Positions 1 through 64,000 of a stretch of DNA of 64,000 nucleotides are shown in pieces. Under the pieces are notes generated by a model. That model was not told the DNA's origin. It did not search any database and saw only the letters and a list, made by a program, of their open reading frames with translations. Every line of letters begins with the position of its first letter. The stretch's first letter is position 1. Position numbers and translations under genes: made by a program. Source of the stretch: a bacterium (GTDB lineage: Bacteria; Patescibacteriota; Minisyncoccia; Moranbacterales; GWC2-37-73); assembly GCA_003251635.1 (NCBI GenBank), contig QKEW01000008.1, positions 33,489 through 97,488 of the forward strand, read 5' to 3'.

Positions 1-1810
1 CACTTTCTGTAGCACCATTGTCCTTAGTTAAATCATTAAGGAACTTGGTAGCATTTTTAATTTGCTTTCTATCCGTAGAATTAAATTTATCTTTAATATA
101 TTCATGCATACCTTCGTCAGACAATAGACCCTTTTGTTTAACCATTTTGGATGCATTCATGCCAGACAAATTCTTTTTGAAATCCTCCAGTTTTCCACCC
201 TCAGCCTTAATCTTAGTAAGAATGTGCTTCTCTTTAACCTTGTCTTCAAAAATATTTTTCTGAACCTTGTGCTGCTCCAAAACCGCCAGCGCCATTTGAT
301 AATTAGCGGATTTCTCAGCATCACTTGCAGTCTTTTCTCCAAATCCAGTGTTTTCGGCCATTTCCATGGCGGCGGCAATTTTCTCCTGCTCACTACCACC
401 CTTGAGCATATTTTGCAAATCACTAATCTGAGCACCGCCGGCATCTTTCCATTTCTTGCGAATTTCAAGGGCTTTGCCACGAGCAAATTCAGCCTGAGCA
501 CCCGCCGCGCTGGCATCCTTATCACCAGCCATCCTATTAAATCTGGCTTCCCATCTGCTATCTCGCAGCGCCTGAGTTTCTTGCCCGCCATATAGTTTAT
601 TGAGACCACCTTTGAAACCAGTTTTCTTGAAATCTTGCCAAGCAGCATTAGCTCCACCAGAAACACCAGTCCATCTGAGCATTTGTCTACTGCCACCCAA
701 ATTGCGACCCATCCATTTGGAAAATCCCTGTCCTTTGGAAACAACTTTGTCCGCTCCCCAAATACTCATATTCTGAGCAATACCCATTCCAATCCAAATC
801 AAAGCTACCGGCATTAAGAAATAGGCGGCATTTCCAATCCAATTAGCCAAATCCCCCACAGCGTTGGAGCTGGCCATATCAGTCAATTTGGATCTGGCAC
901 TGGTTCCAACATTAGCCATGAGAGCATTGGCCAACAGCAAAATGAAAACCATGATGGGTCCAAAGAAAGCATAGTTGTAGAGATTATTCCACCATTTGCT
1001 CGAAAGTCCACCGATGCCCGGAAAAACCGAGCCGACAAAACCGACCGGGGCCGACATGATCAAAATTGCCAAAGCAATCAAACGAATCATCATCAAAAAT
1101 CCCAACACAGTCAAAGTGACTCCCAGCACGAAAACAAAAACGATGGCGGCCAAAAGATAGGGTATGGAATATTTCGCATAACCATCCGGCAAAATAGCTT
1201 TTTCCACTCCGGTGTAGCTCATGAAATCCGTGGCCATTATCAAACCACTGCTACCATTCAGAAAAGAAAACATCATGACATTGGAAATGTCGATAATGAT
1301 GCGAACAATTGGAAAGCTAAAGTTGATCAGCAAAATTGCAATCAAGAAAGAAACATAGATATCCTTGATGTTGTGGCGGTCAACCTGAAAGATGGTAGCA
1401 AAAGCCGAATAGAGCAGCATCAAAATAAAACCCATATTGAAAAGATCGCGAAAGATCGACCAAGTCTGATAAACAACGGGCTTATCCAAAAATCCACCTT
1501 GACCCCAAAGTTCCGGACTCAAGGTCCATTCCAGCAAAGTCGCTCCGATGCTGATCATGAAACCGACAGTCATCATAACCCAATGAAGAACTTTCTGTAT
1601 CATATCTTCCGCCAAATCAGAAGTGGAAGTCGGAGCATTCACCATGCTTTCATCAGCTCCATTGCTCATAGCATCAACCAATCCATCGCCCCATCCGGCC
1701 AGCGCCGGGGAAACCACAAGAAAGTTTTGCGCGCAAAAAACAAAACCAAAAACAAAGAGGCCTGCAAAAATCGAAACTAGCTTTTTATTTTTTTGATATT
1801 TATTTTTCAT
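1..1810 (-). CDS. Multi-pass membrane protein, TrbL/VirB6-like (3' end outside window)
   Basis: Hand translation from ATG 1810: MKNKYQKNKKLVSIFAG...WSIFRDLFNMGFILMLLYSAFATIFQ...LINFSFPIVRIIIDISN, a pattern typical of CPR VirB6-like proteins; absent from the ORF track, consistent with running off the window edge. Confidence 0.7.
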   Translation of the reverse strand, partial: MKNKYQKNKKLVSIFAGLFVFGFVFCAQNFLVVSPALAGWGDGLVDAMSNGADESMVNAPTSTSDLAEDMIQKVLHWVMMTVGFMISIGATLLEWTLSPELWGQGGFLDKPVVYQTWSIFRDLFNMGFILMLLYSAFATIFQVDRHNIKDIYVSFLIAILLINFSFPIVRIIIDISNVMMFSFLNGSSGLIMATDFMSYTGVEKAILPDGYAKYSIPYLLAAIVFVFVLGVTLTVLGFLMMIRLIALAILIMSAPVGFVGSVFPGIGGLSSKWWNNLYNYAFFGPIMVFILLLANALMANVGTSARSKLTDMASSNAVGDLANWIGNAAYFLMPVALIWIGMGIAQNMSIWGADKVVSKGQGFSKWMGRNLGGSRQMLRWTGVSGGANAAWQDFKKTGFKGGLNKLYGGQETQALRDSRWEARFNRMAGDKDASAAGAQAEFARGKALEIRKKWKDAGGAQISDLQNMLKGGSEQEKIAAAMEMAENTGFGEKTASDAEKSANYQMALAVLEQHKVQKNIFEDKVKEKHILTKIKAEGGKLEDFKKNLSGMNASKMVKQKGLLSDEGMHEYIKDKFNSTDRKQIKNATKFLNDLTKDNGATES

Positions 1811-2023
1811 TTCCTAATATTTTTCCTTCCGGCCTTTTACTAAAAGCTATCAACTGAAAACTGTAAGCTGCTAAAATTATACCACAACTTTTTTAAAATA
1901 AAAATATATCTTTTTTTCCAAAGAAAAAAGCGCTCAGACAAACTTCGTCGTCACGGCGCTTAATTCAAAAATTCTACAAAAGAAAACATATATTACCTTT
2001 CGTCATTCATAATTTACCGGGAT

Positions 2024-2476
2024 TTACCGGGCAGCATACTTGTATTTGCAACCCGATCCAGGTTTACAAATTTCCACGTAAAGCTGTGGAAAAAGTTTTG
2101 CCGGGTGCTTGGGATCATGCTTGTTTTTTATTTCAATATAATCACCAAGCACGCCAACCACGGCTTCCACATAAACCGGAAGCTCGCCAGACCCACGGGC
2201 ATCATGGGCCTTAACACGAAACACTCCCTTCCAGACAATGTTGTAGGTAGTCTCCTTTTTATTAAAAACTACCTTTTTATATTTAATCTCATTAACAGAG
2301 ACCCAACTGTCAAAAGTGACAGCTTTTCTGCTGAAAACGTCTTGGCATACCTTGCCAAAAATAAATTCCAGCTCCCCATTAGAGAGCGACGTTTCATTTT
2401 CAGCTTCAGCGGCTGCAACATTGCCCATTGTCGCAAAAACCAAAACCATCACCACCAACACCACCAGCTTTTTCAT
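2024..2476 (-). CDS. Hypothetical secreted protein
   Basis: GAGGAGG RBS before ATG 2476; signal peptide MKKLVVLVVMVLVFATMGNVAAA. Confidence 0.7.
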   Translation of the reverse strand: MKKLVVLVVMVLVFATMGNVAAAEAENETSLSNGELEFIFGKVCQDVFSRKAVTFDSWVSVNEIKYKKVVFNKKETTYNIVWKGVFRVKAHDARGSGELPVYVEAVVGVLGDYIEIKNKHDPKHPAKLFPQLYVEICKPGSGCKYKYAAR

Positions 2477-2759
2477 GTCTTCCTCCTCATAGGAAAAATA
2501 TGTTTCTTTCTTTATATATAGAGCAAAGAACCATTCCCTGCTCATTTTTTAAAAAGCTAATTCCTGTTTGATGCACAATCAAATGCTCAAATATCAAACA
2601 TTCAATTATATATCAAAATCGCCCAACTGTCAAGTCAAATTTCCGCCCAAATAATTCTCAAAAAAAGTCCTTTCAATAAGCCCAAAACTGACATCTAAAT
2701 TTACTACACTGGATTTTAATTTTTCTTACAAAAATAGCCTTGCATCATTTGGCGCAAGG

Positions 2760-3545
2760 CTATTTTAAAAATTTACCGCTTGAATTTCTGTTATTCAACC
2801 AATCAAACACGCAATTCCAAATATCTTGAGACGCATTTGAAAAAGAAAAGTGTCCCTCTGATGGCAACAAACGGAGCTTGATCCCAAATCCCGCCGCAAA
2901 CCGTGAAACGGGAATATAATTAACCTCCAGGTCCTTTTGACCTTGAATAATTAAAATTTTTGAAACAACTCCGGCGCCTTTTTTGACTGCTAACGCAGGA
3001 TTAATCTTTTTACCTGTCAAAAGTTTTTTCCAGTCTTTTGGGTTAAATCTATAAACATTTGGAAATGCAACCGCAATAAACTCTCCGAGCTTTTTCAAAT
3101 CCTGCTCAGGGTAAATTGTGTTAAATTTACTAAAATCAACAACCGGAGAAAGAGCCACGATTTTACTAATCCCTGAAACAACCGAGGCTTCCAAAGCGAC
3201 GGAGCCACCAAAACTAACCCCAACTAAAAATATTTCATCTAAGTCAAAAGAGAATGTCTTCCCACTGAATAACTCCTGAATTTTTCCAGATTTAAGCAAT
3301 TCGATCCAGATTTCAATCTCCTCAATAATTGGTCGCTTTAAAAATTTTCCGTCACTTTCCCATGTTCCTCGATAACGCGGATAAAGAACTAAGAAGCCCT
3401 GATTTGCCAAAAACTCCATCGTTTCCTTTCTTCTTGGAACCACCGGCAAACCATCACAAAGTATCATGGCCTTGGTTGGCTTTATTTCTTGCGAAAAAGC
3501 AAACTCCATCAAAATGCCTTTGTGTTTTGTTCTGTAAATTATCAT
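2760..3545 (-). CDS. Alpha/beta hydrolase
   Basis: YRGTWESDG, nucleophile elbow GVSFGG, C-terminal EGH. Confidence 0.8.
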   Translation of the reverse strand: MIIYRTKHKGILMEFAFSQEIKPTKAMILCDGLPVVPRRKETMEFLANQGFLVLYPRYRGTWESDGKFLKRPIIEEIEIWIELLKSGKIQELFSGKTFSFDLDEIFLVGVSFGGSVALEASVVSGISKIVALSPVVDFSKFNTIYPEQDLKKLGEFIAVAFPNVYRFNPKDWKKLLTGKKINPALAVKKGAGVVSKILIIQGQKDLEVNYIPVSRFAAGFGIKLRLLPSEGHFSFSNASQDIWNCVFDWLNNRNSSGKFLK

Positions 3546-3583
3546 TAATGCTGCATTATAGTTACAGAATAATTTTATTATTT

Positions 3584-4306
3584 TTAGCTAAAAAAAACAA
3601 GTTTCTTGGCGGCTAAATAAATTTTTTCCATAATAAAAAATCTTGCACTCAAAAAATCAATTGAAAAATCTGAATATGAACTTATTTTACCATTAACCAT
3701 TAAACCATCAATAACATCCCACTCACCCGCATTCAATAAATTTGGTATTTTAATCCTTAGTAATTCTAAAAATCCGCCATAATCACACTGTTTATTTTCC
3801 AGAATCCACAATAAATCATAGGCTGATTTCAGTAATCTTTTATTCAACTGATAATTGAAACTTGGATCATAATCGCATTTTGATTCCAAAAATACTCTTC
3901 GAAAAAATTGGGCATATTCAATTATTTTTTCAAACAAACTTCGTTTTATTGCAATATCTGATGGCTTTGGCATGAGCAAAAAAACATTTTTCCCAAATAA
4001 AACATGTCCTCTTTTCAATACCTCTAAAAAATAACAGCCATGATTTATAACTCGAAAATCATTAGCATCAACCGGAATTTCCCCCTCAAAAATTATTGGC
4101 AAATCAACGTTAAATTCAAGTTCTTGAACAATATTCCTGAGGACTATAAATAAATCCAACTGGTAATTTTTGAATACCGCAACAAGATCCTTATCGGAAA
4201 AAACGCCATTACCACCACGCAAACCCGAACCATAATAAATTATTCCACTTAAATTGAATGGGAACACTTCCAGACATTTATCAACAAAGGCTTCTAAGCT
4301 ATTCAC
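3584..4306 (-). CDS. Nucleotidyltransferase-domain protein (pol beta superfamily)
   Basis: YYGSGLRG...SDKDL motif; GTG 4306 chosen to avoid overlap with the upstream gene. Confidence 0.65.
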   Translation of the reverse strand: MNSLEAFVDKCLEVFPFNLSGIIYYGSGLRGGNGVFSDKDLVAVFKNYQLDLFIVLRNIVQELEFNVDLPIIFEGEIPVDANDFRVINHGCYFLEVLKRGHVLFGKNVFLLMPKPSDIAIKRSLFEKIIEYAQFFRRVFLESKCDYDPSFNYQLNKRLLKSAYDLLWILENKQCDYGGFLELLRIKIPNLLNAGEWDVIDGLMVNGKISSYSDFSIDFLSARFFIMEKIYLAAKKLVFFS

Positions 4307-4319
4307 TTTCAAAAGCCTT

Positions 4320-5354
4320 TTAATAAATAAATCCTTTGATAACCCGGCTGCTGGCTGAGAGATTACGCCGACTGGTTTTGGCCCAGCCAACATAATTCAT
4401 TTCCGAGACCGTAATCATATCACCCTTAACTTTTTCCACAAAAGCCACATGTCCATAATAACGATCCTCGGTTGTCACCACAATTGATCCAACTTTCGGT
4501 GTCTTGCCAGTTTTATAGCCCATTGACTTAGCCTTATATAGCCAGGTTCCAGCGTTCCCACTCCAAGGCACATAACGTTTTTGCGCCACATACCAAGTGC
4601 AATAACCGTAGGGGAAAATATGTCCGGTACCCGGTTTGCCGGTCAAATCGCGCCAACCGGAAATTTCCGGAGTTCCGCCAGTCGCATTGGCATAATTTCT
4701 TTTATCCAACAAAGAATCTTCGGCTCGCGTATCCCAATAAGAATTCTCGCCTTGTCCGCCTGGAATGATGATTTCATTGCCAACTTCCAAAGCTCCATTG
4801 GCTGGCAAGTCATTAAAAGAAATGATCTTGTCTTTTTCCGCCTTATATTTGCTGGCGATTGAGTCGATATTATCACCTTCTTTAACGATATAGTTGAGTC
4901 CGGCTACCGGCAGAATAAACAAAACGTCGCCCGGTCGAATCGAATCAATGTCTTCAATATCATTGGCCCATAAAATCGTATTGACCGTAATTCCATTGTT
5001 TTCAGCAATACCACTGACCGTATCTCCATCTTTAACGGTATACATCTTTACTCCACCATCTTCCTCTGGTTCACGCAAAACATTGCTACCTCCGGCAAAA
5101 GTCAAAACCGACTGATCCTGAACCACCACTTCGGCCTCTTCCTCTTCCTTCATATTCGGATCAACCGCCGTGCTGGATTTAGCCAACGGCACTAAAGCCA
5201 AATTATCTTCCCGATTTTCCTGAGCATTGATTTTTTTAGATTCAACAACTGAATTTCCATTGTTGTCTTCCCAATAGCCAAACAAAAAATCGCCCGAATC
5301 GCTACCGGCCGTCACATTGGTAGCCGCCACTAAAAGAGCGCTGGAAACTACCAC
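4320..5354 (-). CDS. LysM x2 + CHAP peptidoglycan hydrolase (start may be ATT at 5522)
   Basis: Two LysM repeats (YTVKDGDTVSGIA, YIVKEGDNIDSIA); CHAP motifs GYCTWYV and YGHVAFVE. Confidence 0.9.
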   Translation of the reverse strand: MVVSSALLVAATNVTAGSDSGDFLFGYWEDNNGNSVVESKKINAQENREDNLALVPLAKSSTAVDPNMKEEEEAEVVVQDQSVLTFAGGSNVLREPEEDGGVKMYTVKDGDTVSGIAENNGITVNTILWANDIEDIDSIRPGDVLFILPVAGLNYIVKEGDNIDSIASKYKAEKDKIISFNDLPANGALEVGNEIIIPGGQGENSYWDTRAEDSLLDKRNYANATGGTPEISGWRDLTGKPGTGHIFPYGYCTWYVAQKRYVPWSGNAGTWLYKAKSMGYKTGKTPKVGSIVVTTEDRYYGHVAFVEKVKGDMITVSEMNYVGWAKTSRRNLSASSRVIKGFIY

Positions 5355-5811
5355 TGCATGCGAAGAATAATGTCTAAATAAATGAAGAAGTTTAATGGTC
5401 CTGTGCCTTTTGATAAAGTCAGCTATACTCCTCTGACAGGCATAGAATTTGGTATTTAGCTTTTGAAGTAATTGTTTTGTCCCCCCAACAAATCCTTTCT
5501 GAAAAAGTTTTTGCTTACTAATAGGAGTGTTCCTTTCCGGTGGCTTTTGAATTTAGAGCACATTTTAAACCGTCGAATTCTATCCGACTCATCATTCAAA
5601 GCCCTAATTTTTAACTGCCTCCCATTATATTACTTGACCAAAGCTTGTCAATCACCCAAAAGTTCAAAAGTCTTTTTTTGACCTTATTTTAGCCAAAATA
5701 TTGTGGATAAGTTTTTTAAAATCAACTTTTTTCCTCGAATAATTTGAAGTAAAAAAACAAATCTCGGCAATTTATGTTATAATGGATTGTGCGACACAAA
5801 AAAACTATCCT

Positions 5812-6729
5812 ATGAATTTAAAAATTCTTTTGAATGATTTTTTGGAACACTTGGAGGTGGAGAAAAGTCGTTCACTCAAGACCCTGGAAAATTATCGCCA
5901 TTATTTGGAACGTTTTTTGGATTGGTCCGGCGCCCAAACACCCGCTGATATCACCTTTGAATCGGTGCGCAAGTTCCGCTTGGAACTCAATCGCTTTACC
6001 GACGAAAAAGGTCAGGCATTAAAAAAAGTTACCCAAAATTACCATTCTATCGCCCTCCGGAGTTTTCTGAAATACCTGGCTAAGCGCGATATCGAAACGC
6101 TTTCGGCTGAAAAAATTGAAATCGGCAAAAATTCCCCCCACGAAATCGAGTTTTTGAGCGAGGAAGAATTAATAAGACTAATTTCAGCCGCCAATGGCAG
6201 TGATTTGAAAAGCTTGAGAGATCGGGCCATTTTGGAACTGCTTTTTTCGACTGGACTTCGAGTTTCTGAGCTGGTCAACACCAATCGCGACCAGGTCAAT
6301 CTCAAATCCCAAGAATTCAGTGTTCGTGGCAAGGGCGATAAAATCCGCATCGTTTTCATTTCTGATGGCGCACGAGAAACTTTGGAAAAATATCTCAACA
6401 AAAGAACTGACATTGATGAGGCTCTTTTTATCAGACTTTGCAAAAATCAAAAAGAAAGTTCCGAAGACACTCAGCGACTAACCAGTCGCAGCATCCAACG
6501 AATTGTCAAAAACTATGCCGCCAAAGCCGGAATTGTGAAAGATGTCCATCCGCACACTTTGCGCCACAGTTTTGCCACCGATTTGCTTTCCAATGGGGCT
6601 GACATCCGTTCGGTTCAGGCCATGCTCGGTCACAGTTCCATCACTACTACCCAGATTTACACCCACGTGACCAATCGACAACTCAAAGATATCCATCGAA
6701 AATTTCACAGCAAGAAACCAAAAAAATAA
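5812..6729 (+). CDS. xerD: Tyrosine recombinase, XerC/XerD family
   Basis: TGLRVSEL, GKGDK, HPHTLRHSFAT, LGHSSITTTQIY; TGnTATAAT at 5775-5783. Confidence 0.85.
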   Translation: MNLKILLNDFLEHLEVEKSRSLKTLENYRHYLERFLDWSGAQTPADITFESVRKFRLELNRFTDEKGQALKKVTQNYHSIALRSFLKYLAKRDIETLSAEKIEIGKNSPHEIEFLSEEELIRLISAANGSDLKSLRDRAILELLFSTGLRVSELVNTNRDQVNLKSQEFSVRGKGDKIRIVFISDGARETLEKYLNKRTDIDEALFIRLCKNQKESSEDTQRLTSRSIQRIVKNYAAKAGIVKDVHPHTLRHSFATDLLSNGADIRSVQAMLGHSSITTTQIYTHVTNRQLKDIHRKFHSKKPKK

Positions 6730-6780
6730 TTTGTTTTCAAGTTTTAATGTTCCAGTGCTTTAATGTTTAAATGAAATTTT

Positions 6781-8943
6781 ATGACTAATATATTACAAGG
6801 TCTAAACCCCCAACAAAAGCTGGCTGCCAGCACAGTTGATGGACCAATTCTAATCATCGCCGGTGCCGGCTCCGGTAAAACCAAAACCTTAACTCATCGC
6901 GTGGCTTATTTGATTCAAGAAGCTAAAATTCCCCCGCGCAATATCTTGACCGTCACTTTTACCAACAAGGCTGCCCAAGAAATGAAAGAACGCATGAGTG
7001 CAATTTTGAAATCCACTGATCCCAGGCTTCTACCCAATATCGGAACTTTTCACTCCATTTGCGTACGAATTTTGCGCAGCGAAATCAAGGCTTTGAATTA
7101 CAAAACTTCTTTTCACATTCTCGACACTCAAGACCAGCAAGCTTTGGTCAAGAAAATCATGAAACAACTGGAAATTGACACCAATCAATTCAATCCCAAG
7201 GCTTTTCTCTCTGCCATCAGCAGCTCCAAAAATGAAATGATTGATGCCGAACTTTTTTGCCAACAAGCCAACGGTTATTATGAAGAAACCTTGGGCAAGG
7301 TTTTCTCCCATTACCAAGCCCGCCTGAAAGAAGATAACGCTTTGGATTTTGATGACATTTTGAATTTCACGGTTAAAATATTTGCTGAAAATCCAGCAAT
7401 TTTGGAAAAATATCAGAATTGGTTCCGCTATGTCATGGTTGATGAATATCAAGACACTAACCGTGCTCAATATCTGCTCATCAATATGCTTTGTCAAAAA
7501 CACCGCAATTTGTGCGTGGTTGGCGACGATTGGCAAAGCATCTATCGTTTTCGTGGGGCTGATATTCAAAACATCTTGAATTTTGAAAAAGACTACCCGG
7601 ATGCCAAAGTTATTCACTTGGAACAAAACTACCGCTCCACCCAAATTATTCTGGACGCCGCTCACAGCGTGATTGCCAAAAATACCAATCGCAAAGAAAA
7701 AAATCTTTGGACTGACAAAGAATCAGGACAATTGATCACTTTTTTTGAAGGAAGCGATGAACAACGAGAAGCCGAATTTGTGGCTGAGCAAATTTTGGAA
7801 ACTCTCCAAAAAAATCCCGGTTTTAAACATAACGACTTCGTGGTGCTTTACCGCACCAACGCTCAATCGCGCGTCTTGGAAGAAGTTTTTTTGCGCCGCT
7901 CTCTACCCTACCGCATCATTGGCGGCTTGAAATTTTATCAACGCAAAGAAATTAAGGACCTGATTGCCTATCTGAAACTGATCTATAATTTTTCCGATTC
8001 AATTTCCTTAGAAAGAGTTCTCAACGAACCTAAAAGGGGGTTGGGCGCCGCCACCTTGAAACATTGGCTGGAATTTTCCAATCAAACTAAAATCAACCCG
8101 ATCGAAGCTGCGCTGCAAATGACTTCAGACAACTGCAAACTTAACAATGGCAAGATTGATGCGATTCGAAAATTTTGTGAGTTTGTTCAAAGAATGAAAG
8201 AATTCAGTCAAAGAGCGCCTTTGACCGATTTGATCGAAAAGGTTTTCAAGGAAAGTGGCTACGAAAAGATGCTTTTGGCTGACGGAACCGAGGGTGAAGT
8301 TCGTTGGGAAAATGTGCGCGAATTGGTTTCAGTGGCCAGCAAATTTGCTGAAAAGGAATATTTGGAGGTTGAAGATAAGTTGGGCGCTTTTTTGGAAGAG
8401 GTGGCTCTGGCCAGCGACACTGATTCTATCGATCAAAAAATTGACAGCGTTCATCTCATGACTCTTCATAGCGCCAAAGGCTTGGAATTTCCCGTTGTTT
8501 TCATTGTCGGAATGGAAGAAGGAATTTTTCCCCATTCTCGAAGCTTGCTTTCCTACGAAGAAATGGAAGAAGAACGCCGCTTGATGTATGTGGGCTTGAC
8601 TCGGGCCAAAGAAAAAGCCTATTTGATTTTTGCCCGCCAACGGACTTTGTTTGGCGCCACTCAAGTCAATCCACCATCGCGATTTCTGGAGGATATTCCG
8701 GAAAAACTGAAAGATGAACACAAATTAAAACAACAGCCAAGTTTCAATCCGCAAATATCTGGGATTTCTTCATTTTCCAAAAACAAATCCTCGATTGAAT
8801 TTAAAGACGGGGATCGCGTTTGTCATGATCAATTTGGGAATGGTGTCGTCATTTCAGCCATTGATGATCTTTTAGTCATAGCCTTCAAGCAAGTTGGCAT
8901 CAAACGCATCTCCAGCCAATACGCCAAGCTGGAGAAAATATAA
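6781..8943 (+). CDS. pcrA: ATP-dependent DNA helicase PcrA/UvrD
   Basis: AGAGSGKT, VDEYQDTN, LMTLHSAKGLEF, EEERRLMYVGLTRA. Confidence 0.95.
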   Translation: MTNILQGLNPQQKLAASTVDGPILIIAGAGSGKTKTLTHRVAYLIQEAKIPPRNILTVTFTNKAAQEMKERMSAILKSTDPRLLPNIGTFHSICVRILRSEIKALNYKTSFHILDTQDQQALVKKIMKQLEIDTNQFNPKAFLSAISSSKNEMIDAELFCQQANGYYEETLGKVFSHYQARLKEDNALDFDDILNFTVKIFAENPAILEKYQNWFRYVMVDEYQDTNRAQYLLINMLCQKHRNLCVVGDDWQSIYRFRGADIQNILNFEKDYPDAKVIHLEQNYRSTQIILDAAHSVIAKNTNRKEKNLWTDKESGQLITFFEGSDEQREAEFVAEQILETLQKNPGFKHNDFVVLYRTNAQSRVLEEVFLRRSLPYRIIGGLKFYQRKEIKDLIAYLKLIYNFSDSISLERVLNEPKRGLGAATLKHWLEFSNQTKINPIEAALQMTSDNCKLNNGKIDAIRKFCEFVQRMKEFSQRAPLTDLIEKVFKESGYEKMLLADGTEGEVRWENVRELVSVASKFAEKEYLEVEDKLGAFLEEVALASDTDSIDQKIDSVHLMTLHSAKGLEFPVVFIVGMEEGIFPHSRSLLSYEEMEEERRLMYVGLTRAKEKAYLIFARQRTLFGATQVNPPSRFLEDIPEKLKDEHKLKQQPSFNPQISGISSFSKNKSSIEFKDGDRVCHDQFGNGVVISAIDDLLVIAFKQVGIKRISSQYAKLEKI

Positions 8944-9028
8944 AGTTTTGCAAAACAAAACCCCCTTCATTTTCGACGCATTTATGCGAAGAAATTTTCA
9001 GGGGGTCGTGAAAAACGAAAATTAAAGT

Positions 9029-9499
9029 TTATTTTTTAATAACTGCGGAATAAATGAGTCCCGGGGAATTGACAGGAAAAAAGATGTGCTTCCACCTTTT
9101 ACCCGCCCAATACATGCCAATCTTACGAGGATAATAATAATCATTTTCAAAAACCGTCCCGTCGAAAGAGATAATCCTTGTTTCGCCACCTTCCTCTTTC
9201 TTCCACTGCTCGGGTATAAAAGACCTATTCTCCCAGAGCAACTGGAAAATTTTAACATCGAGAGGCACATGATTAGCCTCTCTGAAGCGCCGCGATCTCT
9301 CTTCTTGAGTGATACCTGTCATCTTCACTAGAAGTATTTGCTCAGGAACTATTTTTTCAATTAAGAGTGAATCGAAATCCTCCTCAGCAATCGTCCATCC
9401 CTTATCAAACAGCTCGCTTTCGCAGAAAGAGATGGTTCGGTCAATGAAAAACCATGCTGGCATAACCTGATGGGGTTGACTAATTATTGTTTCTTCCAC
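9029..9499 (-). CDS. Hypothetical protein (CPR family, Trp-rich C-terminus)
   Basis: ORF with AAGGAG RBS; LDVKIFQLLWENRSFIPEQWK...FDGTV...MYWAGKRW. Confidence 0.7.
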   Translation of the reverse strand: MEETIISQPHQVMPAWFFIDRTISFCESELFDKGWTIAEEDFDSLLIEKIVPEQILLVKMTGITQEERSRRFREANHVPLDVKIFQLLWENRSFIPEQWKKEEGGETRIISFDGTVFENDYYYPRKIGMYWAGKRWKHIFFPVNSPGLIYSAVIKK

Positions 9500-9685
9500 G
9501 ATTGTTCTCCTTTCGCATGTTTATGTTATCAGTAACGAACTTTAGGCATGAAACATCGGCATTAATATTTGCAACTCAAAATCCCAATTATGCACAAATT
9601 TCCAAAGAACTATTATCGTCAACATCAAACAAGGGTCTTGAGTACTTTACAGTAATTTCTTTATAAAATCAAGCAATTATTGCAT

Positions 9686-10498
9686 TTAAGCTAAAACCTC
9701 CACCAACCCCTCCCAATCCTCCACCGAAAGTTCCTGGGCGCGGACGGTTTTGGCAAAACCCTGATTTTTCAAAATTTGCTCAATTTCTTTTTTATCTTTT
9801 TGCAAACCTCCAGCTAAATTATTAGCCAGAGTTTTTCTTTTAGCTGCAAATCCCATCTTCACAATCCGAAAAAATCCTTTGATCTCCTTGTTGGTTTTAA
9901 TGTTTTCTTGTTTTAATGTTTTTATGCTCAAAACCGCACTATCCACCCTGGGCACCGGATTGAAGGCCACTCGCGAAACATCAAACAGATATTGAGCCCG
10001 GGCATAGAATTGGACCGACACCGCCAAAAGGCTCATCTGACCCGGCTCAGCCACAATTCTTTGGCCGACTTCTTTTTGCACCATCAAAATCATTTCGCTC
10101 GGCGCCAACTCATTTTCCAAAAAGCGCCGAATGATTGGCGAAGTAATATAGTAGGGTAAATTAGCCACCACTTTGTAGGCGCCTCTACTAACTTCATTTT
10201 CTTTCAAAATTCGGTTGAGATCCAAATCCAAAACATCGCCATGGATTATTTGGACATTTTTTTGATTTTGAAATTTTTGCCTCAAATTTTCAATCAAACG
10301 ATCATCCAACTCAATCGCAATCAATTTCTGACACCTGGGCGCCAATTTTTCCGTCAAAGCTCCCTCGCCCGGACCAATTTCCAAAACGACTTCCTGTCCG
10401 CTCAAATTGGCCGCTTCAACAATTTTGTCCAAAATTTTCTCATCGTGTAAAAAATTCTGCCCCAATGATTTTTTCGGTTTGATGTTTAAATCACTCAT
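9686..10498 (-). CDS. rsmA: 16S rRNA adenine dimethyltransferase
   Basis: KKSLGQNFL, EIGPGEG, ANLPYYI, PVPRVDS. Confidence 0.95.
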   Translation of the reverse strand: MSDLNIKPKKSLGQNFLHDEKILDKIVEAANLSGQEVVLEIGPGEGALTEKLAPRCQKLIAIELDDRLIENLRQKFQNQKNVQIIHGDVLDLDLNRILKENEVSRGAYKVVANLPYYITSPIIRRFLENELAPSEMILMVQKEVGQRIVAEPGQMSLLAVSVQFYARAQYLFDVSRVAFNPVPRVDSAVLSIKTLKQENIKTNKEIKGFFRIVKMGFAAKRKTLANNLAGGLQKDKKEIEQILKNQGFAKTVRAQELSVEDWEGLVEVLA

Positions 10499-10554
10499 AT
10501 ATTCTCCTAAATGCGTAAATTATCTATCAACTAATTATATGCCGGGCTTTATCC

Positions 10555-11553
10555 CTAGTTTTTCACTTCCTCCACCTTCACATCAATAATACCAGCTCCG
10601 ATGGAAGCGATTTTGGCAAAAGCGGCTTTATTCAGATCTATGATTCGATTAGCCCCGAATGGACCCCGATCATTGATTCGCACTATGATGGATTTATCAT
10701 TGGCTTTGTTGGTAACCTTAGCATAGCTTCCCAAAGGAAGCCATGGGTTGGCAGCCAACATTTCACCGAAAGGATATCTGGCCATCAAATTCGGATAAGG
10801 CGTCTGGTCATACCAACTGGCCCAACCGGAATGATCTTCTTTGCCCAACTTAATATAGGTTCCTTGAGTCACGATTTCATCAATTGGCGACTCCAAAACC
10901 TGCTCATCAACTTTTTTTCGTGAAATTTCTTCTCCGTCATGATAAATAACTTTGTAAATCACTTCTTTTTTACCCTTTACCCCTGCTTGAGTTACTTTTT
11001 TCTCCCGCCAACCCATTTCATCATCTTCATTAACAATTGTTTTGAAATCGATCTTTTCGGTTTCTTTCTCTTGTCGAATTTCCACGTGAGTTATGACCAA
11101 TTCAATTTCATCTGAAACCAAAGTTTCTTTTTCCGGCTGGAGTAAATCGTCCGGACCAAAATTAAGCTCCTCAATTTCCTCTACCGCTTGCCCGGCGGTT
11201 TTTTTGAGAGTATAAAACTCTTTTTCTTCTCCGCCCTCTTGAACCACAATTTTTCGAGCTTTTTGCAAATAAATTCGACTACCTGAAAGAATTTTTTCGC
11301 TCAGATCCGGTTGGACTGAGTCGTTGTCAGTAACTTCCAAAGATTGCTCTTGCAAAAAATCATCCACCGTCCGAGCTTCGCTCTGATAGGAATAATCCAA
11401 GCCATCTAAGTTTAAAATAATATTCTTGGTTTTAGTTTGAACAAATCGATCTTCTTCATCGGCTTGAGAAAAATAACCCCAAGCTAAAAAAATAACGCCT
11501 AGAACCAACGTTATTTTCCATTTTTTTCGAATTCTTTTTATGCGTACAAACAT
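10555..11553 (-). CDS. DUF348/G5 + RlpA-like lytic transglycosylase domain protein
   Basis: G5-like segment (QAGVKG...EIVTQGT); RlpA motifs ASWY, INDRGPF, IIDL. Confidence 0.85.
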   Translation of the reverse strand: MFVRIKRIRKKWKITLVLGVIFLAWGYFSQADEEDRFVQTKTKNIILNLDGLDYSYQSEARTVDDFLQEQSLEVTDNDSVQPDLSEKILSGSRIYLQKARKIVVQEGGEEKEFYTLKKTAGQAVEEIEELNFGPDDLLQPEKETLVSDEIELVITHVEIRQEKETEKIDFKTIVNEDDEMGWREKKVTQAGVKGKKEVIYKVIYHDGEEISRKKVDEQVLESPIDEIVTQGTYIKLGKEDHSGWASWYDQTPYPNLMARYPFGEMLAANPWLPLGSYAKVTNKANDKSIIVRINDRGPFGANRIIDLNKAAFAKIASIGAGIIDVKVEEVKN

Positions 11554-11565
11554 TGAACTTTAAAT

Positions 11566-13092
11566 TTATTCGATCTTGAAACGATATTGCACTGCTTCGG
11601 CCAAATGAGGAACTTCAATTTGAGAGCTTTCCGATAAATCAGCAATCGTCCTGGCTAGTTTGATAATTCGATGATAGCCCCGGGCGCTGAGCTTAAGTGA
11701 AGAAACCGCATTTTGTAGCAGTTTAGCACATTCGGAATTTATTTGGCAAAAATTTTTAATCTGCGGTGCTCCCATTTCACTATTGGTAATCAATTTTGAT
11801 CCAGCAAATCTTTTTTGTTGAATTTTTCTGGCCTTTTCTACCCGAGTCCGAATATCCGAACTCTTTTCGCCCCCACCGCTTTCTTGCAATTTTTCAAATT
11901 TAAGACGCGGAACCTCAACGTGCAAATCAATCCTATCCATGATCGGACCGGAAATTTTGCGCTGATATTTGAGAACCTGGGCTGTCGAACAAGAACAAAG
12001 TTTTTCCGGATCACTGGCATTACCGCAAGGACAAGGATTCATGGCCGCCAACAAAGTAAAGCGAGCTGGAAATTCCATTGAGCCTTTAACCCGAGAAATG
12101 GTTATTTTTCCATCCTCCAATGGCTGACGCAAATTTTCCAAAACCGCCTTGGGAAATTCCGCAAACTCATCCAAAAATAATACGCCACGATGAGCCAAAG
12201 ATATTTCACCGGGCTTTGGATAACTGCCGCCTCCCACTAAAGAAACTGCGCTGGAGCTGTGATGAGGACTGCGACAAGGACGGGCAGTAATCAAGGCCGT
12301 TTCTTTTTCCAACTTTCCAGCCACGGAAAATATTTTAGTAATTTCCAAAGCCTCTTCCATAGTCAGCTCCGGCAAAATTGAAGGAAAAGCCTTGGCTAAC
12401 AAAGTCTTGCCACTACCAGGCGGCCCACTGAGCAAAACATTGTGACCGCCAGCCGCTGCAATTTCCAAAGCTCTTTTAGCTTGTTCCTGGCCCGAAATGT
12501 CAGCCATATCAAAAAAATTTGTATCATTAACAAAAATATTTTCTTTTTCCAGTGGAGGCTGACTGATAATCAAACGTTTGCCCAAAAAATGATCAACCAA
12601 ATCAAAAAGGTGCGAAACCGGAATAATTTCTATTCCTTCCACAATACTGGCCTCACTGGCATTTTGAAGCGGAACATAAATTTGAGAAATATTTTTCGCT
12701 TTCGCCAGCAAAGCCAAAGGTAAAATTCCCTGGACTGATCGAATCTTACCATCCAATGCCAATTCGCCCACGATTAATTTGTTGGCTGAATCAAATTGAA
12801 TTTGTTTGGTAGCCAACAAAAATCCCAAAGCGATCGGCAAATCATACATGGAACTGGCTTTAGGCAAATCAGCTGGTGCCAAATTTACCGTAATCCGACC
12901 GCACTGATGTGGTGGCCTGAAACCGCTATTTTTAATCGCACTAGAAACCCGATCACGCGATTCCTTAATGGCCGCGTCCGGCAGTCCAACAATATTAAAA
13001 CTGTGAAGTCCAGCTGAAAGGACATCCACTTCTACCTCCACAATTTCCCCATCCAATCCTAAGATAGCAGCTGAAAGTATTTTGGAAGACAT
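11566..13092 (-). CDS. comM: Mg-chelatase-like AAA+ ATPase ComM/YifB
   Basis: GLPDAAIKESRDRV, GPPGSGKT, PGEISLAHRGVLFLDE, AAMNPCPCG. Confidence 0.95.
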   Translation of the reverse strand: MSSKILSAAILGLDGEIVEVEVDVLSAGLHSFNIVGLPDAAIKESRDRVSSAIKNSGFRPPHQCGRITVNLAPADLPKASSMYDLPIALGFLLATKQIQFDSANKLIVGELALDGKIRSVQGILPLALLAKAKNISQIYVPLQNASEASIVEGIEIIPVSHLFDLVDHFLGKRLIISQPPLEKENIFVNDTNFFDMADISGQEQAKRALEIAAAGGHNVLLSGPPGSGKTLLAKAFPSILPELTMEEALEITKIFSVAGKLEKETALITARPCRSPHHSSSAVSLVGGGSYPKPGEISLAHRGVLFLDEFAEFPKAVLENLRQPLEDGKITISRVKGSMEFPARFTLLAAMNPCPCGNASDPEKLCSCSTAQVLKYQRKISGPIMDRIDLHVEVPRLKFEKLQESGGGEKSSDIRTRVEKARKIQQKRFAGSKLITNSEMGAPQIKNFCQINSECAKLLQNAVSSLKLSARGYHRIIKLARTIADLSESSQIEVPHLAEAVQYRFKIE

Positions 13093-13109
13093 AACAAAAA
13101 GCTAAAAAT

Positions 13110-13673
13110 TTAACCTTTCTTGTTTTCTCGCAAAGTCATAAAAAGAATAAGTCCGACCATAATCGTTTCCAAAGGTAAAACACCCAGGCCCGGAACCGAC
13201 TCTACACTTGAAAAACCTAAAAAAATAACAAACCTCAATAAAAATCTCCCTAAAGCTTTGTTTGCAATTTTTTTGTATAATCCCCTTTTCTTTGCTCGAG
13301 TGCCTTGACCGGCTAAAATCAACATGAACATGATAAAAATCGAAATGCACCAAGTTATAACAAAACCAAAGGCCATTCCAACCGCCGCCAAAGGTGCTAG
13401 GGCCACAGTGGCTCCTGAGATAAATTCAAAAATCAGCGCCACCAAATCAAAAAGATCCTTAAGTAGCGCCGCCATAAAAGCTGCTACAAAAGCACCTTTC
13501 TGCATCAGAGTCAAAGAGGTGTCCTGTTTTTGAACTTTTTGAGTTTTTTTGCGACCTTCACTAAGACTACTCGTTAAATTTTCTAAAATTCGATCCCGCC
13601 TTCTGGAACTTTCCAGCTCTTCCTGGCGCGAGGAGTTCTCTTCAAAAGTCGAATTAAGAGCCGCCTGGGACAT
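13110..13673 (-). CDS. Hypothetical membrane protein
   Basis: ORF with about 3 hydrophobic segments, within the operon. Confidence 0.7.
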   Translation of the reverse strand: MSQAALNSTFEENSSRQEELESSRRRDRILENLTSSLSEGRKKTQKVQKQDTSLTLMQKGAFVAAFMAALLKDLFDLVALIFEFISGATVALAPLAAVGMAFGFVITWCISIFIMFMLILAGQGTRAKKRGLYKKIANKALGRFLLRFVIFLGFSSVESVPGLGVLPLETIMVGLILFMTLRENKKG

Positions 13674-13697
13674 GACTTAATTTATCTAAAATTATGA

Positions 13698-15515
13698 TTA
13701 TTCTTGATCAAACTCTTTTTTGGCTTGTTCGATTTCCAAAAGTTGGCGCGGATCAGATGTTATGATTTGATCTTCAGTATAAGAAGCAATGACTTTGATA
13801 GCCACATGTTTGGCTCCAGCAAATAAAATTCCCTCTCCGACATTACTTTCCAAAAGTAAAAACTTTTCCTGATCAGTAAGATAAAAGGTTTCACTAATCG
13901 CATCCACAGCTGCCGGCGATTGCCTGAGAAGTAACTGCAAGGAAGAGTTGGTAACGATTGGTTTTCCGTAACGAGAAGACATGAAATCGGCAATATCTTG
14001 AGTAATGGTTGTAAGCCCGGTGTAATATTTTCGACAGCGCTTGGCAATTCCAAACAGGAAAGAAGCCGCGTCTTCGTTTTGCATCATCACCCAAGCTTCA
14101 TCCACCACGATCATGCGCTTTTTAAGTTCAGAACGCATTTCATTCCAAATAAATTGCAGTACTAGATACATAGCAATCGGCCTAAGTTGTTCTTCCAAAT
14201 CGCGAATATTGAAAACTACCAACTGATTTTCAACTTTTACGTTGGTTTTTTTATTCAAAACTCCGGCAAAAATACCTTCAGTATATTTTTCCAAGCGCAT
14301 GGCCAGTGATTCACCTCCATTAGAATTTCGCAAAACCTCATAGAGATCTGACATGGTCGGAAAAGAATTTTCGTTCAGGGACTTAAAATTAGATTGAGGA
14401 GTAATGTCTCGCATGGCATAAGTTTCACGAATTGCCACATCCAAAATTGAATCCTCTTCCGGCGTCACCGCTCCCAACATAATGTGCAAAAGTCCAATCA
14501 AGCTAGCAATATTGGAACGCAAAACATCTTCCGGATCTTCATCTGCCCCGATTTTTGGCAAATCGAAAGGATTGATATGAAAATCACTATCCAAAGACAT
14601 CTTAATGAAAGTTCCTCCAACCGTATCACATAAATATTTATATTCATTTTCCGGATCAATCACAATCACATTGGTTCCGACCATCATTGAACGAAATATC
14701 TCCAACTTCACCGCATAACTTTTACCACCACCGGACTTGGCAAAAACCACCATGTTGGCGTTTTCCATTTTGTAACGATCAAACAAAATCAAACTGTTGT
14801 TATGTCGATTGATTCCATACAAAATTCCTTCGTTTGAAGATAAGTCAGCGCTAACAAAAGGAAAAGTAGTGGAAAGTGGCGAGGTGTTAAGATTGTTGGC
14901 TACATCTAATTCATCGTTGGCCAGCGGCAAAGTTGAAGCAAAGCCTTGTTCAACTTTCAAAACCGCTGGTTTTATATAAACCAACTGGGCTTCCAAAATT
15001 GCTTCGATTTCTTGGGCCACTTTTTCCAAATCTTCCAAGGTTTTGGCATAGACCGTAATGTATATTCCAAAACGAAAGAATTTTTCCGTTCCTTGTTGCA
15101 ACTTGTCTCGCAAATCTTCAATGTCTTGCAAAGCCGTTTCCAAAACCGGGTCTCGAACCTTGCCGCCTTCCTGCTCAATATGAATCTGGGACTGAACTTG
15201 GGTAGTGGTTTTACGCAAAGTTTTCAAGATATCCCCCGTATCAACCGGATGAATAAACATCGAGATATTCATCGGGAAATCAATATTGATAATTGGCGAA
15301 AACCAATTAGTGTGCAAATAGCGAGGATAGGCAATAATAAAAAGAGTTCGAGCATAAGTTTCCCCGATTTGAATGTAGTTAGTCGCCAAACGAATGGCGG
15401 CTGGAGCAATCAGGTCGCGGATAGTTGCCACTCCGCGCTCATAAATCGCATCACTGCCCAAAACATCTGGGACTACTGCTTTGTTTTGATTGTTTTTATT
15501 TAAATTAAACAGCAT
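13698..15515 (-). CDS. VirB4/TraC-like ATPase
   Basis: AKSGGGKS Walker A, VIDPENEY, VVDEAW, TTITQD. Confidence 0.9.
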   Translation of the reverse strand: MLFNLNKNNQNKAVVPDVLGSDAIYERGVATIRDLIAPAAIRLATNYIQIGETYARTLFIIAYPRYLHTNWFSPIINIDFPMNISMFIHPVDTGDILKTLRKTTTQVQSQIHIEQEGGKVRDPVLETALQDIEDLRDKLQQGTEKFFRFGIYITVYAKTLEDLEKVAQEIEAILEAQLVYIKPAVLKVEQGFASTLPLANDELDVANNLNTSPLSTTFPFVSADLSSNEGILYGINRHNNSLILFDRYKMENANMVVFAKSGGGKSYAVKLEIFRSMMVGTNVIVIDPENEYKYLCDTVGGTFIKMSLDSDFHINPFDLPKIGADEDPEDVLRSNIASLIGLLHIMLGAVTPEEDSILDVAIRETYAMRDITPQSNFKSLNENSFPTMSDLYEVLRNSNGGESLAMRLEKYTEGIFAGVLNKKTNVKVENQLVVFNIRDLEEQLRPIAMYLVLQFIWNEMRSELKKRMIVVDEAWVMMQNEDAASFLFGIAKRCRKYYTGLTTITQDIADFMSSRYGKPIVTNSSLQLLLRQSPAAVDAISETFYLTDQEKFLLLESNVGEGILFAGAKHVAIKVIASYTEDQIITSDPRQLLEIEQAKKEFDQE

Positions 15516-15519
15516 AACT

Positions 15520-16200
15520 TTATCTTAATTCCACTTGATCAATATCTTTTAGCAAAGAATTGTGATCAACGGCTGGATTATAGGAATTATAGAGGAGTTC
15601 GATGATCTCATCAGTTTTCAAGGGAACAACTTTAACTCCAGTCCCACTAAGTCCAGCTATCACCTGATCGACTCTTTGCCAAAGTTGATTTTTATAGGAT
15701 TCAAACATAATTTTCCTTTTTTCCAAATCCTTTTTGGGTCCGCCCATTAAATTTTCAAAAAAATTACCCTTAACACTTTCCACCGGAGAAAATGGCACCA
15801 CGATATAGAAAAATTTTGACATGATGTTTGAGGCCGCCGTCAAATTCTTGATAAAATTACGATATTCCGCCAACTGCAAAGTCAAAAGCTCATTGGAAAG
15901 TTTCAATTCCTGTTTTTTTAAGTAATCCATGTACGGTTCGATATTTAACCGACGGGAACTGATCACGATCTGAATAGGAAAATCTAAGGAATTAATAAAA
16001 TTCTGATACTGGCCAATAATTGAATCCTGTTCTTCGGTTGATTTCAAATCGAAATTTATTGCCGAAGCCATTAAAACAGCTCGAATCGAACCGTTTTTTA
16101 GGGAAATTATTCCGTCTTTAACTTCCTCAACATCAACATACTTTTGAGTGCTGCCCGAACCGGATCCACCGGATAATTTATCTGAATGAAGTAATTCCAT
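15520..16200 (-). CDS. Conserved protein associated with VirB4-like ATPase
   Basis: INFDLKSTEEQDSII...FINSLDFPIQI; lies between PrgI and VirB4. Confidence 0.75.
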   Translation of the reverse strand: MELLHSDKLSGGSGSGSTQKYVDVEEVKDGIISLKNGSIRAVLMASAINFDLKSTEEQDSIIGQYQNFINSLDFPIQIVISSRRLNIEPYMDYLKKQELKLSNELLTLQLAEYRNFIKNLTAASNIMSKFFYIVVPFSPVESVKGNFFENLMGGPKKDLEKRKIMFESYKNQLWQRVDQVIAGLSGTGVKVVPLKTDEIIELLYNSYNPAVDHNSLLKDIDQVELR

Positions 16201-16259
16201 TTTAATTTCAAACTAATTTTTATGTTTCTTTTTTCTTTCCAAGCTCCGTCATTCCCATC

Positions 16260-16742
16260 TTATTTTCGTGGAGGCATTTTTTTTAATATATTCACAACAC
16301 CTTCATCACTCTGTTGTCCATCACTATCCAGTATTTTAGCAATCCCTCTCAAATTTGCCAATGCTTGCTGTCTTCTTTCTTCTTGATTGTGAACCTCTTT
16401 AGATTTTTCATTAATGCTTTCAATGGCTTGCTTGTTTTGTTCAATCTTTTTTTGATTCCTATTAGCCGTTCTTTTCCAAATATATACCTTCGGTCCCAAA
16501 ATAAACAAAGCGCCGGAAATCAAGAAACCAACTAACGGCTGACCATATGGTTTATAGAAAGCCATGGCCACAAAAAATAAAACTTCCGGAATCGCAATTA
16601 TGAAAAAGGCTGCTGCTGGCAAAACTGCCCACAAAATCAATGTAAGCACTCCGGCCGCAATCATCCAGAGAAGTTGCTTAACAGTCAAAGGACCAACAAC
16701 CTTATCTTCTATATCAATATATTGAGGAACACTAAAAAGCAT
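16260..16742 (-). CDS. PrgI family membrane protein
   Basis: FSVPQYIDIEDKVVGPLTVKQ signature plus 2 TM. Confidence 0.85.
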   Translation of the reverse strand: MLFSVPQYIDIEDKVVGPLTVKQLLWMIAAGVLTLILWAVLPAAAFFIIAIPEVLFFVAMAFYKPYGQPLVGFLISGALFILGPKVYIWKRTANRNQKKIEQNKQAIESINEKSKEVHNQEERRQQALANLRGIAKILDSDGQQSDEGVVNILKKMPPRK

Positions 16743-16754
16743 ATTTTTTGAAAA

Positions 16755-17414
16755 TTATCCGACAAAAAACAAAGCAATGCGCTTGACCAAAACCATAGCT
16801 GAGAGAGAAATCACAATTCCAATAATCGAATTAAGGGCAATCTTTTTGCCGCGATCAATCTGATTTTCATTACCAGCTGAAGACAAATACATTATACCAC
16901 CTAAAACCAACATCAGAACTGATAAAATTCCAACTAGCGCTAACAGAAAATCCAAGACATTGAGAGAAATCTGAGTCAGGGTCTGAGCTTTTTCAACTTC
17001 TTCACTGGTTTCGCCAGTCCAACCCAAAAGTCCCGATATTTCTTTCAAAAAAGAAGGAGCAGCAATTCCCAAGGTCAATCCGATCAAAGAAGAAGTTATG
17101 GCAGACTTGGCTTTTTCAATCATGCCACTGTTCCCAGCAGAAATGATGTAAAGAACAGCTCCATAAACAATAAAAACCAAGGAAAGCACCACGATAATTT
17201 TCTGCAAAGAGCTTAATAAATTAGAAAGCAAGCCTTCGACTGTATCAAATTTCAAGGGGTTAACAAAAACGGTATTTGTATTAACCGATATTTCACTGCT
17301 GGTACTGGTTTCAGCCGCTAGAACCGAGTTTTGACTGAAAACCATGCTGCCAAAAACTCCAAAACAAAATACTGCCGCAAAAACCAAAAATTTTAGAAAT
17401 GTTTTTCTTTTCAT
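16755..17414 (-). CDS. Tandem VirB2/TrbC-like pilin
   Basis: Signal peptide plus two repeats of G..YI.SAGN...I.KAK..I..S.IG. Confidence 0.8.
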   Translation of the reverse strand: MKRKTFLKFLVFAAVFCFGVFGSMVFSQNSVLAAETSTSSEISVNTNTVFVNPLKFDTVEGLLSNLLSSLQKIIVVLSLVFIVYGAVLYIISAGNSGMIEKAKSAITSSLIGLTLGIAAPSFLKEISGLLGWTGETSEEVEKAQTLTQISLNVLDFLLALVGILSVLMLVLGGIMYLSSAGNENQIDRGKKIALNSIIGIVISLSAMVLVKRIALFFVG

Positions 17415-17449
17415 TTGTTTAAATAAATTTTAAGCACTTATTCCTATTC

Positions 17450-18250
17450 TTACTTAAAAACGCCATCTATCAAAGAACAACACTCCAAACCTTCATCGCA
17501 CTTATCCGCTTCCCCAACCGGTTTCAAAATATAAATTTTTGTTTGACACTGACCCTCTTTTACACATTTGCCATTGGTACCGGCAGCTCTGGACATTGAA
17601 GTTCCGGTGCAGGCCTCCATTTCTTTCAAAACTACTTTTTCAATGCAACATTTTTTTCCAATTGAACAGTCATTGCCTCCAGCCAAAAATTTCATACCGG
17701 TCGGACAATCATAGGCGCCAGCCGGAACTCCAACTTCATAACATTTTCCTTTATCATCAAAACCGCATTTTTTTTCTGTTTCAACCTCTTTTTTATCATC
17801 ACTAGTGTCAACATTAATTTCAACTGTTCCCACCAGTTCACCCTCACACTCAAAATTGCTCCAACTTTTGACCGAAATTCCCAAATCATCCTTGGTTCCC
17901 AAAAGCTGCATCGTATAGTTGACCATCAACCAAGCTGTAAACATTATCACCATTCCAATCAAAGAATTCTTAATAGCATTTTTAGCATTTCCGGTCATAT
18001 CCGATTCTCCAGCGCTAACTATATATAAAATTGAGGCAACACCTAAAATAGTTAATACGATTATAAAAGAAAGTTCCAAGGCTCTATTGATAACACCATT
18101 GATACCCACTAGGAAATGACACAGGGTGCAAGGATCTTCGCCTTCTCCTCCGCAAGGAATTAATCCAGCGGCTGAAACCTGCATTGGGGAAAATAAAATC
18201 AAAAACAGCCAAAATCCAACCAGCACCCCATTTTTCATTCGCTTTTTCAT
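17450..18250 (-). CDS. VirB2-like pilin with Cys-rich C-terminal extension
   Basis: GLIPCG..PCTLCH, pilin core, then repeated C-x-C...CC motifs. Confidence 0.8.
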   Translation of the reverse strand: MKKRMKNGVLVGFWLFLILFSPMQVSAAGLIPCGGEGEDPCTLCHFLVGINGVINRALELSFIIVLTILGVASILYIVSAGESDMTGNAKNAIKNSLIGMVIMFTAWLMVNYTMQLLGTKDDLGISVKSWSNFECEGELVGTVEINVDTSDDKKEVETEKKCGFDDKGKCYEVGVPAGAYDCPTGMKFLAGGNDCSIGKKCCIEKVVLKEMEACTGTSMSRAAGTNGKCVKEGQCQTKIYILKPVGEADKCDEGLECCSLIDGVFK

Positions 18251-18261
18251 CTGTTTATAAA

Positions 18262-19677
18262 CTACCGATTAGAGTCTCTCATCAACTCATCAATTCGATT
18301 ATTGGCGGTTGAAAGAGCATCATAAATCGAACTGGAACCTCTGTTTAGAGAATCAATCGCTTCGGCCAAAATTTTCTCAATAGAATTTGGATTTATCTGA
18401 AACCAACTCCTGGCAATCAAATTGCCATAGGCAAAAGCTCCGATTACCGAATCATCTTTTTGCAATTCAATTATATCACGTCGTGCAGCCGGCTTTTCAG
18501 TAGTTTTTAAATACTCAACAGCCGGATCAATGGAGACAACAAAATCTTTGATTGTCCCGGTTCTGGCATTTGTCAAAGTAAACACGCCGTTATTTGCAGT
18601 TGTTAGAAATTTCAAAAACTGCCAAGCTTCATAGACGCGAATTTCATTGGGAATTTCAACTTGCTGATTATTGACTGTCATAAACGACTTTTTATTCTTG
18701 GAAACCACATAACCCCAATAATTGGCATAGTTGACTTTATTATCTTCATTAAATTGAGGAACTTGAGCTATTGAAAAATTAAGTTTTTCATTTTTAGCTC
18801 TAAGTGTTGGGATGTGCCAAGAATAATTAAACATCATAGCAACTTTGTTTTCCGCAAAAGCGTCCAAAGAATAGTGCAGTCCCTTGTTCCAGGTATAAAG
18901 AGGGGACTTGGAATTGGCAAATTGAGCATAATAGCCAAGAGCATTCTCGCCAGCTTTCACCACATCACCTTGGGAATCAACCACTCCAACATCAATTGTG
19001 GCTTTAGTGCCTTGATCATTCACCATTTGCACTCCATTTTGTAGCATAAAAAGATTCAAAATATCCGTGGAACGATTAATGTTATAGGCGGTTCCAATCG
19101 CGGCACCAGCTTGAACAATGTTGCCATTTTCATCCAGCTTGGTTAATTTTTTAACACATTCATTAAATTCTTCCCAAGTTTTAGGCGGAGAGGTTATCCC
19201 AGCCGCATTGAACATGTCTCGATTATAATAAAGAGCCAGAGAATCAACACTCAAAGGAACGCCATAAACATTGCGCTGGTTAACAAAATCGCTATAAACC
19301 ACGTCCGGGAAATTATTTTTTATCTGAGTATCCCGAAAAATCGTATCCGGCGCAATTTCAATCTTGGAAGAAAAAGAGGGCACCCAATTATTTTGAATCA
19401 AGAAAATATCTGGCCCCTGTCCGGACGCCATAGCATCAATCAAATCGCTGTCATAGCTGTCTGTCGTAAATTTTCGATACTTTATTTCTCCAACGTGAGG
19501 ATTAATGTCTTTGTAGGCGCTGATAATCGGATCATAAATCGAACTATCATCAAAAAGTCCCCAAATTTCCAAGTTAACTTGATAGCTAGAGCTTTGTGTA
19601 GTTCCGCAACCGGAAAAAATCATCAAAGAAAAAAACAAACCAACCAAGATTATATGTTTTATATTTATTTTTTTCAT
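18262..19677 (-). CDS. Extracellular solute-binding lipoprotein (sugar ABC type)
   Basis: Lipobox FSGC; GPDIF; VPLSVDSLALYYNRDMF; PPKTWEEF. Confidence 0.85.
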   Translation of the reverse strand: MKKINIKHIILVGLFFSLMIFSGCGTTQSSSYQVNLEIWGLFDDSSIYDPIISAYKDINPHVGEIKYRKFTTDSYDSDLIDAMASGQGPDIFLIQNNWVPSFSSKIEIAPDTIFRDTQIKNNFPDVVYSDFVNQRNVYGVPLSVDSLALYYNRDMFNAAGITSPPKTWEEFNECVKKLTKLDENGNIVQAGAAIGTAYNINRSTDILNLFMLQNGVQMVNDQGTKATIDVGVVDSQGDVVKAGENALGYYAQFANSKSPLYTWNKGLHYSLDAFAENKVAMMFNYSWHIPTLRAKNEKLNFSIAQVPQFNEDNKVNYANYWGYVVSKNKKSFMTVNNQQVEIPNEIRVYEAWQFLKFLTTANNGVFTLTNARTGTIKDFVVSIDPAVEYLKTTEKPAARRDIIELQKDDSVIGAFAYGNLIARSWFQINPNSIEKILAEAIDSLNRGSSSIYDALSTANNRIDELMRDSNR

Positions 19678-19709
19678 TTTATTTTTTATTTTTTCGCAAA
19701 TAAAAATCA

Positions 19710-20261
19710 CTATTTGATAGCCACGAAAGCGTAGTGAAATTGTCCAGCTTCAACTTCCTTTACCACTGAAAAGCCTTCCTTTTCCACCATGTTTTTTGCT
19801 TTTTCAACCGGAATACGTAAATTCTGAGCTGGACCGATTGAAAAATTTCCATCATTCCATTCAACCAAAATTATTTTTCCGCCTTTTTTCAAAACCCTGA
19901 ACGCTTCCCCAAGAATAACTTCCTTATCCTGGTTCTGAAACAAAACATCTTTCAAGACAACCCAATCCAAACTCGCATTTTCCAAGCCGCTACCCTTTTC
20001 TTTCTCCAAGTTTACTCTTTTAGTTTCAATATTGGAAAGACCTAGGTTTTTAGCGCCACCTTCAATCGTTTCCAGCGCTTGAGGCAAAATGTCCAAAGCA
20101 AATAACTTTCCTTCCTCGCCAATTATTTGAGCCAGAGGCAAAGAAAAATAACCAGAAGCACAACCAAAATCCGCAACCACCGAACCATTTTCAACACCCA
20201 ATTGCTTAATAATTTCAATCGGATTCAAAAAAACTCCACTTTCATTACTTTGAGCTTCCAT
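19710..20261 (-). CDS. Class I SAM-dependent methyltransferase
   Basis: VADFGCASGYF; RVLKKGG. Confidence 0.85.
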   Translation of the reverse strand: MEAQSNESGVFLNPIEIIKQLGVENGSVVADFGCASGYFSLPLAQIIGEEGKLFALDILPQALETIEGGAKNLGLSNIETKRVNLEKEKGSGLENASLDWVVLKDVLFQNQDKEVILGEAFRVLKKGGKIILVEWNDGNFSIGPAQNLRIPVEKAKNMVEKEGFSVVKEVEAGQFHYAFVAIK

Positions 20262-20396
20262 TTTTATTTTGTTTTTGCTTAATTTCTCATTTATTCTACA
20301 ACAAAAAAAGCAAGTTGCCAAATTCAAATCCTAAAAAACTTGCATTTTGCCCTGTTTGCTATATGTTAGAAATAGCTAATTAACAGGAAAAATTGA

Positions 20397-20483
20397 GGAG
20401 GCGTGCCAGAGAGGCCGAATGGGGCGGTTTCGAAAACCGCTGTCCCCCAAAAGGGACCAGAGGTTCGAATCCTCTCGCCTCCG
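20397..20483 (+). tRNA. tRNA-Ser(CGA)
   Basis: Cloverleaf GGAGGCG...CGCCTCC, loop TTCGAAA, long variable arm, GGTTCGAATCC. Confidence 0.95.
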
Positions 20484-20605
20484 CCCTCGGCAGGCCATAG
20501 CTTTAATAAAGGCGATTCTTGTTTTATTAAATGTTATTAAAATTTAAATGAAAAAAATTTTAATCTACATTTCATAAAACATAAATAATTTTAATATTTA
20601 TAACT

Positions 20606-21508
20606 ATGTCCCTCCAAACTAAATTTGTCTGGCTCAATGGACAGCTCGTCCCATTTGCCAAAGCCCAGATCCACGTTCTCAATCACAGTCTTCATTATGG
20701 CAGTGGAGTTTTCGAAGGAATTCGATTCTATCAAACCTCCAAAGGTCCAGCTGTCTTTCGCCTTAAAGATCATCTTGACCGTCTGGCCCACTCAGCCGAA
20801 GTCATGGGAATGAAGATAAATTTCAATCAAAAAGAACTGATTTTTGCCGTCTCAGAAGTAATAAAAAGAAACCAGTTAAAGGAAGGCTACATCCGCCCTT
20901 TGATTTTCTTTGGCGAAAGAATGGGTCTCAATCCCCAAGGAGCACCTGTAAATGTTTTGATTGCCGCTTGGCCCTGGGGCAAATATCTGGAAAAAGAAAG
21001 TGTAAAAGTAAAAATTTCTTCCCTAAAACGCATCCATCCTGACTCCAGCGTGATGACGGCCAAAATTTGTGGCCACTATGCTAACTCCATTTTAGCCTCA
21101 CTCGAAGCTAAAAAGGCCGGTTTTGATGAAGCTCTTTTTTTGGATTGCTATGGAAATATTGCGGAAGGTCCCGGCGAAAATATCTTTTTTGTCAAAAACC
21201 AAAAAATATATACGCCGCAAATCGGAACAATTTTGCCTGGCCTAACCCGTGACAGCTTGATGTCCCTGGCTAAAGATAACGGATTTTCAATCAATGAAAA
21301 ATCTATTAAACCCAAAGAGCTGAAAAAGTTCGATGAAGCCTTTTTTACCGGCACGGCCGCTGAGGTCAATGCTATTGGTCGAATTGACGAGGTAATCTTC
21401 CAAGACGAGGGCGAAGGCCCTGTAACTAAAAAGTTGCGAGAGGCCTATTTTGAATTGGTTCATGGAGAAAACCAAAAATATCAAAACTGGCTAACTTGGA
21501 TAAGATAA
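20606..21508 (+). CDS. ilvE: Branched-chain amino acid aminotransferase
   Basis: HYGSGVFEGIR, EGPGENIF, ILPGLTR, FFTGTAAEV. Confidence 0.95.
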   Translation: MSLQTKFVWLNGQLVPFAKAQIHVLNHSLHYGSGVFEGIRFYQTSKGPAVFRLKDHLDRLAHSAEVMGMKINFNQKELIFAVSEVIKRNQLKEGYIRPLIFFGERMGLNPQGAPVNVLIAAWPWGKYLEKESVKVKISSLKRIHPDSSVMTAKICGHYANSILASLEAKKAGFDEALFLDCYGNIAEGPGENIFFVKNQKIYTPQIGTILPGLTRDSLMSLAKDNGFSINEKSIKPKELKKFDEAFFTGTAAEVNAIGRIDEVIFQDEGEGPVTKKLREAYFELVHGENQKYQNWLTWIR

Positions 21509-21515
21509 GATCTTT

Positions 21516-21773
21516 ATGGAAAAATTTGATTTAGATAAGTTGCGTCAAGAAATTGACCAAATTGATTGCAAAATTTTCCAGTTGTTGGAAAAACGCTTTG
21601 TCGCTGTCAAAAAAATTGGAAAATACAAAAAAATAAACTCTCTGCCCATAAGAAATGTTGAGCGCGAAAAAGCCATTATAGATGCAAAAATAAAAAGTAC
21701 CGCCTTGCAACCCAAATTTATCAAAAAGTTTTACGAAATAATTTTCAAACATTCCTATGAAATCGAAAAATAA
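21516..21773 (+). CDS. Chorismate mutase (AroQ type)
   Basis: LDKLRQEIDQID...KR...IGKYK...RE. Confidence 0.85.
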   Translation: MEKFDLDKLRQEIDQIDCKIFQLLEKRFVAVKKIGKYKKINSLPIRNVEREKAIIDAKIKSTALQPKFIKKFYEIIFKHSYEIEK

Positions 21774-22350
21774 TCCTATTATTGGCGTTTCTGGACAACT
21801 GGGCAGTTTTTCCCAGCAGGCTGGACAGCACTATTGTCAAAAAAATTCAATCGAAAATTATCAAATGGAATATTTGACCAGCGTCGAGGGAGTTTTGAAA
21901 AATCTAAACGAAGAAAAAATAGATCTAGGGGTATTTCCTATTGAAAACTCCAATGGCGGAATCGTGATTGAAGCCGTTCAAGCCATGTCAAAATATAATT
22001 TCAATATTTTAAAAATGTTTGAAATTGACATCAAGCATTGTCTTTTAGTGAGAAAAGGTGTCAACACCGCCCAAATCCAAAAAATAACCTCCCACCAGCA
22101 AGCACTTCGCCAATGTCGCATGTATCTGAAAAGAAAATGGGTCGACACTGAATTGGAGGAATATTCCGACACCGCTTCGGCCGCCAAAGACCTAGCATCT
22201 GGCAAGTTATCTTCAAGCACAGCCGTTATTGCTTCCGCTAATTGTGCCCAAATTTATGACCTAGATATCTTGGAAGAAGGCATTCAAGATCTAAAATTCA
22301 ACTTCACCACCTTCATTGCTGCCCAGAAAAATAACCGCTCAATATTTTAG
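21757..22350 (+). CDS. pheA: Prephenate dehydratase (no ACT domain)
   Basis: GSFS, PIENSNGG, SHQQALRQC, NFTTF. Confidence 0.85.
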   Translation: MKSKNNPIIGVSGQLGSFSQQAGQHYCQKNSIENYQMEYLTSVEGVLKNLNEEKIDLGVFPIENSNGGIVIEAVQAMSKYNFNILKMFEIDIKHCLLVRKGVNTAQIQKITSHQQALRQCRMYLKRKWVDTELEEYSDTASAAKDLASGKLSSSTAVIASANCAQIYDLDILEEGIQDLKFNFTTFIAAQKNNRSIF

Positions 22351-22428
22351 ATTTTTAGCCATTTTTCCTTTACAAGGCCAAAAATGCGTGATATATTGTT
22401 AAAGGTAAAGACTTAGGAAAAACGCTAA

Positions 22429-22932
22429 ATGCTGAGCAATTTGAGTAACAACCTAATTTTGCTTTCTCTAATCGGAATTTTCAGCTTGCTTGGGCTGTTT
22501 TTTTCTATTTTCGCCCTTTGGAAAATTCGTCAAATCAATCAAAAAAACGAAACTATTTTTTCCGGAAAATCAGTCAGGAGCTTGGAAAGCTTGATTATGG
22601 AACATTCCCACGCCCTAACTCACCTAGACAAAGAGGTTCAAGAATTGTTTGAAATTTCCAATAAAGTCCATTCTCTAGCCTTTCGAGGAATTCACAAGAC
22701 CCATGTTCTGCGTTTTAACCCCTTCAATGATATTGGCGGCAATCAAAGTTTTGTTGTGGCACTGCTTAACGGAAAAAATTCCGGCGTAGTCATTTCTTCT
22801 TTGCACACCCGAGAAGGTACCCGATCCTATGCAAAACCAATAGTAAAAGGCAAATGTGAAGAATATCAATTGACCGAGGAAGAGAAAAAAGCCTTATCAG
22901 AGGCAATGCTCCAAAAAGGAATTAAGCTTTAA
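22429..22932 (+). CDS. DUF4446-like membrane protein
   Basis: N-terminal TM; RFNPFNDIGGNQSF...YAKPI. Confidence 0.8.
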   Translation: MLSNLSNNLILLSLIGIFSLLGLFFSIFALWKIRQINQKNETIFSGKSVRSLESLIMEHSHALTHLDKEVQELFEISNKVHSLAFRGIHKTHVLRFNPFNDIGGNQSFVVALLNGKNSGVVISSLHTREGTRSYAKPIVKGKCEEYQLTEEEKKALSEAMLQKGIKL

Positions 22933-22947
22933 ATTTAAAAAATATCC

Positions 22948-24732
22948 ATGTCAAGCAAAGAGAACGAAAAAATAATCAAAGTTCCCCAAACCGTTACCAT
23001 CAAAAAACTTGGTCTTCTTTTGAATATTCCTGTTTCAACGATCATTACCGAGCTTTTAAAAAACAAGATCCTAGCCACCATCAATGAGGAAATTGACTAT
23101 GAAACAGCCAGTATCATTGCTCAAGATTTAGGCTTTGAGACTGAACAACTTATTGAAAATGACAAGGACAGCGCTATGACGTTGGAAAAATTGTTGGAAA
23201 TCTGCAAAACCGAAAAAGAGTCTGGCAAAAACCTGCAAACTCGTCCTCCGATTGTCACCATCTTGGGTCACGTTGATCACGGAAAAACCACTCTTCTCGA
23301 CACAATTCGAAAAACTTCCATAGCCGAAAAGGAGGCTGGCGGCATAACCCAACATATCAGTGCCTATCAAACCAAAAAGAAAGGTAAATTGATAACTTTT
23401 GTAGATACTCCAGGTCACGAAGCATTTTCCGGAATGCGCGAGCGAGGCGTAAGCATTGCAGATATTGCTGTTTTAGTGGTAGCCGCCGATGATGGCGTCC
23501 GACCACAAACCAAAGAAGTGATTGCGTATTTAAAAGAAAAGAAGATTCCAACGGTGGTGGCCATCAACAAAATTGACAAACCGGAAATCAATCTTCAAAA
23601 AGTCAAACAAGAGCTTGCTGATAACGATATTTTAATTGAACAATGGGGTGGAAAATATATTTGCAGCGAAGTTAGTGCCAAAAATAATATTGGAATTGAT
23701 GATCTTTTGGAAAATATTTTACTTTTGGCTGAAATTGAAGACTTCAAGGCTGATGAAAAAAGAAATGCCCTGGGAATCGTTTTGGAATCACACCTTGATC
23801 CCCACAAAGGTCCGGTAGCCACCATTTTGGTCAAAACTGGAACTTTGAAAGTTGGCCAAGATGTTGTGGTTGGCAAAACCTATGGTCGAGTTCGAAAAAT
23901 TGAAGACTTTACCGGAAAATCACTAAATAGCGCCGCTCCCTCAACCCCAATCTCCATCATGGGTCTATCTGACACACCCAATACCAACGATATTTTACAG
24001 GTAGCTGACGGAAAAACAGCTGCCAGACTCAAATCAAAAAATGCCGAGGAAAATTCTGGAAATGGTAGAGAAAGCCTAACTTCCCAAAACATGCTAAGGC
24101 GTATTGAAGACGAAAAAATTCAAAAATTGAACATCATCCTTAAAGCTGATGTTCAAGGATCGCTGGAAGCTATTGAACAAATTCTTTCCACCATCAAATC
24201 TGACGAAGTTTGTGTAAATTACCTAGAAATAGGCGTTGGCTCAATTACCGAATCAGATATCAAAATTGCTGCTCCTTCCAAGGCCATTATTTTTGGCTTC
24301 AACACCCAACCAACTCCGGTGGCCAAAAGATTAGCCGAGGCTAACGAAGTCCAAATCAAAACTTATCGCATAATTTATGAATTGGTAGCAGAAATTAAAG
24401 ACCTTCTTTCGGCTTTGTTGCCACCAGAGATTATTCGAACAGATTTTGGTAAGGTAGAAGTCTTGGCAATATTCAAAAATGGCAAAAAAGAAATGATTGT
24501 TGGCGGTAAAGTCAAAAAAGGCAAGATTGTTAAAAATTCCAGGTTGGAAGTTTGGCGAGATGAAAGGATTATTGGACATGGAATCATGACAAACTTGCAA
24601 CAAAACAAGATTCCAGCCGATGAAGTCAAGCAGAACAATGAGTGTGGTCTTGTTTTCGAAGGCGAAACCAAGCTGAAAGTCGGCGATATTCTGGCCAGCT
24701 ATCACGAGCAAGAAAAACCTAAAAGTCTATGA
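22948..24732 (+). CDS. infB: Translation initiation factor IF-2
   Basis: GHVDHGKTT, EAGGITQHI, DTPGHEAF, NKID. Confidence 0.97.
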   Translation: MSSKENEKIIKVPQTVTIKKLGLLLNIPVSTIITELLKNKILATINEEIDYETASIIAQDLGFETEQLIENDKDSAMTLEKLLEICKTEKESGKNLQTRPPIVTILGHVDHGKTTLLDTIRKTSIAEKEAGGITQHISAYQTKKKGKLITFVDTPGHEAFSGMRERGVSIADIAVLVVAADDGVRPQTKEVIAYLKEKKIPTVVAINKIDKPEINLQKVKQELADNDILIEQWGGKYICSEVSAKNNIGIDDLLENILLLAEIEDFKADEKRNALGIVLESHLDPHKGPVATILVKTGTLKVGQDVVVGKTYGRVRKIEDFTGKSLNSAAPSTPISIMGLSDTPNTNDILQVADGKTAARLKSKNAEENSGNGRESLTSQNMLRRIEDEKIQKLNIILKADVQGSLEAIEQILSTIKSDEVCVNYLEIGVGSITESDIKIAAPSKAIIFGFNTQPTPVAKRLAEANEVQIKTYRIIYELVAEIKDLLSALLPPEIIRTDFGKVEVLAIFKNGKKEMIVGGKVKKGKIVKNSRLEVWRDERIIGHGIMTNLQQNKIPADEVKQNNECGLVFEGETKLKVGDILASYHEQEKPKSL

Positions 24733-25061
24733 GCCAAAGAATTGAAAAAATAAATTCACTTATCCAAAAAAGCTTGGCTGAAATTTTAAACAAAAATCTC
24801 AGCCTGAAGCTCGGAGTCTTCCTAACAGTAGTTAAAGTTGACACCACTGCCGATCTGCGCTACACTCGGATATTCTTGAGTGTTTTTCCTGAAAAAGAAA
24901 CGCATTATGTCGAGCAAACGCTAAAAAAGGAAAAGAATTCATTGCAAAAAACTCTACATCGAAGACTTTGCATGAAACCTTTGCCTAAACTGGTTTTTCA
25001 AATTGATGACACTGAAGCTCGCGCCGACGAAATCGAAAAAATACTCAAGGACCTGAACTAA
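24729..25061 (+). CDS. rbfA: Ribosome-binding factor A
   Basis: Follows infB; SQRIEKIN...TADLR...PKLVF.ID. Confidence 0.9.
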   Translation: MSQRIEKINSLIQKSLAEILNKNLSLKLGVFLTVVKVDTTADLRYTRIFLSVFPEKETHYVEQTLKKEKNSLQKTLHRRLCMKPLPKLVFQIDDTEARADEIEKILKDLN

Positions 25062-25092
25062 TTCGACCTGAAAAATCAGCCTTTTTCGATTT

Positions 25093-26052
25093 ATGCCAAA
25101 TTTTAACCAAGAATTTAAAACTCTTTTATACATAATTAAAAAATCCGAAAAAATCCTTCTGGTTGCCCATAGCGCTCCTGATGGTGACACAACCGGATCA
25201 GTTCTGGCTCTTAGAGAATACATTCATAAACTTGGCAAAAAAGTAGACATTGTCTGCGAAGATGAATTTCCGGATTTTTTACTTCCTCTTTCTCAAGAAA
25301 GCTTCCAAAAACCAAGCGCCTTGGAAATTTCCAGCTATGACGCCATCATCGGTTGCGACAGCGTCGAAAGAGGTTTTGACCGAATAATCGCCCAAGCTTC
25401 ACCCAAAACCGTCACCGCTTTTCTGGATCATCACCCAGACATCACTCTAAAAGCCGACGTGGAAATTCTTGATCCAAAGAAATCTTCAGTTTGTGAAATC
25501 ATTTACGACTTCTTCCTTTTTCACCAAATTCCGATTGATCGCAAAATGGCCACCTTTTTAATGTTGGGCATCCTTTCTGATACCGGAAATTTTCAACACG
25601 CCAACACCAGCACCCACGTCATGGAAATTTCTTCCGAACTGATGAAACGCGGGGCTTCTTTTGCCAAGATAATCAACCTGACTTTTTCCAACAAAAAAAT
25701 TTCCACCCTCAAACTTTGGGGCATCGCTTTTGAAAAAGCCCGTATCAATCCCAAAAATGGCATGATCTCGACTGTTTTAACTCAAGAAGACATCAACCAA
25801 TGCGACGCCTCAACTGAAGATATTGGCCAAGTAGCTTCCATTCTCAATACCGTTCCTGGCACCAAATTCTCTTTGATTCTTTCTCAGCGCGAAGGCGGAG
25901 TTATCAAGGGCAGTTTGCGTAGCGAGCAGTACAAAAATGTGGACGTCTCCAAAATAGCCCACCAATTTGGCGGCGGCGGCCACAAACTAGCCAGCGGTTT
26001 TTCCATTAAAGGTCAACTTCTTGAAACCCCCGAAGGCTGGGTGGTTCAATAA
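25093..26052 (+). CDS. nrnA: DHH/DHHA1 phosphoesterase (NrnA)
   Basis: H..PDGD, LDHH, SDTGNF, FGGGGHKLASG. Confidence 0.9.
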   Translation: MPNFNQEFKTLLYIIKKSEKILLVAHSAPDGDTTGSVLALREYIHKLGKKVDIVCEDEFPDFLLPLSQESFQKPSALEISSYDAIIGCDSVERGFDRIIAQASPKTVTAFLDHHPDITLKADVEILDPKKSSVCEIIYDFFLFHQIPIDRKMATFLMLGILSDTGNFQHANTSTHVMEISSELMKRGASFAKIINLTFSNKKISTLKLWGIAFEKARINPKNGMISTVLTQEDINQCDASTEDIGQVASILNTVPGTKFSLILSQREGGVIKGSLRSEQYKNVDVSKIAHQFGGGGHKLASGFSIKGQLLETPEGWVVQ

Positions 26053-26092
26053 ATTTCACAAAAAATAACTGCCCATTTTAATGGGCATTGAT

Positions 26093-26278
26093 CAAGCATT
26101 GCGAAGCGCGTTTGGAAATTCCAATCAAGCGAGCGCTAAAAATTTATCTAGCTCGCCAAAGGCGAGGTCTTAAATTTTAGTGAGCTAGATTAGGAATTTC
26201 AACAGCGCGAGTCATGCTTGCGCTTCCCTGTCTGCCGACAGGCAGGTTTTGTAACTTTTCTTGGCGTTAAGAAAAGTT
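26093..26278. repeat. Long imperfect intergenic hairpin with nested 20-nt palindrome
   Basis: CAAGCAT...ATGCTTG stem of about 128 nt with apex CTCGCC-AAA-GGCGAG; CCTGTCTGCCGACAGGCAGG at 26227-26246; AACTTTTCTT/AAGAAAAGTT hairpin. Confidence 0.75.
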
Positions 26279-26336
26279 AATAAAAATAATTCAAAAAAAA
26301 TTTTAAATTATTGAGTTTGCGACCACTAATTCAGAT

Positions 26337-27065
26337 TTATTTGAAATACTCCAGCTTCACCTCTTCTCCCACCACCACATAAGAACAATTGCCCAGCCAA
26401 TCGCCGCTGTTGGCATAGATTAAGCCATCCGGATTTTCCACCAACTCCGGCCAATGAGTGTGGCCCATAATGATTCCGCTCATCTTACGCGACCGAGCAT
26501 AAGCCAAAGCCAAAGCGCGAATCCTTTCCACAATTTCCGCATATTTTTTTGACTTTTTCTTAGTGGAAAGAGTTTTTCTTTTGCGTCCAAAAAAACGCCG
26601 AAAAAAGGCGCTGGATTTAACCAAAAAAATGTAAAGTTGATCCAACAAGATTGAAACGATCACATGATTGCGCGTGAAAGAGTCAAATTCATCGCCATGT
26701 AAAACCAAATATTTTTTATGATTGGAATGAATCACATATTCCGGTCGAATTTTAATTTTACCAAAAGTAAATCTGGAAAAAGCTCGAAAAGCCCGGTCGT
26801 GATTACCAGGAACATACACGATTTTAGTCCCTTCCTCAGAAAGCCGAGCAAATTTAGTGACAATATGATGTTCTTTTCGATCAATGTTTTTGTAATTGGT
26901 GCTCCAAAACTCAAAGGCATCTCCAGCGATGATCAAGCGCTTGGGAGGATTATCCAAAAGCAGGCTTAAAAAATGAGAAAGTTTTTCCACCTTGGCATGT
27001 TTAGTGCCTAAATGAAAATCACTAATAACAATCGTATCTTCTTTTTTATAAGTCAAAATCTGCAT
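26337..27065 (-). CDS. Metallophosphoesterase, LpxH-like
   Basis: ISDFHLG, GDAFE, GNHD, HGD, GHTH, NSGDW. Confidence 0.85.
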   Translation of the reverse strand: MQILTYKKEDTIVISDFHLGTKHAKVEKLSHFLSLLLDNPPKRLIIAGDAFEFWSTNYKNIDRKEHHIVTKFARLSEEGTKIVYVPGNHDRAFRAFSRFTFGKIKIRPEYVIHSNHKKYLVLHGDEFDSFTRNHVIVSILLDQLYIFLVKSSAFFRRFFGRKRKTLSTKKKSKKYAEIVERIRALALAYARSRKMSGIIMGHTHWPELVENPDGLIYANSGDWLGNCSYVVVGEEVKLEYFK

Positions 27066-27224
27066 GTTTTTTGTTTTTAAAACAAAACAAAGACGGCTCA
27101 CCCGTCTTTATAAATTGATTATAACATAATTTAGAGTTTGATGCAAACATCTTTAGTCTCAAAACTTGAACCCAGTTATTTAAAGATGCTATAATAAAAA
27201 CAAATTTATAATTAGAAAATATTT

Positions 27225-28637
27225 ATGTCCAATCTTGCTCACAAATTAGAAGACCCAGCTATTCCAGAAACAGAAACACCCAAGCAAAAAATCGAAATAA
27301 AGGAACTAGACCAAAGAGAATTAGATAAGCCATGTTTTGAGGTCCTAAAGAGAAAGGCTGAAACAATGAGAGCTTTGATACCAAACGAAAATTCCTCCGA
27401 TCTTTTGGAAGAACTTGGGAATCTTGAAACTGAAATTGAAGAACTTACCAGCAAAGTTGATCCATACGAAGTGACTGATAGAAAAAATCGACTGGTTTTG
27501 GCTTTATACGAAAAATTAAATGATCTCCATATTAAAATCATTAGACTCCAACAAACTCCTCAGCAAGCCAAGGAAACAAAAGAAATAAGTTCCGAATTAC
27601 ACCTAGTTGATTCTCGAAAACCCTATGAAGATAGCGAGAGTTATACAAAAAACAAAGGTCCCGTTTGGAAATTTGCTCGCTGGGCTCTAGAGGATTCTTG
27701 GCCGGCTCAAAAATTTTTTGGATGGCTATACAAAAAACCTGGAGAAAAAACTACTCAACAATCATCAATAATTCCCGAATCTTCAACTATCGAACCACCT
27801 AAATCACCACTTCCTGAAGTAAAAAAAGTTCAGGATAGAAAAGAAACGAATCATAAACTGACTTCAAATCATGAAAGCATTTCCAATCCCGAGGCCAACA
27901 GAATAAATCAAGACTTCTATGTAAATAATTCAAAAGATCAGATTTTTGGCGTTTTTGATGGAGTTAGCCAAAGCAAAGAAGCTGCCATGGCATCTCGTTT
28001 CGTGGCAACCTATATTGAAAATCATCTAAAAAAAGGAATTTCAATGCTTGATTCAATTGAAAAAGCCAAAGAGTTAATGCATGAAGCCATAAATCAAGCT
28101 CACAAAAAATTAAAAATAACATTTCCAGGATCCGAAACCACCGGAACAGTTTCCTTTATTTTTAGGGGTCACCTAATTACCGGACAAATTGGGGATAGCC
28201 GTTGTTACCTTTTTCGCAAAAACAAGTTGAAAAAAATTACCCAAGATGATTCAAAAATCCCTCCAAAAGTCATCGATTTTTTTGACACTGTTACTGATAT
28301 TGACAAAGATTTTAGAGAATTTGCCAAATCCTCAAAATATTCAGAGCAAGAGTTGAATTTTTTCTGGCAAAATAGCGCAAAAATCGAACAGGCATTTGGA
28401 TCTGAAAAACATTTTAAAAATCCGACTATTACAGCAACCAAACTTGAATCTGGTGACCGTCTCCTTTACAGCTCCGATGGCGTGCATGATAATTTAACCA
28501 ATACAGAACTAGAACGCCACATGCAAATCGGATCTTCTGCCAAACAAATTGCCGAAGCAGCCCATGTATTTTCCCTTGGGAATGGAGACAGGCCAAAAAA
28601 AGATGATACAACAGCAGTTGTCGTTGAATTTAAATAA
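27225..28637 (+). CDS. PP2C-family Ser/Thr phosphatase with N-terminal extension
   Basis: NQD, GVFDGV, ETTGT, IGDSRCY, SDGVHDN, DDTT. Confidence 0.9.
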   Translation: MSNLAHKLEDPAIPETETPKQKIEIKELDQRELDKPCFEVLKRKAETMRALIPNENSSDLLEELGNLETEIEELTSKVDPYEVTDRKNRLVLALYEKLNDLHIKIIRLQQTPQQAKETKEISSELHLVDSRKPYEDSESYTKNKGPVWKFARWALEDSWPAQKFFGWLYKKPGEKTTQQSSIIPESSTIEPPKSPLPEVKKVQDRKETNHKLTSNHESISNPEANRINQDFYVNNSKDQIFGVFDGVSQSKEAAMASRFVATYIENHLKKGISMLDSIEKAKELMHEAINQAHKKLKITFPGSETTGTVSFIFRGHLITGQIGDSRCYLFRKNKLKKITQDDSKIPPKVIDFFDTVTDIDKDFREFAKSSKYSEQELNFFWQNSAKIEQAFGSEKHFKNPTITATKLESGDRLLYSSDGVHDNLTNTELERHMQIGSSAKQIAEAAHVFSLGNGDRPKKDDTTAVVVEFK

Positions 28638-28651
28638 ATCATTCTTATATC

Positions 28652-29476
28652 ATGCTGATTGGTTGCCACGTTTCCATCGCTGGCGGAATTGAAAAAGCGC
28701 CCGAAAGAGCGGCGGATTTGGGCTGCGAAACCATGCAAATTTTCACCCGCTCGCCTCAAGGTGGAAAAACTTCACCCCTAACTAAAGAAATTATCCAAAA
28801 ATTTCAAGAAAATCTGAAAAAATTTCAAATTCAAAATTTTGTCATTCACACCCCCTATTACATCAATCTAGCCTCCGTCAACAATCGCATCCGCTATGGT
28901 TCAGTCAAAGCCATCACCGAAGAACTGGAGAGAGCCAACTCGCTGGGAGCTGAATTTGTGATGACTCACCTAGGCAGCGCCAAGGAAGGATCACGAACAG
29001 ACAATTTGGAAAAAGTGTGCCAGATGCTCCAGGAATCTTTGGAAAAATATTCCGGCAAAACCCGACTTCTTTTGGAAAACAGCGCTGGTGCCGGTCAAAT
29101 AATCGGCGACGATTTGAGTGAATTGGCGACAATAATCAAGTGCGTTGGCGATCCAAAAATTGCCGGCATTTGTCTGGACACTCAACATTCTTTTGCCAGC
29201 GGCTACGATTGGCGTGATTTTGACCAAACATTGCAAAAAATCGACCGGCAAATCGGCTTGGATAAAATCAAACTTTTTCATGTCAATGATTCCCTGACTG
29301 AATTAGGATCTAAAAAAGACCGCCATGCTCACATTGGTCAAGGTCAAATCGGCGCCGAACCATTCCAAAAAATTGTCAGCTTTGCCCAAAAAAATAAAAT
29401 CAATTTGATTTTGGAAACCCAACATGACCAAGTCCGTGAAGATATTGAGATTTTGAAAAAATTCCAAAATTCCTAA
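28652..29476 (+). CDS. nfo: Endonuclease IV
   Basis: IGCHVSIAGG, HTPYYINL, LLENSAG, CLDTQH, HVNDS, DRH. Confidence 0.95.
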   Translation: MLIGCHVSIAGGIEKAPERAADLGCETMQIFTRSPQGGKTSPLTKEIIQKFQENLKKFQIQNFVIHTPYYINLASVNNRIRYGSVKAITEELERANSLGAEFVMTHLGSAKEGSRTDNLEKVCQMLQESLEKYSGKTRLLLENSAGAGQIIGDDLSELATIIKCVGDPKIAGICLDTQHSFASGYDWRDFDQTLQKIDRQIGLDKIKLFHVNDSLTELGSKKDRHAHIGQGQIGAEPFQKIVSFAQKNKINLILETQHDQVREDIEILKKFQNS

Positions 29477-29540
29477 TTTTTGTTTTTTTGTTTTAATGCT
29501 CTAGCGCTTTAATATTTTGATGTTTTTTAATAAAATCAAA

Positions 29541-30071
29541 ATGAAACTAGCCATCATTTCCGACATTCACGACAATCTGCCCAATCTCAAAAAGGTTTTG
29601 GCTTATTGTCGGGAAAACAAAATTGAAAAACTGATCCATTGCGGCGACTTGGCCGAAATTGAAACTCTGGATTTCATTATCGCCAATTTTGACGGCGACA
29701 TTTTTTGGACTTTTGGTAACATGGACTTGGAGCACAGCGCCACCTATCCTTTTTCGGACGGAAAATATAAAAATATCCAAATTTTTTCCCGTCACGGAGA
29801 AGTCGAAATCGCCAACCACAGGATGGCTTTTGTACACTATCAGGACTATGCCAAAAGATTATGTGAAGATGGGCGCTTTGATTTTGTTTTTTATGGCCAC
29901 ACCCACAAACCCTGGACTGAAAAAATAATTTCCGAACAAAATGGCAAAGTTTGTGAGATGCTCAACCCTGGCAACGTGGCCAATCAACATTACCCACCGA
30001 CTTTTGCCGTTTGGGACAGCCTGAGTGATCAGTTTAGCCTAATTCGAGTTAACGAACTAAAAAATGGATAA
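29541..30071 (+). CDS. YfcE-family metallophosphoesterase
   Basis: ISDIHDN, HCGD, GN.D, GHTH, NPG. Confidence 0.85.
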   Translation: MKLAIISDIHDNLPNLKKVLAYCRENKIEKLIHCGDLAEIETLDFIIANFDGDIFWTFGNMDLEHSATYPFSDGKYKNIQIFSRHGEVEIANHRMAFVHYQDYAKRLCEDGRFDFVFYGHTHKPWTEKIISEQNGKVCEMLNPGNVANQHYPPTFAVWDSLSDQFSLIRVNELKNG

Positions 30072-30642
30072 AATAGCGGCCTTGCAAAAACTAAATGAGC
30101 AAATGCTTTCTTGCCAAAAATGCCAATTGCGCCAAAGCTGCCAGCGGGTCGTGCCCGGAGCCGGCAATCCGCAGGCTAATATCATGTTTATTGGCGAAGC
30201 TCCAGGCAAAAAAGAGGATGAACTGGGCGTGCCTTTTGTAGGGGCGGCTGGAAAATTTCTAGATGAAATGCTCGCTTCCATCAACCTCAAAAGAGAAGAT
30301 GTCTACATTGCCAATGTTTGCAAGTGCCGTCCACCCCAAAACCGCGACCCTTTACCGGAAGAAATCGAAACCTGCTGGCCCTGGTTGGAAAAGCAGATAA
30401 ATTTGATCAATCCAAAATTAATCATCACGTTGGGTCGTCATTCTTTGGGTCGCTTTGTGCCACATCTGAAAATTTCCGAAGCTCATGGCCAGGTTTTTCG
30501 CCGCACCATGCCAAACATTGGCCAAAGATATTTTTTCGCCCTCTATCACCCGGCTGCCGCTCTCTATAACGGCTCGATGCGCCAAACGCTTCTTGCAGAT
30601 TTTCAAAAAATTCCTCAGGCTTTGAAAAAAATCGAGGCTTAG
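30064..30642 (+). CDS. udg: Uracil-DNA glycosylase family 4
   Basis: C..C.L, GEAPG, PFVG, KCRPP.NR, YHPAA. Confidence 0.92.
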   Translation: MDKIAALQKLNEQMLSCQKCQLRQSCQRVVPGAGNPQANIMFIGEAPGKKEDELGVPFVGAAGKFLDEMLASINLKREDVYIANVCKCRPPQNRDPLPEEIETCWPWLEKQINLINPKLIITLGRHSLGRFVPHLKISEAHGQVFRRTMPNIGQRYFFALYHPAAALYNGSMRQTLLADFQKIPQALKKIEA

Positions 30643-30698
30643 AAATGGGCTTTTGATTGACTAGAACCTTGGTTCTTGCTAAGCTGATTTTGTGAATT

Positions 30699-30769
30699 GG
30701 TCCGATGGCCGAGTGGTTAGGCACGAGTCTGCAAAACTTGTTACAGCAGTTCAATTCTGCTTCGGACCT
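30699..30769 (+). tRNA. tRNA-Cys(GCA)
   Basis: GGTCCGA...TCGGACC-T, loop CTGCAAA. Confidence 0.93.
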
Positions 30770-30796
30770 CAAATTTTTGAAAATGTTTTTATTTGC

Positions 30797-30881
30797 GCCG
30801 CGGTGGTGAAATTGGTATACACAGGGGACTTAAAATCCCCCGGACTTATCCTCCGTGCGGGTTCGAGTCCCGCCCGCGGCA
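30797..30881 (+). tRNA. tRNA-Leu(TAA)
   Basis: GCCGCGG...CCGCGGC-A, loop CTTAAAA, long variable arm. Confidence 0.95.
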
Positions 30882-30906
30882 CCCAAAAAATTAAAATTAT
30901 AGTTTC

Positions 30907-31452
30907 ATGGCTATAAAAATAACCTACTTCGTCCACGGAACAACTACCGACAACGAAAAAGAAATTTCATCAGGATGGTTTGATGCAGAGCTTTCTGATT
31001 TAGGGATAAAACAATCAATTGAATTGAAAGATAAAATCAAAAACAAACAATTTGACATTGTTTTTTGCTCTGACCTAAAAAGGGCCATTGACTCTGCCAA
31101 ACTGACTTTTGAAAAAAGTTTACCAATTATACCTGACAAAAGACTACGCGAATGTAACTACGGAAAATATAATGCCAAACCTTCATCGATTGTTGAACCA
31201 ACGCAAGAAAAATGTATTACTGAAAAATTTCCAGAAGGAGAAAGCTATAAAGATGTTAAAATGAGAATTGCAGATTTTCTTGAATTTTTGAAAAAAAATT
31301 ATGATGAAAAATCTGTTGCGATTGTGGCACACAAAGCACCCCAACTTGCTCTAGATGTTTTATTGAAAAATAAAACTTGGGAGCAATCATTTTCGGATGA
31401 TTGGCGTAAAACAAAATCATGGCGGCCTGGCTGGGAATATGAATTAAAGTAA
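30907..31452 (+). CDS. Histidine phosphatase (PGM family)
   Basis: FVHGTT.DN, SDLKRA, LRECNYG, GESY, VAH. Confidence 0.85.
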   Translation: MAIKITYFVHGTTTDNEKEISSGWFDAELSDLGIKQSIELKDKIKNKQFDIVFCSDLKRAIDSAKLTFEKSLPIIPDKRLRECNYGKYNAKPSSIVEPTQEKCITEKFPEGESYKDVKMRIADFLEFLKKNYDEKSVAIVAHKAPQLALDVLLKNKTWEQSFSDDWRKTKSWRPGWEYELK

Positions 31453-31544
31453 TAAATCAGAAAAGCTGTCTGCATCAAATTTCGACCACAACAAAACCGC
31501 CCATTTCTAGGCGGCTTTGTTTTTTATATTGAAATTTGTTTGAT

Positions 31545-32102
31545 TTATTTCACAACCCAGGCTACCAAATTTTGTCTTCCGAACTCAAAAGCCTCAGCTT
31601 TGGTTTCCATATAGATGTCAACGTGGTTACCTTTGATTGCTCCACCGCGATCCTCACAACGAAACTGACCCATCCCTTCAATCTCAATGATAGCACCAAA
31701 GGGAAATTCTGGAGGACAAGCCAAGGTTCTTTTTTCCTCAACTTTGATACCACTAGCGGTGATTCCGGTATTCCAACCACATTCATCAGCAGCTGCAGTA
31801 TAAGCTGAAGCATTAACCGTAAACTTATCTTCGGGAAGATTTTTCCATTTATCCTCCTGTTTAGCCTTCCACTTAGCCAAAATTTCGTCGTTTTTGATCT
31901 CTTGTTCGGTTTTAGGAACAATTTCTTTTTCTTCTTGAATTTCTTCTTTTTTCTCCTGGGAAACTTCCTGGGCAAAATCCTTGGAAATCTCCTCTTTTGT
32001 ATTTGTTTGGGTATTCGTGTTTATTACGCCCTCTGCTATGATCGGTTGAACAATACTGTTCAAGGCAATCGAAGCAGTTGCAATAATATTCACGATACTC
32101 AT
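31545..32102 (-). CDS. 3D-domain protein
   Basis: ASAYT...GITASG...CEDRGGAIKGNHVDIY. Confidence 0.85.
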   Translation of the reverse strand: MSIVNIIATASIALNSIVQPIIAEGVINTNTQTNTKEEISKDFAQEVSQEKKEEIQEEKEIVPKTEQEIKNDEILAKWKAKQEDKWKNLPEDKFTVNASAYTAAADECGWNTGITASGIKVEEKRTLACPPEFPFGAIIEIEGMGQFRCEDRGGAIKGNHVDIYMETKAEAFEFGRQNLVAWVVK

Positions 32103-32218
32103 AAGCTATCGTTACTTTTTAGCCGCTCCTTGGTATTTCTCCGAGGTAACGGGTTGCAACCCTATTTAATTGTCAACTAGACAGTCTAGCACAAAAAAAC
32201 AAAAATGTCAAGGGTTAC

Positions 32219-32334
32219 TCGACATTATTGGCTTAAATAAAGCCTTTTTTTATTAAAATTTTCTCGTTTAGGCCATTTTTTGGCTTGTTTGAGGGTAAAA
32301 TTTAAGACCCTGCATTAAAATTCAATGCAGGGTC
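32219..32334. repeat. 116-bp direct repeat, copy 1 (includes terminator-like hairpin)
   Basis: Near-identical to 33006-33121; ends in GACCCTGCAT-N9-ATGCAGGGTC. Confidence 0.9.
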
Positions 32335-32360
32335 AAAAAATCAAACAAGCTTTTGGAAAT

Positions 32361-32888
32361 TTAAGCTTTGGGACGCAAGTAAGTCGTCATTCTATCAATA
32401 TCGCCAGAATGCTCAAGGGAAGTCGATTTCCACAATAATTCAACCTCCCTATAACCACTGAACGCATAAATAGACGGGATGATAAGATGGTTTTCACTAA
32501 TTATAGCAGACGCCCAGGCGGGCACATAAAAATTAGAAAAAACTCTCTGAAAAAATTTAACACCTTTTTCGCTTATCGCCATTAAATCAGCGAGATTAAG
32601 GCATTTTCCAAGCAAATTTTTTGCAGCAAGTTCTTCATAAACCCCCCTAAAACTTTTGCTAACGTGCGAATACTTTTCCATATCCGCCAAATTGAGCTCA
32701 GTTGGACCGCTTAATTGAAGCTCTGGGTTCATGAATTTTTCTTTTGACAAATGATACGGACGAGCGGGATACTTAGTCCGATCAACAGAAATACTCGTGT
32801 AATAATCAGCAACAAACATCCGCAGCGTAGATTCTGGTATAATTCCTCGATCAATCAATCTTTTAACCTTTTCAGGATCATTTTTCAT
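32361..32888 (-). CDS. Hypothetical protein, paralog of 33146-33712
   Basis: GAAGGAG RBS; shared motifs IPES, PEL...GP.EL, NL.DL.AI..KGV.FF. Confidence 0.75.
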   Translation of the reverse strand: MKNDPEKVKRLIDRGIIPESTLRMFVADYYTSISVDRTKYPARPYHLSKEKFMNPELQLSGPTELNLADMEKYSHVSKSFRGVYEELAAKNLLGKCLNLADLMAISEKGVKFFQRVFSNFYVPAWASAIISENHLIIPSIYAFSGYREVELLWKSTSLEHSGDIDRMTTYLRPKA

Positions 32889-33005
32889 AATAACCGCTCC
32901 TTCATAAGAGTTTTCTAAAATTTTCGGCTTTTTTATAAGAACTTTTGACACGCCCAGTGCGTATCATAATATTATACACATTTCAACGGTTTTGTCAACC
33001 GCAGA

Positions 33006-33121
33006 TCGACATTTTTGGCTTAAATAAAGCCTTTTTTTATTCAAATTTTCTCGTTTAGGCCCTTTTTTGGCTTGTTTGAGGGTAAAATTTAAGACCCTGC
33101 ATTAAAATTCAATGCAGGGTC
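33006..33121. repeat. 116-bp direct repeat, copy 2
   Basis: Near-identical to 32219-32334. Confidence 0.9.
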
Positions 33122-33145
33122 CATAATTTCCATTTAATTTCAACA

Positions 33146-33712
33146 TTAGATGCTAACCAACAGGGGAAAACCTGAACGAACTAGAGCAACCTCGTTAGCG
33201 TCCCACCTGTTCCCAAGCCATTTCCAGCCAATTTGAGATTTATTGGGACTATTACCCAGGGCTGAGAGGCACGGGACAAAAAAGTCACCATCATAACTTT
33301 CAATAACAGACCCCCAAGCATAAGGGATTTCAAGAGAAAAGTAGTTAAGAAAAAAATCAACCCCTTTAGCTTGAATAGCTTTAAGATCGATTAAATTGCA
33401 GCACCAGTCAAGAATACGGCTTTCCTTCAAATAAAAATAGATCATGTTTCCTGTTGCCCCCTTTTTCTGATCAGGATGCAAGCAAAAATTAAACTTCCTT
33501 GCATCAAGCTCAGCCGGACCAACTGACGAAAGCTCCGGATCCCTAAGCTTCTTCATGTAGCCTGGATAATCCAGACCTGAAAAAATAAGCATAGAATTAG
33601 GATCAACAGGAATGATCGGATTCCACTTTTGAATCATTTCTTCCAATGCTGATTCCGGAATCGCCCCCGCTTCAACCAACCTTTCAAACTCTTTTAGACT
33701 TGAGATACTCAT
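33146..33712 (-). CDS. Hypothetical protein (CPR family, WKWLGNRW C-terminus)
   Basis: ORF with AGGGGG RBS; paralog of the adjacent gene. Confidence 0.75.
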   Translation of the reverse strand: MSISSLKEFERLVEAGAIPESALEEMIQKWNPIIPVDPNSMLIFSGLDYPGYMKKLRDPELSSVGPAELDARKFNFCLHPDQKKGATGNMIYFYLKESRILDWCCNLIDLKAIQAKGVDFFLNYFSLEIPYAWGSVIESYDGDFFVPCLSALGNSPNKSQIGWKWLGNRWDANEVALVRSGFPLLVSI

Positions 33713-33899
33713 AGTAACCCCCTTACTTTCTATGGATTTACGTTAATGAAAAATCAGCTCTTGTTTAAATAACTCTACACTAAAATTAAGTGTATCAATG
33801 AATTGTACATATATCCAAAACATTTTGTCAACCAAATTTCAAAAAAACGACTATGAAAAGCCGTTTTTAGAGAAAATAAAGTTTGAAAACTAGAAAAGA

Positions 33900-34289
33900 C
33901 TATTTTTTCCAAAGCCCGTGGACGTTGCAAAACTCGCGGACAGTTTCGATTTCATCTGATTTGAGGCAAAATTCAGCTTGAGGCTGGTCGCCGGGATTCA
34001 AGAACTTGCGATAATTTTTCCCATCTTTGGTGATCACTTCAATCCAATTGATCCAATGTTCAGCTTCCATTGGGTGAGGCACTTCACCGACTTTGACCAA
34101 AATGCTATTTTCGCCCTCTTCAATCACCGGCACGTGCTTTTCCAAACCTTGATCCTGAGTTTTGGCTTCCAAAAGCTCCATCGGCTGACCACAGCAAACC
34201 AACTCACCGCCGCCGGCCGTCAAAACTTCCACAATATTGCCACAAATCGAACACTTATAAACTTCGTTTTTTTCCTTAACATTAGCCAT
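33900..34289 (-). CDS. dfx: Desulfoferrodoxin / superoxide reductase
   Basis: YKCSICGN...CCGQPM, EKHVP, HPM..EHWI, CNVHGLW. Confidence 0.95.
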
Positions 34290-34366
34290 ATTTTTGTTCT
34301 TAGAAATTACGCTTTTAGTACTGATCCGCCAGGATTTTTATTTCAGAAAGATTTTTTTTAATTCCA

Positions 34367-35146
34367 CTAAAAACTAACTTGTTTCCCAGAAAATCTCTCT
34401 TTTTTATCAATTTCCGGCAATAATTTCCAAACTAAATTGAAAAGATGCTTCAAAGTGTCGTGAATTTCAATACCTTCAATTATCAAACCAATTTCTTCCT
34501 TAGCAGAAATCATCGCCACGTGCTGATGACCATAAATATCAATTTCCACTGAAAAAGGAAAATCTTGCTGATCAATAAGCTTGGTCGCTCGCCTGTGCAA
34601 TTGATCATTTTGAATATAGTCCCGCAATAAACTTTTATCATTTGGCCCTATCGCCCTGGCGTGCACCCCCTTTAGAATTCTCCTTTTGACATAATCATCC
34701 ACCCATTCTTTCCCTAGAATGTCCACAATATCATAGGAAAAAAATCCCAAAATTTCTTTTCCCGGCTGTCTCAATGTATCTTCATAAACTTCTTTGAGCC
34801 CATCTCTTCCTTCATAATAGCGCACCTTGGGCTTGCCAACTTTAGAATTATGAATTGACTGAAGCTGAGGCAATATTTCAGAAAACATCCTCTCCTTATT
34901 TTTCATTTCCCGAAGAATTTTTTCCGGTGCTTCCCCGACAAAAAACCTTTTCTTGCCCTTCATTGCCTGAGAAACCATGCCCTGTTCGATTAATTCCAAA
35001 AGAACATTGTACGTCGTTGTTCTTTTGATGTGAGATTTTTTGGAAATTTCAATAACATTGGCACTGCCCAATTCCAAAGCCGCCAAATATACGTCGGCTT
35101 TTTTGCCAACCAATCCCAGTGAATTTAATACCGATTTTACCTCCAT
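34367..35146 (-). CDS. TrmB-family transcriptional regulator
   Basis: VYLAALELG..IKRTTTYN; PKVRYYEG. Confidence 0.9.
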   Translation of the reverse strand: MEVKSVLNSLGLVGKKADVYLAALELGSANVIEISKKSHIKRTTTYNVLLELIEQGMVSQAMKGKKRFFVGEAPEKILREMKNKERMFSEILPQLQSIHNSKVGKPKVRYYEGRDGLKEVYEDTLRQPGKEILGFFSYDIVDILGKEWVDDYVKRRILKGVHARAIGPNDKSLLRDYIQNDQLHRRATKLIDQQDFPFSVEIDIYGHQHVAMISAKEEIGLIIEGIEIHDTLKHLFNLVWKLLPEIDKKERFSGKQVSF

Positions 35147-35341
35147 TTTAATTATATTTAATCTTTTTGACCACTGTTTTCGTCAACATTTAAAGAATAC
35201 CACAGGGTCTTTATTATGTCAATTTTGGCTTATTTTAAGAGTTATACACTAAAATCGATATTTACTTTTATTGAAAATTGACTTGTTTTATGGACATTTT
35301 TCAGAATTAATTATAAAATTGTATGTTATTAAAAAATTTGC

Positions 35342-35417
35342 GACAGGGTAGCTCATTGGTAGAGCACGTCCATTTCATACAAGGACGAGGCAGGAGGTTC
35401 AATTCCTTCCCCTGTTA
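35342..35417 (+). tRNA. Non-canonical tRNA(CAT)-like RNA with extended anticodon arm
   Basis: GACAGGG/CCCTGTT acceptor; GCTC-ATTGGTA-GAGC D arm; CGTCC..GGACG enclosing 11 nt; GGAGG-TTCAATT-CCTTC T arm. Confidence 0.75.
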
Positions 35418-35419
35418 CT

Positions 35420-36517
35420 ATGTCAAAAAGCAATTGGTACAACGATATAGAATCCGAAATTTCCAACTTAACTTCCCTGGGTCTTTTAAAGGCGCTTAAT
35501 AAATTTAAAAGATCAGAAAGAACAATATTAGCCAATCTTTTCATAAAGAAAATAAACCAAAACAAAAATTTCCGTCCTCTGGTTTTCTATGTGGGGTATT
35601 GCCTGGCTAAAGGTCAAAAATTGATCGGCATCGAATTACTGCCGGAAAAAGAAAAACTTCTTATAGGTGATATAACTGCGGCCCTGGAAATTGAAAACAT
35701 TTCAACTTATTATTTTAATCATTACTTAGACAACAAATCCGATATAAAAAATAAACAAAATGAAAAAAATCGCGTTTTAGCCGGAATGTTATGTAGAAAT
35801 ATTCAACAAGAAATAATTGAGGAGTTAGACGTCAATACTCGAATTAAATTTAAAATAACCAAAATTCTCAGACAAATTGATCAAGACATCACAAAAGCCC
35901 AAATTCACGAAATTAACACCGGGATTTTTGAAAATATGGGTGAATTTTCAGATGAAAAAGAGTTTCGGGATGTCTATTTTGAAAGATGTCGAAAAATCAG
36001 CGGACAGTTTTACGGACGCTGCGCTGAAATAGGTTACATAATCGGATCAAATAGCACAGCCAGATCTAAAGATAAACAAATGATAAAAAATTTTTACACC
36101 GAAATGGCCACTTTAGGACAATTTGGAAATGATATTGGAGATTATGCGCTTGCCGATACTCATAGTGGAACGATTGAAAAAAATTTCTACAAAGATTACG
36201 GCAGCGACTTTAAGAATCAGCGCCTAACTTACCCGAATTATTTGTTGCTAAAAAGACTTATTAGCCCAAAAGATGAAGAAATCGTGACTTCAATTTTAAA
36301 AAAAGGATTTACTAAACAAACAATACCTGTTTTTATTAAACTAATGAAAAAATTAGAAATCTTTGATGATTCTTTCTTGCTTCTAAACAATCGCTTCAAT
36401 CAAATCAAAAAAACATTGACGCTACCAAGGTCTGAATTAAGAACACTTGTCTCCAGTTCTGTTATAGTTTTTAGATCCAATAAATTATTAAATTCCGTGA
36501 AAAATTCCCTAAAATAA
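35420..36517 (+). CDS. Class I isoprenoid synthase (polyprenyl synthetase) fold protein with degenerate motifs
   Basis: FRPL, ALEIENISTYYFNHYLD (first Asp-rich position), Y..RC.KISG, GQFGNDIGD, GSDFKNQRLTYP. Confidence 0.7.
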   Translation: MSKSNWYNDIESEISNLTSLGLLKALNKFKRSERTILANLFIKKINQNKNFRPLVFYVGYCLAKGQKLIGIELLPEKEKLLIGDITAALEIENISTYYFNHYLDNKSDIKNKQNEKNRVLAGMLCRNIQQEIIEELDVNTRIKFKITKILRQIDQDITKAQIHEINTGIFENMGEFSDEKEFRDVYFERCRKISGQFYGRCAEIGYIIGSNSTARSKDKQMIKNFYTEMATLGQFGNDIGDYALADTHSGTIEKNFYKDYGSDFKNQRLTYPNYLLLKRLISPKDEEIVTSILKKGFTKQTIPVFIKLMKKLEIFDDSFLLLNNRFNQIKKTLTLPRSELRTLVSSSVIVFRSNKLLNSVKNSLK

Positions 36518-36538
36518 AAAACTCAAAGTAAAGAATCT

Positions 36539-37318
36539 CTAATTATTGAACTTTGCATTACTCCATGTCAATTCAAACAAGGCTTTCAAGATATTGGACA
36601 GGGCACTGCTTTCTATCAAAATTCCCATGCGATTCGGTTCTTTGAGCAAAGCCATGACAACTTTGTTTTCATAAACATTAATTTCTCCACCAAAAAGCTC
36701 GATTCCTTTAAGCTGCTGTTTTTTTATCCAACGATATTCAGTATATTTGAACGATCCTTGATAGTCTTCAAGCCAACTTCTGGCTATTGGAGTATCTAAA
36801 AGCAATATTCTTTCATGAATTTTATTTTTACTTCGCTCCCTATTGTAACTTCTTGCCCAAGTGCGAAAGTCAGGCACGTCCCAACCCTCCACATCCATAA
36901 TTGATAAAATTTCACTTCTTGATTTGAGGGTTTCTTCAAAAATATTTTTAACTCCTTCGATCCCCTCTTGATATTTAATTGTGGGCTTATCCGCAAATTT
37001 ATAAAGAGAAACAAGATCAGGAAGCTTTTGCTCGACTTTTTCCAATGTTCTCTGCCATTGATTCTTTTTATTTTTTATGTGTTGGATAAGCCTTTGAGGA
37101 TGTTCGGCGCTGAAAACTATCTTAGCTCCCTTGCCAGAAACCTGATCAACTAATCCATACCAGCCCAATTTTTCCAAAACATGATAACCCAATGTTCTTG
37201 TAATGCCCGCCTTTTTGGTAATTTCACTGACAGTTGAAGGACCAAGCTCAAGTAAGGCCAAATACACTTTGGCTTCCGTTTCTTCCAGGCCTAACTCTTG
37301 AATGGTTTTTTCATTCAT
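36539..37318 (-). CDS. TrmB-family transcriptional regulator
   Basis: LGLEETEAKVYLALLELG; PTIKYQEG; TTGACA-N17-TATTTT ends 6 nt before the ATG. Confidence 0.9.
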   Translation of the reverse strand: MNEKTIQELGLEETEAKVYLALLELGPSTVSEITKKAGITRTLGYHVLEKLGWYGLVDQVSGKGAKIVFSAEHPQRLIQHIKNKKNQWQRTLEKVEQKLPDLVSLYKFADKPTIKYQEGIEGVKNIFEETLKSRSEILSIMDVEGWDVPDFRTWARSYNRERSKNKIHERILLLDTPIARSWLEDYQGSFKYTEYRWIKKQQLKGIELFGGEINVYENKVVMALLKEPNRMGILIESSALSNILKALFELTWSNAKFNN

Positions 37319-37519
37319 GCCCACAAAATAACAAATTTCGAGCATTGTGTCAATAATATTTTACATTTTGAACAAATATTTATTATTTTACCTTATTTAA
37401 GATATTTTTTATACTTATTTTGTATTTTCATATTTACTTTATTTTCAATTTAATTAAACTTACTCGTTATGATGAATTATCGTAACCAGCAACTTAACAA
37501 CAAAACGAGGAGGTGTCAG

Positions 37520-37729
37520 ATGAAATTTAGCGATCTTCCAATAGGTGCAACTTTTGTATATAAAGCGCTCTTTGAACTTTTTTTATTTGTAAATACAAAT
37601 GAAGAAGATGCCTTAAAAGCATGCAAGGAATATGCACTAGAAAAAAGAAGCGACACCGAAGCATTCTCAAAAAGAAGTGTGAAAACATATAATATTCCAA
37701 AAGATCAAGTAATAAGAATCCTTGAATAA
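37520..37729 (+). CDS. Small hypothetical protein
   Basis: GAGGAGGT RBS; MKFSDLPIGATF. Confidence 0.65.
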   Translation: MKFSDLPIGATFVYKALFELFLFVNTNEEDALKACKEYALEKRSDTEAFSKRSVKTYNIPKDQVIRILE

Positions 37730-37811
37730 AAAGAAGAACGACATGAACACCAACACTCATTGGAAGCAATGCTACAGAATAGTAAAATTATTCATACAAA
37801 CGAGGTGGGCC

Positions 37812-38009
37812 ATGACCGACAAAGAAAGACTACAGGAACTAAGAGAAACAGCCCAGACTGTCATTGTTCTTGTCATAATTGTCATTATTGCGGTGATCTA
37901 CCTAAGCCGCATTGCCGATTGGTCCAAAATTGATTGCCTAAAGGCAAGCCTAGTTCTTATTGGTTGTCTGCTTGGATCCCTGCTGGGCAAAATTTTTGAA
38001 GAAGATTGA
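37812..38009 (+). CDS. Small 2-TM membrane protein
   Basis: GAGGT RBS; paralog at 41496-41687. Confidence 0.65.
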   Translation: MTDKERLQELRETAQTVIVLVIIVIIAVIYLSRIADWSKIDCLKASLVLIGCLLGSLLGKIFEED

Positions 38010-38042
38010 ATTTACAAAAAACAAGTTGAGAAGGAGAACCTT

Positions 38043-38363
38043 ATGAAAATCATCAAAAAATCCAAAATGATAGAAAATCAAAAAAAACCTTGGGTAATTA
38101 AAATTAAATGTAATGGCAATATCAAGACAGGGTCCAGGGGGTGTGGATCCATAATAAGTGTTGGGGAGAAAGATTTAAAATGCTTCAAGCGAGAGGATAG
38201 GGATTCTTTGCAAGAATATCTCAGTGCTCTTTGCCCCGTATGCGGATCTATTTTATTAAAACCCAAAGATGTACCTCTCTATGTTCGTATTCGATGGTTC
38301 AAAGCACACATAAAAAGAAATCCTGTATATGACGATGCTACGCCCTATGCAGAACAGACTTAA
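38043..38363 (+). CDS. Small Zn-ribbon-like protein
   Basis: AAGGAG RBS; C...GCGS and CPVCG. Confidence 0.7.
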   Translation: MKIIKKSKMIENQKKPWVIKIKCNGNIKTGSRGCGSIISVGEKDLKCFKREDRDSLQEYLSALCPVCGSILLKPKDVPLYVRIRWFKAHIKRNPVYDDATPYAEQT

Positions 38364-38375
38364 TAAGGAGGATTT

Positions 38376-38870
38376 ATGGGAATGCAAAAAAGAGATGAGC
38401 TATTAAAGAAAGGAACGCCTGAGAGACCGTTTTATCTTTTACAGATTGAATGGGCAAAGCCATTTTGCGGTAAACTAGAGATTGTTCCTTATTTATTTGT
38501 CGAGGAACATGAGCTTGGACCAAAGCTTGTCATGAAACACATATGGCCCGACTTGTCTCATATCGATTTATCTATTCCAGTAGCCTTCTGGTTTCAAGAA
38601 AAATCAGGGATAATGTCGCTTGAGACAAACAGATCAAGCTTGATCAAACTAGCCTGCGAAATTGAAGAAAACTACAACATTTACGCCTCCGATGAAGAAA
38701 TGCAGATCAATGCTGCACTTGTAATTGGATTTTGCGATCAAAAAATGCTCACCGAAAAAGGAAATGGACTGCCAACTGCAGTAAAATTTTTCACAATCGA
38801 AGTTCGACCACCTAAAAATCTCGGCCAAAAAGATTGGGAGATCCTAAAGAAGTGGCAAATAATCGAATAG
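38376..38870 (+). CDS. Hypothetical protein
   Basis: AAGGAGG RBS; 164-aa ORF followed by a hairpin. Confidence 0.7.
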   Translation: MGMQKRDELLKKGTPERPFYLLQIEWAKPFCGKLEIVPYLFVEEHELGPKLVMKHIWPDLSHIDLSIPVAFWFQEKSGIMSLETNRSSLIKLACEIEENYNIYASDEEMQINAALVIGFCDQKMLTEKGNGLPTAVKFFTIEVRPPKNLGQKDWEILKKWQIIE

Positions 38871-38873
38871 TAA

Positions 38874-38909
38874 TAACCCCGCACAGCAAACACGCTGTGT
38901 GGGGTTATT
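38874..38909 (+). terminator. Intrinsic terminator-like hairpin
   Basis: TAACCCCGCACAGC-N-GCTGTGTGGGGTTA. Confidence 0.65.
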
Positions 38910-38936
38910 TCAATTCCAACCTAAATTAAGAAACAA

Positions 38937-38997
38937 AAAAACAGGCTTTAACCAAAGCCTGTTTTTAAGTGAGCGGGCTAGTTAATACGGTTAGAAC
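38937..38997. repeat. Module-boundary repeat, copy 1 (hairpin + CTAGTTAATACGGTTAGAAC)
   Basis: Related copies at 40355-40454 and 42644-42706. Confidence 0.8.
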
Positions 38998-39000
38998 TTT

Positions 39001-39687
39001 TTATTCATCAAATAACGATTTGTATTGTAGATTGACATAAAGTGCTTCTATTATAGATTGTACGAATCTTGCAATATTAATGTCGTCAATTCGATAGAAA
39101 TAATTATTTTTTCTTGAAAAGAAAATAACTGATCTACTAAAAGAAACTAAAACGCAAGGTCCAGAAAGTGTTTCTACCATAAATCTTGCCGATCCACTAC
39201 GTCTTTTTATTTCCCGAGCAAGTTCGTCAGTCTGTATATTTCTAAACAATGCCAGCGCCTTAGCACTGCCTATTCCTTTTAATACAATTCCCCTATCCGC
39301 AATCGCCTTTTGCCATTTAGGCAAACCTTTCTCGTTTTTCAAAAGATATTCTATTTCTTCATCCGACTCTATTGAATAGATTATGTCACCTTTTCGTAAC
39401 CCTAGCATTTCAACTAAGAGATCCTCAATTTTCTTTTTTGCATCATACGTATCACTCTTAACTAAGCTATTTGAAATCAAGGTATATTCAAATTTTTCTT
39501 TTTGGATAACATTTTTTCGCATTAATGAAAATATGGCATTATAAATACTTGTGCGAGCAAGTTTTAAACCTTCTGAAATTTCAGAAATGGATGCTTTTTT
39601 CTTCTTAAATTTCAAAAAACTCACAACCTTTTCTTCGGTTGGAGTAAATACCATATACTCTAATTCCTTTTTTAGTCTTTTTTTCAT
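39001..39687 (-). CDS. TrmB-like winged-helix regulator
   Basis: FTPTEEKV..LARTSIYNAI; C-terminal R..RGI.L.GI. Confidence 0.75.
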   Translation of the reverse strand: MKKRLKKELEYMVFTPTEEKVVSFLKFKKKKASISEISEGLKLARTSIYNAIFSLMRKNVIQKEKFEYTLISNSLVKSDTYDAKKKIEDLLVEMLGLRKGDIIYSIESDEEIEYLLKNEKGLPKWQKAIADRGIVLKGIGSAKALALFRNIQTDELAREIKRRSGSARFMVETLSGPCVLVSFSRSVIFFSRKNNYFYRIDDINIARFVQSIIEALYVNLQYKSLFDE

Positions 39688-39781
39688 ATGTACATTAATT
39701 GTACATATTTTTACATTTTAGTCAAGTTAGATTATCGTGTGCTGTTGGCGAGCACCTTAACATACACCAAAGGAGGAGCTT

Positions 39782-40063
39782 ATGAGCATGCTAAAAACCC
39801 AAGGGGTAGCGGAGCGGAAATTTAAAGAAATTAAACCTGGAGAAAAATTCATACTATTCAAAGAAGAGGGTGATGGGGGTGGCATGTCTTCGGTTATAAT
39901 TCTTTATCCTTCCGAATCAATACTTATCAAATTGGATACCTCCATGTTTAAAGGAGAAGCATTTAAGTTTTTCAGATTTGAATTTAATGCTGTAAATTTA
40001 AGCACAGGAAAAATTGAACAAATAGACGACACTGCTCGTGTACAAAGGATCTGCTTTGATTAA
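39782..40063 (+). CDS. Small hypothetical protein
   Basis: AGGAGGAG RBS; KFKEIKPGEKF resembles the start of the 37520 protein. Confidence 0.7.
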   Translation: MSMLKTQGVAERKFKEIKPGEKFILFKEEGDGGGMSSVIILYPSESILIKLDTSMFKGEAFKFFRFEFNAVNLSTGKIEQIDDTARVQRICFD

Positions 40064-40080
40064 TACCAAGGAGGTTGATC

Positions 40081-40320
40081 ATGAATCATTTCACTTATGA
40101 AGCCAAACAAATGCAAACTGAAACTGAAAGTAGGGGCTTAAATAGATGCATAATATGTGGATTCAGGTGGAAAAATGAAGCTGAAAAGGAGCATATCTGT
40201 ACAGATTATATGGTGCCTGCTGATGTTGTATACTGCGTACTTGATCCTGCGGCTGCCATTATTGACACAACCTGGATCAAAAAGAGCTTGCTTGAATTAT
40301 TTCCAAATATCAAAGTATAA
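40081..40320 (+). CDS. Small hypothetical protein with CxxC
   Basis: AGGAGGT RBS; RCIICG. Confidence 0.65.
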   Translation: MNHFTYEAKQMQTETESRGLNRCIICGFRWKNEAEKEHICTDYMVPADVVYCVLDPAAAIIDTTWIKKSLLELFPNIKV

Positions 40321-40354
40321 GTGAAAAAAGTTCTAACCAATATTTAATGGTACC

Positions 40355-40454
40355 AAAAACAGGCTTTAAACAAAGCCTGTTTTTTAGGTTCGCCACTTAG
40401 TTAATACAGCCTGCCCCGAAGCAAGCCTCACTCTGCTACTGGGCTTAGAACTGG
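40355..40454. repeat. Module-boundary repeat, copy 2, with 35-nt insertion at 40410-40444
   Basis: Same hairpin and TTAATACRG|TTAGAAC motif as copy 1. Confidence 0.8.
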
Positions 40455-40488
40455 GTTCATTAAAAAATCCTTTCTTAAGGTTTTTTAA

Positions 40489-41244
40489 TTATATATTTTT
40501 AATTTCTAACTCTTTAGAGCCTCTCCATGCCAATTCAAAAACAAGTTTCTGAAATTTTGCATATTCATATGATTCAATGAGCATTCCAAACATTTCAGTT
40601 CCATAGGTTGCCACTGCAACCTTATTGCCATATATGTTCACTTCTACATCAATAGGAAAATCTTCTTCGGAAAGTAAGCGTCCTTCGCGCAATTGCTCCT
40701 CATTCTTAACTATATACGGAATTATTTCCTGGACTGCTTTGTAAATCCCGCGAAATTTTATTCCTTTTTCAATTCTTCTTTTAACATAATCTTCTGTATA
40801 TTCCGGCAAATGTTGTGTTATTCCCTCTCCCACATACCCTATAATCTCATCACCTTTTTTAAGACTTTTCAAGCTGTCTTCATACATTTCCCTTATACCC
40901 TCTTTGCCTTCGAAGTATTGGATGAACGGTTTTGATTTGGGAGCGTTATACAAATTCTGTAAAAGAGGCATAGCCTTGTGAATTCTTTCAATTCGCTCTC
41001 TTTGCCTATCTATAAGAGAAAGCGGATCAGCCGGGGAATAATATGACGTCTTACCTTTGATGCTTTTGTGAACCAAGCCGTCTTTCATCAATGAATTGAT
41101 GACGTCATAAGCCGTGGGCCTCTTAATTCCCGCCTTTTTGGCAATCAGATAGGCTGTCGCCCCGCCCAACTCCAAACAAGCCAGATAGACTTCTGCTTTC
41201 TTACCGTCAATGCCTATTTCTTCCAAAATTTTCTCTATTTTCAT
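40489..41244 (-). CDS. TrmB-family transcriptional regulator
   Basis: VYLACLELGG..IKRPTAYD; close paralog of 52500-53249. Confidence 0.9.
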   Translation of the reverse strand: MKIEKILEEIGIDGKKAEVYLACLELGGATAYLIAKKAGIKRPTAYDVINSLMKDGLVHKSIKGKTSYYSPADPLSLIDRQRERIERIHKAMPLLQNLYNAPKSKPFIQYFEGKEGIREMYEDSLKSLKKGDEIIGYVGEGITQHLPEYTEDYVKRRIEKGIKFRGIYKAVQEIIPYIVKNEEQLREGRLLSEEDFPIDVEVNIYGNKVAVATYGTEMFGMLIESYEYAKFQKLVFELAWRGSKELEIKNI

Positions 41245-41495
41245 ATTTATTCGTCATCATCCGACTACACTATCTTAGAAAATTATACCTTATTTGTCAA
41301 TATTAAGAGCATTTTTATTCATATCCTATAATTTTTGTCGATATAGATTGAATATATTTTATTTCTGTCGCATACTTGCTTGTTGCGCACAGATTGGGAG
41401 TGAACTTTAACAACATAAGGAAGAATAACATGGACACCAAAATCTTATTGGAAGCAATGCCAAAAAACAACAAGATTCATCAGAAGGAGTGAACT

Positions 41496-41687
41496 ACGAC
41501 CGAAAAAGAAAAACTAAAAGAAATAAAAGAAGCAGCTAAAGGCTTTATTTCAGCTGCCATTGTTGTAATGTTAGTAGTAATCTGCCTAAGCAGGTATTTT
41601 CCTCAATCTGACTTATTTTTTGTAGGCATAATTTTTATAGGTTCCTTTCTGGGATCCTTGCTGAGCAAAATTTTTGAGAAAGATTAG
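41496..41687 (+). pseudogene. Paralog of 37812-38009 with ACG in place of ATG
   Basis: AGGAG RBS then ACG-TEKEKLKEIKEAAK...GSLLSKIFEKD vs MTDKERLQELRETAQ...GSLLGKIFEED. Confidence 0.65.
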
Positions 41688-41716
41688 GTTCGCAAACAAC
41701 AAAAAGGAGACTAATC

Positions 41717-42268
41717 ATGATCAGAAAAAATGTTAGCCTTATTTTCCTAAATAAACAATCTAAAAAAGTTAGCAACAGAGAAGCGACGAGAAAAAAGCAG
41801 ATTCTAAGCGGCGAAGACAATTTTCGTCCACTAACAGCTCAGACGATAATAGCACATGCAAAAACACGGGCTAAAAAAGGAAAACGACCTTCTATGGCTT
41901 ACTATGGCACTGCCAATCCGCGCGAAGCTTACAAAAAAGCTATTGAGCTGGTCCGTAATGAAAAAGAAATATTTCACATAAGTGATCTATTGTCTATTTA
42001 TCATATGAGAATACTAGCCCTGCGCGGGGTGATCGCACTCTATCAAGGTATTCATTTCTTAAGTGATAAGCGGCCGCTTACATGTGATCTGGGAAGCAAG
42101 GAGCTCTATAAATGTTTACGCAGACACCTCAGATCAGAACTTCCATTTCTCAAAGAAATTGTAATTCCCGAAATTAGCTCAATGGAGGAAGCGAGACAAT
42201 GGATCACATTGCTCGAAAATGAATACGGGGCCCTCCATGAAGTTTCACGTATAAAAAACAGTGGGTAA
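41717..42268 (+). CDS. Hypothetical protein
   Basis: AAGGAG RBS; FHISDLLSI...YQGIHFL motif. Confidence 0.7.
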   Translation: MIRKNVSLIFLNKQSKKVSNREATRKKQILSGEDNFRPLTAQTIIAHAKTRAKKGKRPSMAYYGTANPREAYKKAIELVRNEKEIFHISDLLSIYHMRILALRGVIALYQGIHFLSDKRPLTCDLGSKELYKCLRRHLRSELPFLKEIVIPEISSMEEARQWITLLENEYGALHEVSRIKNSG

Positions 42269-42530
42269 ACTGTCTAAACTAATTACCCAAAGCCTGCGAT
42301 CCCCACGCATTAAAATCTCTCGGCTCGCAAAGTGGCAAAAAGAATTCGATGAAATGGAAGACCAAACAATCAAGAATGTAGGGGATTTGAATTATATCAG
42401 CGATCTCAATGCTGCTCTGGAAATCCTAAACAGTGATCCACTACTGCACATAAAAACTGCCGTCGCCTCTTTTATTGAGAAAAAGCAGAGAAGAATCGAA
42501 GATATATTCGATACCACAAAATTAACCTGA
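42261..42530 (+). CDS. Hypothetical protein
   Basis: Overlapping start; followed by terminator-like hairpin 42551-42578. Confidence 0.5.
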   Translation: MGKLSKLITQSLRSPRIKISRLAKWQKEFDEMEDQTIKNVGDLNYISDLNAALEILNSDPLLHIKTAVASFIEKKQRRIEDIFDTTKLT

Positions 42531-42643
42531 AAAAATCTCTTAAAATTTAAGCCGGAGCGTAAACGCCCCGGCTTTTTCTTATTATTTGCATCTTGTCTAA
42601 CTAAAAAATTCTTTACTTGAAACAAAAACTGCCGCTTGAGCTG

Positions 42644-42706
42644 CTTAGTTAATACGGCCTGCCCCGTAGTAATTTGTACTCAAATTTACTGCTGGGGTTA
42701 GAACTG
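42644..42706. repeat. Module-boundary repeat, copy 3, with 40-nt hairpin insertion at 42658-42697
   Basis: CTTAGTTAATACGG|insert|TTAGAACTG. Confidence 0.8.
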
Positions 42707-42731
42707 GATTTATGAAAAAAGAGCTTGTTGT

Positions 42732-43577
42732 TTAAGCATTATTATTAAAAATCACTGCATAACCTCCAACTTTCACCTTTTCGCTAATTGATACATACAT
42801 CTTTCCGCCCTTTCCCATGCAATAGCCTTGTTCGATGATAAAGTTATTTTTGTCTAAGATTTTGTGTCTTACTGCATAAGCCCCTAGTGCACCTCCAGCC
42901 ACACCAGTTATGGGATCCTCATTAATTCCAGCTGCTGGATTAAATTGTCTTGCATGAAAATCAGAATCTTCGTCTTTGGTTTCAAGCGTGAACGGATAAA
43001 AACCTTTCACATTATGTTCCTTGCAATACATTTTAATTCCTTCCAAATCTGGTTTTATATCAAATAACACTTCCATCGAATTAACAGCAATCATTAATTT
43101 TGGAGTTCCGGTTGATACCGTTTGAATAGGATAATTAGCTAGTTCTTTTTCAGATACACCAAGCAACTTCACTATTTCGTTTTTATTGTGGCTATCCTCC
43201 GAAAATTGTGGACTAGCTTGATCCATAATTATCATGCCATCTTCACTGATTTTAATAGGTAGTACTCCCGCCTTAGTTTCTATCATTATGCTTTTTTCGT
43301 TCAAGTTTCCTAAATTAATTTTATTCTCTTTCCACGAGGCATAGACTGCAGCAATTGTAGCATGCCCACATAAATCTACTTCTTGAGTCTGGCTAAAATA
43401 TCTAATTTTGAAATCAGCCCTATTTGATTTTAACACAAAGGCTGATTCTGAAAATCCTAAATCTCTGGCAATTTCAATCATTTGGTTATCTTGTAAATTA
43501 TCAGCTTCAAAAATAACACCCGCTGGGTTGCCTTGACTTTTATCCTTTGTAAATGCTTTGACTAAAATTATGTTCAT
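42732..43577 (-). CDS. PhzF-family epimerase/isomerase
   Basis: GNPAGV, GFSESAF, EVDLCGHAT, EDPITG, EQG. Confidence 0.9.
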   Translation of the reverse strand: MNIILVKAFTKDKSQGNPAGVIFEADNLQDNQMIEIARDLGFSESAFVLKSNRADFKIRYFSQTQEVDLCGHATIAAVYASWKENKINLGNLNEKSIMIETKAGVLPIKISEDGMIIMDQASPQFSEDSHNKNEIVKLLGVSEKELANYPIQTVSTGTPKLMIAVNSMEVLFDIKPDLEGIKMYCKEHNVKGFYPFTLETKDEDSDFHARQFNPAAGINEDPITGVAGGALGAYAVRHKILDKNNFIIEQGYCMGKGGKMYVSISEKVKVGGYAVIFNNNA

Positions 43578-44018
43578 AAGTTCTTTTTTTATTATTTTAA
43601 TTGATTATTTTGATTAAAACAAACCCGTATTGTAATACTGAATCTTGAGGAAAACTAGTAAGGCAATACAGCTCGAACCAGAAATAAAGCCTTACTCAAA
43701 CAATGCAAAATTTTATATAAAAACTTTTCCAACGAAAAAAAAGGCTTAGGTAAGCCTCTATTCGGTGATCATAATTAGTAATCAGAATTGAACCTAAAAA
43801 ATGCTTTGTTTGAAATAAAAATGACACTGTGAGCTGTTTTTACGCTCAAGCTCGAACTTTTTTTGAAAAGAATTTTTAATTTTCCGCTCGGGCGGGCAAA
43901 AAGGGAAAGGGTCTGGGAAAAGGAATTTTTGCCCGCCCTCGCTTTCCGAATCCGATTTTTCCGCCGCCGCCGAATTTCGTGCCAATTTCATTGGCGCGCC
44001 GATCTTATTTTATTAAAA

Positions 44019-44447
44019 CTAATCCAAAAAGTTAGTTCCGGTTTTAATTGCAAAAGATGTTAAGAATAAAAGACCGCCAAAAAAGCATACTTTTGAAAAA
44101 GTACCGCACCATGAAAAAATCAGCTGTTTTCTACTCATTTTTTTCTCTAATAAATTTTTTGGGTCAGGTTTACCAAGATACCGTATCGGATCAAGATGAA
44201 TATATTCCATATGAAATTCATTTCTAATTATAGAGCTTAGCAAAGTCAGTAAAAAATAAATCCAAGAGGTAATCAATATCCATTCATTTGAAATTATTTT
44301 TTCTTGTAAATCAACACTTTTTAAATATCCTAGATAAGTAATACTAAGAACCACAGCCCCACCACTCAAATAAGCAAGATTGTTATAGAAACCAATAAAG
44401 TTTTTCATGCTGTCTCTTAGCTCTTTTCTAATTTCGTGCTGATCCAT
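44019..44447 (-). CDS. Hypothetical membrane protein (element cargo)
   Basis: 3 hydrophobic segments. Confidence 0.7.
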   Translation of the reverse strand: MDQHEIRKELRDSMKNFIGFYNNLAYLSGGAVVLSITYLGYLKSVDLQEKIISNEWILITSWIYFLLTLLSSIIRNEFHMEYIHLDPIRYLGKPDPKNLLEKKMSRKQLIFSWCGTFSKVCFFGGLLFLTSFAIKTGTNFLD

Positions 44448-44502
44448 AGTTTTTTATTGATTATTTCTGATATTTTTTCCCCATCATCTCCATATATAAA
44501 AG

Positions 44503-45165
44503 TCACTCTTTAATAATCATCCATTTTTTCTTTTCATCGCCATACATCACAAAATATATCATCCGTTGTATAACACCAAAATAAATTGGAAATAGGATGA
44601 ACCAACTAAAAAATGACACTATCCAACCCACAATCGTAATTAACCTATGCGAAATATGATCATGTCTCACTTTAGGATAAATTAATCTCCACGCCATAGA
44701 AATAAACTCTTTAAATCCAGTTTTATTCATTGACTCTCTGTTTTTTGCTTTCCGTATTAAAATTATTAACCGCACTATATCAAAAAATATTCCAAAAAAA
44801 ACAAATGTAATGACTACGCCCCATATAGGGAAAAAATACAAAAATGGCACTCCCACAATAATCCACAAGATTGCAACTCCAAAAAATAAAGATATCAAAT
44901 TGCTATCAAATCTAAACTCATGGGCATCAAGTGCTGCAAGTTTTTTGATATTTTTTATTATCCAATAACCAATCAAACTCAATGACACTCCAGCAAAAAG
45001 AATCCAAATTAAAATATCTGTAAATTTTGAATCTCCTTTTAGAATAACAAAATAAAAAACAAGTGAGAGAATAGTAATTCCAACGCCTACTATAAACGCT
45101 GAATTTGCAATAAACTGCATGCGAGAATACATTTTTTGAATTCTTTCATTAAACATATGTTTCAT
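44503..45165 (-). CDS. Hypothetical membrane protein (element cargo)
   Basis: About 5 hydrophobic segments. Confidence 0.7.
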   Translation of the reverse strand: MKHMFNERIQKMYSRMQFIANSAFIVGVGITILSLVFYFVILKGDSKFTDILIWILFAGVSLSLIGYWIIKNIKKLAALDAHEFRFDSNLISLFFGVAILWIIVGVPFLYFFPIWGVVITFVFFGIFFDIVRLIILIRKAKNRESMNKTGFKEFISMAWRLIYPKVRHDHISHRLITIVGWIVSFFSWFILFPIYFGVIQRMIYFVMYGDEKKKWMIIKE

Positions 45166-45190
45166 TAAAAATTTTAATAAATACTAATTG

Positions 45191-46315
45191 CTATTCTTTT
45201 TTGCACTGTTTCTGGTAATATGGAATTGATTTTACAAAATTCAATGCTTTTTCATCTATAAGATCTCCCTCATTTCTTGCTATGACCAATAGAGTTTGAA
45301 ACAATTGCGCAACTTCCTGAGTTTTTGTCATTCTTGATTCTAAGGATTTTTCTTCCTCATCATTTAATACATGGTAAACAAATCTTCCCTCTGAAATAAA
45401 TGCGCTCGCTTCTGCTCTGTAACATCCATCTTCAGAATCAACATCTTCATTATTAGCATACTGAAAAACATGAGTTAATTCATGGCGCAATAAAACTGCA
45501 GTCAATAAATCATCTTTTATGCTGTATTTAGGGGAAACTTTTATCAAATACTCATCTAAATTATGAGAGGGAGAGAAAACAAAGACGCCCTCCGCCCCAT
45601 TAATTGCTTTTCCAGATTCCGAGTATTCTATCTTTAAGCAATTTTTGATATTTTCTAAATTATCAGTTATCCCACTGTCTCCGCGCTGTCGATATCTTTG
45701 TATAATTAAATTAAGAGCGCGATTAAATTCATCTGGCATTTCATATCCGCTGTCTCTAACACAATAAACAGGCATCTCGTTAAAAATAATTAACCACTCA
45801 TCATTAATTTTAATGAATTTTCTATATATTCTTTGGGGATACTCTTTTGAGGCAAGGTCAAAAATACTTGTTTCGTCAATATATCCTATATCATTTTTTA
45901 TGATTACTTTGTTTACTTCTGCTATTTTTCCTTTCTTTAAATCATCTAAAAATATCTTTGATCTTTCGTCCTCTGGATTTTGTTGCGCGTACTCAATTAG
46001 TCGTTGCAATACTGATTCCTGCGAATATAAGGCACCTCGTTTTTCAATATACCTTTCTCTGCTTATTTTATGCTTAGATTCTGGAGATAAATAAAGATCG
46101 TATATTTTTCCAAATTCGTTCTTACTTTCCAATTCAAATATTTCATTAAATCTTTTAGCAAGCTTATCTTCGTCACTAATATTTACAGCAGATAGAGATT
46201 GCTCATGTTTGTTTTTTAAAAAAGAAAGGATTTCTACTCCATAAATTTTGATTGTAATAGCCACAATTACAATCAATGCTACGCTCAAAAAATAATTAGC
46301 GCTTTTCTTATTCAT
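45191..46315 (-). CDS. Membrane-anchored protein with HExxH zincin motif
   Basis: N-terminal TM; LRHELTH...E..AF. Confidence 0.7.
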   Translation of the reverse strand: MNKKSANYFLSVALIVIVAITIKIYGVEILSFLKNKHEQSLSAVNISDEDKLAKRFNEIFELESKNEFGKIYDLYLSPESKHKISRERYIEKRGALYSQESVLQRLIEYAQQNPEDERSKIFLDDLKKGKIAEVNKVIIKNDIGYIDETSIFDLASKEYPQRIYRKFIKINDEWLIIFNEMPVYCVRDSGYEMPDEFNRALNLIIQRYRQRGDSGITDNLENIKNCLKIEYSESGKAINGAEGVFVFSPSHNLDEYLIKVSPKYSIKDDLLTAVLLRHELTHVFQYANNEDVDSEDGCYRAEASAFISEGRFVYHVLNDEEEKSLESRMTKTQEVAQLFQTLLVIARNEGDLIDEKALNFVKSIPYYQKQCKKE

Positions 46316-46327
46316 GGTTTTAAAAAA

Positions 46328-46525
46328 TTATTTAATTAATTCATCAACGCTAACCTCGAGCGCTTTAGAAATTTTCTTAAGCGTATCAAGTGTTGGATTC
46401 TGATTTTTTCCAGCTTCAATCTTGATAATTGTGTTATTGGCAACATCAGCCAATCTCGCCAATTTTTCTTGTGATAATCCCTTTGATTCCCGTAATTTTC
46501 GGAGTGTTTTTTGAATATTTGACAT
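46328..46525 (-). CDS. XRE-family HTH regulator
   Basis: LRKLRESKGLSQEKLA...IE.GK..NPTL.TL. Confidence 0.9.
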   Translation of the reverse strand: MSNIQKTLRKLRESKGLSQEKLARLADVANNTIIKIEAGKNQNPTLDTLKKISKALEVSVDELIK

Positions 46526-47083
46526 ACTTATATTGTAGTAGTAGAATTATAGTATTAGTGCTACTTCCTTTCAACTACTTTGATGCTACACCAAAAATCA
46601 AAAATAGTAAACACGAACGGGAGTTATTTTGTGTTGTGTGCGCACGGGTGGGAGGGGCAAACACAACCACCTTTTTCTTGGCGGCGCTTTTCGCAAAGCG
46701 AAAAACGAAATTCGGCGGCGGCGGAAAAATTGGATTCGGAAAGCGAGGGCGGGCAAAAATTCCTTTTCCCAGACCCTTTCCCTTTTTGCCCGCCCGAGCG
46801 GAAAATTAAAAATTCTTTTCAAAAAAAGTTCGAGCTTGAGCGTAAAAACAGCTCCAGACAGAAAATTGCGATTTCGAAAGCGCCAGCGCCCACTCTTTTT
46901 GCGGTTGAAAGCTGGCGTTTTTGTTTTGGAGAGTCCAGTTCATTTGAGCGAAGCTCAAAGTTGAATAAAATTCAACAGCCGATTTTTTGCCTTTTCGCCA
47001 AAGGCGAAAATTCCAAATTTGGAGAATAAAAGAAAGCGCCAATTTTTTGCCCAAAAGCGATTTCAATAATCAAAAAAAACAAT

Positions 47084-48559
47084 ATGAATCAAACCAAAAA
47101 GTTTTTTCTCTATGCCAGAAAATCAACGGATGAAGCGGAAAGGCAAGTTTTGTCCATTGAAGCGCAACTGACCGAAGTTCGGGAATTTGCGCAGAAGGAA
47201 GGAGTTTTCATTGCGCGGGAATTTGTGGAAACAAAGTCCGCCAAAAAGCCAGGGCGGGATGTTTTTGAAAAAATGATTTCTGGCGTTGAGAAAGGCGAAG
47301 CCATGGGAATTTTAGCGTGGCATCCTGATAGATTAGCAAGAAATGCGATTGACGCTGGAAAAATAATAAATTTATTGGATATAGGAAAATTGGAAACGCT
47401 AAAATTCCCGACTTTTTGGTTTGATAAAACTCCACAAGGACTTTTCATGCTCTCTATCGCTTTTGGGCAATCCAAATACTATATTGATAATCTTTCAGAG
47501 AATATCAAACGAGGATTGCGCCAGAAGCTCCGAAATGGCGTCTATCCTGGATTTGCTCCCATTGGATATACAAATGAGCTTCGCAATCATACAATCATCA
47601 AAGACCCCGAGAATTGGCAGCTTGTGGCCAAACTTTTTGAAGAATACGCGACTGGCAAATATACCTTGGAGCAAATCCAAAAATTGGCGCTTTCTTTGGG
47701 CTTGATGAGCCGACGATCAAAAAAGACTTTGTCACTTTCAAGAATCCAAAGAATGTTGAGTAATCCTTTCTATTACGGATTGTTCCAATTCAAAAATGAA
47801 ATTTACGAAGGTAATCACGAGCCAATAATTTCCAAGCAACTTTTTGAAAAAGTGCAACGGATAATGGCGGATCGCGGAAAACCAAGAAAAGAAAAACCAA
47901 ACTATGGCTTTGGATTTCTGGGAATTTTCAAATGCGGAGAATGCGGACGATCCATCACTGCTGAACAGCACATCAAGAAAAGCGGTTTGGTTTTTCGCCA
48001 TTACCGTTGCACCAAAAAGAATGTTGATTGCTCACAAAAATATGTGAGCGAAAAAGACTTGCATTTGCAAATCAATCAGATTTTTCAAAAAGTTGCTTTG
48101 CCTCCTGAATGGCTGTCACCGATTTTAGCTAAACTGGACGAGGAAGAAAAAGAGGTTTCCCAAAAATCCCGCTCTTTCGCCCAAAATATGGAAAAGGAAA
48201 TTTCGGAAATTGAAAACAAAGTTTCACGACTTTTGGATATGCAGTTGGAAAATGAAATAACCCTGGCAGAATACAAAGAGAAAAAAGAAAAACTTCTGAA
48301 TCAAAAAACAGATTTAAAGCAGAAACTTTCGGATTTTGGGCGAAAAGGAAATTATTGGCTCGAACCGATGAGAAATTTCATTTTGTCGGCTCATCAAGCC
48401 AATTCCTTAATACATTCTGAAAATTTGGAAGAGAAGCGAAGCTTCTTGCAAAAAATCGGCTCGAACTGGACTCTCCAAAACAAAAACGCCAGCTTTCAAC
48501 CGCAAAAAGAGTGGGCGCTGGCGCTTTCGAAATCGCAATTTTCTGTCTGGAGCGGGTAA
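47084..48559 (+). CDS. Large serine recombinase (resolvase + recombinase + Zn ribbon + coiled coil)
   Basis: YARKST, DRLARN, NPFYYG, HEPIIS, CGECG...YRC; stop codon lies inside tRNA-Gly. Confidence 0.95.
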   Translation: MNQTKKFFLYARKSTDEAERQVLSIEAQLTEVREFAQKEGVFIAREFVETKSAKKPGRDVFEKMISGVEKGEAMGILAWHPDRLARNAIDAGKIINLLDIGKLETLKFPTFWFDKTPQGLFMLSIAFGQSKYYIDNLSENIKRGLRQKLRNGVYPGFAPIGYTNELRNHTIIKDPENWQLVAKLFEEYATGKYTLEQIQKLALSLGLMSRRSKKTLSLSRIQRMLSNPFYYGLFQFKNEIYEGNHEPIISKQLFEKVQRIMADRGKPRKEKPNYGFGFLGIFKCGECGRSITAEQHIKKSGLVFRHYRCTKKNVDCSQKYVSEKDLHLQINQIFQKVALPPEWLSPILAKLDEEEKEVSQKSRSFAQNMEKEISEIENKVSRLLDMQLENEITLAEYKEKKEKLLNQKTDLKQKLSDFGRKGNYWLEPMRNFILSAHQANSLIHSENLEEKRSFLQKIGSNWTLQNKNASFQPQKEWALALSKSQFSVWSG

Positions 48560-48622
48560 GCAGAATCGAACTGCCGTTTCATCCTTGGCAAGGACGTGTA
48601 ATAGCCACTATACGATACCCGC
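48548..48622 (-). tRNA. tRNA-Gly(GCC)
   Basis: GCGGGTA...TACCCGC-T-CCA, loop TTGCCAA. Confidence 0.95.
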
Positions 48623-48647
48623 CTTCGCTAAAGCTTCGGCGGGCAAG
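48618..48647. repeat. Short REP-like palindrome
   Basis: CCCGCCTTCGCTAAAGCTTCGGCGGG hairpin immediately upstream of tRNA-Gly. Confidence 0.6.
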
Positions 48648-48742
48648 CCCGCCCCAGTCTTAAACCAAGGCTAACTATTTTATTTTTATCTGCAATAAAC
48701 TGTGGGACCAGCAGGATTCGAACCTACGACCAAGCGGTTATG

Positions 48743-49369
48743 CTTCTCACTGCCACTTTCGCAACTTCTTTCGAATTTGTGAGCTGGACTATCCCTTCAC
48801 CCGTAAAACGGGGTCTGCCATCTAGTCTCTACACCTTCTTTGTTTGTACCATAGAATATGGAACATGCAAAGCTTGGCTCGGGATTGTCATAGATATAAA
48901 TATCCTTAGATTTCCCCGAATTTGACAGAATTCACTTGAAAATTACTTTTCAAGCAGCCCTGCAAATATCATTCATGTTATGTTATAATTAAATTATGAA
49001 AAAAATCATAACTTGTACCATTTGCAAAAAGACATTGTCTGGAAAACAAACAAAATTTTGTTCTCCAAAATGCAGAAATAAATCCCTGCAATCCTATCCT
49101 AGCCAACAAATTCGTGGCCTGAAAAGAAAGCGTCTTCTAGTAAAGCTAATGGGTGGATGCTGTTCAATTTGTGGCTATAGTAAAAATTTTGCTGCACTAA
49201 CATTTCATCATTTGAACCCAAAAAAGAAATCTTTCCAATTAGATCTAAGATCCCTATCCAATAGAAAAATGTCTAGGATTGATTCGGAAATGAAAAAATG
49301 CGTCTTGGTTTGCCAAAATTGCCACACAGAATTACATAATCCACAACACAATTTAGAATGAACTTTTTG
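48743..49369 (-). ncRNA. Group I intron (IC3-like), 627 nt, inserted after U33
   Basis: P AATTCGGGGAA, Q AATCCCGAGCC, R GTAGAGACTA, S GATAGTCC; terminal G; IGS GGCTGCTT pairs exon AGGCGGCT with U.G. Confidence 0.9.
48996..49361 (+). CDS. HNH homing endonuclease, antisense within intron L1
   Basis: CSICGY...LTFHH...CVLVCQNCHTELH plus N-terminal CxxC..C...C; TGnTATAAT at 48981-48989. Confidence 0.85.
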   Translation: MKKIITCTICKKTLSGKQTKFCSPKCRNKSLQSYPSQQIRGLKRKRLLVKLMGGCCSICGYSKNFAALTFHHLNPKKKSFQLDLRSLSNRKMSRIDSEMKKCVLVCQNCHTELHNPQHNLE

Positions 49370-49418
49370 AGCCGCCTGCTCTACCACTGAGCTATGGTCC
49401 CAATTCTCTCCTTTTTTG

Positions 49419-49732
49419 TGCCTCGGGTCAGAATTGAACTGACGACACAAGGATTTTCCTGTTTATTTCTCTTGAATTTCTTCAAGGATCGGACTATATC
49501 ATCTTCGTTCCCAAGGGAGTGCGAAGTCGGGCGCTTTTGCAAGATTATTGTTGGGACTCACTTGCTAGTCTCTACACCTTCCTCAAAACTAAAACCCTTT
49601 GAGGCTTGGCTCGGGATTGCCTTGTTTTTTCAAAAAATTTAGGTTTCCCCGAATTCACCCGATTTTTAATTCTACATTACTATAGAATGGACCGAAATTC
49701 AGTCCTTTGCTCTACCACTGAGCTACCGAGGC
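49419..49732 (-). tRNA. tRNA-Phe(GAA) split by a group I intron (exons 49701-49732 and 49419-49458)
   Basis: Joined exons GCCTCGGTAGCTCAGTGGTAGAGCAAAGGACT^GAAAATCCTTGTGTCGTCAGTTCAATTCTGACCCGAGGCA. Confidence 0.9.
49459..49700 (-). ncRNA. Group I intron (IC3-like), 242 nt, inserted after U33
   Basis: AATTCGGGGAA, CAATCCCGAGCCAAGC, GTAGAGACTAG, GATATAGTCC; IGS GGTCC pairs GGACT; terminal G. Confidence 0.9.
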
Positions 49733-49777
49733 CTGCATAATGCTGCGCGCAGTTCATCATCTGATACTTTTACGCGG

Positions 49778-49851
49778 TGGGTGATAGTGGACTCGAACCA
49801 CTGACCCCTTCTTTGTAAGAGAAGTGCTCTAACCAACTGAGCTAATCACCC
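49778..49851 (-). tRNA. tRNA-Val(TAC)
   Basis: GGGTGAT...ATCACCC-A, loop CTTACAA. Confidence 0.95.
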
Positions 49852-49905
49852 GAAAATAATCAACAACTAACAGTTTATATTGAAAATTTACACCTTAACT
49901 AACTG

Positions 49906-49945
49906 CTTGCCCCGTAGTCAAATGCAAAGCATTTGTACTTCGGGG
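49906..49945. repeat. 40-nt hairpin insertion in a duplicated tRNA-Val 5' fragment
   Basis: AACTG|CTTGCCCCGTAG...CTTCGGGG|AGCTAATCACC vs intact AACTGAGCTAATCACC. Confidence 0.75.
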
Positions 49946-50127
49946 AGCTAATCACCTGGAAATAACTGACAACCAAAAACTAAAAACTTACAACTATCAA
50001 CCGACAATATTTAACAACATTTGGATTGTGAGCTATTTATTTAAGGTTTTCAAATCTTTCCTCTCACGGGAAACTACCGTTTCCCGACCCCTTCCCGTTC
50101 CAGTCCTCTTTTGCCAATTCTATTCCG

Positions 50128-50211
50128 TGGGCGAAAGAGGACTTGAACCTCCAAGGGATTGCTCCCACAAGCACCTCAAGCTTGCGCGTATACCAATTCC
50201 GCCATCCGCCC
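50128..50211 (-). tRNA. tRNA-Leu(GAG)
   Basis: GGGCGGA...TTCGCCC-A, loop TTGAGGT, long variable arm. Confidence 0.95.
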
Positions 50212-50251
50212 TTTCGCCTCGCCCAACCAAAAAATGTCAAAAATCCGAAAA

Positions 50252-50773
50252 CTATTTTTTCTCCTCAGTTTTTTCAACTGCTTCCTTTTTTTCCTCAACA
50301 ACTTTTTCCTCGCTTTGGGTTTCTTTTTTTGCAACTTCTTCTTTCTTTTCTTCAACTTCAACTTCTTTTTCCTCAACCTTTTCAGCTACGACTTCTTTTT
50401 CTTCCTTTCGCGCAATCAACTCAGCCAATTCCTTATATTTCAATTTCAAGGCTTTTACCGTTTTTTCACGAACATAATAAAGTTTGGATCGACGAACTTT
50501 GGCTCGTTTAACCATTTCGATCTTCTCAATCATTGGGGAATAAATCGGCAAAACCAACTCAACTCCAACTCCATTGGAAACTTTGCGCACCGTGATGGTT
50601 GGCGAAGAGCTTTGTCCTCCACGCATGGCAATAATCATTCCCTCAAAAATTTGGATACGTTCCTTGCCGCCTTCCACGATTCGACGATAGACTTTTACTA
50701 CGTCGCCGCTTTGCAGTTCTGGCATTTGGGCCTTTCTTTGTTCCAAATTAAACTCAATCATCTTCTTTTGCAT
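50252..50773 (-). CDS. rplS: 50S ribosomal protein L19 with acidic C-terminal tail
   Basis: GDVVKV..I.EG.KERIQ.FEG; TVRKVS.GVGVE; VRRSKLYY. Confidence 0.95.
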   Translation of the reverse strand: MQKKMIEFNLEQRKAQMPELQSGDVVKVYRRIVEGGKERIQIFEGMIIAMRGGQSSSPTITVRKVSNGVGVELVLPIYSPMIEKIEMVKRAKVRRSKLYYVREKTVKALKLKYKELAELIARKEEKEVVAEKVEEKEVEVEEKKEEVAKKETQSEEKVVEEKKEAVEKTEEKK

Positions 50774-50887
50774 ATTTTTGTCGATATCTCTTATTGCTTG
50801 CCAAACAAGCAAACACACCTACTTCTATCTAATAGGCGGAAAATTAGCCAATTAAAATCTTTTAATATAATAATCGCTTTAGCTAAA

Positions 50888-51823
50888 TTAGTCAATGTTT
50901 TTCCAAAATTCCTCAAAATCCTGAGGCGGGGGACAGACAAAGTCATATTTTTGACCCCAAAGCTCGAAATGAAGTTCACGAGCATGAAGCAATTGGCGCC
51001 GGGCTTGGCCAGCTATAGGCAAGTTTTTGTATTTTCTCAAAAAATACTTTTTATCCCCCACAATCGGATGACTAATAGAGAAAAAATGGATCCGAATTTG
51101 ATGCATTCGACCGGTTTTCGGCTCAGCTTCAATCAAATCAAAGCTATTTTGACTTTCCAAAACCCGAAAAAGGGTCAAGGCGCTGCGAACTTTGCCCCGA
51201 ATTCGACCAACCGCAACCTTTTGCCGACGAAAATCCGTAGCCCGCGCCAGGGGTTTTTCAATTTTGCCTTGTTTCTCTTGCAAGTTTCCCCAAACAATCG
51301 CCCAATATTTTTTTGTCATCTCCCTTTGGGCAAAAAGTCTTTTCAACTCATCAAAACTTTTTTGATTTTTAGCTACCACCACCAAACCCGAGGTGTCCTT
51401 ATCCAGGCGATGCACAATACCTGGCCTCAAATAACCCTCTTCACTTTCGTCATGGACATTTTCAATTTCCGGGTATTGAGCCAAAAGCCAGTTAGCCAAG
51501 GTTTTTTCTTTTTCCACCGCACTGGGGTGCATCTGAATTCCAAAAGGCTTATTTAAAACCAAAATATTTTCATCTTCAAAAATAATTTCAATCGGTAAAT
51601 CACCATTGGCTTTGAGCTTCTTTTCTTCCAATTCAAAATCCATTTCAATCACATCGTTTTGTGAAATTTCTCGACTGGGTTTAACCACCTGACCATTGAC
51701 CAAAACTTTTTGGTTTTTGATTTGACGAATGATTTCTCCGCGGGAAAGCGAAAAAAATTCCTCTGCAAGGAATTTATCAAGCCGCTGATTGGCCTTTTGG
51801 GTTGTGACAATAATTTTTTTCAT
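50888..51823 (-). CDS. rluD: RluA/RluD-family pseudouridine synthase
   Basis: S4 domain RLDKFL; VHRLDKDTSG; TGRMHQIR; IVGD. Confidence 0.9.
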   Translation of the reverse strand: MKKIIVTTQKANQRLDKFLAEEFFSLSRGEIIRQIKNQKVLVNGQVVKPSREISQNDVIEMDFELEEKKLKANGDLPIEIIFEDENILVLNKPFGIQMHPSAVEKEKTLANWLLAQYPEIENVHDESEEGYLRPGIVHRLDKDTSGLVVVAKNQKSFDELKRLFAQREMTKKYWAIVWGNLQEKQGKIEKPLARATDFRRQKVAVGRIRGKVRSALTLFRVLESQNSFDLIEAEPKTGRMHQIRIHFFSISHPIVGDKKYFLRKYKNLPIAGQARRQLLHARELHFELWGQKYDFVCPPPQDFEEFWKNID

Positions 51824-51828
51824 CTGGG

Positions 51829-51922
51829 TGCCTCGGGAGAGACTCGAACTCTCAAGCTACAAGAGCACTAGTTCCTAAGACTAGCGTGTATACCCCTGCC
51901 TGCCGGCAGGCAGGAATTTCAC
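51829..51922 (-). pseudogene. tRNA-Leu(TAG) remnant with 20-nt palindrome in the D loop and no 5' acceptor strand
   Basis: Intact anticodon, variable and T arms; CCTGCCTGCCGGCAGGCAGG at 51895-51914; no partner for CCGAGGC. Confidence 0.75.
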
Positions 51923-51935
51923 TCTCCATTAATTG

Positions 51936-52017
51936 TGCCCGGGAAAGGACTCGAACCTTCACAGATTACTCTACCAGTTCCTAAGACTGGCGTGTCTACC
52001 AATTTCACCACCCGGGC
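51936..52017 (-). tRNA. tRNA-Leu(TAG)
   Basis: GCCCGGG...CCCGGGC-A, loop CTTAGGA. Confidence 0.93.
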
Positions 52018-52143
52018 ATATCAAAACAAAAAAACTCACAGCTTACGACTAATAACAAACAACTAAAAACTTTCAACCAACAACTGAGCAAGGGCAGCTA
52101 AATCTTTTCCCACTATAAACTCTTTTTCGAGGAGTGGCAAGAC

Positions 52144-52437
52144 TTAGCCAATAATTTGACGAATTCGTGCCACCTCTTCGGTCAAAACCGGACTTTCCTC
52201 ATATTCTCCATGATGGCGAGTGTCATCTCCGTAGGTGTGCTTCTTTTGATCCAAATGAATGTTGACCACAAGATCAGACCCTTCCAACTTTGTGTAAACA
52301 TGAAAACGCGGATAGCCGGCTCTGGCTAAGGGTCGCACAAAACTCATCTCCATTCCTTCTTTTCTTTGGAAAATATAACCAGCTCTGCGAAAAAGAGAGG
52401 CTGGATTTTCCCTAATGGCTTCGATTTTTAGTTTCAT
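52144..52437 (-). CDS. Conserved hypothetical protein
   Basis: YPRFHVY...HLDQK...H.GEY. Confidence 0.75.
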   Translation of the reverse strand: MKLKIEAIRENPASLFRRAGYIFQRKEGMEMSFVRPLARAGYPRFHVYTKLEGSDLVVNIHLDQKKHTYGDDTRHHGEYEESPVLTEEVARIRQIIG

Positions 52438-52499
52438 AATATTCTTCAATTAGTCAGTTATTGTCTGTTCAATGGAGTAACCAATCCATTAACCTAATT

Positions 52500-53249
52500 T
52501 CAATTTAATTGTAACCCTTCTCCGCCTCTCCAAGCAAGCTCAAAAACAGCTTTTTGAGACTTGGCAATTTCTGCGGATTCAATAATCATCCCAAACATTT
52601 CTTGCCCATAACTGGCAATAGCGACTTTGTTTTTATAGATATTGGTTTCATTGGAAACTGGAAAATCTTTTTCATTCAAAATCCGGACAACTCTAAGTTG
52701 TTGTTGATTATTTTTCATATAATCCATTATTCCGGGAAGCGCCTTATAAATTCCTCTAAGAACAATGCCTTTCTCCACTCTTCTTTTGACATAATCATCC
52801 GCATAGTCCAAAAGATTATCAATTACCCCTTCGCCCACATAAGCCAAAATTTCATCTCCTTTTTTCAAACTCCTTAAACTGTCTTCATACATTTCTTGAA
52901 TTCCATCACGCCCCTCAAAATATCTAATAAAAGGTTTGACCTTGGGAGAATTGTATAGGTTTTGCAAAACTGGTAAAACATTTTCGATTTTTCGCACCTT
53001 TTCTCTGGTTTTATTTACCAAAATTTGCGGGTCAGTGGGAAAATAGTGCGTGACTGAACCCTTGATATTTTTATACACCAAACCCTCACGCATAAGGTGA
53101 TTAATAATATCGTAAGCCGTTGGACGCTTTATGCCAGACTTTTTGGCAATCAAATAACCCGTAGCCCCTCCCAATTCCAAGCAAGCTAAATATATTTCAG
53201 CTTTTTTGCCATCAACTCCAATTTGTTTCAAAACCTCATTTATTTGCAT
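52500..53249 (-). CDS. TrmB-family transcriptional regulator
   Basis: IYLACLELGG..IKRPTAYD; KPFIRYFEG. Confidence 0.9.
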   Translation of the reverse strand: MQINEVLKQIGVDGKKAEIYLACLELGGATGYLIAKKSGIKRPTAYDIINHLMREGLVYKNIKGSVTHYFPTDPQILVNKTREKVRKIENVLPVLQNLYNSPKVKPFIRYFEGRDGIQEMYEDSLRSLKKGDEILAYVGEGVIDNLLDYADDYVKRRVEKGIVLRGIYKALPGIMDYMKNNQQQLRVVRILNEKDFPVSNETNIYKNKVAIASYGQEMFGMIIESAEIAKSQKAVFELAWRGGEGLQLN

Positions 53250-53431
53250 ATAGTCGTCTTTTTTTGACTACTAGATTATAGCATTTCATACCCAAATTTG
53301 TCAATAAATAAGCCATTCATTGTGCAATAATGTTTATTTTTAGTCATTTTATATTGAATATATTTTAATATCATTCTATACTTTATCGTTAATGCTCCTT
53401 AACAACAACTATGCCCAAAAGGAGGATCACC

Positions 53432-53803
53432 ATGATAATCTTTTTTTCTCTTTCCTGCTTCTTAGTAATACTTTTTCAGAGTAATGGAATAGGATATGCC
53501 TGTTTTTTTGTGTTTTTTGTTTGCCTAATACTCATACTAGTTCAGCTTAGAATATTACTGGAAGAATTGATGCAAAATAAAATAAATTTAATGCTATTTT
53601 CCAAGCTTGCTATTTTTCAATTAGCTGGACTGGCTTTAACTTTAATCGGTTTTTTTCTTCTGCCCAAATTAACTTGTCCCAATATCCCCAACGACACACT
53701 GGATTTAAAAAAAAATCAAATTTTTTATATTGTAATTGCCACTGCTAGCTATCTTCATTCTTTAATTAATTGCATTTTTTTCGAATTTAGATATTTTCGG
53801 TAA
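53432..53803 (+). CDS. Hypothetical membrane protein
   Basis: AGGAGG RBS; about 4 TM. Confidence 0.65.
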   Translation: MIIFFSLSCFLVILFQSNGIGYACFFVFFVCLILILVQLRILLEELMQNKINLMLFSKLAIFQLAGLALTLIGFFLLPKLTCPNIPNDTLDLKKNQIFYIVIATASYLHSLINCIFFEFRYFR

Positions 53804-53833
53804 ATAAAATCAAGCTTCAAAAGGAGGACCTCC

Positions 53834-54421
53834 ATGATAAAATTTATCTTATTGGCCATCTTAATAAATTCGCTGTCGGGATATCTGTTAGCAATTGTTG
53901 ATATTTATTTCAGCCAAAAAGTAAAAAAATCAAACATTCTAACTCACACTTATCTTTATTTTCTTTTTGTTATTTTTAGTAAAAACGAAGTTCTCGATGA
54001 AACGGAAAATACAAGTAAGCTATTCCTCTTTAAAGATTTCACTTATTTAATTATCTTAACCATTATTGGACCATTGCCAAGAATAATACTTTTATTTTCA
54101 GTGTTTTTTTCTTTCTTATTTTCTGTTTTAAGATTTTATACAATCGTTCTAACGATAGCCAGTATTGAATGGGTCTTTTATTTGACTTACTTGGCAACAT
54201 TGAAAATAGCCGTACCTTCATTTATCAAAAAGCCCGTACCAAAAGTTTCCTTGGCCACAGCCAACCAAAGATTCAAGCTAACTCTAATAAGAGAAAGGTG
54301 CTTTAGCGAAACTTTAGATGCATTTATGTTCCTAAGTAACGATATAGCATTTTTTTATTTTCTCTATAAATCAACTTCTTTCGTTTGGCTACTCATAAAA
54401 AACGTCGTAGCACTTTATTAA
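53834..54421 (+). CDS. Hypothetical membrane protein
   Basis: AGGAGG RBS; hydrophobic. Confidence 0.65.
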   Translation: MIKFILLAILINSLSGYLLAIVDIYFSQKVKKSNILTHTYLYFLFVIFSKNEVLDETENTSKLFLFKDFTYLIILTIIGPLPRIILLFSVFFSFLFSVLRFYTIVLTIASIEWVFYLTYLATLKIAVPSFIKKPVPKVSLATANQRFKLTLIRERCFSETLDAFMFLSNDIAFFYFLYKSTSFVWLLIKNVVALY

Positions 54422-54460
54422 TTCATAAAACTAAAGCAATCCGCTTCAAGGAGAGCCTTT

Positions 54461-54997
54461 ATGTATCCAATACTTATGATAGTTTTATGTGCAATTTTTG
54501 CCCTGGCCATCAAATATACACAAGGATTTGAATCAAAAAAAACTGAAACCCTAACACTAATAGATTTTGGAATTAATACATTTACTTATATCTCTATTTT
54601 CATTTTTTATTCAAACATAGGCAGGTTAACACAAATGCTCGGCACGCGTGTTGACATAAAACTGGTTTATATGGACCAATTAAGCATTTTTTCCTTTATA
54701 TTTTTTTCGCTGTCGCTACTTTTAGTTATTCTTTCTGGTTTTTTTAATAATGACCAAGCGAGCCACCTAACATTTACCATTGGCTGGACAAATATGAGTT
54801 CTTTTTTTGGAAATCTGATCGCTTCAAGATTCCAACCATTCACTTTTCCCTTGTTAATAATCACAGCTGTAGTACTGGTTATCAGAAATGTACCTCAGCC
54901 AAAGGATCTCCAAAAAATGAAATGGGGAATTTATACGAATGTTTTTATTTTTGCATATTTTTTCTTAATCTCTTTTATTTACCTGAAAATATATTAA
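54461..54997 (+). CDS. Hypothetical membrane protein
   Basis: AAGGAG RBS; about 6 TM. Confidence 0.65.
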   Translation: MYPILMIVLCAIFALAIKYTQGFESKKTETLTLIDFGINTFTYISIFIFYSNIGRLTQMLGTRVDIKLVYMDQLSIFSFIFFSLSLLLVILSGFFNNDQASHLTFTIGWTNMSSFFGNLIASRFQPFTFPLLIITAVVLVIRNVPQPKDLQKMKWGIYTNVFIFAYFFLISFIYLKIY

Positions 54998-55072
54998 AGA
55001 ATATCATTTTTCACCAAAAAAGCCGCCGGCAACAACCGACGGCTTTTTCCTATTCAAAAGTTTTTTCTTTTT

Positions 55073-57532
55073 CTAAAGCACGGCGGCGGCGGCCACCTTG
55101 TCACCACCCTTGGCGCGCATCACTCGCACTCCTTGCGTCGCTCGACCCAAAACCGGAATGCTAACCAAAGGAATGCGAATAATCTGGCCCTTGGTTGAAG
55201 TTACGATCAAATCTTCCTCCATTTCATCCGCATTGACAATGCTGGCACTTACTAACTTTCCGGTTTTACCCGTTACTTGAGCGGTTTTAATTCCACTCCC
55301 TCCTCTTTTTTGAATCTTGTAATATTTCAAATCAGTCCGCTTACCAAAACCATTTTCGCTGATAATCATCAATTGATTGCCTTTTTGGTCTTTGAAAACC
55401 GCGTCCATGCCAACCACCTGGTCATCTTTTTTCAATTTGATGCCTCGAACTCCGGCGGCACTGCGACCCATCGGACGCACATCGCTTTCTTTGAATCGGA
55501 TGGCTTGACCTTCGGCTGTGCTGATAATAATTTCGTCGCTACCGGTTGTCGGACAGACCCAATTCAAACGGTCATCCTTTTCCAGATTGATGGCGATCAA
55601 ACCGCTGCGACGCACATTGTCAAAATCTTCAATTTTACTTTTCTTAACCACACCAAGCCTGGTCGTCATGAAGAAGTATTTATAAACATCATCTTTATTG
55701 AAAGCAATCATGGCTGTGATTTTTTCTTCCTGTGAAAGTTGCAAGAAATTGACAACCGCCTGACCGCGAGCTATGCGAGAACTTTCCGGAATTTCATAGG
55801 CCTTAGTTTGAAAAACTTTGCCCGAATTGGTAAAAAACATCAGATTGTCGTGAGTCATGACTGAAGAAACCTTTTCAATCACATCGCCTTCGCGAGTTGT
55901 GCCGCCCGTCACACCTTTTCCACCTCGCTTTTGAACCTTATAAACAGAAGGATTCATTCTTTTGATATAGCCGCTTCGAGTAATCGTGATGATAGCTTCT
56001 TCGTCCGGAACCAAATCCTCCTGCTTAAATTCTTTGATGGAGCCTTTGATGACCCGGGTTTTTCGTTCATCTCCATATTTCTCTTTCAATTCCAAAAGTT
56101 CTTTCTTAACCAAGGCCAGAATTTTTTTCGGATTTTTAAGCAGATCTTCCAATTTGGCGATTAATTTCAATTTCTCTTCCAATTCATCTTCGATTTTCTT
56201 TCTTTCCAAGCCAGCCAAGGTTTGCAAGCGCATCTCCAAAATAGCTGTGGCTTGAATTTCAGATAAAGCAAACTTGCTGCGTAAATTTCGATGAGCCTCA
56301 TCGCGAGTCGGAGATTTTTTGATGGTTTCAATGACTGCGTCAATATTATCCAAGGCTTTTTTCAAGCCTTCCAAAATATGAGCCCGGTCTTTGGCTTTTT
56401 TCAGTTCAAATTTAGTTCGACGAGTTACCACCTGATTGCGATGAGTAACAAAATGCTCCAAAATCGATTTCAAATTGAGAATCTGCGGATCAATTCCGTC
56501 AACCAAGGCCAGCATGTTAACATTAAAATTCTTTTGCAGATCAGTCATGGTGAAAAGCTTGTTGAGAACTTTTTGCGGATAGGCATCTTTTTTCAGTTCA
56601 ATCACGATTCTCACTCCGTCTTTGCTGGATTCGTCGCGCAAATCCTTGATTCCAACAATTTTATTTTCACGCACCAAATCGGCAATCTTGGTAATCAAAG
56701 TAGCTTTGTTGGTAGCATAGGTAATTTCCGTTACCACAATCTGAAACATGCCCGATTTGGTTTCCACAATTTCCGTCTTCGCTCGCGTTGGGATTTTGCC
56801 TTTGCCGGTGTAGTAAGCCTCCTTAATGTTGGTTGCGTCATAAATAATTCCACCAGTTGGAAAGTCTGGTCCCTTGATAAATTTAAGCAAGTCATCCACA
56901 GTCGCTTCACTATTGTCAATCAAATGAGCAATTGCATCCACCAATTCGCCCAGATTGTGCGGAGGAATGTTGGTTGCCATTCCCACTGCGATTCCCATCG
57001 TTCCATTTAAAAGTAATTGGGGTAATTTAGCCGGCAAAACTGTCGGTTCTTGATGAACTCCATCAAAATTCGGCACAAAATCAACCGTGTCTTTTTCAAT
57101 ATCTAAAAGCATCTCTTCAGCAATGGATTGAAGCTTGGCTTCAGTGTAACGGTAGGCTGCTGCTCCATCTCCATCCATTGATCCAAAGTTTCCTTGACCC
57201 CAAACCAATGGGTAGCGCAACGAAAATTCCTGAGCCATACGCACCATCGAATCATACACGGCACTATCACCATGCGGATGATATTTTCCCAAAACTTCAC
57301 CGACCACCGTAGCCGATTTGCGAAATTTAGCATTTGAACGCAAGCCCGTTTCCCACATCGAATATAAAATACGTCGATGTACCGGTTTTAAACCATCTCG
57401 TACATCCGGCAAAGCTCGCGAGACAATCACGCTCATGGCATAATCCAAATATGACTGTTGGACTTCAGCAACTAGCGGTCTGGGTTGAATCTGAGCATTT
57501 TCTTTTTCAATTGGTTTGATTTCCTTTTTCAT
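55073..57532 (-). CDS. gyrA: DNA gyrase subunit A
   Basis: [23 protein letters not shown], GyrA-box QKRGGKG. Confidence 0.97.
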
Positions 57533-57655
57533 ATATTTTTCTCAACAATAAACAATAATAATTCTGGACAATTTTTTCTTTTATTTTTTCAATAAACCAA
57601 TCAAAAAAATCAAGGTCAACTTGAAAGGTTTCTTAAAAAAAGAAACAAAAAATTT

Positions 57656-57931
57656 CTATTTTTTCAAATTCTCAATACTTTCCTTGCTCTCGGAATTTTG
57701 AACGGAACTTTCAATGGCAGAATTAATGGACGACAAGCTATTTTTGGAAACATCTGAATCTTGATCCTGTGAACTTTTTCCAAAATCGCTCTTTTTTAAA
57801 ACTTCCGATACTGAAAAAAACCAAATTCCGAAAATAAAAACCATGCAAAACAAAACCCAAAACCAAACATATCGCTCCCGAATATGCTCCGGTTTTTTTC
57901 TGATCTTAGCTATTTTCTTGCCTATTCCCAT
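57656..57931 (-). CDS. Small membrane protein
   Basis: KPEHIRER followed by a TM. Confidence 0.7.
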   Translation of the reverse strand: MGIGKKIAKIRKKPEHIRERYVWFWVLFCMVFIFGIWFFSVSEVLKKSDFGKSSQDQDSDVSKNSLSSINSAIESSVQNSESKESIENLKK

Positions 57932-57935
57932 AAAT

Positions 57936-58601
57936 TTAGTTGTTTTCCGGATCCATCAGAACTACTTCCAAATTTTTTCCTTCCAAATCCTTCTTTTTCA
58001 GAGCCAGTTTGGCAACTTTTCCTCCGGAGCAGGTTCCAATCGAATCGCAAAACTCTTTTTCGTCCGAAACATCAACCTGAGAACCTTTTATTTTATAGTG
58101 CATCGGGATTACAATTGCCGGTTCAATTTTTCGGGCAATTTCAGCTGCTTTTTTTCCATCAATCGTAAATTTGCCGCCAACCGGAACAAAGAGAATATCC
58201 ACTCCGTCAATTTCTTCCAGTTGATTATTGGAAAGATCACCACCCAAATCCGACAAATGACACACCTTGATTCCTTCTGATTCTAAAATAAAGATATTAA
58301 CTTTTCCTCTCTCTTGTCCTCCATCTTTGTCATGAAAAGCTTCAATTCCCACAATATTTACCCCCTTGACTGAATATTCCCCAGCTGTTTTCAAAACTAC
58401 CGGATCGCCTTTTAAAGCTTCTGCGTTGTTATGATCATGATGATCATGAGAAACCAAAACCAAATCAGCCTGTCCTTGCGGTGGTCGCAAACCGGTTTCC
58501 TTGTCAAAAGGATCCAGAAAAATCGTTACGTCCTCAGTGGCTCGACCGCCCGGCTTGGTTGTTAATTTAAAACAGGAATGTCCGTAATATTGAATGTTCA
58601 T
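57936..58601 (-). CDS. MBL-fold metallo-hydrolase
   Basis: GHSCF, DPF, SHDHHDH, HLSD, IPMHY. Confidence 0.9.
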   Translation of the reverse strand: MNIQYYGHSCFKLTTKPGGRATEDVTIFLDPFDKETGLRPPQGQADLVLVSHDHHDHNNAEALKGDPVVLKTAGEYSVKGVNIVGIEAFHDKDGGQERGKVNIFILESEGIKVCHLSDLGGDLSNNQLEEIDGVDILFVPVGGKFTIDGKKAAEIARKIEPAIVIPMHYKIKGSQVDVSDEKEFCDSIGTCSGGKVAKLALKKKDLEGKNLEVVLMDPENN

Positions 58602-58904
58602 ATGTTTGATTTATCTTATCTGTTTTGTCAAAAACTTAAATTTTCCTTTGCTTGCAAGACAATTCTAGCATGTCAGTTTTTTTCTGTCGAGCCACCAACT
58701 TCACCAAAAAGCCTAAAAGCTTGCCAAAAAATTGATTATGTGCTAAATTTTTTTGAGTGGTAATTATTAAGAAAATTAAATAGTGAAATGGCTTAATTTC
58801 ACACTTTTTCTTGATAATTTCCTATTTGTTTTAGGAATTTTTATTTTTTGCGTCTTTAATTATTAATTTTTCGGCAAAATTGACGCGTTTGCCAAATTAA
58901 ATTT

Positions 58905-60215
58905 ATGCCAAAGAAAAAAACTGACATTCTTGACAAATTGGCTGAAGAAGTTGATAAAATTGATGAAAACTCATCAGACATCCAGTCAACTCAAAAGCCG
59001 GTTAAAAAAACTAAAAAAACTGTTTCCGAAACAGAGGAAAAAATAGCTTCTTCCAGTCCAATGGAGGCTTTGCTGGAAAAAAATCCTTTGGAAATCCCTG
59101 AAATTGGGGATGTTTTGGAGGGAACAGTTGTTCACATCAATTCAAATTCAATTTTGGTTGATTTAGGATCACTTGGAACTGGAATTGTGATCGGAAAAGA
59201 AGTAAAAGGTGGCTTAGAGACAGAAAAATTAAAGATTGGGGATAAGGTTAGTGCTACTTTGATTGACTTGGAAAATGAGGACGGAATCATCGAACTTTCA
59301 GTCCGAGAGGCTTCCTATGAAAAGGCCTGGGATGACTTGGAAATGAAAGTTAGCGCCAAAGACATCATTTCAACCAAGGTTTTGGATGCCAATAAAGGTG
59401 GTTTAATGGTAGAAATCAACGGAATTACCGGATTTTTGCCAGTTTCTCAACTTTCCAGCGAACACTACCCTCGAGTGGAAGACGGTGACAAGAATAAGAT
59501 TTTGGAACTTTTGAAAAAAATTATCGGGGAAGAAATTCATGTTCGAATTTTGGATACCGATCGTGAAAGTGAAAAATTAATTGTCAGTGAAAGGGCTGCT
59601 TCCAGCGAAAAAGAGAAAGAAGTTATTTCCAAGCTGGATGTCAATGACATTGTTGAAGGTGAAATTAGCGGAGTGGTAGATTTCGGAGCTTTCATCAAAT
59701 TCATGCCCCCTTATATCAAAGATGGTCAAGAAAGCGACAAGTTGGAAGGTTTGGTTCATATTTCCGAATTGGCTTGGCAGTTGATCCAAAATCCACGTGA
59801 CGTGGTCAAGACTGGCGACAAAGTTCGAGCCAAAATTATCGGCATTGATGAAACTCGCATTTCTCTTTCTATGAAAGCCTTGGAAAAAGATCCTTGGAGC
59901 GAAATTGAAAAGAAATACAAGGTTGGCGACGTGGTTGAAGGAAAAGTTGACAAGATTAATCCTTTCGGAGCTTTCGTTTACCTGGACAAAGATATTCATG
60001 GACTAGCCCACGTTAGCGAATTTCAGGAAGCTTATCCGGGCAAAAAAATGGAAGAAGTTTTGCACGCCGGCGGTACCTTTCAATGGAAAATCCTTTCAAT
60101 TGAGCCAAAAACTCATCGTATGGGTTTGATTTTGACCAAAGAAACCCAAAAGGCAGAGAAAAAAGAAGCCAAAAAAGAAGAGACGGAAACTAAAGAAAAA
60201 AAAGCTAAAAAATAG
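58905..60215 (+). CDS. rpsA: 30S ribosomal protein S1 (about 4 S1 domains)
   Basis: ANKGGL..GFLPVSQL, DFGAF..EGLVHISEL, PFGAFV..GLAHVSE. Confidence 0.9.
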   Translation: MPKKKTDILDKLAEEVDKIDENSSDIQSTQKPVKKTKKTVSETEEKIASSSPMEALLEKNPLEIPEIGDVLEGTVVHINSNSILVDLGSLGTGIVIGKEVKGGLETEKLKIGDKVSATLIDLENEDGIIELSVREASYEKAWDDLEMKVSAKDIISTKVLDANKGGLMVEINGITGFLPVSQLSSEHYPRVEDGDKNKILELLKKIIGEEIHVRILDTDRESEKLIVSERAASSEKEKEVISKLDVNDIVEGEISGVVDFGAFIKFMPPYIKDGQESDKLEGLVHISELAWQLIQNPRDVVKTGDKVRAKIIGIDETRISLSMKALEKDPWSEIEKKYKVGDVVEGKVDKINPFGAFVYLDKDIHGLAHVSEFQEAYPGKKMEEVLHAGGTFQWKILSIEPKTHRMGLILTKETQKAEKKEAKKEETETKEKKAKK

Positions 60216-60250
60216 TTTATCAAAGCCAAATATTTATAAGATAGCTTCAC

Positions 60251-60273
60251 AAAAACCGACGCAAGTCGGTTTT
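60251..60273 (+). terminator. Intrinsic terminator
   Basis: AAAAACCGAC-GCAA-GTCGGTTTTT. Confidence 0.75.
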
Positions 60274-60413
60274 TGGTTTACCATAAATTATGCCCGTTTT
60301 CTAACGCTTGACAAAATCACTATTTTATGCTATGCTCTAAAGTCATAGAGTAATCAACATTTATTTTTTGACACAAACAGTTCCTAAAACCCCAGTTAAC
60401 GAAGGAGGATCGC

Positions 60414-60950
60414 ATGAATATCGAAATTCAAGGAACAAACAGTGAGGTAACAAGTGCCGCTATTCAAAAAGTTAGAGAAGAAATAGTGAGCCTGATAGGT
60501 TTACTTGAAAAACGTGGCGAGTTTAATGGCATTGACTCAAAAAATCCCATTGATCACCTTAAAAAAGGTGGTCTCCTCACTCTTTCTCAGTACGGAGAAC
60601 GAGTTAGCTTATCTGGTTTTAAATTTGCTAATGACGAAAAGAATGGGTTGATCAAATATGAAACCTGCGGTGGAAACAAGCACCACATCGAGCTTGATTC
60701 CAAAGGCTGGATCACAATAACTTTTGAGGGCAATCGCGGATCCTGTTGTGAAACTCCCGAGGGATTGTATGGCTTTCATGGCTTGTCTGAAACTTTAAAC
60801 CATCTTCTAAAGTCAGTCACCGACTGGACTCTCATGGGTTACAAAACGTCACAGCCAGATTGGGGAATCCAACATTGGTTGGCCGGGGAAGTAAAAACCG
60901 GCCCAAAAAACCTCAGCGAAGCCGAAAAGCTTGGCTTCATAGAGGCTTAG
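60414..60950 (+). CDS. Hypothetical protein
   Basis: TTGACA-N17-TATGCT promoter, AGGAGG RBS, terminator-like hairpin 60961-60997. Confidence 0.7.
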   Translation: MNIEIQGTNSEVTSAAIQKVREEIVSLIGLLEKRGEFNGIDSKNPIDHLKKGGLLTLSQYGERVSLSGFKFANDEKNGLIKYETCGGNKHHIELDSKGWITITFEGNRGSCCETPEGLYGFHGLSETLNHLLKSVTDWTLMGYKTSQPDWGIQHWLAGEVKTGPKNLSEAEKLGFIEA

Positions 60951-61063
60951 CTCAAAATTGCAGGCGGTTCGAATTTCGAACCGCCCTGTTTTTTTTATGA
61001 AAACCCTACCCCTTGCTTTTCTTGTGATTTATAATAGAATTAGGAATCAATAATAACAATAAA

Positions 61064-61672
61064 ATGAAAAACGTATTTATAATTTCCGGCCCATCAGGAG
61101 CTGGCGAAGATTCAATCATCGAGGGGCTTCGCGATTACTTTCCAATTGAAAGAATAATAACCACCACTACACGCGAAAAAAGAAGAGGTGAGACCGAAGG
61201 AAACCCTTATTATTTCATTTCGAAAGAAGAATTTGAAGAAAAAATTAAAAATAACTGTTTTATTGAATACGCCTACCAATACAATGGAAACATATATGGT
61301 GTCACCAAAGAAGAAACAGAAAGAGTTGCTCAGTCTCAAAAAATAGGCGCCTGGAAAATAGAATACAAAGGCGTAATTCAAGCCAAAAAAATATTTCCTG
61401 AAGTTGTTTCCATTTTAATTTCCGTTCCGGATTTAAAAATTTTAGAAAATCGAATTCGCCGAAGGGACGGCGTCAGTGAAGAATATCTAAAAGAGAGAAT
61501 GGAATATACTAAAGAATGGCTAAAGCACAAAGACATTTATGATTATGAAGTCATTAATCATGAAGGAAAGCTTGATCAAGCTATTCAAGAGGTGGCAAAA
61601 ATAATTGAAAAACACTCAAACCTTAATGCCCAATCTAACCAAAAAAATTCAAAACCTTGCCCACCAAAATAA
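61064..61672 (+). CDS. gmk: Guanylate kinase
   Basis: SGPSGAG, TTR..R.GE..G..Y.F, YG. Confidence 0.9.
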   Translation: MKNVFIISGPSGAGEDSIIEGLRDYFPIERIITTTTREKRRGETEGNPYYFISKEEFEEKIKNNCFIEYAYQYNGNIYGVTKEETERVAQSQKIGAWKIEYKGVIQAKKIFPEVVSILISVPDLKILENRIRRRDGVSEEYLKERMEYTKEWLKHKDIYDYEVINHEGKLDQAIQEVAKIIEKHSNLNAQSNQKNSKPCPPK

Positions 61673-62600
61673 TCTCTGGCAAAAGGGCGATAAAATCATA
61701 ATCGGAATTTCAGGCGGCGCCGACAGCGTTTGCCTTTTTCGAATTCTGCTTTCTTTAGCCCCCAAACATAATTTTTCTTTGCATCTGGCCCACGTCAACT
61801 ATGGCTTGCGCGGCAGTGACAGTCAGCAAGATGAAAAATTTGTCCGAAAATTGGCTCAAAAATATTCTATTCCGATTGACGTATTAGAAGTGGCCGATTT
61901 GAATCCAAAAAAAATTAACGAAAACGCTCTGCGTCAAATTCGTTATGATTTTTTTGAAAAAATCCGTCAAAAAACAGGTTTTGATTCGATTGCTGTCGCT
62001 CACAACCAAAATGATCAAGCCGAAACAGTCCTTTTGCATCTTTTGCGCGGGAGCGGTTTAGGTGGTTTGGCTGCCATGCAAGCCAAAAACCAAAAAATTA
62101 TTCGGCCTCTGCTCAATGTTTCTCGCGATGAAATTATCTCTCACCTAAAATCTCACAAACAAAAATTTCGCACCGATAAAACTAATTTCCAGCCAATTTT
62201 TCAACGCAACAAGATTCGTCTGCGACTTATTCCCTACCTAAAGAAGAACTTTAATCCCCAAATTGAGACTGCCTTGGTAAATCTGGCTGAAACTTCTGCT
62301 CAAAATTTTACTTTTATTCAAGAAGTTGCTCAAAAAGAGAACTTTATCCAAACACAAAAAAACCAAATTGTTTTTAGCTCAAAAAAATTCCGCCAAAAAC
62401 CCCGAGCTATCGCCAGGCAATGCCTGCGTCAAGCCATTGGTTCGATTGATAACATTTTTTTTGAACTTAATTTGAACCATTTCAAAGAAATTGAAAAAAT
62501 TATTCAAAGTTCAAAAAATAAAACCCAAAAAGGACGCTTTGGAGCCTTGAAAATCGAGAAAAAAGGTGATATAGTTATTTTGTCTCTTTCTAAAAAATAA
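61626..62600 (+). CDS. tilS: tRNA(Ile)-lysidine synthetase
   Basis: [34 protein letters not shown]. Confidence 0.95.
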
Positions 62601-62613
62601 ACAATCATTTTCT

Positions 62614-64000
62614 ATGCGAAAAAGAAATAATCTGGAAAAATTATTAAAAAATTTGTCTTTTTTAATTTTAGTTTTTCTTTTAATATCAGCTATAACCATT
62701 TTATATGGTTCTCCAGCCAAACAACCTGCCAACGTTTCACTTAGTGAATTGGCTTCCCAGATAAATGCCGGTTCCGTCAAAAGCGTTTCAGTTAACGAAA
62801 ATAATTTGGAAATAGAGCTTAACGATGGGACTAAAGAAAAATCAGTCAAAGAATCCCAAAGTTCTCTGACTGAAACTCTGAGCAATTACGGGGTTGATAA
62901 GGAAAAACTCAAGGAGGTTCAAATTGAAATCAAGCAGCCTTCAGCCTTTTCCTCTTTTATGTTAGCTGTTTTGCCTTTCTTACTGCCACTAGTTTTGATT
63001 GGGGCTTTTCTTTGGTTCATGATGAAACAAGCTCAGCGTGGAAATTCCCAAGCGCTTTCTTTTGGCATGAGTAAAGCCCGTTTGACTGACCCCAAAGATA
63101 AAAGAAAAAAAATTACCTTCAAAGATGTGGCCGGAGCCAAGGAAGCCAAGGAAGAGCTGGGTGAAATTGTTGAATTCCTGAAGCATTCTCGAAAATTTCT
63201 CAGCATTGGAGCCAAAATTCCTAAAGGCGTTTTGCTTTTAGGAAATCCAGGCACTGGAAAAACTCTAATGGCTAAAGCAGTAGCCGGTGAAGCTGGAGTT
63301 CCGTTTTTTAACATCAGCGGTAGTGAATTTGTAGAAATGTTCGTCGGAGTTGGTGCCAGTCGCGTTCGAGATCTCTTCAAGCAAGCCAAGAAAAATGCAC
63401 CTTCAATTGTTTTTATTGACGAAATTGATGCGGTTGGTCGTCACCGAGGTGCTGGTTTAGGCGGCGGACATGATGAGCGCGAGCAAACCCTCAATCAAAT
63501 CTTGGTTGAAATGGATGGATTTGAAACTGGAACCAATGTGATTGTCATGGCTGCCACCAATCGTCCTGATGTTTTGGATCCAGCTTTGCTTCGACCGGGT
63601 CGTTTTGATCGTCGAGTAGTGATGGATTTGCCAGACATTGAAGAACGTGAAGCCATTTTGCAAATCCACATCAAAGGTAAACCGCAAGAAGATGACATAA
63701 ATCTACGTCGAATCGCCGAAAGAACTCCCGGTTTTTCAGGAGCTGATTTGGCTAATCTTGTTAACGAAGCTGCCATCTTAGCTGTTCGCCAAAACAAGCA
63801 AAAAATTTCCATGGAAAACCTTATTGATTCCATTGAAAAAGTTATCCTGGGACCAGAAAGAAGAAGCCGTGTTATCAGCGAAAAAGAGAAAAAGATTGTA
63901 GCCTATCATGAAGCTGGACATGCTTTGGTAGCTGCTAGTCTAAAAAATGCTGATCCAGTTCACAAAGTTTCCATTATCTCACGAGGTCAAGCCGGGGGAT
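62614..64000 (+). CDS. ftsH: ATP-dependent metalloprotease FtsH (partial)
   Basis: Hand translation: [47 protein letters not shown]. Confidence 0.95.

Follow-up and report, generated by a model that had tools for sequence, protein, structure and literature searches.

A likely folded single-stranded DNA stage in a family of tRNA-linked serine-integrase elements with an inverted internal attP

We found that a 4,723-bp integrative element in the window, i.e. the whole 64,000-nt stretch of DNA analysed here, carries an intact inverted copy of its own attP next to an integrase gene that is complementary to itself along its length. The layout of the family, the split integrase gene, the nested helices, the DNA-type hairpin loops and the lack of a G·T excess together make a folded single-stranded DNA stage likely. 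With somewhat less confidence, we believe that these elements form a widespread class of self-folding single-stranded DNA elements, in which a coding gene is shaped like a natural DNA origami and in which the circle would be rebuilt without excision or the strand inserted by one-strand serine recombination. The features of the element are as follows.

43831..48553, no strand: whole integrative element; GAGC cores at its bounds, with which homologue junctions agree
43831..43980, + strand: left end (attL), core plus arm A, 150 bp; carries the TCGAAC motif
43981..43995, no strand: small hairpin at the inner edge of arm A; faces the 46688-46704 hairpin in the predicted fold
44019..44447, − strand: cargo ORF, 142 aa; no Pfam or PADLOC match
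44503..45165, − strand: cargo ORF, 220 aa, hydrophobic; no Pfam or PADLOC match
45191..46315, − strand: cargo ORF, 374 aa; no Pfam or PADLOC match
46328..46525, − strand: Xre-type HTH regulator (HTH_3, Pfam), first gene of the cargo operon
46519..46574, both strands: putative divergent sigma-70-like promoter pair; consensus match only, 11/12 each
46688..46704, no strand: small hairpin at the inner edge of the inner A copy
46705..46941, − strand: inner inverted attP, 237 bp, intact
46943..47010, + strand: three leader mini-hairpins, 46943-46959 (GAA loop), 46960-46976 and 46992-47010
47011..47061, + strand: leader segments complementary to the integrase coding region
47084..48559, + strand: large serine recombinase by its Pfam domains, 491 aa in the integrated, truncated form
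48463..48553, + strand: right end (attR), arm B (91 bp, 3′ part of the integrase gene) plus core
48548..48622, − strand: target tRNA-Gly(GCC), whose T-loop supplies the attB-type motif

Layout of the element and its conservation

Two inverted repeat pairs define the element. The left 150 nt (43831-43980) match 46705-46854 with one mismatch, at 43954, which is a G opposite a T in the fold of the + strand; likewise, 46851-46941 and 48463-48553 form a pair that is exact over 91 nt. The inner arms overlap in the 4-nt core, and the inner site is the intact reverse complement of arm B, core and arm A. Sequence comparison within the window places GAGC at both ends of the element, and neither repeat has a further copy elsewhere in the genome. 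Unitig depth was 55.4 and 54.1 in the repeats and 20-28.5 in the unique flanks, the doubling expected of two real copies, as measured in contigs of one run that is possibly the assembly's own source (not an independent sample), where the repeats form unitigs of their own. Both the repeat pairs with GCTC/GAGC junctions and the boundaries at GAGC had been proposed in a first-pass annotation; the pairs were borne out exactly by coordinates and depth, and the same junction logic is seen in homologues. The tRNA-Gly ends of seven relatives diverge from arm B directly beside GAGC, and attR, the right end of the element, contributes the last two bases of the tRNA CCA.

Among 60 relatives, none of the same genus, no empty site with the window's own left flank was found, and four sequencing runs held no empty-site joint. 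Neither a single-stranded form nor a free circle was seen in the sequencing runs, and terminal repeats, a sign of a free circle, were absent from 85 viral and metagenome loci, only 5 of them from viral contigs. One contig of run X3 links the integrase end via B into A; it may be a false path (31-letter unitigs, 91-bp repeat) and was left uncounted.

Related loci, most of them in Patescibacteria, repeat the layout at tRNAs of ten amino-acid specificities. The B pair, in which the integrase gene 3′ end has its inverted copy, was present in 80 of 84 testable loci and the A pair in 26 of 29, in counts that include four loci twice (genome and metagenome contig) and kin that are not independent. Arms were ∼99% identical within an element versus 48-75% between elements of a clade (ungapped values, which may be low between elements). 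The layout is a trait of the family, for which the first-pass annotation had suggested such a homologue comparison. Among 92 tRNA-anchored loci, 89 had the common and 3 the flipped layout. Cargo ranges from 0.6 to 9.1 kb, and apart from the integrase no gene is common to all 45 elements with both pairs; a small regulator is frequent among the family elements. No relaxase or conjugation family was detected among the five element proteins of the window, in keeping with the earlier view that replication and transfer genes are lacking, or among 59 cargo proteins of relatives. PADLOC models matched 19 of 62 scanned cargo proteins, ten of them restriction-modification. Phage and plasmid collections yielded only distant relatives (at most 28% among the matches listed), and the three of these that were checked had no inverted repeats of ≥ 30 nt.

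That all this is an assembly artefact or a functionless by-product is hardly credible. The data are all short-read assemblies from uncultured cells, and many family contigs break inside the repeats. Against this stand the double unitig depth, mismatches between the copies, recurrence in dozens of separate assemblies with differing sequences and targets, and helices that lie within unique sequence.

A split and self-complementary integrase gene

The integrase has the Resolvase (PF00239), Recombinase (PF07508) and zinc-ribbon (PF13408) domains (Pfam) and the coiled coil of serine integrases, and its best profile match of solved structure was the A118 integrase (E 6e-12). S14, D82/R83/R86 and four cysteines are invariant among 16 sequences, and the catalytic motifs look ordinary. 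Its chromosomal reading frame (47084-48559) ends within tRNA-Gly(GCC). When the frame is continued across the core, arm A supplies a conserved last segment in frame in nearly all loci with sequence there; in the window, 43835-43879 codes for a 14-residue C-terminal segment that is present only in the attP form, and this coding segment of arm A shows codon-position periodicity. Because the gene spans the crossover, the conserved last helix exists in the attP form only, and the chromosomal gene lacks it. This loss in the resident integrase had been overlooked in the first-pass annotation. Two loci code for full-length tails, but L169 joins a different A arm in a tandem array, and L128 has no adjacent inner attP. 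The genome's second tRNA-linked serine recombinase, 35% identical, has no inner attP. Consensus matches alone suggest promoters on the + strand (46519-46547) towards the integrase and on the − strand (46574-46546) towards regulator and cargo.

Of 77 A arms, 71 have a TCGAAC motif at position 18, and of 77 tRNA arms, 76 have one at position 13; the tRNA arms were anchored on the T-loop motif itself. The 5-nt shift between left-end arm and T-loop noted earlier therefore holds across the family, and it equals the 5-bp shift between P-type and B-type arms of serine integrases (PMC3783163). We infer that the integrase binds this motif. The symmetric arrangement of TTCGA motifs once seen in attP did not hold up as a family feature: on the integrase-side arm the motif stands at that position in one of 77 loci, the window itself, and is there by chance. 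At no position does the motif occur in more than 2 of 77 B arms or 2 of 27 host arms; unlike that of other serine integrases, it does not stand in both halves of each site.

To assess self-complementarity we counted exact inverted matches of ≥ 11 bp and compared them with synonymous shuffles. The integrase coding region had 11 such matches (11-18 bp) versus 0.3 expected. Every shuffle was beaten by 69 of 77 genes of the genome set (window included) and by 64 of 71 metagenome genes. Among 140 similar-size ORFs of the genome (mean 0.65), the integrase alone reached ≥ 6 matches, and the second tRNA-linked recombinase had none. Of the 14 helices in the integrase loop, 12 form one mutually nested set, and as many as 100 of 136 genes share a recurrent helix. 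Of 452 pairs, 106 showed two or more Watson-Crick pair types, a count made without phylogeny correction and to which coding constraints contribute. Some long-repeat members had few exact internal helices (L067, L070, L071, L076, L079 and L018, one each at 11 bp). Helices held 415 G·T versus 541 A·C oppositions, i.e. no G·T excess; in singly interrupted helices G·T outnumbered A·C by 18 to 9 (p = 0.12). In the long arms, where this bias was tried as a way to tell the folded strand, there was none (41 versus 39). Cargo folding was weak (mean 7.8 versus 4.3; window 4 versus 2.8).

The leader mini-hairpins interleave with a 14-bp segment complementary to 48448-48461, and further leader segments are complementary to the coding region (47011-47020 with 48421-48430, 47029-47047 with 47679-47697, and 47047-47061 with 47456-47470). 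Across the family, 170 of 201 leader hairpins have triloops; on the integrase-sense strand GNA occurred 91 times versus 13 for its complement TNC, with three GNRA and no UNCG loops. By sequence, then, these are DNA-type GNA triloops on the integrase-sense strand. The d(GCGAAGC) hairpin is reported to be far more stable in DNA than its RNA counterparts and to occur at single-strand priming sites (PMC13037366). DNA fold energy was similar for both leader strands (5 loci). The strand with the stable loops cannot serve as template for integrase mRNA, a point missed earlier. A folded single-stranded form had been suggested in the first-pass annotation, and the gene-wide nested helices and DNA-type loops lend it independent support. 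With respect to flank GC skew, element orientation showed no preference for replication direction (35 of 58), which leaves lagging-strand exposure unsupported as the source of the strand.

From the folded strand to the chromosome

From the observations above (a conserved layout, a split gene, nested self-complementarity and loops with a strand bias) we infer the following life cycle. One strand, likely the integrase-sense strand, would fold such that the inner copy pairs with both element ends. A piece of donor chromosome would enter single-stranded, most simply by natural transformation; short helices would then compact the integrase gene and draw the long arms to each other, with the host flanks protruding as flaps at the 4-nt core. 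Flap nucleases and ligase of the host would seal the junction, which would yield an intact attP and a full-length integrase gene, and a second strand would be made, possibly primed at the leader mini-hairpins. Full-length integrase would be expressed on the circle from the promoter next to the Xre gene, and the circle would insert at a tRNA 3′ end by ordinary double-strand exchange; use of the attP copy behind the integrase would truncate the gene, resulting in the stable, common layout. Excision, a directionality factor, a relaxase and a replicase would all be unneeded by the element. The host genes encode ComEC, DprA and a Pol I-type 5′-3′ exonuclease domain; as these occur in 10-11 of 14 control genomes, they do not discriminate between readings. 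Natural competence has been reported for Saccharibacteria (PMC10187176).

That the inner attP is such a built-in splint, with trimming and ligation by the host followed by conventional insertion, is our preferred proposal, a tentative one at somewhat under an even chance. Two equal attP sites on a double-stranded circle should insert both ways, and given the 89 versus 3 tally, selection against the full-length isomer must be added. Moreover, the tRNA flap could fold and block trimming, and a motif on the A and tRNA arms only fits one-strand exchange at least as well. Also against the splint stand the few exact helices of some members, the weak cargo folding, the G·T lead in singly interrupted helices and the similar fold energies of the leader strands. 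The main rival is direct integration of the folded strand, as first envisaged: the integrase would swap the integrase-sense strand alone between the folded attP and the tRNA, and replication would resolve the junction as in CTXphi. This is rather unlikely. It would give exactly this layout in fixed orientation, and the donor's strand could be copied out by a corresponding reaction on one strand. By the cleavage polarity of serine recombinase subunits, from which we assigned the cut strand, the subunits bound to the motif-bearing arms would be the ones that cut the integrase-sense strand, which also bears the GNA loops. Precedents with tyrosine recombinases are described for CTXphi (PMC3442271) and SE elements (PMC9345347). 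However, serine recombinases are reported to cleave both strands and then rotate half of the tetramer (PMC4817059, PMC3575834), no natural one-strand serine case was found in the literature searched, and the catalytic motifs here look ordinary. As the integrase-sense strand is no mRNA template and the resident gene is truncated, the enzyme would also have to come from elsewhere; other integrases at gene 3′ ends, e.g. DsiB at ssrA, likewise face an arbitrary downstream arm. Integration straight from the dumbbell is less likely than was first implied. A full double-strand exchange, the known chemistry of serine recombinases, would leave hairpin-capped chromosome ends instead of this layout, and the CTXphi literature calls such a product lethal (PMC3442271). 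Very improbable, too, is a route via such a capped chromosome to a head-to-head dimer and its excision-type resolution into one empty and one occupied copy. It uses normal chemistry, gives the observed layout and finds tRNA(+)-B′-integrase junctions in L009, L120 and L158, but it requires both reaction directions and survival of the intermediate described as lethal for CTXphi, and predicts both isomers equally.

Two further readings need no folded DNA strand. The inner attP could be a double-stranded genetic switch: host recombination between the two copies of B would invert the integrase gene, give it back its last helix and trigger excision. In favour are the conserved tail that a flip would bring back, the flipped-type junctions in three loci, and one element (L048) with flipped cargo; yet the A pair, the nested helices and the strand-biased loops are left unexplained. 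The part of the earlier inversion alternative that stood is that flips occur; with 3 of 92 tRNA-anchored loci they look rare, and cargo orientation is nearly fixed (opposite to the integrase in 41 of 45 elements), all of which makes a switch improbable. Slightly less probable still is a fold that acts in RNA, whereby an integrase transcript starting before the inner attP would pair its leader with the coding region and be silenced or destabilized. A promoter-like site is directed through the inner attP into the integrase gene, helices adjoin the start codon, and most strong helices fall in this single transcript. Against this, the loops belong to the DNA-type triloops and not to the GNRA or UNCG kinds, G·T pairs are not in excess, and the A pair spans cargo transcribed in the opposite direction.

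Related systems and significance

Archaeal elements of the SSV1/pT26-2 type reportedly also split their integrase gene on tRNA insertion, and are said to use tyrosine recombinases and to have no spare copy of the site. A118/LI serine integrases (PMC3783163) share the domain order, the catalytic serine motif and the 5-bp arm shift. In contrast to these, our element has the motif in one arm per site, attP inside the gene, a second inverted attP, gene-wide self-complementarity and no evident directionality factor. The Dehalococcoides ssrA islands with DsiB (PMC3146451) have in common a serine integrase whose 3′ end lies over the attachment site and is maybe complete only on the circle, as well as a stable-RNA target, tandem arrays and a lack of transfer genes. 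They carry a six-gene module, whereas here only a small regulator is frequent; the ssrA target and the dsiA/parB/mom module are absent, the window's target being tRNA-Gly, and the word 'inverted' does not occur in the main text on those islands. In CTXphi, too, two att copies in inverted orientation pair within one strand to give a double-stranded site, as is predicted for our fold, and after insertion one copy is broken and one intact; it is described as using host tyrosine recombinases, a dif target, and phage replication and virion genes (PMC3442271). Here, XerC/XerD sites and dif are replaced by a tRNA 3′ end and a self-encoded serine recombinase, loops are kilobases long, and phage genes are missing. 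SE elements are small and integrative; their circle consists of one particular strand, and they leave no empty donor site. They have four core genes and tyrosine recombinases, and their abstract mentions no inverted attP (PMC9345347). Our element lacks their two tyrosine recombinases among four conserved genes, and of a one-strand circle only strand-biased loops were seen, not the circle itself, in the data examined. Literature searches, which covered the listings of openly readable papers, showed neither a description of this layout or fold nor a life cycle of this kind for serine-integrase elements.

If the integrase accepts folded single-stranded donors, or a tRNA half-site alone, it would be a useful tool for genome insertion. 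If true, the proposal would also mean that selection acts on protein-coding DNA for its folding as a single strand across 1.5 kb. It would offer an answer to how islands without transfer, replication or excision genes spread among competent bacteria, which the work on the related Dehalococcoides islands had not settled (PMC3146451), and would provide a route by which restriction-modification and other defence genes may move among Patescibacteria.

The element and its relatives

The first-pass annotation had described two inverted repeat pairs in the element, and both are confirmed in every detail: the 150-nt left-end repeat (arm A) contains a sole mismatch at 43954, and the 91-nt right-end repeat (arm B, the 3′ part of the integrase gene) has none. 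The pairs share a 4-nt overlap, the GAGC core, and the inverted internal copy of arm B, core and arm A (the inner attP) lies between cargo and integrase gene. In a sequencing run, possibly from the source sample, the repeats form separate assembled pieces at ∼2× flank depth, as two real copies would. The host, with a genome of 0.9 Mb, is probably a Patescibacterium; the closest integrases (∼90% identity) occur in Moranbacteria and Parcubacteria. The element and its neighbourhood comprise:

36830-37320, 40489-41244 and 52500-53249, minus strand: paralogous TrmB-type regulator genes, two at the least and probably more, each opposite a short operon on the plus strand
38940-38995, 40358-40467 and 42601-42720: repeated terminator-plus-TAGTTAATAC block at junctions; one copy (∼38969) starts like a tRNA-Gly 3′ end
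42732-43577: PhzF-family isomerase gene, adjoining the left end from outside
43831-48553: the element, with three cargo genes without known function, an Xre-type regulator and a large serine recombinase, ending in tRNA-Gly(GCC)
48697-48925 and 48996-49361: tRNA-like sequence, split by ∼630 bp including an HNH endonuclease ORF

The TrmB-type genes and blocks may represent a cassette array that expanded in the host, or else insertions of some age. The ∼630-bp insert is probably a tRNA-gene intron; 48740-49370 is absent from contigs of other organisms.

Loci with related integrases were fetched from genomes (80), metagenomes (80) and viruses (5). The internal copy seen in the window proved to be conserved: the 3′ end of the gene is repeated in inverted orientation upstream of it in 80 of the 84 loci with enough sequence on both sides, and the arm A pair is also present in 26/29 loci that have the arm B pair and ≥ 9.5 kb upstream, although four loci were counted twice and relatives are not independent. 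In the loci outside these tallies, contigs stop close to the repeats. Both pairs occur in 45 loci including the window, with cargo of 0.6-9.1 kb that lies opposite to the integrase strand in 41 of them; L048 is a clean flip of the cargo. Arms are ∼99% identical within an element versus 48-75% between elements, which indicates that the copies evolve together. Targets are tRNA 3′ ends for ten amino acids, and the target of L079 reads as a tmRNA. The tRNA follows the integrase gene, as in the window, in 89 loci; the opposite arrangement, with the tRNA joined to the inner arm B copy upstream of the gene, occurs in three (L009, L120 and L158). Arm B abuts an A-type arm of another element in L006, L106, L042 and L169, which we read as tandem insertion.

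Several loci deviate. L120 (9706-11531) has a decayed integrase with a tRNA-Gln gene pointing inward on either side, the arrangement to be expected from recombination of the inner attP with a second tRNA that rearranged the chromosome. In L027 (after 1938), L124 (after 3169) and L182 (after 7543), fragments of the tRNA 3′ end, partly duplicated or scrambled, separate arm B from the intact tRNA and may be scars of aberrant insertion. In L101, L141 and L167 the inverted arm B copy sits farther upstream, genes or long sequence occupy the integrase loop, and internal helices are few.

A PADLOC scan of 62 cargo proteins (the window's three and 59 larger ones chosen from relatives) matched 19, ten of them restriction-modification; some of the other matches are generic domains. 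Hsp70-like genes accompany an AAA ATPase and genes of no known function in L012, L042 and L109, a possible defence system, and L056 (5537-8165) carries two neighbouring histidyl-tRNA-synthetase-like genes within one element.

Attachment sites and the split integrase gene

Crossover falls in the final 3-4 shared bases at the tRNA 3′ end. The 5-bp motif offset reported from the window holds across the family, TCGAAC lying at position 13 in the tRNA arm (76/77, a count anchored on the motif itself) and at 18 in arm A (71/77); such a shift is known for serine integrases (PMC3783163). The arginine codon within the motif is CGA/CGG in 59/69 cases, compared with about one-third in the rest of these genes, suggesting a constraint that acts on the DNA. 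The motif is absent from arm B (at most 2/77) and the host arm (at most 2/27), so the symmetric attP motif of the first-pass annotation is peculiar to the window.

In the loci examined the integrase reading frame runs through the core. The chromosomal integrase ends in variable residues read off the opposite strand of the tRNA, while in the attP form arm A adds an in-frame conserved segment of ∼10-20 residues, whose codons are less conserved at third positions than at first and second. Because arm A supplies the conserved tail, full-length integrase is encoded only on the circle, in the flipped isomer or, by chance, in a tandem array. The same idea of a circle-completed integrase had been suggested for DsiB of Dehalococcoides (PMC3146451).

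Predicted fold of the integrase gene

Pairing extends beyond the long repeats, since leader segments are complementary to four coding-region sites, with small hairpins between them, and the coding region also pairs with itself. Exact inverted matches of ≥ 11 bp number 11 in the window's integrase gene, whereas synonymous shuffles give 0.3, and 12 of the 14 helices in the integrase loop are mutually nested; the genome's 139 other ORFs of comparable size have no more than four such matches each. The control, a second large serine recombinase of this genome (G000:C6:121010-122655, 35% identical) that reads into a tRNA-Trp 3′ end, has neither inner attP nor nested helices and 0 inverted matches. 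Every shuffle was beaten by 69/77 genome-set and 64/71 metagenome genes. Exceptions to the dense self-pairing include a GC-rich group and L018, with a single match per gene, most of them showing a modest excess at 9-10 bp. Recurrent helices are present in up to 100/136 genes, and in 106/452 pairs two or more Watson-Crick types occur (counted without phylogenetic correction). Self-pairing of cargo is weak (mean 7.8 versus 4.3).

Although G·T pairs are frequent in RNA helices, no G·T excess was found in the long arms or helices; G·T led A·C 18 to 9 among singly interrupted helices, which is non-significant. Triloops make up 170 of the 201 hairpins in 104 distinct leaders, with GNA on the integrase-sense strand outnumbering its complement 91 to 13, and RNA-type loops are scarce among them (GNRA 3, UNCG 0). 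According to PMC13037366, such mini-hairpins are far more stable as DNA and are found at single-strand priming sites. We consider it probable that the life cycle of the element includes a single-stranded DNA stage with the predicted fold.

Possible uses of the fold

In the folded integrase-sense strand of the integrated element, the inner copy would pair with both ends, and the flanking host DNA would hang off the core as flaps. Flap trimming and ligation are host activities, and this host encodes a flap-trimming domain; together they would make a circle. Once its second strand was synthesised, a predicted promoter next to the regulator could drive the full-length integrase gene, and the circle would then integrate in the ordinary way. 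The integrase-sense strand is no template for integrase mRNA and carries a truncated gene, so such a splint appears the simplest use of the fold. The splint route would need no new chemistry and would account for the absence of excision and transfer genes; the host encodes ComEC and DprA. It has to invoke selection for the 89 to 3 orientation bias.

That bias, and the layout, would follow directly from one-strand exchange upon a folded attP of the CTXphi kind (PMC3442271), a form of the direct integration proposed in the first-pass annotation. This route also fits the motif asymmetry between arms; our literature search found no serine recombinase that works in this way. Exchange of both strands on the dumbbell would leave hairpin-capped chromosome ends. 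A flip switch acting through the inner attP in double-stranded DNA and an RNA fold each account for part of the anatomy alone. Neither circle, single strand nor empty site was seen in the sequencing-run contigs, and the 85 viral and metagenome loci lacked terminal repeats.

Neither the inner attP nor the fold turned up in the open-access literature searched. The design is real and widespread, and apparently undescribed, and the sequences give strong evidence of a stage as folded single-stranded DNA. The integrase belongs to the large serine recombinases, and the element stands outside the Xer-exploiting, SE and relaxase-bearing classes; it may nevertheless work like Xer-exploiting and SE elements.

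Follow-up and report, generated by a model that had tools for sequence, protein, structure and literature searches.

A serine integrase island at a tRNA-Gly gene whose integrase gene appears to be selected for a single-stranded DNA fold

We could identify an island of about 4.7 kb (positions 43831-48553) at the 3' end of a tRNA-Gly gene, a mobile element of the large serine recombinase type, in which the integrase gene is self-complementary along its whole length and pairs over long distances with itself and with its own leader. This gene has very probably been under selection to fold as single-stranded DNA. The island lies in a window (the whole stretch of DNA analysed, 64,000 nt) from a nearly complete genome of 0.91 Mb.

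Layout of the island

The large serine recombinase (491 aa, 47084-48559, + strand; Pfam Resolvase, Recombinase and Zn ribbon) reaches into the target gene, an intact tRNA-Gly(GCC) on the opposite strand (48548-48622) that was hit in its last bases. The integrase stop codon (48557-48559) lies inside the tRNA gene, and the 3' end of the integrase overlaps attL. Two inverted repeats abut each other, one of 150 nt around the cargo and one of 91 nt around the integrase. The former consists of the outer B arm (43831-43980), which is the attR-like far end of the island, and the inner B arm (46705-46854), with one mismatch between them. In the latter, the inner A arm (46851-46941) is 100% complementary over 91 nt to the outer A arm (48463-48553), the attL-like island end at the tRNA, which contains the last 30 integrase codons. 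The inner arms meet at the core GCTC (46851-46854) and make up an internal inverted, attP-like site (46705-46941, + strand). When the junctions were compared, the same core was found where the tRNA meets the A arm (48553-48550, - strand), where the B arm meets the chromosome (43834-43831, - strand) and where B meets A at 46851. Homologs show this core pattern too. The presence of GCTC at these three junctions indicates that the island spans 43831-48553 and that its joined ends are repeated, in inverted form, in its interior.

Near the core, the B arm resembles a tRNA T-arm. Unoccupied tRNA-Gly ends of relatives read like the reconstructed empty site for the first bases, and no fully matching empty locus was found among the relatives' tRNA-Gly genes. 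An empty-site joint was not listed either in the contigs, which covered 47-100% of four sequencing runs. Short reads are blind to the circle junction, since this junction is letter-identical to the internal site. In the records of runs X1 and X2 that were covered, the piece carrying the integrase did not turn up. One contig from run X3 joins 46941 to 48462 on the opposite strand; it could reflect an inversion or a collapsed 91-nt repeat, its depth is patchy, and it was left uncounted. Rfam searches gave no match in the island's leader and arms or in an extra leader insert of relatives; the hits were tRNAs and two group I introns, all outside the island.

The cargo (44019-46315, - strand) comprises three ORFs of 374, 220 and 142 aa, for which profile searches (Pfam, NCBIfam) gave no family. 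The first cargo gene (46328-46525, - strand) encodes an XRE-type HTH protein of 65 aa (Pfam HTH_3, E 6e-18), likely a repressor, judging from its sequence. It is divergent from the integrase, and 39 of 72 homologs tested have such a gene at the corresponding position. Just inside the inner B arm, it is accompanied by two overlapping, divergent sigma-70-like promoters recognized by consensus match, one directed towards the integrase (46519-46547, + strand) and one towards the HTH gene (46574-46546, - strand). Each promoter-like site matches 11 of 12 consensus bases, and they are the sole sites above 9/12 (10 sites were found, with 15 expected by chance).

Long-range pairing of leader and integrase gene

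An earlier note on this sequence had described pairing between the integrase leader and its own ORF that continues beyond the 91-nt repeat. All of the pairings it named are present as nested, perfect stems, and the one placed at 46978-46990/48448-48460 is actually 14 nt long, one longer than stated. The leader (46942-47083, + strand) consists of three mini-hairpins alternating with four antisense clamps. Besides the perfect Watson-Crick stem of 91 nt (46851-46941/48463-48553), we find the clamps 46977-46990/48448-48461 (14 nt), 47011-47020/48421-48430, 47029-47047/47679-47697 and 47047-47061/47456-47470, all perfect, the last two sharing base 47047. The GAA and AAA mini-hairpins reported in the gaps were recovered at 46943-46959 (loop GAA), 46992-47010 (loop AAA) and 48432-48446 (loop GAA). 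Beyond these, we observed nine ORF-to-ORF stems on the + strand, again perfect, with first/last bases 47088/47425 (15 nt), 47305/47409 (14 nt), 47548/47679 (12 nt), 47699/48400 (16 nt), 47793/48384 (12 nt), 47818/48362 (16 nt), 47834/48098 (18 nt), 47891/47996 (12 nt) and 48175/48345 (13 nt); the 150-nt cargo repeat and the reading of the repeats as attachment sites likewise go beyond the earlier note.

The stretch enclosed by the 91-nt arms holds 12 perfect nested stems with a length of 12 nt or more. In 1000 synonymous-codon shuffles, the number of stems averaged 0.57 and never exceeded 4. The ORF alone contains 9 of the 12 (mean 0.18, maximum 3 in 1000 such shuffles). The background in the same genome is a mean of 0.32 stems per 1520-nt segment (1169 segments), and the only segment with a higher score is a cluster of palindromic repeats, presumably a parS-like motif. 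A single nested minimum-energy DNA fold accommodates all stems and mini-hairpins. With -294.7 kcal/mol for the + strand versus -188.4 +/- 8.7 kcal/mol in 8 shuffles, the native sequence folds better than the codon-preserving controls that had been proposed as a check. The DNA fold of the other strand is almost as strong (-283.5 vs -178.8 +/- 10.6 in shuffles), and folding with RNA parameters yields z values of -13.2 and -11.7 for the two strands (12 shuffles). Helices of at least 10 bp span 390 of 1521 bases.

The + strand is predicted to fold into a dumbbell. Its 241-bp stem would have a nick at the crossover; of its two loops, the one with the integrase would be branched and the one with the cargo open. 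Each end of the stem is predicted to be capped by a four-way junction that carries small hairpins. At the cargo end, the outer half of the junction (43981-44001, + strand) would form a small hairpin and a 6-nt closing strand, and the inner half (46682-46704, + strand) a 6-nt closing strand and a 7-bp hairpin with an AAA loop. These two hairpins differ in sequence and pairing resumes behind them, here as in many homologs; in the outer half, homologs keep the geometry while their hairpin sequences differ. The cargo itself is not self-complementary (0 stems of at least 12 nt in 2724 nt).

Selection on pairing

Relatives share these helices at aligned positions even where amino-acid identity is down to 50%. 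Substitutions were counted in 48 disjoint pairs of relatives that are 70-95% identical. Across these pairs, 4690 helix cells were unchanged, 178 were changed on one side and 36 on both sides, where 3.2 two-sided changes were expected. Pairing is restored in 29 of the 36 double changes, on 27 column pairs, and 26 of these alter an amino acid; the compensatory changes for which the earlier note had asked homologs to be searched do occur. Four-fold sites evolve 7- to 12-fold more slowly within helices: their rate of change is 0.038 there against 0.288 elsewhere, and 0.026 against 0.319 when conserved residues are considered.

A covariation count in 12 close relatives, with the structure taken from the window's sequence and many double changes located in leader hairpins, gave 93% paired cells and 25 pairs with double changes, compared with 33-55% paired when the structure was slid. 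For four of the measures, 0 of 500 shuffles matched this alignment; for the fifth, 13 of 500 did. Shuffle and compensation tests together support the compact, folded single-stranded DNA form for which selection had been suggested in the earlier note.

Distribution of the family

We assembled 160 loci (80 from GTDB, 78 metagenomic, 1 viral and the window itself), near-duplicates included; as the homologs are related, all family counts in this text overstate independence. The integrase relatives come mostly from genomes labelled Patescibacteria. The arm and fold layout recurs in homologs: A arms are present in 84 of 88 testable loci, and the two repeats occur together in 40 of the 160 (in 22 of the 37 with at least 7 kb upstream). 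In an even draw of 150 Patescibacteria genomes, a member was found in 29, at 44-54% identity. Of these members, 24 have A arms and 25 at least four ORF stems; 25 have a tRNA at the integrase 3' end, with 12 kinds of tRNA represented. The family as a whole uses at least 12 kinds as targets.

Of the 111 homologs with an intact ORF and arms, 102 have five stems or more; the median number, counting stems from 12 nt upwards, is 11. Crossing is rare in these 111 loci, affecting 66 of 6196 stem pairs against 33% at random. The exceptions include three loci (L070, L076, L079) that have arms and one inner stem each, and others with up to 3 stems. Since some members with arms have almost no inner stems, the inner fold is not obligatory. 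The cargo loops of members contain 0-7 stems, mostly few. In four serine recombinases from these hosts that are more distant (30-35% identity), we counted 0-1 stems. Viral contigs gave one distant, incomplete match and plasmids only generic recombinases (the best at 27.5%), and these near-empty searches point to no phage or plasmid carrier.

Marks of DNA in the fold

One-sided changes in helices left 57 G-T and 51 A-C combinations (32 and 44 in retained helices). The corresponding numbers were 120 and 9 in our control, the position-defined stems of 199 tRNAs from the same loci. In 52 non-redundant members, c(GAA)g is the commonest loop (30 in leaders, and 13 in ORFs, for which shuffled sequences give 0.7), followed by c(AAA)g. 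UUCG loops were seen 0 times in these members; GNRA-type tetraloops occur 17 times and are somewhat enriched too (12 vs 3.3 shuffled). The loops are also biased in strand, with 81 GNA versus 18 of the complement TNC on the integrase-sense strand. Mini-hairpins of the d(GCGNAGC) type have been described as far stabler in DNA than in RNA, as excluding SSB or binding it poorly and as occurring at priming sites of single-stranded phage DNA (PMC13037366). A reading at the RNA level is disfavoured also because the cargo-end four-way junction is conserved though absent from the mRNA of the integrated element. The fold therefore looks as if it bears the marks of DNA, not RNA; folding in the cell is a prediction, and mRNA of the same sequence would fold too.

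The integrase and its last helix

By its domain set and its modelled fold, the enzyme is an ordinary serine integrase. The catalytic domain (Pfam PF00239, E 3e-21) has the Y-x-R-x-S motif, whose Y, R and S are invariant in 45 aligned members. PF07508 and PF13408 domains and a coiled coil are present, and the structural model matches serine-integrase structures in Foldseek (E 2e-22).

The antisense strand of the internal site keeps the integrase reading frame for a last helix that the integrated gene lacks (antisense ORF 46806-47066). Read in the integrase frame, the antisense B arm has no stop over 10 codons in 82 of 83 loci (the other two frames are open in 64 and 52), and a conserved end of 10-20 residues is encoded in the integrase frame. 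Natural tandem copies (e.g. L157) encode the extension, which is modelled as a terminal helix with a pLDDT of about 60-70; alignments from the sequence search stop short of this helix. Going by these reading frames, the conserved last helix is encoded only by the joined-ends form, and the integrated gene is cut short. The joined form would then have to be transcribed at some stage, for which the other strand is needed because the folded strand is the coding strand.

Mirrored arms and orientation

Changes in the arms are mirrored in 617 of 712 changed pairs for A arms and 52 of 58 for B arms, compared with 29 of 214 in inner helices. Among 30 Gly-class arms, identity is 99% within an element and drops to 57% between elements. 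In contrast to the inner helices, the arms are free to change but do so in step, and from this pattern we infer that one arm is copied from the other. A search for single-copy matches of long arms, which could have given the direction of copying, returned none.

The tRNA lies at the integrase 3' end in 112 of the 160 loci, at the 5' end in only 3 and on both sides in 2; the remaining 43 show none, mostly due to contig ends. In the even sample, the orientation is 25 versus 1, and the HTH gene sits beside the inner arm in 24 of the 25 elements where it was found. The cargo alone is flipped in one of these 25 (L048), and probably in L002 and L129. L127 represents a flip of the whole element with the full-length gene intact. 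Broken integrases were seen in 3 of 5 distinct loci with the tRNA upstream and in 3 of 109 with the usual orientation, a comparison made post hoc. One upstream-tRNA locus (L104) is without arms and may not belong to the family; L009 and L093 are nearly the same locus.

Several candidate intermediates were discarded upon inspection. The two loci with a tRNA on both sides (L093, L112) had been considered as replicated hairpin intermediates, but their flanks are 80-85% alike and they proved to be rearrangements between two tRNA genes. Four potential circles (L084, L116, L125, L144) have mismatched arms or run into other DNA and may be tandems or chimeras. In the window's genome, the folded strand is the leading-strand template according to skew and dnaA; as a family feature, this link to replication was rejected because the flanks of homologs are unbiased (46 of 77 with negative skew).

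Possible routes of mobility

The explanation that we tentatively prefer, as a good possibility, is a self-splinting route in which the folded transferred strand joins its own ends to give a circle that is then integrated conventionally. The island would travel as single-stranded DNA, most simply by natural transformation and otherwise by conjugation-like transfer. The host genome has ComEC and DprA, and Saccharibacteria are described as naturally competent (PMC10633639); a conjugation-like secretion system is another possible source of the transferred strand. In the recipient, the stems of the integrase gene and the four-way junctions would zip the strand, so that outer A and B come to lie nick-to-nick on the 241-nt internal template. 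Host enzymes would trim flaps, fill in and ligate without a recombinase, and one arm would thereby be copied from the other. Second-strand synthesis, perhaps primed at the GAA mini-hairpins, would then produce a circle that expresses full-length integrase, and this enzyme would insert the circle at the tRNA end by ordinary four-strand chemistry. Insertion would remove the last helix, likely switching the enzyme off. For integrons, full exchange on a folded single strand is stated to give abortive linear products with closed ends (PMC3458562); a double-stranded circle would therefore be the simpler substrate.

Two equal sites on a circle should produce both orientations equally often, while 112 versus 3 are seen. 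The self-splinting route thus needs selection to explain the bias, namely that insertions in the opposite orientation, with the full-length gene downstream of the tRNA, are mostly lost, and the support for this consists of five loci. Flap trimming and fill-in also fit copying of B more easily than copying of the whole A arm.

The fixed orientation (112 vs 3, 25 vs 1, HTH gene in 24 of 25) is explained directly, and better, by the main rival, which we nevertheless consider rather unlikely: through the integrase, the 241-bp dumbbell stem and the tRNA site would swap only one strand, leaving the junction for replication to resolve, similar to CTX phages and integrons, with the strand being peeled out in the reverse reaction. 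The loop bias towards one strand (81 GNA, 18 TNC) is in line with such an exchange, and folded-strand substrates have precedent (PMC3458562, PMC8191803). However, every precedent involves a tyrosine or HUH enzyme, whereas the island enzyme has the domains and fold of an ordinary serine integrase. Serine recombinases cut four strands and then rotate, and we know of no one-strand exchange chemistry among them. Moreover, a folded coding strand cannot make integrase without its complementary strand or a helper copy, the copying of arms is not explained by this reaction itself, and the link to replication direction is missing (46 of 77 flanks with negative skew).

It is also conceivable, but unlikely, that the DNA fold serves for protection against nucleases, SSB or RecA or for priming, with mobility relying on an ordinary double-stranded circle. 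In that case, the internal site and the mirrored arms would arise as side effects, and template switching within the folded strand would maintain their identity. The DNA signature would be the same, mini-hairpins are poor SSB binders (PMC13037366), and the arms evolve fast and yet mirrored, as they would under gene conversion. The rare independent cargo flips (L048, probably L002 and L129) show that the arms recombine with each other. Such a function does not account, however, for the crossover core being the exact meeting point of the two repeats in all elements examined, or for the unfolded state of the cargo, which is the larger part.

RNA-level silencing, the alternative that the earlier note had offered, appears improbable. 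Here the mRNA would fold to silence the integrated integrase by leader-ORF pairing, through a translation block or RNase III, with lambda sib retroregulation as a parallel. The predicted transcript from 46519-46547 does span the leader, the ORF and both A arms and folds well as RNA (z -13), codons 2-7 lie within a stem, and the loop bias on the + strand corresponds to mRNA sense. Yet the helices lack the tolerance for G-U that tRNA stems show (57:51, or 32:44 in retained helices, vs 120:9), the loops are c(GAA)g-type triloops with UUCG at 0, and the conserved B stem and cargo-end four-way junction are impossible in that transcript. The helices in the middle and late parts of the gene also far exceed what silencing needs.

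An assembly artefact or chance has next to no probability. Assemblers are indeed misled by inverted repeats; the contigs of many homologs end within the arms, and chimeras may be present among the flipped or tandem forms. But the collapsed arms are at double depth (in an independent contig set of run X1, perhaps the source sample, pieces of 91 and 123 nt at 54-55 vs 20-28 for their neighbours), scattered short stems, junctions with non-identical hairpins and compensatory changes are beyond assembly error, and unrelated serine recombinases of the same hosts show 0-1 stems. The earlier note had argued against an artefact from short, imperfect matches; arm depth and the layout in homologs bear out its conclusion, although the stems are perfect and not imperfect.

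Significance and comparison with known systems

It is in itself unusual for a protein gene to have its codons, and even its amino acids, constrained by long-range pairing within its own DNA strand. With many tRNA targets, variable cargo and members in 29 of 150 evenly drawn Patescibacteria genomes, such islands may serve as a chief path along which genes move within a large section of bacterial diversity that can barely be cultivated. Should the proposed function of the fold hold, an island lacking genes for transfer and replication could get started in a new cell from naked single-stranded DNA, and a serine integrase together with a donor design for inserting single-stranded DNA at tRNA sites would be at hand. 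The literature that we searched, with subscription papers and bioRxiv supplements outside its scope, contained no description of such an element. A term search in a survey of gene transfer in 125 Patescibacteria genomes (PMC12455944) did not find the words recombinase, integrase or inverted.

Large serine integrases of the SPbeta/A118/Bxb1/phiC31 type share with the island the catalytic, recombinase, zinc-ribbon and coiled-coil domains and a short core common to both ends. Their attachment sites measure about 50 bp. In contrast, the island has a second, inverted attachment site inside, perfect arms (91-350 nt) and a gene that in all probability is selected to fold, and it has no phage or plasmid context.

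The Dehalococcoides DsiB islands at ssrA (PMC3146451) and staphylococcal SCC elements with Ccr recombinases resemble the island in that the integrase 3' end overlaps attL, the integrase is perhaps complete only on a circle or in tandem, elements stack in tandem and transfer genes are missing; for DsiB, an integrated integrase that is cut short has been proposed (PMC3146451). DsiB islands differ in their ssrA target and six-gene module from our island, which has a tRNA-Gly target, a single-gene module, an HTH gene and three ORFs. The main text of PMC3146451 does not use the term 'inverted' and contains no description of a fold. Against profiles of CcrA, CcrB and CcrC, the integrase scored 97, 70 and 44 bits, with cut-offs at 900, 700 and 900.

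A possible likeness is to integron attC, CTX attP(+) and IS200/IS605 (PMC3458562), where the site becomes duplex only when one strand folds, as is predicted from the perfect arms for the attachment site of the island; integron cassettes, too, can arrive by conjugation or natural transformation (PMC8191803). Those systems use tyrosine or HUH enzymes and short local hairpins, whereas the island combines a serine recombinase with a coding sequence predicted to fold and with a 241-bp stem that would arise from an exact internal copy of the joined ends. We found no tyrosine recombinase domain in its five ORFs, nor any Pfam or NCBIfam match above cut-off to an HUH transposase, Rep or relaxase.

SE elements (PMC10214605) are likewise integrative, do without transfer genes and treat one strand differently, but they need intA, tfp, intB and srap and are described in Gammaproteobacteria only. 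The island has one serine recombinase, and judging by its ORF content, the intA-tfp-intB-srap module is absent. GNA- or GNNA-loop DNA mini-hairpins on one strand are also known from the phage G4 origin, RSF1010 ssiA and the N4 promoter (PMC13037366); unlike those signals, the mini-hairpins of the island cap branches of a predicted 1.7-kb fold that includes a protein gene. In sum, the enzyme is of a known kind, while the architecture matches none of the systems compared.

Variant arrangements and target genes among homologous loci

Some of the loci that carry homologs of the integrase depart from the simple arrangement of one module beside one tRNA gene. At L093 and L112, the integrase module is flanked by two different tRNA genes, which lie in opposite orientations and specify the same amino acid. 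This placement suggests that a second tRNA locus can serve as recombination partner for the internal site (the inverted copy of the island's joined ends within the element) or for one of the inverted-repeat arms, with inversion of chromosome segments as the result. Two further contigs, L107 and L141, bear one integrase module at each end, as perfect inverted repeats of 2.0–2.1 kb; these pairs may represent either an assembly collapse or a composite element. At L079, the element, judged by its junction, appears to lie at the 3' end of a presumably tmRNA-like gene instead of a tRNA gene.

In close relatives (L001, L002, L003, L084, L086 and L089–L091), the leader has an insert of 150–180 nt immediately before the integrase start, which is absent from the window. 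The first part of this insert resembles a promoter; the part after it is self-complementary and varies in sequence among the relatives while its closing stem is kept. The insert had no Rfam match; it is possibly a regulatory RNA.

Genomic surroundings and a second recombinase family

Beside the island lie two tRNA genes on the reverse strand that ARAGORN did not call, each interrupted in its anticodon loop by a group I intron (Rfam, 84 and 87 bits). One has the anticodon CAT (48703–49402), its intron containing a 121-aa HNH ORF (48996–49361); the other is a tRNA-Phe gene (49417–49735). Paralogous TrmB-family regulators (40489–41244 and 52500–53249; 72% DNA identity over 194 nt) lie one on each side of the island region. 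Elsewhere in the same genome, at least nine palindromic 16-mers, which we take to be of parS type, cluster at about 101300–102700 of contig C16 (L081 3450–4690), with the island 20 kb and dnaA 21 kb away.

The genome also encodes a member of a second, tRNA-adjacent family of large serine recombinases (contig C6, 121201–122655), found as well at L164, L166 and L176. Members of this family, at 30–35% identity, have neither the long repeats nor the stems, and can serve as unfolded controls.
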